A stretch of 64,000 bases of DNA, taken from Scenedesmus sp. PABB004. Taxonomy: Eukaryota. Every line of letters begins with the position of its first letter. Position 1 is the first letter of the stretch. The notes below the pieces were generated by a model. The model was not told the DNA's origin. It saw nothing but the letters and a program-made list of their open reading frames with translations, and did not search any database. Where the stretch lies: NCBI GenBank assembly GCA_014905635.1, contig JABVCE010000038.1:124001-188000 (forward strand), written 5' to 3'. A program made the translations under genes and the position numbers. Shown here piece by piece: positions 1 through 64,000 of the stretch.

Positions 1-309
1 CCGACCAAGCCCAACGTCGGCGGCATCGGGCAGGCCGGCCAGGGCAGCGGCGGCGGCCAGCCGGGCAGCCAGGCCAAGGCCAGCTTCACGCGCGCCGCGG
101 CGGCGCGCTATGGCCGCTCCGACCTCAGCGCGGCGCGTGTCGCGTCGGGCGCGCTGCTGGCCAAGGGCCAGCAGTGCGGCGGGCAGGGCTTTGACTGCGG
201 CAAGTTCGGCCCCGGCGAGTGCAAGGACGCGGCGTTTGCGACCGCGCGCTGCGCCGACGGCCTGTCGTGCCGCCGCAACGACGCGCAGTGGTGGGGCTGC
301 GCGGCGTGA
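1..309 (+). CDS. 3' end of a gene (partial) ending in a CBM1-like (fungal-type cellulose-binding) Cys-rich module
   Basis: Frame 1 is open to TGA at 307-309. It reads ...GQQCGGQGFDCGKFGPGECKDAAFATARCADGLSCRRNDAQWWGCAA*, matching the CBM1 pattern QCGG...C..G..C...N..WW.C after a Gly/Gln-rich linker. Confidence 0.7.
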   Translation, partial: PTKPNVGGIGQAGQGSGGGQPGSQAKASFTRAAAARYGRSDLSAARVASGALLAKGQQCGGQGFDCGKFGPGECKDAAFATARCADGLSCRRNDAQWWGCAA

Positions 310-1886
310 GCGGCGGGCGGGCGGGCGGCGCCGGCGCGCGCGGTGCCTGCCCCCGGCGGGCCCGGCGCGCTGCCCAATGGTCGGCTGCATCGGCACACAT
401 ACACGCACTGCAGCGCACCCCTGCACACAGGGACGAAGAGTTTGAGTTGCACGCGCGACCCATGAGCCATGCATGGGGTGGGAGTGGGAGGGCGGGCGGG
501 CGAGGTGCCGCGGGCGCGCCGTGCGCCGCCGCCGCGGCGGCGCGTTGCGCACCGCGCGTGCTCCTGCGCGCTCGCTCGCTGCAGGCGGGCAGGCTGCTGC
601 CTCACGGGGCTTTGTGTATTCCTAGACGGCGGGGAGGCGCGCGCGAGCGGGGCTCGGCGCGTGTTTTTTGGGGCGCTCACGAGCGCTCACGGCATAAACG
701 GCCGAGGAGGTGGGCATCTGCCAGCGGCGCTGCTTGCACGCACACACAGCAGCAACGGCGGCCGCATAGCCGAATCAAAGGAGACGGAATCAAGGAGGGA
801 GGTTGTGCTGCACAGGGCTGGCTCGCTGACTGGTGCTGACGCGGGGCTTGGCGGCCGTGCCGCCAGCCCCTGGGCTGACGCCGCCCGGCGCGCAGCGGTG
901 CGCGCGGGCGGCGTGACCGTATCATGCCTCCGCCGCTGGCACAGCGGTGCGAGCCGTGGGGTGGTGCGCCAGCGCGGCGCGGACGAGACCGGGGCCTGTC
1001 GTGCGATCGGCGACTGGGCGCGGACAGGCCAGTTGGGGCCTGCGCCCCGTGCGCGAGCACATGCCGCCGCGCCCGCGCAATCGGCGGGCGCGGCCGGCTG
1101 ACGGGCACACACGACGCGGGCGCCGCGGCTCGCACCAGGGCCGCGCTGACCCAGACCCACACACGCGTGCGAAGCCGGCGCCCCGCGCAGGGGCGGCGCG
1201 CTCGCACACCACACCACCACCTGAATTTTGTTTGACCCACGTGAGATGCTGCTGATGCTGCTGCTGCTGAGGGCGCGCCGGGGCTCAGGCCCCGGCCACG
1301 CGACCCCCTAGGCTTTTGATCAGAGCTGCTGCGCAGCTTGCCGCGTGCGTGCGCATACGTGCTGCTGCGTGCACAGAGTGACCGAGCGATTGCGCGCCCA
1401 GGCCGCTTCCTGCCCTGTGTCCGTGGCGGCGGCATGCCCGGGCTGGTAAGCGTCTCTGTTCCGCCTCGGCGGCTCGCTCGCGCAGCCTGGCCGCCGCTGG
1501 CAGCCTGGTCGCCTGTCGCCTGGCAGCACGCGGCAAACTCTCGCCACACGTCCGGAGGGCTGAAAGCGGCGTGCCGGGAGCTGCTTGGTCGGGAGCGGGC
1601 GGGCACCAGTGCCCCGACAGAAAGTGACACTGCGCCTGTCGCCTCCGCGCCGCTGCCATCGCGACACTCTTAATCACAGCGTTGGCGTGGCGCCAGCTCA
1701 CGCACGCGCGCCCACACCGAGCGGCAAGTGGCCGCCGGCAACCACCGCGCGAGCCGCCCGGTGCCGAGCGCGCGCGGCCGCCGCGGGCCAGATCGGCCTG
1801 TGACCCGCCCCTGCGATCACGGCGGGGCCGGCACACGCGCACACACTCCCGCGCTGCAGCAGCAGCAGGAGCGCCCAGCCGCGGCC

Positions 1887-4800
1887 ATGGCGCGGCGCAG
1901 CGCGGCGGCCTGCCTGGCGCTGGCGGCTCTGCTGGTGCAGGTGCGACCGTTGGGCATTGCGCCGGGACCGCGCGGGGGCGGCCGGCGGCTGTGAGGCTGC
2001 GCGCCTGCCGCAGCGATGCCGCAGCCCCCAGCTCACGCGAGCCGCCCGCTGCGCCCGGGCGTCGTCGCCCCAGGTTGGCTTCATTGCGGCCCAGCACCCC
2101 GAGAAGCCCGCGCCCTCGGGCGTGTCGTTCGGCGCGGCCAGCCCCAGCAGCGTCGACGCCGACGAGTGAGTGCGGCGCGGCGGCGCGCCGCGCGCCCGCC
2201 GCCGCGTCCGCCGCCGCCCCGCCCCTCCCGCCGCCCTCCCGCCGCTCACCTGCAGCCCGCTTGCGCCCGCAGCGTGGAGGGCACGGCGGTGCACGCGGCG
2301 TACCACTATGTCGTGTGCGACGCCGACGCGATTGTGCAGCCGCGCAGCACGCAGGACGTCGCGGACGCGGTCAAGACGTACCGCGCGGCCGCCAAGGCCA
2401 AGGGCCTTAAGCTCAAGATCCGCACCACGCGCCGGTGCGCGCGCGCACGGGGCCCGCGGCGCGGCGCCCGCGCGGCTCGCCGGCGGGCTCGGGCGCCCCG
2501 CGCGCGCCGCGCCGCCGACGCCCGCCGCGCGCGCCCCGCCGCGCCCCACCCGCCGCGCCGCGCCGCGTCGCGCGCGGCGCCCGACAGGGACTTCCACAGC
2601 TCCACGGCCTTCACCTGCCCCAACCAGGTGCTCGACCTGCCCGGCCCGCGCGCGGGCGCCGCGCCGGGCGTGATGGCGGTGAGCATGCTGCAGGATTTCA
2701 TGAACACCACGGTGACCTACGACCCCAAGAAGTTCACGATGACCGTGGGGCCCGGCATGAAGGTCCGCGAATTCACCGCCGAGGCGACGCGCCTCGGCAT
2801 GAGCGTGCAGGTGCGGCGGCGGCGGCGGCGCGGCGCGCGGCGCTGGGCAGGCGCGTGCATAGGCGGCGCGCCGTCGGGGCCGGCCCGCCCCGGCGCGGCG
2901 GCAGCGTCATGGACATCACGCGGGCCCCCTGCCGCCGCCGCGGCCGCACCAGGTCGGGTCGCTCCCGGCGTACGCGGGGCTCACGCTCGGCGGCGTCATT
3001 TCGACGAGCGGCCACGGCAGCGGCGACAACGCGACGAGCAACCCGTGCGACACGCTGCTCAGCGTGAAGTGGGTCGACGTCGACGGCAACGTGCACGTCA
3101 GCCCGCGCGACAGCCACGAGGTCAAGATGTTTTGCGGCGGCCTCGGCCTCATCGGCATTATGACCGAGCTCACGATGCAGCTCACGCCACCGACGCACAC
3201 CAAGCTCATCACGCGCTACCTCGCCAACGACACCGACATCGTCGGCGAGATCGAGAAGCTGCTCAAGGTCTCGCCCCACATCCTCGTCTTCTGGCGCCCA
3301 GACCTCCGACTCTACAGGTGCGCGCGCCCTTCGCGGCGCGTGCGGCGGCGGCGCAAGGGCGGCGCGCGCGGCGGCGGCTGGCGGCCGGGGCGCCGGGGGC
3401 TGAGCCGCGCGGGGGTGCGGCCCAGGTGCTGGTTGCGCCCGCCGGCGCCGGCGCCCGCCAACCAACCGGCGGCGGCCTGCGCCCGCCCGCCGCGCAGCGC
3501 CTACCTGATGAGCGCCGTGTCTGCCACCATCCCCGCGAGCGACGCGTACATGACGCTGCTGCCGAGCTACAAGAACAGCCAGGCGCGCGCACGCGCCGGG
3601 GCCGCCGCGCACGGCCGCCGCGCCGGGCCGCCGCGCGCGCGCCTCGCGCCGCGCGCCGCTCTCACCCCGATCACCCCCCGCCGCGCGCCCCGCCCCTGCT
3701 GCCGCACCTCCCTGTTTCCCTCGGCCCCCTTTGCCGCGCCTCCCCAGGACTTTGCCCAGCTGTTCCGCATCATCAACGAGGACATCTTTGGCGACCAGAT
3801 GCCCTTCACCGGCGTGCAGGCGCGCGACGCGGCGGCCGCGGCACGCGCGGGCGGGGCGGCCGGCGGCCGGCGGCGCCGCCCCGTCCGCGGCCCGCGCTGG
3901 CAGCTGAAGCTGTTTTGGACCTGAGCCCCAAACCACCTCCTGAACCTCAACCTCCCTCCCTCCGCCAACCCCTGCCCCTGCTGCTCCTCCTCCCGCGCGC
4001 AGCAAGCTGTGTTCTGCCCCATTAACGCCAAGAACAGCGTCGGCAAGACCTGGGCGTCGTCCAAGGCCGACGACAGCGACGTGCTCTCCGCCGTCGGCGA
4101 CACCAACGCGCTCGTCGCCGCAGAGTGCTGGGACGACTGCGCGTGGAACAGGTGCGCACGCGGCGGCGCGGGCGCGCGCAGCGCGCCTGGGCGCGGCCGG
4201 CAGCCTACGACGCGCGCGCCGCGCCGCCCCTCCCCTCCCAAACACACGCCCGCCTCTCCGCCCCGCAGCGACGCCTACTACGGCACCGCCGAGGACGTGC
4301 ACCTGTCGATCGAGTGGGACGACTTCAGGGTGCGCACACGCCGGCGCCGCTGGCGCCGCGCGCGCGCGCCCGCCGGCGCCCGCCGGCGCCGCCGCGCGGC
4401 GCTCCGCCCTGCCTCGCGCGCGCACGCGCTCACGCGCCCGCCCGGCCCTTCACGCGCGCGCGCGCCCTCGACCCCATCACCACACACGCACGGCTCTCAA
4501 ACAGAGCTGGGTGACGGACATCAAGAACGTGTTCAAGTATGACCTCTGGGACAGCGAGCCGTGGGGCCACGGGCAGTGCATGGGCCCCGGCTACATCTGG
4601 CTGCGCTTTGGGCACGGCGGGCCCGACTATCTGAGCATGCAGTACGACATGAAGCGCCCCGTGTACGTCCAGGTGAGGCGCGGGCCTGGCGTTGGTTGAC
4701 GTGGGCGCGGGCGGCAGGGCTGCTGCCTGGAGAGGGAGGGAGGGGCGCGCAGGGCGCGCCACGCGGGGCGGCGGCGGCGGCGCGCGGCGCGCGGCGCCCG

Positions 4801-5436
4801 CACGCGCGCTCACGCCGCGGCCGCCGCCGCCCCGCCCGCAGTCCACGTGGCTCAAGAGCCGCGCGACCATGGAGGACTACCCCCTGCGCTTTGGCTGGGT
4901 GCTCGACATGCTGGAGGAGGTCACGCTCTGCAAGTGCGCAGCGGCCGCGGGGGCCTGGCGCGCGGGGCCTGGCGCGGCGCGCCAGGCGCCGCGCCGCGCG
5001 TCGCCGCCGCGCGCTGACCGCGCCGCGCCGCCGCCGCGCCCCGCGCCGCAGGTACAAGGGCCGCCCGCACTGGGGCAAGAACCACCCCCGCACGTTCACG
5101 CACCCCGAGTGCTCCATCGCGGACCGCTACCCGCGCTCGTTCAAGCCGGCGCTGGAGCTGCAGAAGCAGCACGACCCCGAGTACATCCTCGAGCCGCGCC
5201 TCTTTGAGCAGGTGCGCAGCGGCAAGGCCTATCCGCTCTTCCCCGGCTGCGCGGGCTACGGCAAGGCGTGCTACTGCGAGGAGGACGTGCACTGCCCCGC
5301 CAAGCACGTGTGCGTGCACTCGCTCGCGCCCGGGCTGGAGAGCTACAAGGTCTGCAAGCCCGACTGGCGGCTCAGCAACCGCGTGCCCAAGGTCGCGGGC
5401 GGCGGGCTGCCCAACCTCGACTCGGTCAGGGGCTGA
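1887..5436 (+). CDS. Secreted FAD-linked oxidase, L-gulonolactone oxidase-like (plant GULLO/ALO family), ~12 exons
   Basis: Signal peptide MARRSAAACLALAALLVQ. FAD-binding region PRSTQDVADAVK...TTRDFHSSTAFTCP and LTLGGVISTSGHGS. C-terminal GRPHWGKN, followed by the Cys-rich tail GCAGYGKACYCEEDVHC..C typical of plant GULLOs. Confidence 0.85.
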
Positions 5437-6048
5437 GCGGCGGCGCGCCCCGGGCGCGCGCGAGTGCGAGCGCGGCGCGGCGCGGCGCGGCGCGGCGGGC
5501 GGCGCGCCCCCGTGGGCGGCGCCCGCCCGCGCCGCGCGCACAGCACGGCACGGCATTGCTTGACCGCGCTCGCGCGGCTGGGACTGAGCTTCCTCACTGC
5601 CGGCGGGCCTCATGGCCCGTGTGTGACCGCCGCGGCGCGGCAGCGGCGCAGGATGGTGGCACCCCGCAGCGGGGGCGGGCAGCGTCGTCGGCAAATAAGC
5701 GGCGCCGCCGCGGCGCACTGCGACAGTGCCACATGCAGACGCGTGCGGGCGGGCGGGGCCGATCGTGATCGCGTTACTCTCAGTTGAGGTGTGAGGAGGC
5801 GGCGCGCAGGGAGGAGTGACACTCGCCAACGCCCCGCAACGGGTGGTGCATGCAACCGGATCGCAGTCCGCCGCCCAGGTCGCTGACGGTGCCGCTTGCC
5901 CAGCGGCAGCAAGTGCTAAATCTCAACCCCGGCAGCTGCGGCAACAAGGGTCCCTAGCCCGCGGGTTGGGTTGACCAACGCTGACCGACCAGATCTACAC
6001 CAACCAGTGCCCGCAGCCATCCTGCCGCCCCAGCCGCCGCTCACGCGC

Positions 6049-9000
6049 TCACGCCCCTGCCGGCCGCGCAGGCTGCGGCGGCGCCGCCGCCGCCGCCCCG
6101 GCCGCGGCGCGGCCGGCGTCCGCGTCCGAGCCGGCCGCCGCGCGGCGCGCCCGGGCGCGCGCGAGCGCGGCCGCGTCGGCGGGGCTGCCCCAGCGCGGCA
6201 GCGGGTGCGCCTCGGTGTTGAAGACCCACGAGTCCAGCGGCAGGACGGACGGGTCGTCCTCAAAGAGAAGGTAGAAGTATTTGAGTGTCTCGGCGACCCA
6301 GAACGACTCCATCTTGGGCGAGAGCGGCGGCGGGACCTGGCGGGCGCGGGCGCGGCGGCGGCGGCGGCCTGCTCGGGGCGCGCGCCTCGTGCCGCGCGCC
6401 GCGCGGGCGCACCCTGCGCCCGTCGTGCGGGAGAGGCGCGGCGCGGCGCGGCGCGGTTGCGCGCCCTGCCGCCGCACCAGTGTGACGTCCTTCACGCTCG
6501 CGTAGCCGCCGCCCGGGACGCGCGCGTGGCGCTCAAACGCGCGGAACATCGCCCACCCCCACTCGCGGTACAGGTCGTCGCCGGTCGCGCGCCAGAGGTA
6601 AAAGAGCGTCTCGACCGCCTCGGGGCGCAGGAAGTCCTCGCGGCTGAGCGCGTCCCACGCGGCGGCCGGCGCCGGCGGCGGCAGCCCCCGGGCGCGTCCG
6701 CGTGCGCGGACGAGGGCGGCGACGGGGACGCGGCGGCCGCGGGGGAGCGGCGCGGTGCCGCGGCCGCGGCGCCGCCCGCCGCGGCCGGCGGGCCCGCCAG
6801 CGGCCGCGCCAGCAGGCGGCGGCTGTCGGCGACGGCGGCGCCCGCACGCACGCCCGGCCCGCGCCCGGCGCGGCGGCGGCGGGCCGCCAGGCGCCGGAGC
6901 GGCCCAACGCGAGCCAGCCGGGCGCCGCCCCGGCGGGCCGCTGCGCCGCCGGCAGCAGGCTGCTGCCGCCGGCGTCGGGCGCCGCCGCCAGCCGCCGCCG
7001 ACCGGGCGCCGCTGTGGCCGCCGGGGCCGCCGGCGACGCCACGTGTGCGACGTCATGCTGGCGCGGCCGCGCGGCACGGCGCGCGCGCCCCACCGCTGGC
7101 GAGCGCCCGGCCGCGGCGGCGGCCGGCGCCGGCGCCGGCGCCGGCGCCGGCGGCAGCGGCGCGCTTGCGGGCAGGTTGCCGCCGGCGGCGGCGCGGAAGT
7201 GCACGCTGTCCGGCGCAAGGCCGCTGGGTGACTCGTGGTACAATTCGTAGCAGGCGCGCCCGATGCGCGCCCCGAGCGTCGCGTCGTCGAGCTCGCCGGC
7301 CGTGGCGTTGGTCGTCACGCCCGCGAGCTGGCCCAGCACGAGCATGCCGCCGGCAAAGCAGGTGAGGTGCTCGAAGCGGTCGTTGGGCGGCGACACCTGG
7401 CGGCGGCGGCGGCGGCAGCGCGGGCGGTGAGGCGGCGGCAGGGCGGGCAGGGCGGCCGGCGAGGCGGCGGCGCGGCCGGGTGTTTGCACGCGGCCGCGCG
7501 TCCCCCGAGGCAGCAGCAGTGCGCCGGGCGGGGCGGGGCCCTCGCGAGGCGGGCTCACCGCGCCCGTCGCTTTGTTGACGGCCGCCTCTGTCACGAAGCT
7601 CATCGCCACGCCGCCGCCGTCGGTGACGTGGCGCAGCAGGTGCTTGCGCACGCCGGCCATCGCGCGGAGGTAGAGCGCCAGCGGGACCTGCCGCACGGCG
7701 CGAGCAGCGCGCAGCCGGGGCGGCCGCGGCTCGCCGTCTTGGCCCACGCCGGCGCTGCGCCGCGCGTGCTGCGCGTGCTGCACGTGCTGTGCGTGCTGCG
7801 CGTTCTGCGCGTGCTGCGCACCTCCTGCGTGCCGTCGGAGAGGAGCCACTGCTTGAGCATGTACTCGTACATGGAGTCGGCGGCGCTGCCGAGGCTGAGC
7901 TTTGGGTCGGAGCAGGCGCCGTCAGCGGTGGAGAGGCCGACGCAGTAGAGGCCGTCGAAGTCGGGCTGCGACAGCAGCACGTACCAGAAGCGGCTGCCCG
8001 CATCAAAGAGGTCGGCCCGGCCGAGGAGGCGGCCGATGGTCGTGAACTCCAAGCTCGCCGTGCCCGCCTCGGCGACGTTGGTCTTGGCGTCGGGCAGCTT
8101 GGCGCTGACGCGGCGGACGCCGGCGGCGCGGCGCGCGGCGCGGGGTGAGCGAGCGGGGTGAGCGGGCGGGGCCGCGCGCCCGGCGCTGGCCCACCTGGCG
8201 GCGCGGCCGGCGGCGCCCTGCAGCTCCACGAACGCCGCTGGGATGCCGCTGGTCGTGTTGAACCCGACCGACAGCCTGCGGTCGCGCGCGGGCGCTCGGC
8301 GCCACTCAGCCGCCGCGCCGAGCGCCCGCGCCGCGCTCCCGCGCCGCGCGGGAGCGCGGCGCGGGCAGTGGCAGCCCCGCGCCGCGCGCCGCTGCGGGCG
8401 CACCTGTCTGCTAGCTGCGTGGCCTTGTGTAGGTAGAGGTCGTCGCCGCCTGAGAGGAAGTACGCGGAGAGCAGGCCGCCGAGGATGCGGATGGTGACCT
8501 CAAAGAACTGCACCTGCGCGGCGCGTGGTGAGGCGCAGTGACGCAGTGTGGTAGCGCGGCGGCTGCGTGGGCACGGCGGCGCAGGGCGCCGGGGGCGCAG
8601 CGCGGGGCGTCGGGGCGTCGAGGCGCGCCTTTGCGCCGTCCTTGAACTCCAGGTGGTTGGCCACCCAGTGCCGCGCCTCCTGGTACTCCTCCTGCCAGCG
8701 GCGCAGCACGGCGTCGTCATCAGCGCAGCACCTCCACAGCCGCCGCGCCATCGGCTTACGCTGCCGCGCGCCACGCCGCGCCGCGCCGCCGCGCCGCGCG
8801 TCGCGCCTGCAGGCCGGCGAGCAGCAGCGTGTCGAGGGAGTCGACGATGGTCAGCCCCAGGTTGAACCAGGCCTTGGGCCGCTTGCCGAGCGCGTCGACC
8901 TCGTCGTGCCCCCACGCATCCTTCCTGCAAACGGCGGCGGCGCGGTCGGGCGGCGCGGGCCAGGCGCGGGGCCGGCCGCACGGCGCACGGCGGAGCACGC

Positions 9001-9550
9001 CGCGGCGACGCGCGGCGCACCGGTAGCCCTCCCAGCTCCACGCGATGGCAGCGCGCACGCGGGCCTGCCGCTGCGCCGCGTCCACGACGCAGCCGAGGCC
9101 ATCGGGACCGCAGCGGTGGTCGCCGTCGCAGATGCCGGAGCGCGCGCAGCGCGGCGAGGCGTCGTGGTCCGGCAGGGAATAGTACCCTCGCAGCGACGCG
9201 AGCGGGTGCGCCACCGCCGCCGGCGCCGGCGCCGGCGGCGCAGGGCGGGCGGCGGCCGCGCCGCGCGGCGCCGCCGCGGCCGCCAGCGACGGCAGCGGCG
9301 ACAGCTGCCGCCGGTGCGCCAGCGAGAGGTTGAGGCCGCCCGCGACGAGCGCCGCCGCCGCGAGGGCCGCCGCGAGCAGGCTCAGCAGGCCCGCGAGCGC
9401 GGCGCGCTGCCACGCGCGCGGGGTGCGCCCGCCGCCAGAGCCCGAGAAGCTCCGGCTGCGCGGCAGGCCCGGCGCGCGGTCGAGCCTGCTGCCCAGCAGC
9501 GGCGTCTTCAGCATCAGCGCCGCGGGGCCGCCGGGGGCGCGCAGCTCCAT
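6049..9550 (-). CDS. Class I alpha-1,2-mannosidase (GH47), type II membrane protein, multi-exon
   Basis: N-terminal TM segment (ALAGLLSLLAAALAAAALV). GH47 motifs AWGHDEV, LTIVDSLDTL, FFEVTIRILGGLLSAY, AADSMYEYMLKQW, EHLTCFAGGM, LRPEAVETLFYLWRAT, MESFWVAETLKYFYL and VFNTEAHP. Confidence 0.93.
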
Positions 9551-10139
9551 CACGGCGCCCGCCGGCAGGCGTGGCGCTGCTGCTCGCGCGACGCGGCCCC
9601 GCCCTCGTCCCTCCGCGTCGCTCGAGCTAAGCTTTCATGCCTCAGTCAGTCTGATATTGCTCGGCGGGAATCTGGACGCCACTGGGCCCGCCTGCGCGGC
9701 GGGGCGTCGCGCCGAACGGCGGGCCGGCCGCTGCTGATCGCAGGCGGCACGTGGACGCTTGCCCGCCGCGCGCGGGATCGGGTGCCAGGTCAAGGGAGGT
9801 GCGGGACGTGCGAGTGGGCAGCGTGCGCGGTCTGCCGGCACGGTTCGCAGAAATGGCGGGAAGCAGCGCCGCGCAGTCTGCGCTCACGACGGCAGGCCGG
9901 GCTGCAGCTAAATGCGAGCGTCTGATCGCGGGCGAGACGACGGACGCCGGAAGTTGCACGCCCGCCGCCGCGCGATCGCGGCGCGGGACCCCATCGGCGC
10001 CGCCGCACGCGGAGAACCCCCACGCCGCCGCGCCACCCCCCCCCCCCCTCGCCGAATCGCCCCGCCCAGCAATGAAACACCCCCCGCCGCCCCAGCGATG
10101 AATGAGCGCGAGCACAGAGAACGCGGCCGGGTCCAGGCC

Positions 10140-13100
10140 TCACGCCACGCGGGTGAGCTGGCCCTCCTGCAGCGAGTAGACCTTGGCTCCCGGCAGCCCG
10201 CCCGCGACCGCCTCGCGCGCCGCGGCGGCGGCGATGACCGTCACGCCGCTCGCGCTCAGCTCGGCGAGCACCGCGTCGAGGCGCTCCTGGCCCATCGCGG
10301 CGGCAAACTGGTCGGCGTCGTCCAGCAGCAGCAGGCGCGGCGCGCGCACGAGCGCGCGCGCAAAGGTGAGCTGCAGCAGCAGCGGCCAGGGCAGCACGGT
10401 GCCGGAGCCGTCGCCGACGAGCGTGCGGTAGCCCTCCTGCGGAGCAGAGCAGTGCGGCGCGGTGGGTGAGCGGCGAGTGAGCGGCGAGAGAGCAGTGGCG
10501 GCGCCCCCGCGCGCCGGGCCCGTGGCGCTCACCGGCAGGGACATGATCGCGCCGTGCGCGCCGACCCGCTCGCAAGCCGCGCGCACGTCGGCGCAGCGCA
10601 CGACGCCGTGCGTCGCGCACGCGACGTTGTCCTCCACCGTCGTCCTGCGAGCGCGCGGGCGCGCGGCGGGGTTGGCGTTGTCGACCAGGCAGGGTTCGGG
10701 TCAGGTTTGATGGCCAGGAGGCACGACGCGGCGGCGGCGCAGGCCCGTGGGGCGCTCGGTCGCGCCGCGCTGCCGCCGCGCTCCAACAACAAAAGCAAAC
10801 AGCACATCAGCGCACCTGAACAGGCCGGCCGAGCTGACGGAGACCATGGCCATCGGCTCCCGCGCCGCCGCCTGGTCGTCCTTCAGGAAGCTGAACTGCG
10901 CCCACACCCAGCCCGGGCCGCCCGGAGTGACGCTGTAGCCCAGGCTCGCGCCCGGGCCGTGCGTCGGCGGCGACCGCGCGCCGCTGCTACCATCGAGGAA
11001 GACCGCACCCGCGGGCGCGGCGCCGGCGCCGGCGCCGTCGAGCGCGGGCGGCGCGTAGCCGCCGGCGCCGCCGGGCGGCGTCGCGGGCGGCAGCGCAGAG
11101 TCGGGCAGCTGGAACGCGAGATAGCCCTTGTACGGGATGTGGCGCAGCAGCACGAGCTGCAGCAGGCTCGACTTGCCGCCGCCGGGCGGGCCTACGCGGC
11201 GCGGCGCGGCGCGGCCGGCCGGCGGTGGGCGGTCAATTGCGCCCGCCGCAGGCGCGCCCGGCGGCGGCGGCGGCGCGGCGGCGGCCCTGCAGCAAGGCGA
11301 GCAGCCCCCCGGCGGCGCGCCGCACCGACGATCACGGCCGCCTCGCCGGCGAGGATTTCGAGGCTCGCGTCCGCGAGCACCAGGCGGTCCGTCTTGCTGC
11401 GCAGCGTGAGGTGCACGCCCTCGAGGCGCACGCCGCCGAGCATTGCGGTAAAGCGCGGTCGGTGCTCCGGCGGCAGGCGCACGACGCGCATCTGCGGCGG
11501 CGCGCGGCGCGGCGTGGGCGTGGGCGTGGGCGGCCGGCCCGCCGGCCGGCGCACGGGCCCGCCTGACCTCGCCGCTGCGGCCGCCCCCCGGGCCTCCCCC
11601 GCGCACCTTGGGCTTGGGCTGCCACCAGCGGCGCCGCGCCTCGGCCGCCCAGCGGCCGAGCAGCGGCTGGTCCAGCCCGCTCGCGCCGGCCTTGGCCGCC
11701 GCGCGCGCGGCCCCGCCCTCCCCGGCGCCGCCGCCGCCGCCCTCCTCCTCCTCCTCCACCACCTGGCGGCGCCGGCGGGCGCAGCAGCACGTCAGGAGGC
11801 GCGCCGCCGCACCAGCGCGCGCGCCGCACGCGCACTCAACAACGCCACGGCGCGGCGCGGCCGCCGCCGCCGCCGGCGTGCCCGGTGGGGCGGCGCCGCC
11901 CGCACCGGGATCTCCTCCTGGCCGAGGCTCTGCGCCGCGTCCCTGAACACGCCGCGGTCGTGCAGCTCCACCACGCGCTCGAGCGACCCGACGCTGGCCA
12001 TGATGCGGGCGTACGCGTCGCTGCGCGGCGGGCGGTTCAGGCGGCGGGCGGTTCAGGCGGCGGGCGGTTCAGGCAGCGGGCGGTTCAGGCGGCGGGCGGT
12101 TCAGGGGGGTGGGCGGGCGGGCGGGCGGGCGGCGCGCGTGCGCGCGGGAGCGGCGGCGATGCGCCGCCGTGCGCGCCTGGCCTGCTTGATGCCGCGCTGC
12201 ATCCAGGCGACGTAGCGGAGCATCATGAACAGCGTGCCTGTGGGGCGTTAGTTTGGTGTTGTTTGGGCGTCAGCTTGGGATTTGAGGTCGGGCATAAGCT
12301 TGGCCGTCCTCGCGCTGTCCCAGAGCGCTGCGCGCGCCGCCGCTGTGCGCGCCACGCGGCGCGCGTCCCTCACCCACGGTCGTGAGGTCTGCAAAAAGCG
12401 CCTTGCCGCCAAACCAGAGCATCGCGGTGCGCACGCCCGCGCTCAGCGCAAACGTGTAGGCCGCGTGCGCGACGAGCAGGGCGTTGAGGTTGAACGTGTT
12501 CCTGCGCGCGAGGCGGGGCACGGCACGCGGCAGCGGCGTCGGGGCGGACGCGGCGCCTGCACCCGGGGGCCCCCGCGCCCCCGGCTGCGCCTGATGCTGG
12601 CAGCAGTGTGCTGGGCGGCCCGGCGGGCGCCCCAGACCCTCCTCAACCACCCAAACCCTTTGCTCATATTCTAAATCAAAACAACAATAGCAATAACAAT
12701 AACGATAACAACACACCTGAAGTAGTCGCGCGCGAAGCAGCGATAGTCGGTCAGCAGCCGGTCCTCCAGCCCGAGCGCGCCGACGGCGTCCATCTTGCTG
12801 AACACATCGAGCGAGAAGCCAAACATGCGCCCCAGGCTCTGCCGCACGCGCAGGTTGAGCGCGCGCGCCGCGAGGCCTGCGGGGAGGTGGCGGCGGCGCG
12901 GGGCGGCGCGTCGGACGCGGCGGCGGCGGGCTTCGGCGCGCGCTGCGGCAAAGAGAGCACCGTGCGCGCATGTGCTGCGTGCTGCGCGCGCGCACCCGTG
13001 GCAAAGCCCTCCACGGCGCTGAAGGTGAGGCCGACGACGAGGGCGAGCCCGAGCAGCGGCGCCTGCAGCCACAGCGGGCCGAGCGTGACGGCCAGGCACG

Positions 13101-16100
13101 CGGCCGCGCCGAGCACGAGCGCCGTGCCCTCGATCAGCTGCGCGGCGGGCGGCGCGTCCGCGTCGGCGGCGGCGGGCACGTGAGCGCGGCGGGCGGCGCG
13201 CGCCGCAACAAGGTGCTGGTGCGCGGCGCGCAGGCCGGGCCGGCGGCGCAGCGCCGCCCGCGCCTGGTAGGTGGTGGACGTGAACATCGAGCGCAGCGTG
13301 AGCGAGTCGCCGGACGTGCGCGCCATGAGCTCGCCCGCGGGCAGCCTGCCCGACGCACGCAGCGGCGGCGGCGGCGGCGGAGGGTCAGCCGGGCAGCTCG
13401 CCCGAGCCCGCGGGCGGCTCTGCCGGCGCGGGCGCCGCCGCCCTGCGGGGCGAGCGCGGCGCGGCGGGACACCGCGCCGGCGGCGCGCACCGCGTGAAGA
13501 AAGTGAGCTCTTGGCCCAGGATGTGGTCGAAGAAGCTAGCGAAGAGCTGCCGCATCGTGCGCCGCGCAAAGACCTCGAGCGTGATGCGCCCCCTGCGCGG
13601 GCCCAGGGCCCAGGGCGGGCCCAGGGTTTAGGGTGCGGCGGAGCGGCTGTGCATCAGCGGCCCTGCCCTCGGGGCACGGGCCGGGCCTCGCAAAGCGCGC
13701 GCCGCGCCGCGCCGCGCCGCGCCGCGCCACCCGTGCGCACCCGAGCGAGAGCAGCACGTCGGCGGCGGTCAGCGCGATCGCGAGCCCCAGGTTCCAGCGG
13801 AACACGCTGAGCTCCAGGGCATTGAAAGCGTCAAAGATGGCCCCCTCCACGCGGGGCACGGCGAGGCGGAAGACCAGCCCCAGCAGCAGCAGGCCGTACG
13901 CGCCCGCGAGCAGCGGCAGGTTGAGCAGCCCCACGCCGAGCGCAAAGTGCAGCAGGCGCGAGATCGGCGGGCGCTGGCGGCTCGGGCGCTCGTCGTCGTG
14001 GATGAGCTCCGTGTACTCGCGCTCCGCGTCCTGCGAGGAAGACGGGGAGGCGGGGAGGCGGGAGCGTGCATTTGAATCGCGCGCCGACAGCTGCGCGCGC
14101 ACGCGCCGCGCGGGGGGCTCGTCCGTGGCTGGGCGGCGCCGGCGGGCGGGCGCGTGCGCTGTGCCGCACCTGCGCCGGGCCGCTGGAGGCGTCCAGGACC
14201 TGGTAAAAGGTGCCCAGGCTGCTGTCCGCGGGCTCCGTCCAGCGCCCGACCGCGCTGTGGCGCAGCCACATGCTGTCGTCCGCGGGGCTCACGCCCGTGG
14301 CGCCGGGGCTGTCGACGGCGTCGGGGAGCGGGAACGCCGCGACGTCGCCGCCGCGCCGCGGGGGCGCCTTTGCGCCGGCCGCCGCGGCAGAGCTGCCGGC
14401 GCGCGCGGCCGCCGCCGCCGGCGCCTTGGCGGGCGAGGGGCTGGCCGAGCGGCTCGCGGGGCCGCCCGCGTCGGGCGTGGCAGCGCCGCTGCCCACGGCG
14501 CCGCGGAACGCCTTGTTGCTGCGCTCGGAGGCGAGGCGCTTGAGGCTGCCCAGAGTGTCCAGGTAGCGCCGCCGGCCCTGCGTGACAGGCGGTGCCAAGT
14601 TGAGCTGAGCGGCGGGCGGCGGACGGGCCCGCGGCCGCACAGCGGGAGGCGCCACCGGGGCGGCCCGGCGCGGCTCGCGCGCCGCCCCCTGCGCGACCGG
14701 CGAGCGCCCGCGCCGCCGCGCCTGCGCCGCGCCAGCGTCCGCCGCCTCGTCCGTCGGGGCCTCGGCGCTGAGCATGCGGCTGAGCTCGGGGCTGCTGCTG
14801 ACCCACGGCTCCGCGGGGTTGGTGCCGGAGGGCTTGGGGAAGCTCCGCCGCGCGATGCTCAGCAGCGCGTCCGACCCCGCGCCCGTCACGCTGCGCTGCG
14901 TGACCCACACGCGCTTGCCCGGCGGCGCCTCGCCGGTGAAGCTCGCGCTGAGCGCGTCCAGCGCGCCGCCGGTCTCCGCGTTCAGCCGCCCCGCCAGGTC
15001 AAACGTCGCGCCGGAGGCCATGAACTCCTCGAGCTCCTGCGGCGCGCGTGCGGCGCGTGTGGGTTATACGGGCGGCGCAGAGAGACTGCCCGCCTGCCCC
15101 GCGCGCGCACGGGCGCCGCCCCCTTGCAGGACGGCGGCCTCCACACGCGCCCGCGCCGTGCCCGCTGGGCCGGGCCCGGCCCCGCCGAGCCCCTCTGAGG
15201 CCCCGCAGCCCCAGCCCCGCGCGCCTGGGGCATGTGCAGGAGGCCCAGGTCGGCCACGCCCTCATCAGCCGGCATGTACCCGGTGCGGCGGCCGCGCATC
15301 TCGTTGGCAATCAGCTTGGACGCGACCTGCGCGTTTGTGCGTGTGTTTGAGTGTGCGTGTGTTTGTTTGAGTGTGCGTGTGTTTGAGTGTGCGTGTGTGT
15401 GGAGAGGGGTTTCGTGAGTGGGACGGAGGCGAGCCGGGAGCTGGCGCGGCGGCGGGCGTTGAGCCGCTGCAGCGCCGCCGACCCCCCCCTCCCCCCCACA
15501 CACCCCGGGACTCGCCCACCTGCGCCTTCTTGCCGTCCACCCAGCGCTCCACGCCCTCGGTGTCAAGCTCCCCCAGCGTCAGCCGCCCGCCGCCGGCCTG
15601 CACGATTGTGGAGTTGACCTCCTGCGCGCCGCCCGCGTCGCGGCGGCGGCGGCGGCAGGCGGTTGAGCCCCCCGGGGGCGCGCGGCGCGGGCTCGGGGGC
15701 CGGGGCTGAGAGGTCAGCCGCGCGGCCACACCGCGGGCGCACGGAGCGCGCCGCGCCAGCCCGCCAGCGCTTGCCGCGCCGCGCGCGCCTGGAGGAGCAG
15801 GCCCCAGAGCAGGTTGACGCCGCCCGCGCGCAGCACGTCGCGGCGCGCGAGGAAGCCGACGTCGACGAGGTGGTCCACCGCGGCCTGCAGCTTCACCGCG
15901 TCGTCGTGGAACGCGCGCAGCACCTGCGCGCGCGGGGGCGTGGAGCGTGTGCGTGGTTTCGTGCCTGCGTGTGCGTGTTTGCGCGCGCGCGGACGGCCAC
16001 AGGCGGCGCGCGCGGGCGCGGGGCGCGCCCAGCAGCCTGGCTGCCCGAGTTTCAACGAGTGTTGACACTCGTCATAACACGCGGTTCAAGCCGCGTCTCA

Positions 16101-19100
16101 ACCCTGCCAGGGTTTAGGCAAACCTTGAAGAGCTGGATCTTGTTGAGCTTCTCCCGCCGGTAGTGCGCCCAGGTGCCCGCGTCAAACGCGTAGTCGCGGC
16201 CGTGGCCCTTCATGTAGCGCACGAGGCACCTGGTGGTCAGGGGTTTGAGAGTTGCCAGCCGCCGCGGCGGCGGCGGCGGCGCGTTGTGATTGTGAGATTG
16301 GAGTGCGCAGCCGGCTGCTTACGACCCCCAAACGCGCGCTCGTTGCAGCGGCAGCCAGCGGCGGCAGGTGCCGCGCGAGGGCCCTGCCGCCGGCGGCAGC
16401 GGGGCTTGGGGCCTGGGCGAGCCGCGGCTTAGGTCTTAAGGCCTGAACCCTCCACCCCGCGCACGCGCCTGCAGAGCTGCCCGGGCGAGACGTAGGGCGT
16501 GCCGTTCTCCTCGACCGCCCAGTTGAGGTTGTACTCGCTCTTGAGCGCGTGAACGCACGGACGGATCTGAGGGCACCGATGCGGCGGCGGCGGCGGCGGC
16601 GGCGCGCGGCAGAGGCTCGGGCGGCGGCACGGGCGGCGGCGCGCGCCGCGGTCGAGCGCGGGAGGGGAGGAGAGGAGGAGGGGGAGGAGGAGCGCCCCGG
16701 CGCGCGCTGTGTCGGGCGTCCCCGCCCGGCGCGCGCCGCACCAGCTGGAGCTGCACGTCGCGCAGCGCGTCGCGCGTGTAGTAGAAGACCGCGCGCCCGG
16801 GGGCCTGCTTGAGGATGAGCACCTCGTTCTGGGTGACGTCGCGCGACACAAAGTACTCGCGCAGCCACTCCTGCGGGTTTAGGGTTCAGGGTGTTGCGCG
16901 GGCGGGGTTTTGTGCAGGCGCCGGGTCGGGGTTTAGCAACGGGTCTCAGCAAAGGGGGTGCTGGCGGCGCGGGCGCGGGGTGGGGGCCGGGGCGCGCGCC
17001 CGCCGCGCACGCGGGCGAGCGCGCGAGCGCACGGCGCACGAGCGCGCACAGAGCACAAACGCACACAGCGCGCCGCAGCGCCGCCGCAGCCGCCGCCGCG
17101 CGCCGGCGCCGCGCCTTGCTCATGACCTCCACGTCCTTGGCCTCCAGCACGAGGCCGCCGAGGCGCATGCCGGTCACGAGCTCGCGCGCCGCGCGGCGGT
17201 CGGCGGAGGTGTAGTGTTCAATAAACACGAGCACGTCGACGTCGAACGACCCCGCGGGCTCGGGCGTGCCATAGAGCTCCTTGAGTAGCTTGCGCGCGAT
17301 GCCGCCCTTGATGCCCATGCCTGCGGACGCGGGCGTTTGGTGTTAGTTTAGGTGTTAGCTTGGCGTTGGTTTGGCGTTGGCTCTTGACATTTCGTTCACG
17401 TGCCGTTGACGGTTGATGTTTGTGTCTGTCACGTGCTGGCGCAGCGGCGGCGGCAGCGGCGGCGGCGGCGGCGCGCGGCGGCGGCGCCGCGTGCGTGCGC
17501 GGCCGCAGGTTGCTAGGTGCTGCGCACCCACGGGCAGGTCGTCCACAAACTCGGCGATGTACGGCGCCTTGGCCCACAGCGCCTCGGGGTCGAGCTCCTC
17601 GCACAGCACCTGGCGGCGACGCGGGTCCCAGGCGGCCGAGCGCGCGGCGGCGCGGCGTCGGCGCGCGGCGGCGCGCCGTTCCCGGAGCGCGACGGCGGGC
17701 GCAGCGCGGCGGGCGCAGCGCGGCGCGGCGCGGCGCGCCGCGCACCCGCACGGGCGTGTGCACCAGGTTGTAGTGCACCAGCTGGACCTGCAGGGGCAGC
17801 ACGACGGCAAGGCGGCTCGGCTCCAGCCACACCGAGCGCCCGGGCGCGTCCGCGCGTACGGCGGCCGCGGCGGCGGCACCCGCGCGCGCCAGCGCCGCGC
17901 CTGGCGGGGCACGAAGACCGCGGGCAGGCGGCCCGCCGCCGAGAGCAGGTAATACCCAGCGCCGAGCGCGGCGAGCACCACCGCGACGGCGCCGGCGACG
18001 ATGCCGAGCACGCTCCAGGGGAAGCCCAGGGCTGGGCGGCGGGCGCGGGGCGACGGGCGCGCGGGCGGGCGCGGGCACGCGTGCGGGTGTGGCGCCCGGC
18101 TGCCGGCGGCCGGCGCGCGGTGCGCGGTGCGCGGCGCTGGGGGCCGGCGCGCCCCCCGCCGCCGCCACCGTGCGCCTCCCTCCCCCTTGCGCCGCCGCCG
18201 GCCGCCGCACCCGCGTCGGCGTCGCTGAACTCTGGCAGAAACACGGGCGTCGCGGGGTCGGCGCCGCAAGTGTCCAGCTTGATGTCGGGCTCGATCCACT
18301 TAGCGTAAGCGCTGCGGCGCGGGCGGGCGGGCGGGCGCGTTTGCGGCGCGGGCGGGCGGGCGCGCTTGCGGCGCAGCGCCGTGATCATCGGCGGCGGCGA
18401 CGGGGAGGCCGGTCGGGCCGCGCCTCGCCGTGAGGCTCTCTAAATTCTCGAGAGCCCCGGGGGTCCCGCCCCCTCTCACCTGCAGTCGTAGGGCTCGTAC
18501 GATTTGCCCAGGCAGAGGCGCACCTCCTGCAGCACCAGGCTGCCCGGCTGCGGCCCGGGGGTACACTTGAGGCCGATGTGGGCGTTGAAGCTGCCACCGA
18601 AGACCGCCGTCAGCGCCGACTGGATCTGAGGGGCAGCGCATGCAGGGCACGGGGGCGGGCAGGCGGGTCGGCGGCGCAGGGCTGGGGGCGCGGCCGCGAG
18701 CAGGCGGCGGCGGCGCGCCCACGGGCCCCCGCCGCCCCCGCCGCCGCCGCCGCACCGCGCCGAGCGTGAGGGGCTTGGTGCTGGAGGGCTGCAGCCCAAA
18801 CGCGCGGAACACGGCCGCGGGGTCTGCGGCCGCCGCGAGGACGGCGGCGCGCGTCAGCCGCGCGCTCACGGCGGGGCGGCTGCGTCTGCGCGTGACAGTC
18901 AGTTTCTGTGTCATTTGTGTTATGTCCCGTGTTAGATGACGCACCCGTGAGCGCGCTGGCATGAAAGACAGTCATGAAGTAGCCGAGCTGGTCCATGTCG
19001 GTGCACGTGCCGTGGCGCAGCCACTCGTGCGCCCAGAACGTCGAGTCGTCTGCGGCGGCCGCGCGCGGCCGCGCGCGGAGCCGTCCGTGAGCGCCCACGC

Positions 19101-19894
19101 CGCGGCCGCGCAGGCCGCGGCGCGCCGGGGACGCGGGCCGGGCGGGCGGCGCCGCACCGCCGGCGTCGAGGCGGAAGTCTCCGGAGCGGAGGTAGAACCG
19201 CAGCGCGGGCTCAAACCCTGACAGCGCGGCCGGCTCAAACGCGGCCTTGGAGCAGTACTCGAGAATCTTTACGTCGTGGCTGCGGCGTCGACACGCAAGC
19301 AGTAACACACGGGGCAGGGCGGGGCGTCGGCGGCGAGCAAGGGCGTGGTTCGCGCGGGCGCCGTGCGGCGAGTCAGGGCGACGGCGGGAGTGACGACGCC
19401 GTCGCAGCGCCGAGTGCGAGCGCCGGCGCGCGAGGCTGCGTCGCGCAGCTGGCCGTGCGCGCCGCGCGGGCTTGGCTGCCGTGCGTGTCGCGTGCCGCCG
19501 CCGCCGCCGCCGCCGCTGCGCACCTGACGGGCCAGAGCCCGTGCGTCCAGAAGCCCGCGTGCGCGAGGTGGCGGATGATCACGTGCCGCGCGCGGCTGTG
19601 CGCGACGGGGGAGACCACGCTGGGCGGCCAGAACATCGCGAGCAGCCAAAAGTCAAAGGGCTGGCCCTCCCCGCGCACCGCCGGGGGGCCGGGCTGCGGC
19701 GCGCCGGCCGCGCGCGCGACCGCCGGGCCCGGCGCCGCCGCCGCCGCGAGCGGCGCCGGCGGCAGCTGGCGGTCGTAGTCGTCCGGGAGTCCTACGTAGC
19801 CGCCCAGCGGCTGGGGCGGCCAGGCCAGGCCCGCCCGCGCCGCCGGCAGCAGCAGCAGCAGCGCCGTCGCTGCCGCGAGCCCGCGCGGCGCCAT
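10140..19894 (-). CDS. Multidomain membrane protein: signal peptide + RNase T2 + TM + class II nucleotidyltransferase-like domain + ABCB-type transporter half (TMD + degenerate NBD), ~1660 aa
   Basis: Exons traced by hand (5'->3' on minus): 19894-19524, 19279-19158, 19049-18945, 18823-18756, 18625-18480, 18311-18211, 18031-17901, 17787-17746, 17609-17528, 17320-17115, 16870-16742, 16566-16469, 16229-16124, 15923-15789, 15621-15520, 15326-15225, 15036-14722, 14604-14170, 14030-13741, 13592-13491, 13345-13264, 13137-12996, 12876-12717, 12501-12374, 12237-12177, 12020-11906, 11762-11607, 11491-11326, 11191-10816, 10644-10533, 10436-10140. All junctions are GT-AG or GC-AG, phases are consistent, the total is 4983 nt and there is no internal stop. 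Motifs: FWTHGLWP and FWAHEWLRHGTC (RNase T2); GGIARK..FDVDV and RDVTQN (NTase); ILGQELTFF, GELMART.GD, GPPGGGKSS and LPEGYRTLVG (ABC). Confidence 0.8.
12025..12105. repeat. Intronic tandem repeat, 16-nt unit (GCGGCGGGCGGTTCAG) x5
   Basis: TTCAG recurs at 12036, 12052, 12068, 12084 and 12100 (period 16). The array lies in the intron just upstream of the acceptor at 12021-12022 (minus strand). Confidence 0.9.
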
Positions 19895-20322
19895 CCGGGC
19901 GCCGGGATCGCTGGCCGTCCGGCTAGGCAGCTGTGGCTGCGCGCTGCATCCGGGTGCGCGGGCGCCGGCTGATCGGGCGGGCACGTGGGCGGGGGCGGTG
20001 GCGGGGTGACCGGGGTGCTGCTGCCGCGCGCGGGCGGGGGGCGATAATCGCGCCTGGCGCTATCCGAGAGTGCTGTGTGCGCCCGCACGGCGGGCGGAGC
20101 GCGCTGCGGGCGGCCAGGGCTTTTCGCTGTCGAGGCGCAAAGTCGAGGTCCCAGCGCGAGCCTCACCGCGCGGCCGGAAGCTGCCCCCGCTCGCTGAACG
20201 CCTCGCGGGCGATGCGCGCGACCAGCTCACGGCGCGTAATTGGTTACGCGCCGACGTCACCGAGCCGCCGCTGCTGCAGCGCCGCGTGGCCGTCCCAGAC
20301 GCCTTTCTTCTTCGTGCGCCGG

Positions 20323-23062
20323 TCAGTCGTCGAATCGGTAGCCCATGCTGCTCAGAGCCGTCTGCGCCGCGCCCTGCCACACGACCGCCTGCGGGGGCGC
20401 CGGCGGGCGGCCGTCGGCGCACGGTGCACGTGCGAGGCCTGGCGGCCTTGCGCCGGCGTGGCCTCGCCAAGCTGCGCTGCGCGCCCACCTGGGTGAACTC
20501 CTCCTCGCCCATGCCCACGCGCATCGGCAGCTTGCCGCGCCGGAACACCACCACGCCTTGCGGCATCGACGCGCCCAGCGCGGCCGCGTCGCCGCCGGCC
20601 GCGGCGAGCTGGCGCTCGTAGCTCGCGCTGCGCGGCGGCGGGCGCACGCGCGCGGCGGCGGTGAGCGCGCGGCCGCCGCCACGCGCGCGGCGGCGCTGCA
20701 GCCGCGCGCGCCGCCGCGGCCTCACCGTATCTCCGACTCGATGACGGCGCTCTGCATCGCGCCCATGCTCAGCCCGCCCGGGTCCATGCCGGGCCAGCGC
20801 GCCATCATCGCGAGGCAGGCCATGCAGTCGTGCCGGTCCTCAAACGTGACCACGCGCACGTCGCGCGCGCCGGGCGTGAGCGAGAGGTCGACCTGCAGGA
20901 AGCCAACGCTGCCGTCGGGCTGCCTGCGCGGCGGGCGCAGCGTCGCGGCGGCGGCGCGGCGGCGGCGTCACGGCACGTCGCGGCGCACGCGAGCAGGGCC
21001 AGCGCGCGCGCGCGCGCGCGGCGCGGCGGCGGCGCCTCCGCCCCGCCCTCACCGCACGCTGGGCAGGTACAGCGCCTGGTAGCGCTCGCGCCACCACGCC
21101 GCCGCCTGCCCGCCGGCGGGCCCCGCGCCGCGCTCGGCGCCGTCGCCGTGTTCGCCGCCCTCGCCGCCCTCGCCGCCCATGGCCATCGCCGCGGCGCGCA
21201 TCGCCTCCTTAACGATGGCCTGCCGCTCCTCCGGCGCGCGCTGCGCCTTCTTGGGCCGCGGCACGCCCAGCTTGCGGCTGAGGATCGTCGCGCCGTCGTC
21301 GGTGACCGTCGGCCCGCCCGGCTCCGGCTCCTCCTCCTCGCGCGCGCGCTGCGCCGCGCGCGGCGGCGGCGGCGCCGCTGCGGCGGCGGCGCTGGGCGCG
21401 CCGCCGCCGGCACGCGGCGGCGCGGCCGGCGGCGGCCGCACAGCGTCGCTCAGCAGCGAGGTGTTTGCGTCCTTGATGCGCCGGTTTGCGCCCCACGCGC
21501 CCCAGGGCCGGCCGCCACTGCCGCCGCTGCTGCTGCTGCTGCCGCTGCTGCCGCTGCTGCTGCTAGGTGCCCCAGCTGCAGGTGCTGCGCCGCCGCCACC
21601 GCCGCTGCTGCTGCTGCTGCCGCTGCCGCTGCCGCCGCCGCTACTGATGGGCGCCACCTCCGCCAGGACCACTGGCGGCGACCAGCCCAGGCCGCCCGTG
21701 GCCGCCTGCGCGCTCGCAGCTGGCGCGGCCGCCGCCGGCGCCCCCGGCGCCTTCGGCCCGCCGCCCCCCGCGCGCTGCAGCTGCTCCTGCACGCTTGCGA
21801 TGCCCTGCAGCAGCTCCTGCAACTGCCCGCCCTCCGCGCCGCCAGCCGCCTGCTGCTGCTGCAACAGCGCGTCCGCCTGCGCCTGCAGCGCCGCCAGCTG
21901 CGACTGCATGCCCGCCAGCGTGCTCGCCGGCGGCGGCGGCGTCGCGCCGCCGGGGCGGCGCCGCCCGCTGCCGCTGCGACCGCCGGCCGGGGCCCCGCCG
22001 CCGCCGCCGGCGCCGGCGACGCCGCCAGCCTGCGCCGCCTTGCCGCCGGCCTGCGCCGCCTTGCCGCCAGCGAAGAACTTTGCCGCGACGGCGTCGGCCA
22101 GCACCTCGCCGTCCAGCTCGATGCCGCCCGCCGCGGCGGCGGCCGCGAGCGCGGTCGGCGACGGCGCGGCGGCGCCGGGCTCGCCCGTGATGCGCGCGTA
22201 CGCCGCCTCCAGCCCCGGCGCGTCCAGCGCCGGCGTGCGGCGCTTCGCCTCGTAGTACTGCGCCAGCTCGTCCGCTGGGCTGGCCGCGCCGCCGTCCGCG
22301 TCGGGCGCGAGCGGCTCGGCGGCTGCGCCGTCCGCGGCGGTGGGCGCGAGCAGCTCTGCGTCCGCGGCCGCGCCGTCTGCGGCGGTGGGCGCGAGCGGCT
22401 CGGCGGCCGCGGTGGGAGCGGCAGGCTCGAGGCCAGCCGCTGCTGACTCGTCCGCCGCCGGCTCGTCCGCCGCCGGCTTCTCTGCGCCACTCGCGCCGTC
22501 CGTGGCGCCCGGCGCCGGCTGCGGCGGCCGCACCGGCAGCGCTGCCGCGCCGGCGGCCAGCACGTCCTGCAGCGCGCTCGCCGCCGACGCGCCCACCGCC
22601 TGCGCGGCCAGCCGGTCTGCCGCTTCGCCGCTGCCAAAGTCAAACAGCGGCAGCTCGGTCGTCACCGGTGTGAAGCCGCCGCCGGCGGCGGCCTCACTGC
22701 TGCTCGCTGCCCCCTGCTGCTCCTGCTGCTGCTGCGCCTGCGCCTGCGCCTGCTGCGCCGCGCCTGCAGCCGCCGCCGCGGCGCCGAGCTGCGCCGCCAG
22801 CAGCGCCTCGAGCGCCGGCCCGGTGGTCGCGGCGCCGCGGTCGAGCCGCCCCCGCGGGAGCACCTCCAGCGCGACGCCCTGCACTGAGGCGAGGTCCTCG
22901 ACATACCACGGCTTGCCGCTCGCCACCGTGCCGCGGAAGAGCCCCGCCGCCTCGTCGCCCGGCCGGCCGGCGGCGGCTGCCGCGGCCGCAAAGCTCGCGG
23001 CGAGCACGCCGCACGCGTGCTCCGCGTCGCCCCGCGACTCGAACGCCACGAGCGTGAGCCGC

Positions 23063-23128
<66 letters not shown>

Positions 23129-24153
23129 TGCTGCTGCTGCTGCTGGCCGGGCAGCGGTACGCGCGGGTGCAGGCCGCCCTGCGCACCAAAGTGCAGGTAG
23201 TGCACCTCGGCCAGCGCCTGCCACCAGCCGGGCGGCAGCACCTGCTGCTCGCCCCGCGGCTGCTCCACCGCCTGCTGCTGCGCCACGGCGCCCTGCCGCG
23301 CCGGCCGCGGCCCGGCCGCGCCGCCGCCGCGCAGCGCGCCGCCCGCCGCCGCCGCCAGCTCGCCGGCGCGGGCCCGCAGCAGGCCGGCAGCGCCCAGCGC
23401 TCGCTGCACCAGCCGCTGCGGGTCCAGCGCTTCCTGCTGTGGCTGCTGCTGCTGCTGCGGCTGCTGCGGCTGCTGCTGCTCTGGCTGTGCCAGAGCGGCG
23501 CCCGCCCGCTGCCGCTGCAGCCAGGCCGCCCGCGCGGCCACAGCGCCGACCACCAGCAGCGCCGCCGGCGCCGCGACCGAGAGCGCGCCGGCGCCGTGCT
23601 GCTGCGGCGCCTGCTGCTCCCGCTGCTGCAGCAGCCCCTGCCGCATCCGGAGCAGCGTGTCAGGCTGCAGCTGCGCCGCGGCCGCCGCCGCCGCCTCTGG
23701 CGCCGCGCCGGCTGGCTCGGCCGCCTCCGTCTCCGGCTGCTTGGGGCCGCGCCGCAGCCGGCCCAGCCAGGAGGAGCGCCTGCTGGCGCCGGCGCTGGCG
23801 GGCTGCTCGCCGGCCTCGGTCGACGGCGCGGTGCCCGCCGCGCTGGCCGCCCAGGGGACGGGCGCCGCCGACGCGACCGGCACCGCGAGGTGCGCCGTCG
23901 GCGCCGCCGCCGCTCGCAGGCCCAGCCCCCGCGCTGGGACCGCATGAATGCGGGGGCCAGCAGCCTGGTGGGGGAGGGGGAGGGGCGGCGGGGCGGTGGG
24001 CGGAGCAGCGGCAGCAGCAGCGGCGGCTGCGCCTGCGGCTGCGCGCATGGGCTCGCTGCCAGCGCCTCTGCGTGGCGTCGAGCTCGCGCCGCTCACCAGC
24101 GTGCGGCGGGGCGCGCGGCCGCCGACTCCGCGGCTGGCCGGCGCGCGGAGCAT
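20323..24153 (-). CDS. Large, probably plastid-targeted low-complexity protein with two copies of an EMB1703-like C-terminal domain
   Basis: Long first exon 24153-21053, then exons 20923-20726, 20627-20489 and 20388-20323 (phase-consistent). The N-terminus is Arg/Ser/Ala-rich like a transit peptide. The domain WWRERYQALYL..VGFLQVDL...VVTFEDRHDC...GVVVFRRGKL resembles my recollection of the Arabidopsis EMB1703 C-terminus; this was not searched. Confidence 0.6.
23065..23144 (-). repeat. (CAG)n coding microsatellite giving a ~27-residue polyglutamine tract
   Basis: A run of CTG on the plus strand with one interruption, translated as GQQQQQQEQQQ...QQP in ORF 21049..24153. Confidence 0.95.
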
Positions 24154-24431
24154 CGCGCCGGCACGGCGCGCGCCCTGTGGCGCTTTGAGGGGCGTGCGCG
24201 GTCGCGGGTGGACTCGGGGATCACGGGCTGCCGATGAACGTCGATCAGCGCCCGCAAGCGCGCTGCCGCCGCCGCTACCGCCGCTCGCCGCCGCTCGCCG
24301 CCGCTCGCCGCCGGCGCTGCGCGGTCGTGAGGCCGGGCCAGTGGTGGCCGTGGGGCGGATGGGGTGTCGGGCCGGAGCACGCAGGTTTCAGCACCGGCGC
24401 GCGCAAAGCCCCGCCGCCGCGGCTGCCGCGC

Positions 24432-25820
24432 TCACGCCCCGCCGAGCGCGCCGCCCGCGAGCGCCGGGAACCAGTACAGCCGCACGCGGTCGGGCGCGCC
24501 GTCGTCGACCATCGCGACGCCGTCCTTCAGCAGCTCCCCGAGCACGCGCTCGCAGCGCGCCGCCGTCCAGCCCGCGCGCGCCGCGAGCTCGGCTGCGCGC
24601 GGTCGCGGTCGCGGCGGCGGCGGCGCCGCCGCGCGCGCTCGGGCGCGGGCCGTGCGCGTGTGCCGCCCGCGCGCGGGGCGCCGCCCGCGCGCCGCACCCG
24701 CGCTGATGCAGCCGCCGGCCTGGGCGAGCTCGAGCACGCGGTTCTTGTCCATGCTGAACTCGCCCGGCACGCTGCGAATGTAGGTGGACGCGCCGATCGT
24801 CGTGACGTCGATGCCGCCACCCAGCACCTGGCCGCGCCCGGCGGGCGTGGGCCGGCGGCAGGGACGGCGCGGCGCGGCGCGGCCCACGGCGCCGCGGCGA
24901 GGCCTGAGGCCTGGCGCCGCGCGGCGCCCGGCAGCGCGCGCGGCGTGGCGCGCCCGCGGCAGCGCGGGCGGCACCTTGAGCTTCTTGACCGCTCGCACGA
25001 TGTCATCCTCGCTCACCGGGTCGGCCAGGCCGCCGCGCCGCCGCTCGACCGCGGCGCGCAGCTGCCCCAGCTCCATGAGCCCCCCGTTCAGCGGCCGGCT
25101 CGCGAGGCAGGCCTCCAGCAGCTGCGCGCGCGGCGGGCGGCGGCCGCGCGGCGCGCCCGGGCCTCGGCGCGGGGCGGGCGGCGGCGCCGGCGCGGCGCGC
25201 GCGCGCCGCGGCCCGGCCGCAGCACCCGCGCCTGGGCCGGAGCGGCGGGCGCCGGCCCCCTGCCGGCGCCCCTGCCGGCCCGCGCGCCTGCACGCCCAGC
25301 TCGTAGTAGAAGTCTCCAAAGCCCAGCAGCTCGTTCCACATGCCCTGCGCCGCGCGGCGGCGCGGCGCGCGGCGCCTCGGCGCGCCGCCCCCGCCCCCGG
25401 CGCTGGCCGGGCCCCGCGCGCGGGCGCGCCGCCTCCCCCGCCGCCGGCGGCGCGGCGCCCCGCGGCGGCGCGCCTTGTTGGAGGCGAGCGGGTCGACGCC
25501 GACCGCGGCGCACATGGTGTGGAACTGGGCCCGGAAGACCGGGTCGCGCCGGATGTCTGCCTTGTGCTTCAGCGCAAACTCGCGCAGCTTGGCCTGGAAC
25601 GTGGCGAGCTGGTCCTTCATCTGCTGCAGCCCCGCGCGCCGCACCTCCTCGCCCGCGCTCTTGTACTGCTCCTGTGGGGAGCGGTTGCGCGTGCGCGCGC
25701 GTCGGCGGCGGCCGGGCGGCGCGGGGGTGCTCCGCGGGGGCGCTGCAGCGCGCGGCGCCGCCAGCGCACCCGGGCCTGCACATCGCGCTGGATGCCGGCG
25801 ATGCCGGGCCGCCGCCGCAT
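24432..25820 (-). CDS. VPS22: ESCRT-II subunit VPS22/SNF8 (EAP30)
   Basis: MRRRPGIAGIQ start; FALKHKADIRRDPVFRAQFHTMCAAVGVDPLASNKGMW..LLGFGDFYYELGVQ; SEDDIVRAVKKLKVLGGG; RSVPGEFSMD; LYWFP. Confidence 0.95.
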
Positions 25821-26210
25821 GTGGTGGGCGGCTCCAGCAGGGGAAGCTCGCCCTCGCGGCCGCGGCGCGCCGCTGCTGGCGCCGCTGCCGCTGCTCGCGC
25901 GCCGCTGCCGCCCGGCCGGAGCAGCAGCTGTCCCTCTGCTGGCTACGCCCACAGCTGAGGTATGGGCGCCTGACCGCGCGGGGGCTGCGCCGTGTGGGCG
26001 GCAGCAGCAGCCGCGTCTGGCGCGGGGGGCGACGCGAGCACGTTGTGGGCCGCTGTGCGGGCGGTTCGGCGTGTAGCGCGCGTGGCCTGGCGCGCCCGGT
26101 TTCCAAGCCCGGAAGACACGCGGTCAACCGAGCGCGGGGTTTGAGGGCGTCCCAGCGCCGCCGCCGCACACAGCTGGCCCCTCCTGGCCGGAGCCAGCAT
26201 CCCCGAGACC

Positions 26211-28074
26211 ATGGGCGTGGTCACGGTGGAGCTGCTCGACGACGGCGCCGCCGCCGACGGCGCCGCCGCCGACGGCGCCGGCGGCGCCGCCACCTGCCGA
26301 TATCGCTGCGACGCGCGGCTCCTGTGCTCGCAGATGCCGTTCTTCGCAGAGCACCTCGCCGGCCTGCCGCCCGGCCAGGACGCGGTGCTGACCGTCGCCT
26401 GCGCGCGGCCGACGTGGGAGTTTGTCCTCGCACAAGCGAAGGCGGCGGCCGGGCTCGCGCCCGCGCCGGCGCTGAGCGCGGGCAACGTGCTGCCCGTGCT
26501 CGCGGCCGCGCACTACTTGCGCATGACGGCGCTCGCCGACGACGCCGTGGGCTTTGTGTCGCGCAACCTATGCGCCCTGGCCGCGCGCGCCGCCGTCGAC
26601 CTGCGCGGCCTCGACGACGCGCTGGTCGGCCGCATCGCGCAGGTCGGCCACCTGGCGGCGCCCGCCCTGCAGCTGCGCGCGCGCGCGCGTGCACGTGCGC
26701 CCACACGGCGCCGCCGCCCGCCGCCGCGCCGCGCGGCAGGCGGCGCGCGAGGAGGAGCTGGAGGCGCTGCTCGCGCAGGGCGGCGCCAGCGCCGCGCTCG
26801 CGCAGGCGCTGTTCAAGCGCAGGCTGCAGGCGCTGCTGCGCGGCGAGGCATCGGTGCTGCTGCGCTGCGCGGCGTGCGGCCGTCTCTTTTCGGCAGGCCA
26901 CCACGCGCTGCTGCGCTGCACGGCGGCGGCGGGCGCGGGCGCGGGCGAGCGGTGCGCTGGCCGGGCAGCCGCGGGGGGTGGGGGGGGGGGGGGGGGGGGG
27001 GGGGGGCAGCGGGATCGGCGGCCGGCCGCCGCGCCGCCGCCGCCGTGCGCCACGCCGCCGCCGCGCCCGCGCAGGCTGGCGCTGCACGTGCCCGACCCTG
27101 GCTGGCGCCTGGCGCAATTTCTGGCGGCGGCGCGCCGCCCGTGCCAGCCCGACGGCGGCGCGCGGCCGGGCGAGCAGCGAGGCGCGGCGTGCGTCTCACC
27201 CTGGCGTGAGCTCTACTGGCTGGTCTGGGGCAGCGTCGTGGTGCAGCGCTGCGCCGCGTGCGGCGAGCACTACGCTCCGCGCCAGCACAGCCACTGCGCG
27301 TTCCACCCCCTGCCTGCCGTGTTCGCAAACGAGGCGGCGCACGGCGTGCACCCCTGCTGCGGGCGGCCCGCGTGGCGGCCGGGCGCGCCGCCGGCGGAGA
27401 GCGCGGCGTGCGCCGCGCGCGAGCACCAGCCCAGCACCGACCAGGTACGGCGGCGGGCGGGCGCGGGGGACGGCCGCGCGCTCGCGCCGCGCCGCGCGGC
27501 GGCGTGCCAGGGCAAGGCCCAGCCCTGCCGCCGCTCGCAGGAGGGCGCCGCGAGAGCGCTGCAGCTGCTGCGGCGCTTTGGCAGCTGCATTGCGGAGCCC
27601 TTCGCGCCTCCGCCGCCAGCTGTGCCGGCTGGCGGCGCGGTGCCGGGCGCGGGCGCTGGTGCGGGCAAGGGGAGCGGCCGCGACTGCGTCTGCACCGGGG
27701 ACGGCGGCCCCGACGATCGCTCGGCGTCCCACGCCGGCGTGGGCGGCGCCGCTGACGGGGAGCTGGCCGCTGCGGCGACGCGGCGCGTTGACCGCCGCGT
27801 GCTGCTGGAGCTGCTGCGGGCGGACGACGTGAGTGACCGCCGACGCTGAGCCCAGAGCGCTCTGGACAGCCGAGGGCGCTGCGCGCCGCGCGACCGCCCC
27901 GCGCGGCCTGAGCCCGCTGCGCCCCGCTGCTGCGCCGACCAGGCGCGCCGCATGGGCCTGCTGATGCGGCGGCTGGACGCGGGGCGGCTGCAGCCGCCAC
28001 CCACGGGCGCTGCCGCGGTGGAGGGCGGCGGCGCCGTCGGCCCGGCTGCCTGGGCGCGCGGCCGCAGCGTGTGA
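26211..28074 (+). CDS. BTB-fold protein of the KIAA1841/SANBR (DUF3342)-like family
   Basis: BTB-like region CDARLLCSQMPFFAEHL, LSAGNVLPVLAAAHYLRM..L. Cys/His-rich parts ELYWLVWG....CAACGEHY...HCAFHP and HPCCG. The last exon 27943-28074 continues LLRADD|ARRMGLLMRRL to TGA at 28072-28074. Confidence 0.7.
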
Positions 28075-28105
28075 GCAACAATCCGCCGCCGCGCCGCTGG
28101 CTGCG

Positions 28106-28110
28106 TTACA
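28106..28110 (-). promoter_or_regulatory. Candidate chlorophyte polyadenylation signal TGTAA for RPS30
   Basis: TTACA on the plus strand ~650 nt downstream of the RPS30 stop. TGTAA is the established Chlamydomonas-type signal and is rare in this GC-rich window. Confidence 0.35.
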
Positions 28111-28764
28111 CGACAACACCGCGCTCGTGTGCACGCGCCAGCCGGGGGCTCCCGCTGCTGTCGGCTCGCGACAGCGCCCCCGCGGGCCGCACCCCTGCTG
28201 GGTGGAAGGCCCGCATCCGGCCAGCGGGCAGCGCGAAACCGAGGCCTGCGAGGCGGGCAGCGACCGGGCGAGGGGGGCGTGAGCCGAGCGGCGTGGGGAC
28301 GCAGCTGCCGCCCGGCCGGGCGCCCGCTCGCTGCCGCTGCTTCCTGCCGTCGCTGCTTGCCGCTGCTGCTGCTTCCTGCTGCCCCCGCTGTCTGCCGCCG
28401 CGCCCGCCGCTGCACTCGCGCCGCTGCTGCTGCGACGCCGCCGCCATCGCTGTAGGCCCCCCGGCCGACGCCGCAGCCAGCCCTGCTGCTGTTGTTGCCT
28501 CCGTCATGGCACCGCCAGCCACCGCCGTGCCGGCTGCCGCCGCGGCTGCAGCGCAGCGCCAGTCCTGTGCTGCATCGCCAGCCGCCGCCAGCAGCCGCTG
28601 CGTGCGTCTCGCCGCTGCGTGCTCCGCTGCCGCCTGCCGCCCGCCGGCCGGCCGCCCAGCGCCTGCCACGCTGTCTGGCCGGCGCGGCGCCCATGCGGCC
28701 CCCGCCCGCGCGCGCGCGCACCTCCTGGACTCGGCGCGCGCAGGAACAGCAGCAGCAGCGGCGC

Positions 28765-29216
28765 TCACTGGCTGTTGGGGCCCTTCTTCTTGCCAAAGCC
28801 CACCACTGCGGCCGGCGGCGGGCCGGATCGGGGCCGTGGGCGGCGGGGCCGAGCCGCGGGCGCGCGGGCGCCGCCCGCCGGGCCCTCCATGGCCGCCAGG
28901 CGGCGCAGGCAGCAGGGGCGAGATGCGGGCCCGCCCCGCCGCCTCGCGGGCCCCGGCGCGCCCGGCGGCCTCACCGACGTTCACGAAGCGGCGGTTGTAC
29001 TTGATGCGCTTCATGGCGCGGCCCGTGGGCTTCTTCTTCTTCTCCTGCTTGGGGACCTTGGGCGCCTGGCCGCGCACCTTGCCGGCGCGGGCGAGCGAGC
29101 CGTGAACCTTGCCTGCGGACCGGGGGCGGGCGCGTGAGGGCGTCGCCTGGCGCGCAGGCGCCCGCCCGCCGCGCCGGGCGCAGGCGGCCCGCCCGCGCGG
29201 CCGCCGGCGCACCCAT
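28765..29216 (-). CDS. RPS30: 40S ribosomal protein S30 (eS30), 3 exons
   Basis: Exons 29216-29213, 29112-28975 and 28805-28765 give [60 protein letters not shown]. Confidence 0.98.
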
Positions 29217-29644
29217 GGCTGCTGCTGGCGTGTAGGACGCTGCCGCAAGGTCGTGGAAAGGGGCGGTCGCGGGCGGCGCGGGCTCGCTCGGCGCTGCAGC
29301 GGAGCAGCGCGGTCTAGGTCTCACCGCTCGCGAGCGGGGAGCGTCCACGCCCGCCGCTGCGGGTGGAGCCGCAGAACACGAGCTCGTGCAGGTGCCTGCT
29401 GCAGGCAGCCGGCGCCCAGCGGGGCCGCCGCCGCCGCCGACGCGCCTGTGCGCTGCTGCACAGGCCGCGAGCGGCGGCAGCAGCTCCGCCAGCGGTCCGG
29501 CAGCGGAGCGGCAGCCGCAGCATCTGCCAGCACGCAGCAAGACAAGCCGCAGCCGGTGCTCCGCAGCGGCGCCGCGGGGCACCAGCGGCGGCGCGACGCC
29601 TCGGGAGGGGCTGGCTGCGTCCGCGCCAGCCCCTGCTCAAGCCG

Positions 29645-30244
29645 GCGCTGCCTGTAGGTCGCCCACGGGGCGGGGCGGGGCGCCCGAGCCCCGGCGGCCG
29701 CTCGGCCTCGGCGGGCGCGACGGCGCTGGCGCGCGCGCGCCGCCCTGGCGGCGCGGCGCGACGCGGTGCAGGGCGGGGAGATCGGCCGGGCGGGGCTCTC
29801 GCAGCGCGGGTCGCGGCGGCTGCGGGAGCGTGCGGGCGCGGGCGGCGAACGGCCTGGCCCCGGCCGCGGGCGGCGCGGGCGCCCCCGCGCGGTCGCGGCG
29901 CGGGTGTCAGGAGCCATAACACCCGCCCCGCCGCGCGCTGCGCTCAAGGTTCCGGGCGGCCGCGTCGCCCGCGCGGGGAGGCGTGTAGCAGCAGCCCAGC
30001 AGCCAGGCACGGAGGGGGCGCGCACGCCGCCGCGCTAGCGACCGTCCCGAGCGGCGCGCATCGTCGACCCGCGCATCGTCGGCGCGGCGCGGCGCCGCCT
30101 GCAGAGGTGCGCAGTCGCGGTGTCGGCGCGCCGTGGGCGGGCCGGCGGCGGGCTTTGCCGCGCGCGGGGTCGCGGCGCAGGAAGGGGCCCGCCCCGGCGC
30201 CGGCGGGCGCGGAAGTCGAGTTCCGGGGGGGGGGGACAGCGTGT
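29645..30244 (+). repeat. Left arm of a ~600-bp inverted repeat (copy of 34082-34690)
   Basis: Near-identical to the reverse complement of 34082-34690. Shared strings include GCTCAAGGTTCCGGGCGGCC, CGCTAGCGACCGTCCCGAGC and GGAAGTCGAGTTCCGGGGGG. The ORF track shows the same peptides on opposite strands. Confidence 0.92.
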
Positions 30245-32212
30245 GTAGCAGCAGCCCAGCAGCGCACGGCCGCTGCTGGCGTGGACGGCGCTGCCACAGG
30301 TCCCGTCGCGAAGGGGCGGCGCTGCTGTGGCGCGCGCGGTCTGGGCCCTGGCCTTTACTCACTGCGGCCCTGAGCTGGCCCCGGGCCCGCGGCCTGGCTC
30401 TCCCTGCACGTGCGCACGCCCCCCCTCACCGGCCGGGCCGCACGAACAAACGGCAGCTGCAATCAGCCACAAGCAGCAGGCACGGGCGCCGCGCGGCACC
30501 GCGCGGCACTGATCCCCAGCAGCGGCGTCCAGGCCGCGCCGCCGGCAACTCGTGACCAGGTCACTGCCGGCGGCAACTCACGCGAGTGAGTGAGCAGTCC
30601 CTCGGGCATCAAGCGCGCGCCGGGGCAGCAATGTGCCGCCGGCGCTGGCAACCCCCGCCCCGCTCCACATGCGCGCGTTGCTCCGACCTTGGACCGCGTT
30701 CATAGGCGGTTGCTGCTGGCTGGCTGGCGCTCCAGGTTTTGATCAGAGTGAATGGCGCTCCGACGACGACACAAAGCAACGACGGGCGAGCGAGCAAGAC
30801 GAGCGGGACGATCAGGCGCCCGCCGGGGCGGGGCGCAGCAGCGCGCGCAACCAACGGCTGGATGCGTGCGAGCGGTTAGGTGATGACGCGCGCGCGGCGG
30901 CGCTAGCGCAGTGCCAAAGCGGGCCCCCGCCGGGCCGACCGACCGAGCCGCCCCCGCTGCCTCCCTGAGCCCTGAGCCAGCCGCCCGCTGATTCCCCGGA
31001 CCCGGTGTGCCTCGTCGTCGCTCCATCCCGTTCGCTCGTTCGTTCTAACGCGACCTGTTTCTTTCTTGCAAAAACTGCAAGGCAGCGGGCGGCGCGTGCC
31101 GCAACGGCCCCGCGCGCGCGCGCGGCGCGCGCGTGCGCGGGGGGTGGGGCGCCGCGCCCTAGCCTCCATCCGTGCTTATGCAAAAAGAAGCCCAAGGGTC
31201 AGCCACGGTGCGATGCCCAGCAGGGACCAGGGAGCGAGCAGGGCGGCGGCGGAGGCGCCGCGCGCCCTGCTGGGAGGAGGCGTTATGATGAATCGGGGGG
31301 ATCAATGGCGGTGCGGCGGAGCGAGTGATGATGATGCGCGCGGACGAGCAGCAGAGAGCCCCCGTCAGAGAGCCGCGCGCAGCAGAGAGAGCCCGTGCCC
31401 GTGCCCGCGCGCGCCATATATACACCAAAATACTCGGTGCCGCGCGGCAGGGCAGCCATCATCGGCGTCGCCGCCGCAGCGAGCGAGCAGAAGGAGAGTC
31501 GGCGGTCCTGCCGTCTCCGCCACCAGGCGCGCCTCGTCAGCGGCGTGCGGCAGCGCCGCTACGCACACAGTCTTCTTCTCTTTGTTGTGTGGCAAGTCAA
31601 AGCAAAGCGCGAGCGCGCGGGCCCGGGCGGCAGGCGTTTGCTTCTGCCGCCCGCCGCCGCGCGCGGTGGTTTAGGATGCTTTAGGATGCTTTAGGTGCTC
31701 ACGGGTTTGGGGTGCCGGCGGGGTCGTCGGAGAGAGATGTGGCCGCACGTGGGGGGCAGGCCTGCGTGCGGGCTGCGCAGCAAAGACAAGGCCATGGTGG
31801 TGCGGCGGGTGGGTTCAGGCGCGGGCGCGGCGCCCCTCGCAGAGGCGCCGCGCCGCGCCCGCGCCCACACGGCGCCCCGTGCGCGGCCGCGCACGGGGGC
31901 TGCCCGCCTGGCGGGCGCAGCGCGCGTCGGGGCACGCGCCGCGCCCGCCGGGCACGCGGCCTGGCAGTCATCCGGCCGGTGAACAGCACACAAAGAGAGG
32001 CGCGCACACATATGTGTGCCCCAGGCAGAACCCCGCGCGGTGTGACGCCGTCGATCAAGCAGCGCCGCCGTACGGCAGACGCATACCGCAGCGCAGGGCA
32101 GCGCTCAGGCTGACAATTCCGCTCCGCACGACGACCGACTGCCGCACCGCCAGGTGACGCGCGACAGCGTTGCGCTCCCAGCCCGGGGCGCAGCGCGCCG
32201 CCCGGCTGGCCC

Positions 32213-34003
32213 TCAGGCGCGGTCGGGGCGCGCGGCGTCGGGGCTGGAGCTCCGCTTGACGCTGCGGGCGGGGATGAAGACGCCCGTGCCCCGGCTGTTG
32301 CAGAGCTGGCCGCTCTTGACCACCTCTGCCAGCGGGTGCCACGCGCCGGCGACCGCCCAGCGCGGCGCCGCCTGCGCGGCGCTCACGCCGGCGCCGCCGG
32401 CGTCGCCCGGCGCGGCGCGCGGCGAGCCGCCGGCGCTGCCGCCGCTGCTCGTGGCGCCGCTGCCGCGCGTCAGCAGCACCGGCGGCGCCGCCGCCATGGC
32501 CGGCGGCGCCATGGGCAGCGTCGGCGGCAGCGGCGCGCTGAGCATGGCGACGCTGGGCCGGCCCGAGGGGCCGCCCGGCGGCGGCGCGGGCAGCCACGCC
32601 CGGCTCGCGGCGCCGACGTCGATCGAGGCGCGCCGCATGCCGCGGTCGTCCTCGGCGGGGCCCGGCGTGCCCCGCAGGCGCGCGGCGCCGTAGCCGCCCA
32701 CGTGGCCGTTGAAGCCGTCGTTCGAGATCGAGTGCCGCGACGGCGGCGCGAGCGCCGGCGCGCCGAGCTCGCCCCAGCCCTGCGCGGCGGCCGCTCCCGG
32801 CGACGCCTGGCGCGCAAAGGGGCTGTGCCCGCGGGGTGCCGCCTGCAGCGCGAGCAGGTAGCAGTCGACCGCGGCCGCCTCGGCCGCCGCGTGCGCGGCC
32901 GCCTGCGCGGCCGCGAGCGCGGCCGCGTGGTCGGCGGTGCGCGCCCAGACGTCGCCACCGCCGCCGGCGCCGGCGCCGGCGCCGTCGGCGTGGCCAAAGC
33001 GGCCGCGGGCGGCCGCCGGCTGGCCAAAGCCGCCGCCGCCGAGCGGCTGCGCGGGCGCCCCGCCGGCGGGCGCGGGCGCGTAGAGCAGGGAGTGCAGGTA
33101 CATCGGCTGCGCGGGGGCCGGCTCCAGGCCGCCCAGGTCGCAGCCCGACAGCGGGACGGCCATGGGCACGCTCTGGCTCATGCAGGACATGCTGCCGATG
33201 AGCTGCTGCTGCTGCTGGTGCTGCAGGGCCCCCAGGTCGATCGAGGTGCTGCCGCCCCGCGTGCCCAGGGCGGCCGCCGGCGAGAGCGCGCCGCCCGGCC
33301 AGGCCAGCTGCGGGCTGCGGGCGGGCGCGGCGCGGCCGCGGCGGGGCGGGCGGCGGTGAGCGGCGCGCGGGCGTCGCCGGCGGCGCCACGGCGCGCAGCC
33401 CTGCGCGCGCGCGCGCGCGTGCTGCGCCCCGCGGCCAGCCGCGCACCTGTGGAGGCCGCTCTGCTGCTGTCCCATCGTGGCGAGGGGCCCGTTGGGCGTG
33501 AAGGTCCCGTTGGGCGCGAAGCAGGAGCGCTGCTGGGTCGTGAAGCTCGTGTGCGGCGTCGCCGGCAGCGGGAGCGCGAGCGAGAGCGCCGGCGGCGGCG
33601 TGTTCCTCGCCTTGAGCTCGTTGAGCTCCGCCTTCATGCGCAGCAGCGTGTTGATCTCGTGGTCGATGTCGCTCTCCACGTCGGGCACGACGTCGGGGGG
33701 CGGGAAGGGCGCCCGCCCGCCAGGCCCGCCCGCCAGCTCCCCGTGCTGCTGCTGCGCCAGCGCGAGCGCCTCCAGCTGCTCCAGCATCGCCAGCAGCTCC
33801 TGCGGCAGGCCGCCGCCGGGCTGCTGCTGACCGGGCTGCCCCGCGCCGGCGGTGTCGGGGCGGGCGCCGATGCCGCCGACGCGCGGCGCCAGCATCGCCC
33901 CGCCGTGCCCGTGAGCGGCGTGGGCGGGCGCGACGCCCATCCAGTCGACGCTCGGCAGCGGCGTGGACAGGCTGAGCACCTCTGAGCGGACGTGGTTGGC
34001 CAT
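32213..34003 (-). CDS. Uncharacterised low-complexity protein with a short coiled-coil and a C-terminal GTGVFIP motif
   Basis: ATG at 34003 with coding-like codon usage. Probable intron at 33446-33315. Contains DIDHEINTLLRMKAELNELK and ends ...WHPLAEVVKSGQLCNSRGTGVFIPARSVKRSSSPDAARPDRA*. Confidence 0.65.
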   Translation of the reverse strand: MANHVRSEVLSLSTPLPSVDWMGVAPAHAAHGHGGAMLAPRVGGIGARPDTAGAGQPGQQQPGGGLPQELLAMLEQLEALALAQQQHGELAGGPGGRAPFPPPDVVPDVESDIDHEINTLLRMKAELNELKARNTPPPALSLALPLPATPHTSFTTQQRSCFAPNGTFTPNGPLATMGQQQSGLHRCAAGRGAQHARARAQGCAPWRRRRRPRAAHRRPPRRGRAAPARSPQLAWPGGALSPAAALGTRGGSTSIDLGALQHQQQQQLIGSMSCMSQSVPMAVPLSGCDLGGLEPAPAQPMYLHSLLYAPAPAGGAPAQPLGGGGFGQPAAARGRFGHADGAGAGAGGGGDVWARTADHAAALAAAQAAAHAAAEAAAVDCYLLALQAAPRGHSPFARQASPGAAAAQGWGELGAPALAPPSRHSISNDGFNGHVGGYGAARLRGTPGPAEDDRGMRRASIDVGAASRAWLPAPPPGGPSGRPSVAMLSAPLPPTLPMAPPAMAAAPPVLLTRGSGATSSGGSAGGSPRAAPGDAGGAGVSAAQAAPRWAVAGAWHPLAEVVKSGQLCNSRGTGVFIPARSVKRSSSPDAARPDRA

Positions 34004-34081
34004 CCTCGTGGGCAGCCTGGCGCGGCCTGCGCAGCGCGAGCCGGGCCGCGGCGCGGCGGCGGGAGGCCGGGTGAGGTGGGA

Positions 34082-34690
34082 ACACGCTGTGGGACCCCCC
34101 GGAACTCGACTTCCGCGCCCGCCGGCGCCGAGGCGGGCCCCTTCCTGCGCCGCGACCCCGCGCGCGGCAAAGCCCGCCGCCGGCCCGCCCACGGCGCGCC
34201 GACACCGCGACTGCGCACCTCTGCGGGCGGCGCCGCGCCGCGCCGACGATGCGCGGGTCGACGATGCGCGCCGCTCGGGACGGTCGCTAGCGCGGCGGCG
34301 TGCGCGCCCCCTCGGTGCCTGGCTGCTGGGCTGCTACACGCCTCCCCGCGCGGGCGACGCGGCCGCCCGGAACCTTGAGCGCGGCGCGCGGCGGGCGGGT
34401 GTTATGGCGCCTGACACCCGCGCCGCGACCGCGCGGGGGCGGCGCCCGCGCCGCCCGCGGCCGGGGCCAGGCCATTCGCCGCCCGCGCCCGTACGCGCCC
34501 GCAGCAGCCGCCGCGACCCGCGCTGCGAGAGCCCCGCCCGGCCGATCTCCCCGCCCTCTGCACCGCGTCGCGCCGCGCCGCCAGGGCGGCGCGCGCGCGC
34601 CAGCGCCGTCGCGCCCGCCGAGGCCGAGCGGCCGCCGGGGTCGGGCGCCCCGCCCCGCTCCGCCCTGTGGGCGGCCGCAGGCAGCAGCGG
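34082..34690 (-). repeat. Right arm of the inverted repeat; spans the divergent intergenic (promoter) region between the orphan gene and SmD1
   Basis: Reverse complement of 29645-30244. It lies between ATG 34003 (minus) and ATG 34704 (plus). Confidence 0.92.
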
Positions 34691-34703
34691 CGCAGCAGCA
34701 GCA

Positions 34704-35588
34704 ATGGTGAAGCTGGTCAGGTGCGGCCTCCCCCGGCCACCCCGCCCCCGCCCGGCCGTGCGCCGCGCCTCGCCGGCGCGGGGGCGCGCCCGCCCGGCCG
34801 CCGCGCGGCGCCGGCGGCGCGCGGCGCCTGCGTTTGGCACTGATGGCCGCCGCCGCCGCCGCGCGGCTGCTCCTCCAGGTTCCTCATGAAGCTGGCGAAC
34901 GAGTCGGTGCAGATAGAGCTCAAGAACGGCACCACGCTGCAGGGCACCATCACGGGTGCGCGGCGGCGGCGGCGCCGCTGCACGCGCGGCAGCGGCATCG
35001 CACGGGCGCGCGCCGGCGGCGGCGGCATGCGCGCGGTTGGGGCGCGCCCCCGCGGCGGCGGCGCCCCGCACCGGCGGCGCTGCAGCAGCGACCGGCAGCG
35101 GTGGCCGGCAGCGGCGGCCGCGCCGCCGCCGGCGCCCTCCCGCGCCACGGCCCCGCCCGCGCCGACCCGCGCGCGCGCGCGCCCCGCGCCCGCCGCCGCG
35201 CGGCCGCCAGGCGTGGACGTGGCCATGAACACGCACCTCAAGGCGGTGAAGCTCGTGCCGCGCGGCCGCGCGCCGATCTCGGTCGACGCGATGAGCGTGC
35301 GCGGCAGCACCATCCGCTACTACATCCTCCCCGACTCGCTCAACCTCGACACGCTGCTGGTCGACATCGACCAGCCCAAGCAGCGCCCGCTCAAGCCGCC
35401 GCGCACGGGTGCGGACGCGACGCGACGCGCGGCGCGCGGGAGGGGAGGGTGTGCGGGAGGCAGGGCGCGCGGCGCGCTGTGGCTGACACCGCCGCCGCCG
35501 CTGACGCCGCCACCGCCGCCGCCGCGCAGCCGCCGGGCGGGCGCGCGGGCGCGGCCGCGGGCGCGGGCGCGGCCGGGGCCGCACGTGA
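34704..35588 (+). CDS. SmD1: Small nuclear ribonucleoprotein Sm D1
   Basis: MVKLVRFLMKLANESVQIELKNGT..QGTITGVDVAMNTHLKAVKL...SVRGSTIRYYILPDSLNLDTLL, with an RG-repeat tail and TGA at 35586-35588. Confidence 0.97.
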
Positions 35589-35986
35589 GCGCGGGGCGCG
35601 CGAGAGGGGGGCCGAGCGGCGGCGCGGCGCCGAGGAGCGGGCGGCCGCGGCGCGCGGCGTGTGCGGGCTGGCTCCTCGCCCTGGCTGCCGCGCGTGCGGC
35701 GAGCGGCGAGCGGCGCTGCGGCGCTGGGCGGGGGGGGGGGACGGCTGGGGGGCGTCGGGACGGGGCGAGGGAGGGAGGGGGCACGCGCGGCAGCGCGCTG
35801 CCGCGGGTCGGCTGCGCGGGGTGTCGGGCCGCTGCGCGCGTGTGACACGCGACGGCGCTCCGCGAGGCCGCGCGACGGTTGCCGGCCGCGCAGCGCGCCC
35901 CTCCCCGCGCCAGCTAGCCAGCCGCGAGCGCGCGCGGGGCCCCGCGCCGCCGCCGCCGCGCCTGCCGCGCCGCGCCGCCGCGCCGC

Positions 35987-38365
35987 TCAGGGCGCGGGCC
36001 CGCCCTCGCCCGGCTGGCGCGTGAAGCGGAACTTGGGCTTGTCGGCGCTGAAGAAGCCCTCCTGCGCGCCGAGCGCGTCGCGCGCGATCTTGCGGAACCT
36101 GACGCACGGCGCGGCGCGGGGAGCGGGGGCGGCGGAGGGGAGGCGACGAGTGGGGAGCGTGGGCGAGGTGTGGGGGCGGGGGTAGGGGGGGGGCGCCACG
36201 ACAGGGCGCGGCGCGGCAGCGCGCGGGCAGCGGTGGCGGCGGTGTGCGGTGGCGGCGCGCGGTGTGCGCGCGGGCGCGCGCCTGTTCATCTTGTAGCCGG
36301 GCACGAGCTTGTCCACGAGGCCCTCCTCGTACGCCTGCTTCACGCTGAAGTAGCGCTTGCTGCGCAGACGCAGACGCAGACGCGGCGCGCGTGGGCGGCG
36401 GCGCTCGTGAGCGTGCGGGCGTGCGAGCGCCCCCGCCCCCGCCGCCCGCCCCTTCCGCGCGCCCGCCCCCGCTTCGCCCGCCCCTGGCCCCAAAGCAAAG
36501 CGTCCCCCACCGGTTCAGGTACTCCTTCTGGCAGGTCTCCAGGTCCTTGCCGGTCGAGCGCGCGAGAATGGCGGCGTAGTACTTGGTCGCATACTCCAGC
36601 TCGTTGGCCTGCGGGGCGCGGGGTTGAGGGGTCGGTCGGTGAGTGGTTGGTGAGTGGTTGGTGAGCGGTGGTTGGCAATTGTTGGCACTGACTGAGCGCG
36701 CGGCGGCACGCAGCGGCGCGCGAGGCGAGGCGAGGCGAGGGCCAGCGCGCGCGCGCGCGGGTGCGCCGGCCGCGGGCGCGCGCCTGCAGCTGCGCGTCGA
36801 CGGCCTGCCCAAACACGCGGTTCATGATCGGCGGCGCGGTCGAGATCTTGGCGTGCGGGAAGGAGTAGCGGTGGCCCTTCTGCCCCGCCGCGAGCAGCAC
36901 GGCCGCCTGGTTCTGAGCCTTCCACGTCACGCCTGCAAGCGCGGCGGCGCGGCGCGCCGGCGGGCGTTGGCGTCGGCGCGCGCCGGCGCTTGCATCCGCG
37001 CGGCGGCGCCGGCCGCGCGCAGCGCCCCAGCCCTCGCGCGCCGCGCCCGCCGCCGCCGGCTGGGGCAGCGCACCGGTGTAGAGCGGCGCGCGCGTGAAGC
37101 CGAGCGCGGCCCAGATCGCGTAGAACTCGTTGTCGGCGCTCACGGCCTGGCCCTTCTCGTTGATGCAGCCGGTGCTGTTGAGGTAGACGTAGATGGGCTT
37201 CTGCCGGTTGCGGTCGTCAAAGTCGAGGTAGTAGCACTGCGCGACGACGAGCTCCGTCACGCTCGGCAGGAACTGCCGAGCGGCGCGGGGGCGCGGCGGC
37301 GGCGGCGGCGTGGCGTGGGCGTGGGCGTGGCGTGGGCGGGCGGCGTGGAGCGCGGGTGTGAGCGGGCGTGCGTGTGAGTGCGTGTGGGTGTGGGTGTGGG
37401 AGGGAGGGAGGGAGAGGGAGGGAGGGAGGGCGTGTGAGCGGGCGCGGCGGCGGCGCAGGCAGCAGCGGCAGAGACAGCGGCGGCGCCGGCGTCGGGCGGC
37501 GGCGCACCGGCATGGAGATGTAGATCACGCGCTGCTGCAGCAGTAGGCTGGGCAGGTCGGGCGGGTTGCCGAAGCGCTCCGCCTCCGGCAGGAAGATGGG
37601 GCGGCCCTCAGGGTAGTTGGGATAGTCGCCGTACGCCGCGCGCGCGCCGCTGTAGCCGCGCCCCGCGCGCCCGCCCGGCCCGCGCGCGCCGCCCACGGCG
37701 CCGGCTCGCCGCCGGGACCGCCGCCGCCGGGCAGGCTGTACGCGGGCGTCGTGCTCGACGCGGTCGCGGCGCGCACGCTGAAGCCGAGGCTCGCGGGGTT
37801 GGCGGGGTCGAAGCGCTCGCCGCGCATGTACGCGCGGCTCGACAGCGTCGCCTGCGCGGCGGCGCGGCGCGGCGGCGGCGCGTGCGGCGCAGGGGCGCGT
37901 CGGCGGCGGCTGCGGCTGCGGCTGCATCCCCGCCCGCGCCCGCGCGCCCGGCCGGCATGCGCCGCAGCAGCAGCAGCGGCGGCGGCAGCAGCGCCGGCCG
38001 CCGCCGCGCACCGGGTCGGGCGTCGCCACGCCGCCGCCGCTCAGCCCCAGCGCCGCGATCTGCTGCGGCGTGAGGCCGTAGAGCGGCCGCTCCTGCTGCT
38101 CCTCGGGCTCCTCCGGCCCCTGCTGGCCCGGCGCGAAGCCCTCAAACTGGTCTGCTAGCTGGCTGCTGAGCCGGAAGAACTCCGCGTCGCCGTCAGAGTA
38201 GGAGGAGGACGGCCCAAACACCTTCCAGGTGCTGCTGCGCGCCGCCACGCGCCGGGGCGCCCGGGGCGGGCGGATCTCTGCTGCTGCCCGCTGCGGCGCG
38301 GCACCGGCGCGCCGGGCGCCGCCATGGCCGGCCGCGGGGGCCCGGCCGGCGCGCAATGCGTGCAT
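35987..38365 (-). CDS. clpR: Chloroplast Clp protease non-catalytic subunit (ClpR type)
   Basis: Transit-like N-terminus. PPDLPSLLLQQRVIYISMP, VTELVVAQ..YL, PIYVYLNSTG, AAVLLAAGQKGHR, YFSVKQAYEEGLVDK. The catalytic Ser and His positions are replaced (AQNQAA; HAKISTAPP), as expected for ClpR. Confidence 0.9.
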
Positions 38366-38677
38366 GGGGCCGCCGCACGGCTCGCGCCGGGCTGCGCCTG
38401 CGGCCCGAGCTGCTGCGGGCGGGCCTGCGTGGCCGCGCGGCGCGGGCCTGCGGAGGGCGTCGCCTGGCTGCTGCCTGGGGCCGCGCGGGGAATGGTGGAC
38501 CAGCGCCGGCGGCGGCGGCGGCGGTCCCGCGCGGCGCGGCCCGCCGCGGCGCAGCGCCGGGGCGTGGCGGCGACGCGCACGATTGCCGGTGGCGCCGCCC
38601 GCCCCCGCCTGCACGCGCTCGGGCACACTTGCTACCCAGACCCGCTCGTCCGGCCTGCCGCCGCTCGCCCGCGCTCA

Positions 38678-41282
38678 CTAGGCCGCGCCGGCGCCGCCGG
38701 CCTCGCCGCCGGCGCCGCCGCCGAGCGCCTCGCCGACCGCCTCGGCCGCGGCGAGCGCGGCGGCAAAGCCGCTCTGGCGCAGCGAGAGCGCCGCCATGCG
38801 GCTGCGCGCGGCGGTGAGCGGCGCGCTCGGCACCTCGCCCGCGGTGACCCAGGGGTGGTCGAGGCAGGCCGCCGCGGTGAGGCGCTGCGCCGGCTGCACG
38901 ACCAGCAGCTTGCGGACCAGGTCCTTGGCGCTGCGCGCGCGCGACGGCGGCGGCAGGGGCGGCGTTGGCGGTGCGGCGCGCGAGAGAGCCGAGAGAGGCG
39001 ACAGAGAGAGGCGTCGCCGCCGCGCGTGGCGAGCTCGCGTGCCGCCGTTTGCGCCGCCGCGCCGCGAGCGCGGCGCGCCTGTGGCTGATGACGTCCCAGA
39101 CCGGGTCGTCAAACGTGAACGCGCCGCGCCGGATCTGCTCGAACAGCGCGGGCTCGCTCTCGCTCCAAAACGGCGGGTAGCCGCCAAGCAGGATGTAGAG
39201 CACCACGCCCGCGCTCCACATGTCGACCTGCGCCCCGCGCGGCGCGTGGTGTATGCTGCGCGGCCGCACGCGCGCACGCGCGCAGCGAGCGCCCGAGCCC
39301 GCCCGCCGGCCGGCTGGGCAGCGGCGGCGGCGCGCGCTGCGCGCTGCGCGGCGAGCGCTGCGCGCTGCGCGGCGAGCGCTGCGCGCTGCGCGGCGAGCGC
39401 TGCGCGCTGCGCGGCGAGCGCCCGAGCTCAGGCGCCGCTCGGCCGCGCGGGGGCGGCCGTTTGCGGCAGGCCTCGCACGTGGGTGCTGTGCAAAAGCCTG
39501 GCAAACGGCCGCCGCCGGCCGGCCGAGCGGCGCGCCGGGCGGCGCGCGCAGCAGCTGGTGCCGGCGCCGTTGGTTTGGCCGCGCCGGGCCGCGCGCTCAC
39601 CGCGGGGCCGTACACCGTGCCCGCCGTGGCCTGGATGACCTCCGGCGCGACGTACTGCGGCGTGCCGCACACCGTGCTCATCGCGTCGGCGCTCTGCTTC
39701 GCCAGCCCAAAGTCGGCGATCTTGACCTGCGGCGCGCCGCGCGCCAGGCGGCCGCGTGGGCACGCGGCAGGCGTGTGCGCGGGGGGGGGGGGGGGGCGGC
39801 AGAGCGCTCCAGCCACGCCACGCGCCGCGCCTTGGTGATCTCGTCGGGCGAGGCGAGCAGCAGGTTCTCCAGCTTGAGGTCGCGGTGCACCACGTTCCTG
39901 CAAGCCGGGCGGCGGGGCGGTGAGAGACGAGCGGGGCGGTGAGAGAGAGACGAGGAGGCGGCGGGAGGTGAGCGGGCGGCCGTGTTGGTGGTCGCCGGCG
40001 GTCGCCGGCGGTGCGCCAACGCGCGCCGCACTTGCTGTGCAGGTACTGGATGCCGCGCAGGAGCTGCACAAACGCGAGCCGCGCCTCCGCCTCGCTGTAC
40101 GAGCCGCGCTGCAGCACCGCCTCGAGCAGCTCGCCGCCGGTCACGAGCTCGGTGATGAGGTACACCTGGCACGCGCGGTGTGGGTGCGTCGCCCACCCTC
40201 ATTCTCACACACACGCCCCGCTCCCCTTCCCAGACGCACGCATGCACACGCACACCCATCCACCACGACCCAGACCCACACCACACACCCCTCGGCCGCC
40301 GCCGCCGCCGCCGCACCTTGTTGCCCTCCTCAAAGTACTCCTTGAGGTAGACCACGTTGTCGTGGTTCAGGGCGCAGAGGATGTCAATCTCCTTGAAGAT
40401 GTCCTCGCTGAGTGCACGCCGCAGCGCAGCACAGCGCAGGCCACGGCAGCGCGGCGGAGCGGCACATAGGCGGGTGGGCGGGGCGCTTGCAGGACGCGCG
40501 GCGTGCACGCAGCGGCACGCCGGCGCACCGCGTGTTTTCGTTGTCCCCCGGCTCTGCGCCCGCGGGCGGCAGCGTCATGATCTTCACCGCGTACTGCTGC
40601 CCGCTGCGCCGGTCGGTGGCGAGCTTGACGATGGCAAAGCCTGGTGGGGTCCGGCGCGGCGGCGGCGCGGCCCCGCCGGCGTCGGCGGCAGCGCGCGCCG
40701 CCGACGCTGCGCGCGCCGCGGCGCGCTCGGGGGCGCGGGCCGCCGCCAGCGCGGCGCCAGAGCCGCGCCGCGCGCCGCACCGCCCGTGCCCAGGGTCTTG
40801 CCGAGCCTGTAGGCGTCCTTGACCTTGCAGTCGGTGCGCCGCTTGCACTCGCTGCGGCGCGGCGCGGCGGCGGAGGCGGCGCGCGCGCGTGAGCCCCGCG
40901 GCCAGACCGAGCGGCTCGGCGCGCCCGCAGCCCAGCGCCGCGCGGCGCCGCCCGCAAAACCAAAACACTCACGGCTGCTGCGGCGGGTCCGCCGCCGTGG
41001 CGCCGTCGCTGCCGCGCGGGCCCGCGCCCGGGCTCGCGGCGCGGTCGGGCTGCTGCGGCGGCGCCGGCGCGCCGGGCACCGGCGACGGCGGCGACGCCGG
41101 CTCGGCGGGGATGCTCCAATTGACCTTGCAGCCCTCGCCCTCGCCCTCAGGCGCCGCCTTGGCGCCCGCCTTGGCGCTGGCGGAGGGCGCCGACTTGGCG
41201 GCCGGCGGGGGCTCGCGGGAGCGCCGTCGCAGCTGCCGCGCGCCGCCGCCACGCCCGGGCCCTTGACGCAGACGTTTCCCAT
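38678..41282 (-). CDS. CaMK-group Ser/Thr protein kinase with an N-terminal myristoylation/palmitoylation-like signal and no EF-hands
   Basis: MGNVC start; LGTGGFAIVK, YAVKIM, HRDLKLENLL, KIADFGLAK, TVCGTPQYVAPE, DMWSAGVVLYILLGGYPPF. Confidence 0.92.
39334..39421. repeat. Intronic tandem repeat, 21-nt unit (GCGCTGCGCGCTGCGCGGCGA) x4
   Basis: Direct repeats inside a kinase intron, seen in the ORF track as RAARRAL repeats. Confidence 0.9.
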
Positions 41283-41631
41283 GGCGGAGGCGCCCCTGCC
41301 GGGCAGCCTCACGGCCTGGGCGGCCGCGCCGCGCGCGCGAGCAGCGGCGCTGCTGCGAATTGCACAGCCCGGCCACTGGCGAGGGCTGCACGGACGGGCT
41401 GGCACACGAGCGCGAGCGCGGCGACGGGGAGACAGGGTCCCGGACTGCCGGCTGCTGAGCTGCGAACGGCGGCGAGCAGCGGCGGCGCGAACGCGAGCCG
41501 CAGGCCGAGCGAGGGCGAGCGCGGGGAGCGTGGGACGGGCGCGGCGCGGTGTGGGCGGGCGTGGAAAGATGCTGGCGGGCAGGCGCCGCGCCCTCGCTAC
41601 ACCGCTACAGCCGCTGCACCCGCGCCCAGTC

Positions 41632-44600
41632 TCACCCGCTCGGCGGCCGGCACGTCAGCGCGGGCGCGCCGGCGCCGCCGGCGGCCGCGGCGAGCAGCTG
41701 CTCCAGGCTCAGCCGCAGCCCGTCGTCGGGCCACCCGCCGCCGCCCGCCTCGGCGCCGCCGCCGCCCACGGCGTCGCAGCACGCGACGCCCGCGTAGTGC
41801 CCCGCCGGCAGGCGCGGCGCCTCGGCGAGCCAGGGGCTGCCGCCGCCGGCGACCTCCACCCAGCGCGAGCGCCGCGCCCAGGGCATGCGCTGCGCGGGGC
41901 GCAGCGCGTTGCTGAAGCGCGCAGAGAGCCCCGGCTGGCGCGTCGTGAGCACCCCCGGGTCGGCGAGCATGCGCCACAGCCCAAACTTGTGCAGGTCGTC
42001 GCACAACACGCCGCGCTCGCTCGCGCCGCCGCACTCGCCCGGCTGCGGGCCGCGGAAGCGCACCCCCACGCGGAACGGCGCGGCGCGCACCGCGGCGAGG
42101 CCGCTCCAGCAGCAGTGCACCTGCGGCGCGGCGCGGCGGCGGCGGCGGCGGCGGCGGCGGTGAGAGCAGATGGCGCCCGCCAGCGACGGTCGGCCGCCGC
42201 CGCGGTGCTCGCTGCGCGCCGTCGTCGCCGTGTGCAGCGCGCCGCGCCGGCCCCACCTGCACTGGCAGGCCCGCGCCGAGCCGCCGCAGCGTGGGCGCAT
42301 GCGCGCCCGCCCAGAAGGGAGCGGCACTGAACGGCTGCCCGGTCACGAGGCGGCCCGTCGCAGCGTCGGCGTAGTATACAGGGTGCCGCGCCAGGTCGGC
42401 CGCGGTCGGGCGCAGCTGCTGCTGCTGCTCCTGCGCGGCCAGCGGCTGCGGGGCCGGGGAGGCGGCGGCCGCCGCGGGCGGACCAGGCGCCGCCGGATCC
42501 GCCGCCGCCAGCTGGCGCTCGGGCGGGCGCACGCGCGCCCCCTCGGCCGCCGCCGCCGCCGACAGCTCCCGCCGCGCCCCCGGAGGTGGCGCCGCTGCCT
42601 CGGCCGCCACCGGCGCCGCGGCCACCGCGGCCGTCGCCGGCGGCAGTGCCGCGGCCGGCGCAGCGGCCGGCGCCGCGGCCGGCGCCGGCGACGCCGCAGG
42701 GCGCGCGGCGGGCGTGGCCGCCACGGCCGGCCCTGCGGGCGCCTCAGGTGCACGCAGCTCCCAGCCGCACGCCATGTCGGCGTCGCGGTGCGCGAGCAGG
42801 CGGGTGAGGTCTGGCGAGCAGAAGAACGCGCCGCTGTCGATGAAGAGCAGCACGTCGGGCGCGAAGCAGGCAGCGGCCGTCGCTTCCGCCGCCGCCGCGG
42901 CCGCCGCTGCCGCTGCGACCGCGCCGTCCGCCTCCTCTCTCTCCACGCCAGGCGCGTAGCTCGCCGCGCCGCCGCCCTCGTCGCCCTCGGCCGCCGCCGC
43001 GACGCCGCTCTCGGCGTCGCGCGCCGCCGCGGCCACGCCGTCGGCCGGGCCGGCCACGACGACGTCGAGCCCTCCGGAGCCCTCCAGCTGCTGCCACTCC
43101 GCGTCGTCCGGCAGCTCACCGGCGTCGCCGCCGCCGCTGCCCGCGCCCGAACTGCTGCCCCCGCCGGCAGACGCGGCGGCGTCGCCGCCAGCGGCCGCGC
43201 CCGGCGCGCCGCCGTCGGCGGCCAGCCGTCGCGCCCCCGCGGGCTGCTGCTGCAGCGTCGCGCGGCGCCGCCGGTCGCCCGGCCCGTCGGGCTCGCGCCG
43301 CCAGTCCGGCTGCGGCACGCTCGGCGGCGCGTCGCCGCTGCTGCCGCACGCGGCTGCGTCAGCGGGCGGCTTGAACAGCGGCTCCAGCGCCAGGTTGCGA
43401 AGGCCCGCCCTGAAGTCAATTGGCGACTGGCCCTCCCTGCCGGCAGGCGGGGCGGGCAGCGCGGGTCAAGAGGCGGGGCGGCGCCCGGCGCGCTGCCAGG
43501 TGGCGCTGCGGCGGCGCGCCGCGCCGTGCAGGGCGCTCACCGCCGCGGCGCCGCGCGCGCGACCGCCGCCGGCACGCGCAGCGGCACGAGCAGCAGGCGC
43601 AGCACGTCGAGCCACAGCGGCGTCGCGTCGCTGCTGCCGGCATCCACGACGCTGAAGAACAGCGCGCCGGGGCTCCGCTGGATCGCAAACTGCACGGCAG
43701 CGGCGGGCGGCGGGCAGCAGGCATGGGCGGCGGGCGTGCCAGTGCACGCGGCTCACGGGCCGCGCCGCCGCCCGGCCCCGAGCTCCCGGCCCCGGGCTCC
43801 CCGCGCCCCGCCGCGCACCATCAGCAGGTGCAGCACCATGTTTGGCAGCGCGGCCCCGCCCTGCGCGAGCGCGACGACCACTGCGACGCGGCCGCCAGGC
43901 GCGTCGGGCGGCGGCGGCGCCGGCAGGCTGGGGTCGTCGGTGCCGCACGCCGCGAGCAGGCCGCTGCTCTTGAGCAGGAGCAGCGCGGCAGACATGAGCG
44001 CCTCCGCCGCGGCCTCTGCCGGCGCCGCCGCCGCCGCCGCAGCGGAGCCAGCGCCGGCCGCCCCGCTGCTGCCGGTGCCGCTGCCGCCGCTCGGCCCGCT
44101 GCTGCCGCCGCTGGCGGCGTCGGCCAGCGGCCGCCGGCCGCCGCCGCCCGCAGGCGTGAACTCGGCGCCCTTGTGCTGCTCCCGCTGCGCAGCCCAGCCG
44201 GTCGCCGGCGGCCGCACCGCCCAGGTGGTGCCCGGCGGCGGCGGCACGGCCGCGAAGGCGCGCCGGTAGCCGCTCCGCGCCGCGTCGGGGGTGACGCCGT
44301 GCCGCAGCGCTTCGCGCAGGAGCGTCGCCAGCCGCGCGACCTCGGGCGCACTGCCGTTGGCGAGCGGCGGCGGGTCGAGCGGGCCCAGCAGCGGCGGCCG
44401 CTGCGGGCGTGCCGCGGACGCGGCCGCGCCGCCGGCCGCGGGGCCGCCGGGGGGCGGGTCGGCCTCGTCCCGGTCCTGGTCCTCGTCGTCCTGGAGCCCG
44501 CTGCTGTTCGCGCTGGCGCCGCGGTCGACGGCCTCCGTGAACGGGAGCGCGTCCCACAGCGCCTCCACGCTCAGGCCGCCCAGCGGGTCGCCGCCGCTGG

Positions 44601-44880
44601 CGGCGGCGCTGTCTGCTGGCGCCGCCGCACGGCGCGCCGCCCAGAAGCGCCGGAGCTGCGCCGGCCCGTCAGGGGGCGCGGGCAGCGCCTCCGCCGCCAC
44701 CAGCGACACCAGCAGCAGCAGCAGCGCCGACGTGCCCCAGACCACCGCCAGCACCCAGCCGCGCAGGCCCCAGCTGCACGGCGGCGGCGGCGTCGCGGCA
44801 GCGGCCAGCGCTGCCGCCTGCTTCTCGCCGCCGCCGCTCGCCGAGCCCAGCTGCCGGGACGACGAGCTCTCCCTGAGCAT
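41632..44880 (-). CDS. Type II membrane glycosyltransferase, GT69/CAP59 (cryptococcal mannosyltransferase)-like
   Basis: Signal anchor WVLAVVWGTSALLLLLVSLVAA. Motif order LRNLALEPLF, VLLFIDSGAFFCSPDL..LL...ADMACG, PVQVHCCWSGLAAVRAAPF..GVRFR....GEC..SE...LCDDL matches the CAP59 family. The 3' end is taken at the first stop. Confidence 0.75.
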
Positions 44881-45207
44881 CGCCTCCCCCCACCCCAGCG
44901 CGCTCTCACGCGGCCGGGCACCGCCGCGCCGGCGGCGGCAGCGGCGCGCGCATCGCCGGCGCGTGCTGCACTGCGCTGGCCGGTGGGCCCTAGCTGGGCC
45001 GCGGGTCACGAGGGACCACTCGAAACTCTTGGGGCGCCGGACCGAGCATGTGCCGCCGGCATGTCGAACCCCGAACAAACGACGCACCGGCGCAACAGCC
45101 GCCGCGAAAGCAGCCACGCCGCAGCACCAAACCGCCCCCACACCCGCATTCCCGCTGCCCGACACGTCTCTCTGCCCCTCGCGCCTCGCCACGCCGCCGA
45201 TCGCGCG

Positions 45208-45717
45208 ATGCGCGCGAGTGCGCGCCCGCCGCTGCTGCTGCTGGCGGCAGCGATGCTGGCCGGCGTGGCGGCCGCCGCGCGCACCGGCAGCGCAGTCCAG
45301 CCGAAACTGCGGTGGGGCCCGCCCACGCCGTGGGGGCCGCCCGCGCCGGCGCCCGCACCTGAGCCCGCGCCCGGGCCCCCCGCGCCCGAGCCGCCCGCGC
45401 CCTCGCCCTCGCCCTCGCCCGGCGGCGGCGACCACCCTGGCGGCGGCTGCACGACGCTGCGCGAGCGGGACGACTGCGTGGCCGCCCCCGACTGCGTCTG
45501 GTGCAAGAACAAGTGGAGGTGCGGCGGCCGGCCGCGGCGCGCCGCGCCCCCTAGGTGCGCAGGCCTGCGCACCAGCCGACGCCCCGCGCCGCGCGGTGCC
45601 CGCAGCCCGATGCCCGGCAGCGACGGCGTGTGCGTGTCTGAGGAGGAGTCCAAGCGCCTGCCGGACATGAGTTACCACTGCTCCCACAAGCCGGAGGCGC
45701 TGCCGGCCGCGGCGTGA
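45208..45717 (+). CDS. Small secreted Pro-rich protein with a C-terminal 6-Cys module
   Basis: Signal peptide (LLLLAAAMLAGVAAAA), a PAPAPEP/SPSPSP tract, then C..LRERDDC...PDCVWC...GVC...YHC. One intron at 45519-45605. Confidence 0.75.
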   Translation: MRASARPPLLLLAAAMLAGVAAAARTGSAVQPKLRWGPPTPWGPPAPAPAPEPAPGPPAPEPPAPSPSPSPGGGDHPGGGCTTLRERDDCVAAPDCVWCKNKWRCGGRPRRAAPPRCAGLRTSRRPAPRGARSPMPGSDGVCVSEEESKRLPDMSYHCSHKPEALPAAA

Positions 45718-45954
45718 GCGGGGCGTGCGCAGGCAGGCAACACACTCGAGGTTTTGTGCGCCGCCGCCGCCGCCGTCGCGCGCTGCTGCTAGAAACGTAG
45801 CCGCCCGTTCAGCCGGCCCTGCTTCCCGCGGGCAGCGCCGCCGCAGCGGCGGCGCACAGTGCAGCGGCTTCCGGCAGCAGCGCCCGCCGCCGCCGCCGCG
45901 GCGCGCAGCAGCAGCGCACGGTCAGTGCCGAGCCGCCAGCGCATCGGTCCCAGG

Positions 45955-46983
45955 ATGCCGCTCCGCTGGCGCGGCGCGCTGGCGGTGGCGGTGGCCCTGC
46001 TGGCAGCAGCGCTGCTGCCGGCCATCTGCAGCGCCATCGAGGCTCCCTGCAGCGCCTGCGAGGCCGTGGCGGTGAGGCGGGGGCGCGGGTCGACTGCGGG
46101 GGTGGGCCGCCTCGCAACGCGCCGGGCCGCAGCCCTGCCGGCGCGCCGCGCACACAGCGGAGCGCCGCCGCGCGCAGGGCGAGCTGCAGCGGCGCCTGGA
46201 CGCGGAGCTGCCGCGCACCAAGCTGGACATGCGCCACCGCCTGGACAAGGACGGCAAGCGATACGGAAAGATAATTGAGTATCGGCTCAGCGAAATGAGG
46301 GCGAACGATCTGCTCGACGGGCTGTGTGACGATATGGATGACTTTCTGCTGATGGAGGCCCCGCCGGCAGCAGAGGCGGGTACAGGGGAGCAGGACGCGG
46401 CGGAGGGCGAGCCGACGGCGGCGGGGCCCAAGGCCAAGCCGTTCGCAGCGCCCAAGGCGCGGCGGCGGCGCGGCGCCGGCGCGGCGCCGGAGCTCGCGTG
46501 GGTGCGCTTCCGCGGCGCCGGCGCGGTGGACGTGGACCCCCTCAAGCGGTGCGCGCCGCGCCGCGCCGCGCCGCCTGCGCCGGCCGCCGCAGCGCCCGGC
46601 CCGGTGGCGCCCCAGCGCCCCGCGCCGCGCGGCGCCCCGCAGGCCAAGCAAGGCGGAGCAGGAGGCGCGGGGCAAGGCGTTGAAAGCATTCTGCGGGCTC
46701 CTGATTGAGGAGCACGAGGACGACGTCGTCGCGGCGCTGACGGGCGAGGCCTTCGCGCGACGCGGTGCGCCGGCGGGGCCCCGCGCGGCGCGCGCGGCGC
46801 GGCGTCCGGACGCGCGCGCGCGCGCGCGCGCGCTCACGGCCGCCGCCGGCGGCGCCGCGCGCAGGCGTCGCGCCGGTGCTGTGCGGCGAGGTCGCGGGCA
46901 AGTGCTCTCCCGCGGCGGCGCCGCCGGAGGACGGCGACGCCGACGGCGGGCCCGACGCCACGGGCGGCGCGGACGAGCTGTGA
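45955..46983 (+). CDS. Canopy (CNPY)/saposin-like ER protein (DUF3456)
   Basis: Signal peptide, CSACEAVA, LDMRHRLDKDGKRYGKIIEYRLSEMR..DLLDGLC, LKAFCGLLIEEHEDD, VLCGEVAGKC, and a C-terminal ADEL* ER-retention-like signal. Confidence 0.88.
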
Positions 46984-47044
46984 TGACGAGCTGTGCTCTG
47001 GGGGAGGGGCAGGAGAGCAGCTGGGCCTGAGGAGAGCGAGCTGA

Positions 47045-50430
<3,386 letters not shown>

Positions 50431-50905
50431 GGGGGGCAGAGGGCAGATGAGACAGCGCGGGGCGGCGGCGCCGCGCGGCGCGGCCGAGGCGGGCGTGCGC
50501 GTGCGCGCGGGCCGCACGGCCCGGCGCGGGGCGGAGCTCCCTGGGAGGTCCGGGGCGGGCGGGCACCGCTGCCAGCAGACAGGCGCGGCCGGCACGCGCG
50601 CGCTGCGCAAGCGCGCGGCGGCGGGGCACGGCCGGGCGCGGGGCGAAAAACCGCGGCGCTGTGACGCGCCGGCGGGGCGCGTGATCGCGCCTGCAACGTC
50701 CGCCTCACACCTCCGCAGTCGCTCGGGAGCTCCCGCGCCCGCCTGGCCGCCCTGGCCGCGACCATCACACCCGGCACACCGCGCCCGCGCACCGTCTCGG
50801 CCCCAATGTCGCGCTGCATGCAGCTGACACGAGCTTGAGCGGCAGGAGCGCGCAGCTGCGGCGCCTGCGCCGGCCCCCGGTGAGGGGCGGGCGGCGGCAG
50901 GCAAG

Positions 50906-53900
50906 ATGGAGCTGTCGGCGGTCGTGGAGCTGCAGGGCCGGCTGAAGGTGCGATCTGGCTGGCCCCAGCGACTGCCACGCCTGTCTGCTAGGCGTCGGGC
51001 ACCGCGCACCGGCGCTGTGGGCCGCCGAGGCGCGCCGACGGCACCGCCGGCGCCGACACCGCTGCTGCGGCTGCTGCCGCGACGCCGGCGCTGCAGGATG
51101 TGCTGCGCCGCCTGGCGGCCTCCGGCGGCAGCATGGAGGAGGACGGCCCGCCCGCGCTGAAGGCGCTGCTGCCCAACGCCTTTGGCGGCCAGGTGCGCAA
51201 CGGGCCGCAGCAGCGGGCGCCGCTGCGCGGCCGCCGGCGGGCGGCCCGCCGCGCCACACTCACCGACCGCCCGCGCCGGCAGCCCGGGCGCGGCCTGGAC
51301 GCGACGGCCAAGGGCGCGGTGCACTCGGCGTTCCGGCAGCTCGCGCTCGAGCTCGCGCTGGAGGCCCAGGCGGCCGGCGCGGCGCCGCTGCAGTACGTCC
51401 TGCCCGGCGGCGCCCAGCCGGCGCTGGCGCGCCTGCTCGACGCCGCGCTGCTGTGCGCGGAGCACGACGTCGTGGACGCGAGTGCGTGCGCCGCCGCGGG
51501 GGCCTCGGGGCGGGCGCGGCGCGGCGGCCGGCGGCGGCGGCAGTCGCAGCGGCGGCGGCGGCGGCGGCGCCGCGGGGCGCTCACCGGCCGTCCGCCCGGC
51601 GCGCTCCCCCGGCGGCGCGCGCACGCAGGCCACGTCGTGTCGGTGCTGGACGACGTGCAGGACGTGGTCAGCAGCGAGGCGTGCCTCGACATCCTCACCT
51701 GGCTCGAGGCGCACACGCACGTGCTCGGCAGCGCGCGCTTCACCTCACACCCGCCAGCGATGCAGCAGGTGCCCGCGCCCCCGCGGGCTGCTGCTGCAGC
51801 GCCGCCCGCGCACTGCGTGCCGCGCGCCGCGCGCCGCCGCTAGCTCACGGCAACCACTGCCGCGCCCGCAGCTCACGCGGCTGTGCAACGGCATCCTGCG
51901 GCGCCTGGGCAAGCACGAGGTGCAGACCAAGGCGCGGCTGCTGCTGCTCACGGCGAGCGTGACGCCCCTGTTTGACCGCAGCGGCGTCGGCGTCACGGTG
52001 CGGCGGCTCGGGGCGCGGCTGCAGCGCGGGCGCCACGCCGCGCGGCGCCGCAGCGCCACCCCTCACGCCCCGGCGCCGCTGGTGTGCACTGCGGCGCGGT
52101 GCGTTGCGCAGGGCGCGTTTGCGGTGCCAGACCCGCCCCAGCCGGAGGAGGTGCCGGAGGGCGCCGTCGACAGCGCGGGCAAGCCGGTGGCGGTGGCGCT
52201 GTACCAGACCTTCTGGGAGCTGCAGGTGTGGCCGACAGCCGGCACCGGCCGCGGCCGCGCTCTCTGTGCGCGCTGCCGCCCCTGCTGCTGCCCCGCGGCC
52301 TCGCCCGCGTGCGCCCGCCCTGCCCCCTCAACCCTGCCGCCGCCGACGGTGCCGGCAGGGCCTGCTGCAAGACCCGCTGAGCGTGCTGGCCAGCCTCGAC
52401 CGCTGGGCGACGTTCAAGCGCCAGCTGGGCACCGTGCTGGAGGAGCTCGCGCGCGCGCCCGCGACCGTGCCCGCCGCGCGAGTCGCGGCGCCCGCCACGG
52501 GCAGCGGCGGCGACGCCGCGGCCGCGGCCGGTGGCGGCGGCGCCGCCAACGGCGGCGGCGAGGCCGTCGGCGCGACGTCGGACGCCGGCGGCGGCGCCGG
52601 CACGGCGGCCTACCTGTCCAGCTACCGCTTGTTCGGGCTGCAGCTGACCGACTCGTCCTTCCGGCGAGACTTCCTCGTCCAGGTCAGCGCGGCGCCCCGC
52701 GGCGGCAGCTGCGCCGCGGGCCGCGGCGCGGCGCGCCCCGGCCTCGCTCGCCGCGCCGCCCGCGCCGGCGCGGGCGCGGGCGCCGCGCCGCCGACACGCC
52801 GCCCACTCACCGCCGCCCGCGCCGGCCGCGCCACGCGCGCCAGGTGCTGATCGCGCTGCGCACGCTGCTCATGCCGGGCAAGGTCCCCGCGGACAGCCTG
52901 AAGCCCAAGCAGCGCATCGAGGCGCTCGCGCTGGAGAAGGAGGTGCGGCCTGTGGCCTGTGTGCGCGTGGTCTGTGATCGCGGCCTGTGCGTGTGACCTG
53001 TGTCCATGGCCTGTGCGCGTGGCTGTGTGTGCGTGTGCGTGTGCGTGTGGGCGGGCTGGCTGCAGCAAGCCCAGCGAGCCCCGCCCCAGCAGCGCGCCGC
53101 GCCGCCGCGCCGCCGCGCCGCCGCGCCCGCAGGTGTACAAGGCGCTCGAGGCCACGCCGCCGGCGGGCGCCGCGTTTGCGCGCGCCGTGCGCGGCGTACT
53201 CGAGCGGGAGGCCACGTGGGTGGCGTGGAAGAAGGGCGGCCGCGACTTTGGTGCGTTTCACGGCCGTGCCGCGCGCGCGCGGTGGGCGCGCGGCGGCTGC
53301 GGCGCCGGCGGCGGCGACGGTGGGCGGCAGCAGCAGCCGCAGCCGTGCTCACGCCCCACCCGTCGCCGCCGCGCCCGTGCACGCCGCCCGTCCCGTCAGT
53401 CGTGCCGGGCAAGGACTTTGACGCGCCGGCCGCGGCGGCCAAGAAGCCCGCCCCCGCCGCGACCAACTGCCTCGACTGGAGCAAGCCGCCGGTGGCGAGC
53501 CTCGCCGACGCGCTGGCCAAGGCGGAGGCCGAGGCGGCGGCCAAGGCGGAGCAGAAGCAGAAGGACACCGCGGGTGGGGCGCCGCGCCGCGCCGCGCCTT
53601 TGCCGCCGCCGCCTTTGCCGCCGCCGCCGCCGCTGGGTCCTGCCTGCTCAATGCGCGCGTGCACGCGCCGCTGCCCACCGCGCAGAGGGCCTGGCGCTGA
53701 AGCTCGAGGTGGAGCGCTCCGGGCGGCAGTACGACAACATGGGCGAGCCGCCGGAGCGGCCCGACGTCAAGCGGCGGCGATACGTGCGCGCGCCGCGCGG
53801 CGGGCCCGCCCGCCGCCGCAGCCCGCTAGCGCGCCGACGCCCTCGCACGCCGACGCCCGCGCGCCCACCCCGCCCCGCAACGCGCGCGCGCGCAGCTGCG

Positions 53901-54807
53901 CCTGCTGGACAACGGCAGCGCGATCACGTTCTGGGCGGCCGCGCGCGTGTCGGACCGGGGGCTCGCCGAGGCGCCGCTGCTGGACGGCATGCGAGTGGAC
54001 CAGCAGCCCCAGTTCCCCACGCCCGAGGCGGTCTGCGCGCAGGTGCGTGCTCAGCACGCCCGCCGCCGCCGCCGCCCTGCTCGTCTGAAACTCAAATCAA
54101 ATCGACGGTTGCGACGTCACGTTTCATTTCACGCCCCGCCGCCACGGTGTCGTTCTCCGGCGCAGGTGCTGCGCGAGGCCGACCCCGACGCGGGCATCGA
54201 CCGCGAGTACGCGCGCGTGGCCGAGGACGCCCTATACCGCTGGCGCCTCGGCCGCGTGGTCGCCAACCTGTGAGCAGCGCGGCCTGCGCGGGGCGCGGCG
54301 GGCGGCAGGCGGTCGGCGGCCGGCGCCTGTGGCCTGGCGCGCGCGGGGCCACAGCCCCGGCCGGGGCGCGCCCTGACGCCCGCGCGCGCGCGCAGGTCGC
54401 CCGAGACGGACGGCCTGGAGAACCCCGAGCGCATCACCGAGGCGGTGGCAAAGCTGCTGCCGGGCTGCGTGTCGGAGGCGCTGCGCGAAAAGCTCAAGGC
54501 CGACGCGGCCGCGGCCAAGGCGGAGGCGGAGGCGGCCAAGGCCGAGGCGGGCGCGGCGCGCGCGGCAGCCGAGGCGGCCAGGGCCGAGCGCACGGCGGAG
54601 CGCGCGGCGGCCAAGGCCGCGTCGCGCGGGTCGGCGCGGGCGGGCGGCGGCGGCGGCGGCGACACGCCCGCCGCGTCGGACGTGGAGGACGGCGGCGGCG
54701 CCGGCGGCGGCGCGGGCGAGGCGGTCGGCGCGGCGCTGGAGGGCGAGGACGGCGGCGGCGCCGGCGGCGGCGCCGGCGCCGCGGGCATGGAGGTCGACGC
54801 CGCGTGA
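50906..54807 (+). CDS. THOC1: THO complex subunit 1 (HPR1/THOC1)
   Basis: LTRLCNGILRRL...PLFDRSG, LYQTFWELQ, YLSSYRLFGLQLTDSSFRRDFLVQ, VLEREATWVAWKK, DPDAGIDREY...YRWR, in THOC1 order. Confidence 0.85.
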
Positions 54808-56094
54808 GGCGGCGCACGTCGTGTCACCTGTGTGGCCGCGGGGGCCGAAGCGCGGCGACGCGCGGCCGCGCGCCCGAGCCCTGAACCGCTGCGTCGCGAC
54901 CGCCAGCAGCCCGCCTTAACTGGCGCACAGCCCACGGCCCGTGCCACCCGCCCCCGCCCGCAGCGCCAGCCGGGCAGCGCCAGATCGCAACAGCGCCGCC
55001 GCGCTCCCTGCCGCGCGTCGCGCGACGCCGCCGCCCGCCCGCTGCCCCCGCCGCCCGCCCCTGCGCGCAGGGCCATGTCCGCGACCATCGACGGGCGGCC
55101 CCGCCGGTGGCGGGCCGGCGCGCGCCTGCGCTGCGGTCGCCGCTGTTGCGGCCTCAGCACGCCGTTCCCTGATCGCCGCGCGCTGCGGCGCTGGGCCACC
55201 CGCTGTGGCAGAAGCCACGAAATCTTGATGGCTGGGGACGCCCTGCCGGATGGAGGACAGCAGCGGCGGCCGCTGGTGCCCGCCCGCCGCGGTGAGCAGC
55301 AGCAGCGGCGGCGCGCGCGCGGCACGAGCAGACCACGCAGCGCGCCAGTTTGGTCGGCGCGTGCGGCGCCGGGGCCGGGGCACCGCCACAACCCCGCTGA
55401 CGCCGCGCCGCGCTGCCCGCAGGCGCACGCCGCCGCCGACGACAGCCGCAAGGGTCGGCCGCCCCTCGACGTCCAACGCCGGCTGTTCAATGCCTTTTGC
55501 ACGGACGCGGCCCGCTGGCCGATGGAGGCGATTCAATCGCCGCCCTACCCAAGGGTTTTGCTGCCTCGCATTCAGCTTCAAGCGTCTGCCCAGGCACACC
55601 CGCTGCGCGCACAGCGCCCAGCGCATCGCCAGCCTTCGGGCTGCCGATATCGGCTCCAGCGGGAGATGGCCAGATCGACAACACCCGGCCTAGGCTTGGT
55701 GGCGGCTGGTTGATGCGGCTGCTGACGCCCCGGCGGCGCGGGGGCGACACCCGCCGGACGGTGAGCGCGCGCGGCGCGCGGTGGCACCGCCAGCGCCAGC
55801 ACCAGCGCCAGCGCCAGCGCCAGCTGCGGGGCGGGCGGCGGCGGCACACGCCCCGATTGCGCCGCAATGAGACCGCGACAGCAGCTGCTGGGCGTGCACC
55901 GGCCAGGTGAGCGCTGCAGGTGAGCGCGGGGGCAGCGCGCGCGCTGGCGCTCCTGCCAGCTGGCGGCGGGAGAAGGAGGAGCGGCGCGCGCGCGCGGTGC
56001 CCTGCAGCGGCGCGCGGGGGCGGCGGCTGCAGACGGTAACCAGCGACGCGGCCACGCCTGCTCCTGCGCCCGCGCCCGCGACTGCGCCGGCGGC

Positions 56095-57459
56095 TCACGG
56101 CCGCCCCACCGCGGCGGCGCGGTCCTCGTCCAAGCTCAGGCTGCTGAGGCTCGAGCCCACGCTCGCCGACGCGGCCGCCGCGCCGCCGCCCTGCCTGAAG
56201 CGGTCGAGGAAGTCGCACAGCCGCGCCTTGAACTCGCCCGTGCACGTGGGCACCATGTGCGCGCCTGCGGCGGCCAGCGGCGTGGCGTGGCGGCGCGGCG
56301 GTCGGCGGCGGTGGGCGGCGGGCGTGCGCGGCCAGCACCCGGCCGTGCGTGCGCGGCTGGCGCGCCGCGCGGCGCGCGGCGCGCACCCGGGTGCTCGTAC
56401 AGGTCGGCGCACGCCTGGTCAAAGGTGTCCATCAGCGCGTGGCTGCGCGCCGGCGGGATGAGGCGATCGGCCGTGCCCATCACAAAGAGTGTTGGCACGT
56501 CCGTCGCCGCGTCCTCCAGCAGCTGCGGCGGGTGCGGCGGCGGCGGATGCGGCGGCGGCGGCGGCGCGGGCAGCGCTCGGGCGCGGCGGCCGGGCGCGGG
56601 CGCCGCCGCGCTGCCCGCCGGCCGCGCTCGCCGGCCGCACCTTGGCGTAGTCGGGGTCTCGGGGCAGGAACCCGGCGACCTGCGGCGGGGGCGCGCGTGT
56701 CGGCGCGCGCCGCGGGCAGCGGCGGGGCCCGCGCGGCTCGGGCGGCTGCGGGTGCGGCGAGTGCGCCAGCCAGCCCGGCTGCCGGCCAGGCTGGCCAGGC
56801 CCCCGCCAGCTCGCTCGCTCACCGCGATGCAAAACTTGGGCAGCGGCACGTCCAGGTCGCGGCCGTCGCGCTGCGCGGTGCGCAGCGCGGCGAGGAAGAG
56901 CGCCGCCGCGGTCGCGCCCTGGCTGAAGCCCAGCAGGCCGTCGGGGCGCTGCTCCCGCAGCGCAGCGCACAGCGCGGCGTACGTCTCGTCCCAGCGGCTG
57001 CGGCGGCGGCGGCGGCGAGCGGCGGGTGGGGCCGCGCGGCCGATGCTGATGCACGGCGCGCCGGGCAGCAGCACCTGTACTTGACCGCCAGGCTCGGCCG
57101 CTTGTCGGGCCCCAGGTCGCTCCAGCAGAACCAGGACAGCCCGCCGCCCGCGGCGTCGCCGCCGAGCTCGGCGAGCTGCGACGGCGCGAGCGTCGACGCC
57201 GCCGCAAACGGCGCGTCGAGGAACACGAACTGCGCGCGGCTCTTCAGCGCCTTGCGCATCGACCCGGTGCGCAGGCGAAACACCTGCGCGGCGCGGCGGC
57301 GGCGGCCGCGTCGCTGGGCCAGCCGGCCCGCGGCGGCGGGCTGCTGCGAACCAGCCGCGGCCGCGCGGCGGTCTGCGAACGCACGCTGCTGTTCTGCAGG
57401 AACCCGTGGAGGCACGTCAGCCGCAGCTTGCCGTCGCCGGCGTCGTCTGCGCTGGACAT
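56095..57459 (-). CDS. FSH1/OVCA2-family serine hydrolase
   Basis: LCLHGFLQN-type motif (LTCLHGFLQN), FVFLDAPF, DGLLGFSQGA (nucleophile elbow), PTLFVMGTADRLIP, EHPGAHMVP. Confidence 0.92.
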
Positions 57460-58011
57460 GGAGCTGCTCGGCTCCGTGTTTGGCCCGCCGCCGGCCGCCG
57501 CCGGCCCGCCGCCCGCTGGCGCTGCTGCCGCTGCCCGCCGGCGCGGCGCCGCTGCGCGCGGCCCCGCGAGAGCCCTGGCGCGACGCAGGAGCGACCGAGA
57601 AGCCACGCGCGCGAGCATGCGGCGCGCTGGACACAGCGCGCGGCGCGAGCGGCGCCGGCGGCGCTGCTGCCGAGCGCGCGGCGGCGGCGGGCGCAGAGAG
57701 CAGCTCGCACGCCAGCGGTGATCAAGCGCTCTCTGCAGCAACTGCTGGACGCGCGGTCGTGGAGTGAGGCCGAAGCGCCGGCTGGCGCCCGACCTTGACA
57801 CCCTCGAAGCCCGCGCTGCGGCGCACCCCGAGATCGTCGCGCCTGGCCGGCAGCCGGAGGGGGTGAAGACTCAGCAGCGCTCACGCTCAGCATCGCGACG
57901 CGACTCACAGACGCGCGCGCCGGCCACGCGGGGGCTCGGCGAGCAGCAGCCGCGCGCGCTTCGTTGAAATAAGGCGCCTCGCCGAGCGGCAGCCTTGCCT
58001 TGAGCTCCACC

Positions 58012-60567
58012 ATGGCGTGCAGGATGCTCTGCGCGCTGGCGCTGGCCTGCGTCGCGCTGGCGGGCGCGGCTGACGGCCTGAGCCTAGGCGCAGACTGCGC
58101 GCGCGCCAAGCCGACGCTCTTCCTCATGTCAGGCGCGTGGCGTGGGTCGGGGAAGCGCAATGGGAGCAGCGCCGCAGCCGCAACGCGCGCCTGGGCGAGC
58201 TCCCGGGCAGCGGCGCCGCAGCGGCCAGCCTCGCTGCTGCTCGCTGGTCGGGCCGCCGGGCGGGTCCCCAGCTCGCTTGTCGTGTCCACAGGGCTTGTCT
58301 GCAGCTCCTGATCAGCTGCCGCCCAGCTCAGAGCAGCCCGTGAGCCGCCGCCGCGCTCGCCTGCCCGCGCAGGCATCGGCGGCAGCCAGATGAGCGGCAG
58401 CAGCGACGGCAGCGGCGGCGTGTGCCCGCCGCTCAACTCCACGGTGGTGTGGTACGCCGACAAGTGGTGCGCAGCCGCTCGGAGGGGGCGCGCCGCGCGG
58501 CCGGCCGAGCCGGGCGAGCCACAGCTGCCGTGCCCGGCCGGCGCGCCTGGCGCAGCAGCTGCTGGGCTGCAGCGCAGCCCAGCGCGCGCGCACACTCCCG
58601 CCGCCGTGGCCGCAGGTTCCTGCAGCGCAACCTCACGTGCTGGGGCCACATGATGAGCATGCGGCACGACGATGCCACTGGCAGGCGCGCCGCGCGGCAG
58701 GCGCAGGCCCGCACCGCGCGCGCCGCCGCCCGGTCATCGCATTGCGCTCACGAACAATCCCCCGCAGGTGGCTCAACTCGTCGGGCACGCAGCTCTGGCC
58801 CGACGAGGGCCTGCCCGGCAAGCAGGCGCTGTACTACGCGCTGCTGGTGAAGCACCTCACCACGCAGCACGGCTACGTGATGGGCAAAGACTTCCACGTC
58901 ATCCCCTACGACTGGCGCGTCGGCATCCAGGGCCTCAAGCAGGCGCGCCGCCGCGCGCCGCGCGCCGCGCCGCACCGCGCAGCACCCGACGCGGGGCGCG
59001 GGGCGCGGCCGCCAGCGGGGCGCGACCGCCGCGTGTGCGCCCCGATGTGCCGGTCACACGGCGGGCCTGCTGGTCACACGGCGGGCCGGCCTGCCGCCGC
59101 GTGGCGCGCAGGGCGGCGGCATGGATCGCATCGCGCAGCGCGTCGCCGACGGCGTGGCGGGCAACTGCGGGGCCAAGGCGGTGCTCATCACGCACTCCTT
59201 TGGCGCCAACATCATGGCGCACATGCTGCACAAGCCCGAGCTCAAGGCCTGGCGGTGCGCGCCGCCGCGCCACGCTGTGCGGGCTGTGGTGCGCGGCGTG
59301 GGCGCGCAGCGCGGGGGCGCGCGCACGTGCCACCGAGCAAGCCCGCGCCGCGCGGCCGCAGCGAGGCCAACGTGCGCGGCTGGGTGCCCGTCGGCGGCCC
59401 GTTTGGCGGCACCGGCGCAACGACGTGGATGTCGGTGCTCTGCGGCGACTTTTTCAAGCTCTTCCCCATCCTTTCAAACCTGCTGCGCCCCGCGGTCGGC
59501 GCCAAGTTCCCAATCACGGTCATTGGCAAGTCGGTCTACACCTTTGCCTTTGGCCTGCCGAGCTGGACGTTCATGTTTCCCCGCGCCGCCACGCTCGGCG
59601 CCGACCACGTGCGCGCGCGGCGCCGGGCGCCGGGCGGCGGCGCGGCGCGAAGCTCCAGCGCGCGGCGCGCCGCTCCGCCGGGCGGCCGCCGACGGCCAGG
59701 CTGGTGGTCGTGCGCCGCAGGTGGTCGTGTCAACGCCGACCCGCAACTTCACGGTGGCGGAGCAGAAGGAGCTGCTGCTGACCACGGGCAACAAGGCCGG
59801 GGTGAGCCGCGCGGCGCCGGGGAGGACAAGGGAGACGGCGCGCCGCGTCGGGCGCGCTCACGCGCCGGCGCCGCCGCCGGTCTCAGGCGGAGCTGCTGGA
59901 GCAGAGCTGGGCGATGAACGACGCCGCGATGGCGGCCGGCCCCGTGCCGGGCGTGGAGACGTTCTGCCTGTACAGTGAGTCAAGTCCGGCTGGCTGAGCC
60001 CAACTCGCGGGGTCAGGCGCCGCCACCACCGCACCAGGCCCCCCACCAGGGCGGCGGCGCCAGCCCGCACGCGCGCGCGCGCGCAGCGTGTGGCGCCCAC
60101 CGCGCTGCGCCGCCGCCGCGCGCGCGCGCGCCCGCGCGCGCAGGCACGGCGGTGCCGACGCCCAAGACGCTGGTGTTCAACCAGAGCGTGCCCGAGCGCT
60201 TCGTGATGCACCGCCCCTACAAAATCGACACGACGCCCGGCGACGGCGTGGTCGACCTCGCGAGCCTGCGCCTGTGCAGCAAGTGCGCCTGCGCGACGGT
60301 CATGCGCGCGCGCCGCCGCCTGGCGCGCCATCTGCTGCCGCTCACGCACGCCTCCCTCGTCCCCGCGCACACACACACAAACACACAACGCTCAGGTTTG
60401 CGCCGCCTGAGAACATGGTCGAGGTGGACGGTCCCCTGGTCGACCACTCCACCATCCTCAGCCACCCGCTCGGCCTGGACGGCCTGTCGTCCATCCTGGG
60501 TCGCCTCGGCGCGCCGGCCCGGGGCCCGATCCTCTTCAACTTCCTGCCCGGCCGGCTCGGCAGGTGA
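58012..60567 (+). CDS. Secreted LCAT/group XV phospholipase A2-like acyltransferase/lipase
   Basis: Signal peptide; GIGGSQM, PYDWR, LITHSFGA (Ser), GGPFGG, GDGVVDLASL (Asp), VDHSTIL (His). Confidence 0.9.
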
Positions 60568-60611
60568 GCTCAGCTCGGCTCAGCTCAGCTCGGCTCAGCT
60601 CAGCTGAGCTG
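60566..60611. repeat. Pentamer microsatellite (GCTCA/GCTCG)n directly after the LCAT-like stop
   Basis: GAGCTCAGCTCGGCTCAGCTCAGCTCGGCTCAGCTCAGCTGAGCTG. Confidence 0.8.
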
Positions 60612-60980
60612 ACCGTTGACGAAGCTTGAGCTCGGCGCAGCTCGGCCCGGCGCTACGGATGGATTCGACGGCAGCGCTGCCAGATAGCAGGCGCAGCAAC
60701 ACTCGCGATCGCATGGACAGGACTTGGCCGGCAGGCAAGGGTGCGCGCAGCAGGTAGCCAGAGAGGGGGGAGCGGGCGGCTGGCGAGCGGCGGGCGAGCG
60801 GCGGCAGCTTGGAGGGGGCGGCCTGCTGGGGAGCGAGAGTGGCCAGGGCTGGGGCTGGGGCTGCCGCTGAGCAAGCGCGCGGGGGACGGGGCAAGAGCTC
60901 GGACGCCGCGAGGCGTTGACGCCCCCGGGGCTTTTGGAGTTGCGGCCTCGTGGGTCGCTGGTGTTCGAGGGTCGCTGGTG

Positions 60981-60985
60981 TTACA
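60981..60985 (-). promoter_or_regulatory. Candidate polyadenylation signal TGTAA for the prolidase gene
   Basis: TTACA on the plus strand ~180 nt downstream of the stop at 61163. Confidence 0.45.
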
Positions 60986-61162
60986 TGCCGCTGCGCTCCT
61001 GCCCGCTCTCCTGCCCGCGCCTGCTCCCGCTCGCCATGCGGCGCCGCACAGCCCCCAGCCCGCTCTGGCGGGCGCCCGCAGGCGCTGCTCTCCCTCGGAC
61101 TCACACACACACACTCTCTCTCTCCCTCTCCGCCACGCTGCCCCTCCTCCTCCGCGCTGCCG

Positions 61163-63599
61163 TCACCGCGCCGCGGCCATGAGCGCCTCGATCTCCTCGG
61201 CCCGCTTCGGCACGCCGGCGGCCAGCGTGATGTTGAACACCCCGCCGCCGCCGCCCTCGTCGGACGTGAGCAGCACGTTGTCCTCGATGCGCACGCCGCC
61301 GAGCGGCACGAGGCCCTCCAGCGCGGCGCGGTTGAGGCAGCGCGCCTGCGCGCGCGGTGCGGCGCGGCCGTGAGCTCGCCTGCCCCCCGCGAGCCCCAGC
61401 CAGCCCGCGCGAGCCCCGCGCCGCCGCTGCACCGCCGCCGTGCCGCCGCCGCGCGCCGCGCCTGCGCTGGGTCTGCAAACGCGCGCTCGAGCAGCAGCGG
61501 CATGAAGTAGACGCCCGGCTCCACGGTGAGCACGTGCCCCGCCTCGAGCCGGCCGGCGGGGACGGGGCCGTCGGGCGAGACGTCGTGCACGTCGAGCCCG
61601 AGGTGGTGCCCCAGGCCGTGCCTGCGCGCCGCGGCGGCGGCGGGGCGGCGCGGCGGGGCGGCGCGGCGGGGCGGCACGGCGGGGTGGTGCGGCGGGAGGC
61701 GGCGGCGCGGGCGCGGACCAGGCAGCGGCGCGGGCGACGGCCGGGCGGCGACGCAGGCGACGGCCGGGCGGCGGCGCGGGCGCAAGGCCCGGCGGCGGCG
61801 GGGGCGCTCACGGCATGAACACGCGGTCGATGCCCTGCTCCAGCAGCTCCTCGGTGCTGCCCCGCACCAGCCCGAGCGCGGCGAGGCCGTCGACCAGCTC
61901 GGCGCGCGCGGCCGCCTGCACGTCCGCCCACGGCACGCCGGGGCGCATGCGGCGCAGCGCGCCCTCCTGCAGCGCCAGCACCAGGTCATACACGTCGCGC
62001 TGCGGCGCCTTGAAGGTGCCGCTCGCGGGGAAGGTCCGGCTGATGTCGGCGGTGTAGCACCGAAACTCGGCGCCTGCGCGCGGCGTGCGGCGGGCGCGGC
62101 GCGTGACGGCGGGGCGCTGGCGAGCCGCCGCCGCCGCCGCTGTCGCGGCGGAGCGAGGTCGAGCGAGCAGGGGGTCCCGAACGTTCGGCCCCCGCCCCGC
62201 CGCACGCGCGCCGTCCAGGGCGCCCCGCCCCCCGCCCAAAAAAAACAAACCCTAAACCCCGAGCCGCACCCGCGTCGACGAGCACCAGGTCGCCCTCAGC
62301 GAGCGTCGCCGCGTTGCGCTCGTAGTGCAGCACAGCCGCGTTGCGCCCCGCGCCGACGATGCAGGGGTAGCCGAGCGCCGTGAGGCCGCGCAGCGCCGCG
62401 GCGTGCACAAACGCGGCCTGCGGCGGCGCGCGGCGCGGAGGGGTGGGCCCGCCGGCGGCGCTGCACCGCGCGGCCCCGCCGCGCCGCCGCCGCCGCCTGC
62501 CCCGCGCGCCGCGCCGCACCTCGAGCTGAAACTCGGTCACACCCGGCGCCGCGGCCGCCCACATCGCGGCGTGCCCCGCGCCGCTGCCCGCGCTCGCGGC
62601 GAGGAGGCAGCCGACCTCGGCGGCCGTCTTGGTCGCGCGCGCGCGCGCGAGCGCCGCGCCGAGGAACGCCGCGCTCGGCACGGCGCCCGCGGCCGCGGCG
62701 CCCTGCAGCCCCGCGAGCTGCTGCGCCTGCGACGCCTGGTGGCCGCGCGCGCCGGGCAGCGCGAGCGCGGCGGCCATCGCGTCGGGGTGGTCCTGCTCGC
62801 GCACGTGCAGCGTCTCCACGCCGCCATGGCGCGCCTTCACGTACGCCGGCAGGTCCTCGGCGTATATGCACTCGTCCGCCCCCGCCGCCTCGGCGAGCGC
62901 GTCCGCGCTCGGCAGCCCGCCCCACCACACCGCCGCCTCCGCGGGCACCTGCGGCGCGCACAACGCGCGGCGCGCGCGGGCGTTAGGCGTCGGCGCGCCG
63001 CCGAGCCGGGCACGCGCGCCGCGTGCCGGCCGCGCCGTCGCCGTGCCTTGGGCGCGACGAGGACGAAGCGCTGGCTCTCCGGATCGATGAGCGCGCCAAA
63101 GCCCGGCTCGCAGACGCCGGTCAAATAGGCAAAGTCTGAGGACGGCCGGAACTTGTGATAAACGTCAGCGCCATTCCTGTGCGCCAGGTCGCCTCCAGAG
63201 ACGTAGATGAGCCCGCCTGCGAGCGGCGGCGGCGGCGGAGGCATGAGCCGCGCGCAGCAGCGGCCGGCGCCGCGGCGCGCCGCGCCGCGCCGCGCCTGCG
63301 AGCGTCTCCTGGCACAGCTTTGCACGCAGCTCCCTGCACTGCTCCCGGTGGTCAATCACTGGGAAGCGCGGGTCGACGGCCTGCTGCGCAGCCGGCACCA
63401 CGGCCGGCGCTGCTGCTGCTGCCGCCGCCGCTGCAGCTCCGCGGCGCCTGCGCGCGCGGTGCCGAGCTCAGCAGCAGCGTCTTGCGGCAGCCGTCGCGCA
63501 GCTCGCCAGCAGCGCCGCGCACCTGGCTCGCGGGGCGGCGGCGAGCGGCGTGGCAGCAGCGCCGCTGCCGCCCACTCGATTCCCGCTCGCGCGCAGCAT
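61163..63599 (-). CDS. PEPD: Xaa-Pro dipeptidase (prolidase, peptidase M24B), probable organellar transit peptide
   Basis: [80 protein letters not shown]. The first exon 63599-63523 (MLRASGNRV...) joins in phase, but the start is less certain. Confidence 0.9.
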
Positions 63600-64000
63600 T
63601 GCCGCTCGCCCACTGGCTGGGTGCCCACGCACGTGCCGGCACTGTCGCTGTCACCGCGCCGGCGACGGGGCTCGTGGCGGCGCCGCGGTCAACCACGAGG
63701 GCTCTGGCGGGTGACGTTCGAGCGCCAGCAGCCGACGTCCGGGCCGCAGCACTCTCAGTGGCTATTGTTCCGCTAGCAGCAGCAGCTCGCACCGCTCAGC
63801 CGCAGGTCGCCCCACCCCAGAATCACCAGCCCGCGCCGCGCCGCGCTGCGCGCTGTGCTCCTCTTTGAGGGCGACGCCGCCCTGCCGCCAGGCGGACGCC
63901 GGCTCGTCCACTCCGCCGGCCGCCAGCTGGCTGTGGGCGCTGCGGCAGGTGCACGCACTCGCGCACCCAGCGCAGGGCGTGGAACTCCTGACTGTCTTGT

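Follow-up and report, generated by a model that had tools for sequence, protein, structure and literature searches.

Vacuolar or lysosomal RNase T2 enzymes such as RNS2 of Arabidopsis, Rny1 of yeast and human RNASET2 have a PF00445 domain with two histidine motifs behind a signal peptide and are small soluble proteins. The delivery of RNA to lysosome-like compartments and the coupling of its breakdown to the cytosol are poorly understood outside animals; SIDT2 and LAMP2C are RNautophagy factors, with which cytosolic RNA is taken into a lysosome-like lumen for degradation of the RNase T2 type. The ABCB half-transporters TAP1/TAP2 and TAPL (ABCB9) move peptides into the endoplasmic reticulum or the lysosome, and in TAP1 the catalytic Glu is replaced by Asp and the H-loop His is missing; no ABC exporter is known to carry RNA. 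The class II nucleotidyltransferases (NTases), among them the CCA-adding enzymes (3h39, 1miv), the A-adding enzyme (3wfr), E. coli poly(A) polymerase I (3aqm) and TENT5/FAM46 (6w38), have a head-and-neck fold in common and carry motifs A and B with Gly-Gly..Arg, DxD, a third pair of acidic residues and Arg-Asp. The locus described here resembles all of these systems and differs from each of them. In the window (the whole stretch of DNA analysed, 64,000 nucleotides from Scenedesmus sp. PABB004), one gene encodes an RNase T2 domain, one transmembrane (TM) helix, an NTase-like domain, a linker, an ABC transmembrane domain (TMD) and a nucleotide-binding domain (NBD). This order agrees with the preliminary description, and it would place a luminal RNase T2, a polymerase-type domain in the cytosol and a transporter fold in one covalent chain.

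The gene model is based on genomic DNA and homologue comparison, and the spliced form was built on coordinates with tblastn of P0001 (Tetradesmus obliquus OEZ85_014227, 1639 aa) as a guide. The coding sequence of 5100 nt runs on the minus strand from the ATG at 19894 to the stop codon at 10140-10142, with 30 exons in phase and no internal stop. The 29 introns are 96-244 nt long (median 148), with GT donors in 22 and GC donors in 7 of them, and all have AG acceptors. The model aligns with P0001 over 1648 columns at 58.9% identity (aa 80-1695 against 62-1634), and chance is ruled out because this alignment with an independent protein is whole-length. P0002 (Chlamydomonas eustigma CEUSTIGMA_g12124) and P0003 are also collinear with the locus, with identities of 43.1% and 53/43%, respectively. 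The observation of one fused gene is thus confirmed, although it had been described with 31 exons and 1660 aa, where the rebuilt model has 30 and 1699 aa, and its ‘exon 18311-17528’ consists of four exons (6-9) in three frames. One additional in-frame intron is conceivable, and the gene models of the other algae might share a single prediction artefact. The landmarks named earlier, namely the string of the TM helix, the ATGs at 17318 (Met391) and 15021 (Met688) and the exon starts at 18311 and 15326, were all found. The self-consistent topology was also borne out, with a signal peptide, one TM helix and an ABC TMD that would start at the cytosolic face. The features of the locus are as follows.

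10140..19894, minus strand: the entire coding sequence in 30 exons, with 1699 codons and the stop; collinear tblastn matches of P0001, P0002 and P0003
19823..19894, minus strand: start codon and predicted signal peptide (aa 1-24), with a hydrophobic segment at aa 6-24
18311..19657, minus strand: RNase T2 domain, aa 80-271, encoded by exons 1-5 plus the opening codon of exon 6, by PF00445 and catalytic motifs
19552-19529, minus strand: CAS I, catalytic His motif of RNase T2
19038-19003, minus strand: CAS II, catalytic His motif of RNase T2
18211..18311, minus strand: exon 6, conserved Cys-containing juxtamembrane extension, predicted luminal; tblastn match to P0001 aa 255-289, 60% identity
17955..18011, minus strand: predicted single TM helix (aa 312-330) in exon 7 (18031-17901), Kyte-Doolittle peak 2.43
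17788..17900, minus strand: intron 7, GC donor, between the TM exon and the first NTase-like exon; junction identical to that of P0001 residue for residue
15028..17784, minus strand: NTase-like domain of class II, with an envelope of aa 350-685, encoded by exons 8-16 plus the opening codons of exon 17
17321..17527, minus strand: intron 9, directly upstream of Met391 (ATG 17318), within the NTase-like domain and no gene boundary
17309-17292, minus strand: K-G-G..R motif of the NTase-like domain
17243-17235, minus strand: DxD motif of the NTase-like domain
17135-17127, minus strand: DxE motif of the NTase-like domain
16843-16838, minus strand: RD motif of the NTase-like domain
15037..15224, minus strand: intron 16, GC donor, between the end of the NTase-like domain and the linker exon with ATG 15021
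14170..15027, minus strand: low-complexity linker (aa 686-971, exon 17), rich in Ala, Ser, Pro, Gly and Arg by composition
12185..13976, minus strand: ABC type-1 (ABCB-like) TMD (about aa 990-1290, exons 18-24), by PF00664 on P0001 and hydrophobic segments
10143..11491, minus strand: apparently degenerate NBD (aa 1384-1699), by PF00005 on P0001, HMMER alignment to P-gp and family alignment
11326 to 11169, minus strand: Walker A (aa 1439-1446), spanning intron 27
10406-10314, minus strand: signature-like and Walker B stretch of the NBD

The next gene encodes a GH47 mannosidase and lies about 590 nt away, while the gaps inside the coding region are 96-244 nt. In the unspliced state, the 12 stop-to-stop ORFs of the window gave one sub-threshold RNase T2 match and two spurious matches in a Pfam scan. 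The pentamer TGTAA, the poly(A) signal in Chlamydomonas, is present at two places in the 64-kb window, neither of them within 9000-21000, and is uninformative here. Words of the locus were met in two freshwater-metagenome DNA runs only (0.08 share of words), where the assembled pieces are short, genomic and intron-containing; the joints in these runs have low-complexity sides of 21-24 letters and are uninformative on splicing.

For the luminal part, PF00445 matches the ortholog P0001 with 92.1 bits (aa 62-254, profile positions 1-188), a region with which the window is collinear, and it matches one unspliced ORF fragment of the window with 24.6 bits, under the cut-off of 26. The residue before the second His of CAS II, which is usually Lys, is Arg in the window model. 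Both His motifs and the Glu of CAS II are present (motifs as defined in the supplement of PMC13738206), and the RNase T2, which would face the lumen or the outside, is apparently active. Unlike the soluble enzymes, it is tethered by the TM helix to about 1370 further residues; a TM helix stands at the equivalent place in P0001, P0003, P0156 and P0160.

The middle domain had been described as class II NTase-like, and this is borne out by fold and motif signature and not by the PolyA_pol Pfam model. It also occurs alone, as a bacterial protein of about 340 aa, and a profile made from eight such stand-alone proteins matches aa 356-651 of the window model with an E value of 1.6e-72. The AF2 model of the stand-alone member P0023 (pLDDT 91.3) had 3aqm, 3h37 and 3wfr as its best Foldseek matches, and in VIA it aligned with the CCA-adding enzyme of T. 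maritima (3h39) at Z 10.9 and rmsd 3.8 over 198 residues; every one of the best 33 VIA matches was a class II NTase or TENT5, after which Z fell to 3.6 at the following one. For the class II enzymes named above the fold is shared at Z 8-10.9 over about 200 residues, and the match spans residues 10-273 of the P0023 model only, with the tRNA-binding body and tail of the CCA enzyme outside it. A signature of 11 columns, whose motifs (Gly-Gly..Arg, DxD, a third pair of acidic residues and Arg-Asp) stand in the order expected for motifs A and B of class II NTases, is identical in 23 of the 27 sequences covering all columns, the window model included; by this order, rather than by residue-level superposition, it may correspond to the catalytic residues of the CCA enzyme. 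On the other hand, PF01743 gave no match within E 1 in P0001-P0008 or within E 0.01 in 25 more relatives, NCBIfam gave none at cut-off in nine proteins, and the PDB profile search gave no NTase chain at E up to 10. The domain also differs from the known class II enzymes in being membrane-tethered, and no EDxxR base-selecting motif was recognised in it by eye. From the structural model, it is predicted to be a cytosolic domain of about 300 aa with the head-and-neck class II NTase fold, and it would represent a Pfam-orphan branch of the class II nucleotidyltransferases with bacterial stand-alone members.

The linker, an open exon of 867 nt, leads to the ABC part, for which PF00664 scored 70.4 bits in P0001 (aa 960-1229), 96.7 in P0002 and 48.9 in P0003, with the window collinear, and PF00005 scored 33.2 bits in P0001. 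The best PDB relatives of the TMD are ABCB1, ABCB4, ABCB8, TAP1 and ABCB9, and for the TMD stretch the best matches are TAP1 (E 5.7e-23) and ABCB9 (E 1.3e-20). A canonical Walker A P-loop is present in the window model, while none of the 10 other members checked with the same pattern has it. In the HMMER alignment of P0001 with P-gp, the residues at the ABC signature are non-canonical and Asp stands at the catalytic Glu; in the family alignment the ABC signature is found in 0 of 11 members, Asp-Asp in 8 and Asp-Glu in P0017 only, and a His in the H-loop stretch was seen by eye in one. As judged from these alignments, the NBD appears degenerate in all 11 members, in that the ABC signature and the H-loop His are lost and Asp takes the place of the catalytic Glu, and therefore ATP-driven transport by a homodimer is unlikely. 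In contrast to TAP, the ABC signature is lost as well, which would impair both composite ATP sites; a further difference is the large insert C-terminal to Walker A.

It was stated earlier that no ABC protein is known to carry either of the other two domains, which is out of date, and homologue comparison brought up collinear models in Tetradesmus, Chlamydomonas eustigma, Tetrabaena and Parachlorella. P0001 and P0002 have the same domain order as the window gene, while the RNase T2 region is partly or wholly missing in the public models of Tetrabaena socialis (P0004, ‘ABC transporter B family member 5’) and Parachlorella kessleri (P0162, N2152v2_010413). In the public orthologous models the annotation reads either hypothetical protein or ABC protein, with the NTase-like module left unannotated. 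By sequence comparison, the gene is a member of a conserved chlorophyte family found in Chlorophyceae and Trebouxiophyceae. No paper on a three-module protein was found in the literature; the fusion as such is already known, and the NTase module, the swapping of the nuclease and the mechanism are undescribed. A metagenome scan was made with a five-sequence alignment as the query. P0003 is an unbroken ORF of 1561 aa on a 5762-nt contig. P0156 is likewise unbroken (1408 aa, 4480-nt contig), and in it RNase T2 is replaced by Endonuclease I (PF04231, E 1.2e-32), a solid case of recurrence with another outer domain. The unbroken ORF P0160 (1344 aa, L009:4465-8499) has a differing outer domain that is EEP-like as a lead only, from Atlas clusters with EEP at 0.92 in 173 of 256 features; this N-terminal domain had no Pfam match and no PDB sequence match, and its single-sequence AF2 model (pLDDT 34.5) was unusable. 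That the architecture recurs elsewhere with other outer domains hints strongly at one functional unit.

It was also considered that three adjacent genes on the same strand have been merged, namely an anchored RNase T2, an NTase-like gene from ATG 17318 and an ABC half-transporter gene from ATG 15021. Both ATGs directly follow AG acceptors, no RNA run with the locus was found for Scenedesmus sp. PABB004, P0007 (543 aa) stops right after the NTase-like domain, and P0012 and P0162 begin at or near it. However, the NTase-like domain already begins some 35-41 residues before Met391 is reached, and no Met occurs between aa 190 and 391. A transcript from ATG 17318 would therefore behead the domain, of which exons 8 and 9, themselves free of Met, supply the first strand and helix. 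Moreover, the coding frames offer no stop between the modules, the gaps are of intron size and have splice sites, and the residues flanking intron 16 are conserved in P0001, P0003, P0007 and P0012. The homologues are not always encoded as separate genes either, since the unbroken ORFs P0003, P0156 and P0160 of other organisms cross the same junctions. A merger of three genes is thus very improbable. Since P0012 and P0162 have no nuclease and P0007 apparently ends before the ABC part, the modules can work apart or these models are incomplete.

We consider, with a probability of roughly 0.55, that the one gene encodes a type I membrane protein of 1699 aa at a lysosome-related or vacuolar site, where it would serve nucleic-acid turnover across the membrane. 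A course in three steps is put forward tentatively: RNA 3' ends would be engaged, and possibly tailed, by the cytosolic NTase domain; the TAP/TAPL-like TMD would act as a conduit without drive from its own crippled NBD, perhaps in a pair with a competent half-transporter; and the arriving RNA would be destroyed by the luminal nuclease, the whole being an RNautophagy-like import-and-degrade device. In its proposed outcome this would equal the action of SIDT2 and LAMP2C, but those proteins are unrelated to this family and the likeness is by analogy alone. Among relatives the nuclease is interchangeable (RNase T2, Endonuclease I or EEP-like). The exchange agrees better with degradation in general than with the making of one particular ligand or substrate, and it speaks against a scheme in which a specific cleavage product is channelled metabolically to the NTase. 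More doubtful is the wider proposal of a previously unrecognised membrane machine moving RNA, or nucleotides as a nascent polymer, across an organelle membrane, in which an NTase that engages or extends RNA 3' ends, an ABC conduit without ATPase and an interchangeable luminal nuclease would be combined. If true, this would mean a device devoted to importing and degrading RNA, or to polymerising and extruding it, and it would be the first protein of ABC fold to act on nucleic acid.

Other functions were weighed against turnover across the membrane. In a salvage scheme at the plasma membrane or vacuole, a luminal or extracellular nuclease would digest RNA, the ABC part would import nucleotides or phosphate, and the NTase would use or sense them. 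Secreted or vacuolar RNase T2 proteins are classic enzymes of phosphate starvation and RNA recycling, and nucleases with Endonuclease I or EEP domains typically work outside the cytoplasm; but RNase T2 yields 3'-phosphates while Endonuclease I and EEP yield 5'-phosphates, both of which a single NTase could not take, the substrates of NTases are NTPs rather than NMPs, export through type IV ABCB folds is directed away from the NBD side, and the NBD is degenerate, which makes salvage unlikely. We judge even less likely a transmembrane sensor, in which luminal RNA or DNA would be bound or cleaved, the signal would pass through the TM helix, and the NTase would make a second messenger or tag host or viral RNA, with the ABC part as a regulatory or oligomerising scaffold. 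The strict conservation of the NTase signature beside a decayed NBD would suit such a sensor, human RNASET2 acts upstream of endolysosomal TLR8, and stand-alone homologues of the domain occur in bacteria, whose NTases often serve in conflict systems. However, the structural neighbours are CCA-adding enzymes, poly(A) polymerases and TENT5 and not the cGAS/OAS/CD-NTase class, no conserved neighbour of the bacterial homologues is common to distant loci, and a single TM helix with a disordered linker of about 290 aa offers no evident coupling path.

An improbable alternative is a translocase that polymerises and extrudes: the NTase would build a template-independent ribopolymer from cytosolic NTPs and thread it through a pore of ABC origin, trimming by the luminal nuclease would follow, and nucleotides and phosphate would be delivered vectorially to an acidocalcisome-like store, by a logic like that of the VTC polyphosphate polymerase-channel. 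This would explain a polymerase-type domain beside a pore with a decayed ATPase, as well as why any nuclease type suffices, and the lysosome-related organelle would suit it as the site; but it is without precedent or direct support, and a long disordered linker lies between the NTase and the TMD.

For C. reinhardtii, the homologous protein search retrieved no protein, and Cre03.g160953, which one paper names, appears to be a candidate counterpart by its description alone. Chlamydomonas candidates are reported in the lysosome-related organelle, as relayed by a paper citing the organelle proteomics (Long et al. 2023, PMC10231462). Since Chlamydomonas thus appears to have a counterpart reported in this organelle, the hypothesis of nucleic-acid turnover across the membrane would be directly testable with the existing mutant and fractionation tools.

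We put at about 0.9 the probability that the minus-strand stretch 19894-10140, as spliced by prediction, is a single gene. The window is extremely GC-rich (0.74-0.84 across it in 2-kb steps), so long spurious ORFs arise in all six frames. On the minus strand, from about 19900 to 10140, the codon-position GC periodicity is nearly unbroken and shifts its phase every 100-300 nt, as expected for a gene with many exons. This strand was read in three frames, and the exons were then anchored by tblastn of three full-length relatives, P0001 (Tetradesmus obliquus OEZ85_014227, 1639 aa), P0002 (Chlamydomonas eustigma CEUSTIGMA_g12124) and P0003 (from an unbroken ORF), all modules of which are collinear on the window, from 19657 down to 10155. 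The junctions were chosen by a coordinate-only search for a GT or GC donor and an AG acceptor with an open frame and the best agreement with P0001. The resulting model has 30 exons, a CDS of 5100 nt whose sole stop is terminal, and 29 introns, which range from 96 to 244 nt (median 148) and have 22 GT and 7 GC donors. It shares 58.9% identity with P0001 over 1648 columns (aa 80-1695 against 62-1634), 43.1% with P0002 over 1691 columns, and 52.8% and 42.7% with P0003 in two pieces. The preliminary description had counted 31 exons and 1660 aa, which differs little from the 30 exons and 1699 residues of the rebuilt model, and its TM helix, both internal ATGs and the exon starts it named are all present.

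The same description had claimed one gene, and besides the in-phase exons, the claim is borne out by four lines of evidence: inseparable modules, gaps of intron type, named orthologue models and unbroken ORFs elsewhere. Residues 356-651 of the model are hit by a profile built from eight stand-alone bacterial proteins homologous to the middle domain (envelope 350-685, E 1.6e-72). Met391 (ATG 17318), a proposed internal start, thus lies 35-41 residues inside this domain, and no further Met lies between it and residue 190, so the modules cannot be separated at the proposed internal starts. Moreover, the first strand and helix of the domain, which are encoded by exons 8 and 9, are confidently modelled by AlphaFold. 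The gaps between the modules are ordinary introns with splice sites, and about 590 nt separate the gene from the next one downstream, for a GH47 mannosidase. The same architecture occurs in named models from Tetradesmus obliquus, Chlamydomonas eustigma, Tetrabaena socialis and Parachlorella kessleri. Furthermore, these junctions are also crossed by three unbroken ORFs from other organisms, which do not depend on a splicing model, namely P0003 (1561 aa on a 5762-nt contig, with RNase T2, middle domain and ABC TMD), P0156 (1408 aa on a 4480-nt contig) and P0160 (1344 aa, taken straight from the DNA of a metagenome contig of 20 kb, L009:4465-8499). At the locus itself, two DNA runs from metagenomes yield genomic fragments only. 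With high probability the fusion is real, and it is conserved. The gene is flanked as follows.

7053-9634, minus strand: GH47 (alpha-mannosidase) gene, the downstream neighbour, with PF01532 on two exon fragments and a signal-anchor-like start near 9550.
20376-20967, minus strand: coding-looking ORFs upstream of the gene, with strong third-position GC periodicity.

The upstream ORFs have no Pfam match; they suggest that another minus-strand gene ends near 20300-20400.

The middle domain escapes sequence-based classification. Pfam gave nothing for it at E up to 1 in eight relatives and up to 0.01 in 25 more, NCBIfam gave no match above cut-off in nine proteins, and a PDB profile search returned no NTase chain at E up to 10, the only significant entries being those of RNase T2 and the other rows (E 0.09 and above) being unrelated proteins. 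An exhaustive HMMER search with the relative P0007 retrieved 339 representatives at E up to 1e-3. Twelve of the 25 scanned carry no Pfam domain at all, several of them being complete proteins of 294-367 aa, and the stand-alone genes on bacterial contigs adjoin those for SMC and ribosomal protein L10 on contig L001 and those for ClpB, MraW and a PBP on contig L005. The AlphaFold model of one such bacterial homologue, P0023, built on a 20-sequence alignment, is confident (pLDDT 91.3, pTM 0.89), and its top Foldseek matches in the PDB are E. coli poly(A) polymerase I, the Thermotoga CCA-adding enzyme and the Aquifex A-adding enzyme. For the same model VIA gave Z 10.9 with rmsd 3.8 across 198 residues; rows 1-33 (Z 6.9-10.9) contain nothing but class II NTases and TENT5/FAM46, after which Z falls to 3.6 in the following row. 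Eleven signature positions (Lys-Gly-Gly, Arg, DxD, DxE, Arg-Asp, Glu) are identical in 23 of the 27 full-coverage rows, the window model included, 8 of the 27 being the profile's own seeds; the deviants are the relatives P0156, P0012, P0091 and P0090. The earlier assignment as class II NTase-like therefore holds for the fold and probably for the chemistry, but not for membership of PF01743 by sequence. Among the relatives, P0007 (RNase T2, TM and NTase, ending there) and P0012 (TM, NTase and ABC without RNase) are 69% identical across the NTase-like domain and could be paralogues, or else each a partial model of the same gene. In addition, the MAG contigs L002, L003 and L004, labelled Shapirobacteria, Gammaproteobacteria and Desulfotomaculum, encode NTase-like proteins that are 73-85% identical, with syntenic neighbours at 68-92%, and such identity makes at least two of these taxonomic labels doubtful.

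At the N-terminus, both catalytic His motifs of RNase T2 are intact in the window protein, with Arg in place of the usual Lys, and the orthologues match the full Pfam profile at 92-105 bits. A hydrophobic signal peptide (aa 6-24) and a single strong TM helix (aa 312-330) precede the next hydrophobic cluster, which begins the ABC TMD at about aa 997; with one signal peptide and one TM helix, the RNase is predicted to be outside or luminal, and everything from the middle domain through the NBD cytosolic. This outer domain is not constant. P0156 has the same chassis, with TM helix, NTase-like domain (E 1e-19 to P0001) and a multi-helix hydrophobic region, and its outer domain is Endonuclease I (PF04231, E 1.2e-32). 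P0160 begins with a signal peptide and an outer domain of about 400 aa that has no Pfam or PDB sequence match, followed by the TM helix, the NTase-like domain, PF00664 and the beginning of PF00005. Its nearest ESM-Atlas clusters are endonuclease/exonuclease/phosphatase families (score 0.92, 173 of 256 features), which is a lead rather than proof that it is EEP-like. One cytosolic NTase-ABC chassis thus carries two unrelated extracytosolic phosphodiesterase folds at least, and probably a third. The P0160 ORF stops just past Walker A, and 15 nt further on there is a 424-aa ORF (L009:8514-9788) with no Pfam match; the remainder of this NBD may have been lost or frameshifted, or it may lie beyond an intron.

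For the ABC part, the orthologues match PF00664 and, weakly, PF00005. The nearest solved proteins are ABCB1/4/11, ABCB8, TAP1 and ABCB9, with the best TMD stretches from TAP1 and ABCB9. What the preliminary description missed is that the NBD appears dead: in the HMMER alignment to P-gp the ABC signature residues are non-canonical and the catalytic Glu is replaced by Asp. The ABC signature is found in 0 of 11 aligned family members, which at the catalytic site read Asp-Asp in 8, Asp-Asn in one, Glu-Asp in one and Asp-Glu only in the relative P0017, and the window protein alone keeps the canonical Walker A pattern. By these alignments the NBD degeneracy is old and family-wide, and the NTase signature is strictly kept. 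Since the NBD is degenerate, transport, if any, would probably not be powered by the protein's own ATPase.

All modules can be traced to known superfamilies, as members or derivatives, and public databases list their combination only under the labels hypothetical or 'ABC' protein. The structural interpretation given earlier was largely right but overstated the novelty. A literature search found nothing on the three-module architecture; as far as our searches go, nothing is in print on the NTase-like module or its stand-alone relatives in bacteria, on the NBD decay throughout the family or on the nuclease swapping.

What the parts of the protein have in common is nucleic acid: outside there is an RNA or DNA hydrolase, inside a polymerase fold of the RNA 3'-end type. 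The outer nuclease variants leave different end chemistries. Since the nuclease is interchangeable and these chemistries differ, it is unlikely that one specific product is channelled to the NTase, and generic luminal destruction fits better. We tentatively favour, at well under even odds, an import-and-degrade model all three of whose steps we infer: the NTase domain would engage or tail RNA 3' ends, the TAP/TAPL-like TMD would be the path, and the outer nuclease the sink, perhaps with pairing to a competent half-transporter or drive by other means. Competing readings see the protein as a salvage device working towards the cytosol, as a sensor across the membrane whose NTase signals, or as a translocase that polymerises and extrudes. 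One article (PMC13738206) places Cre03.g160953, a C. reinhardtii candidate by description only, in lysosome-related organelles, after proteomics cited there; if this is the Chlamydomonas counterpart, the protein would reside in these organelles.

The GC donors are in introns 7, 10, 12, 14, 16, 20 and 24, each with AG before and a GCGCG-like sequence after it, and each of these junctions agrees residue-for-residue with the Tetradesmus protein. GC donors usually make up about 1% in eukaryotes, and the share here (7 of 29) is far above that, perhaps owing to the extreme GC content. Intron 24 (12021-12176) consists mostly of tandem copies of a GC-rich unit of about 16 nt. Intron 15 (15335-15445) holds a CA-rich microsatellite-like repeat; one metagenome contig (X2 record 12) matches both its flanks, with 44 letters between them against 111 in the window, which suggests that the repeat length is polymorphic.
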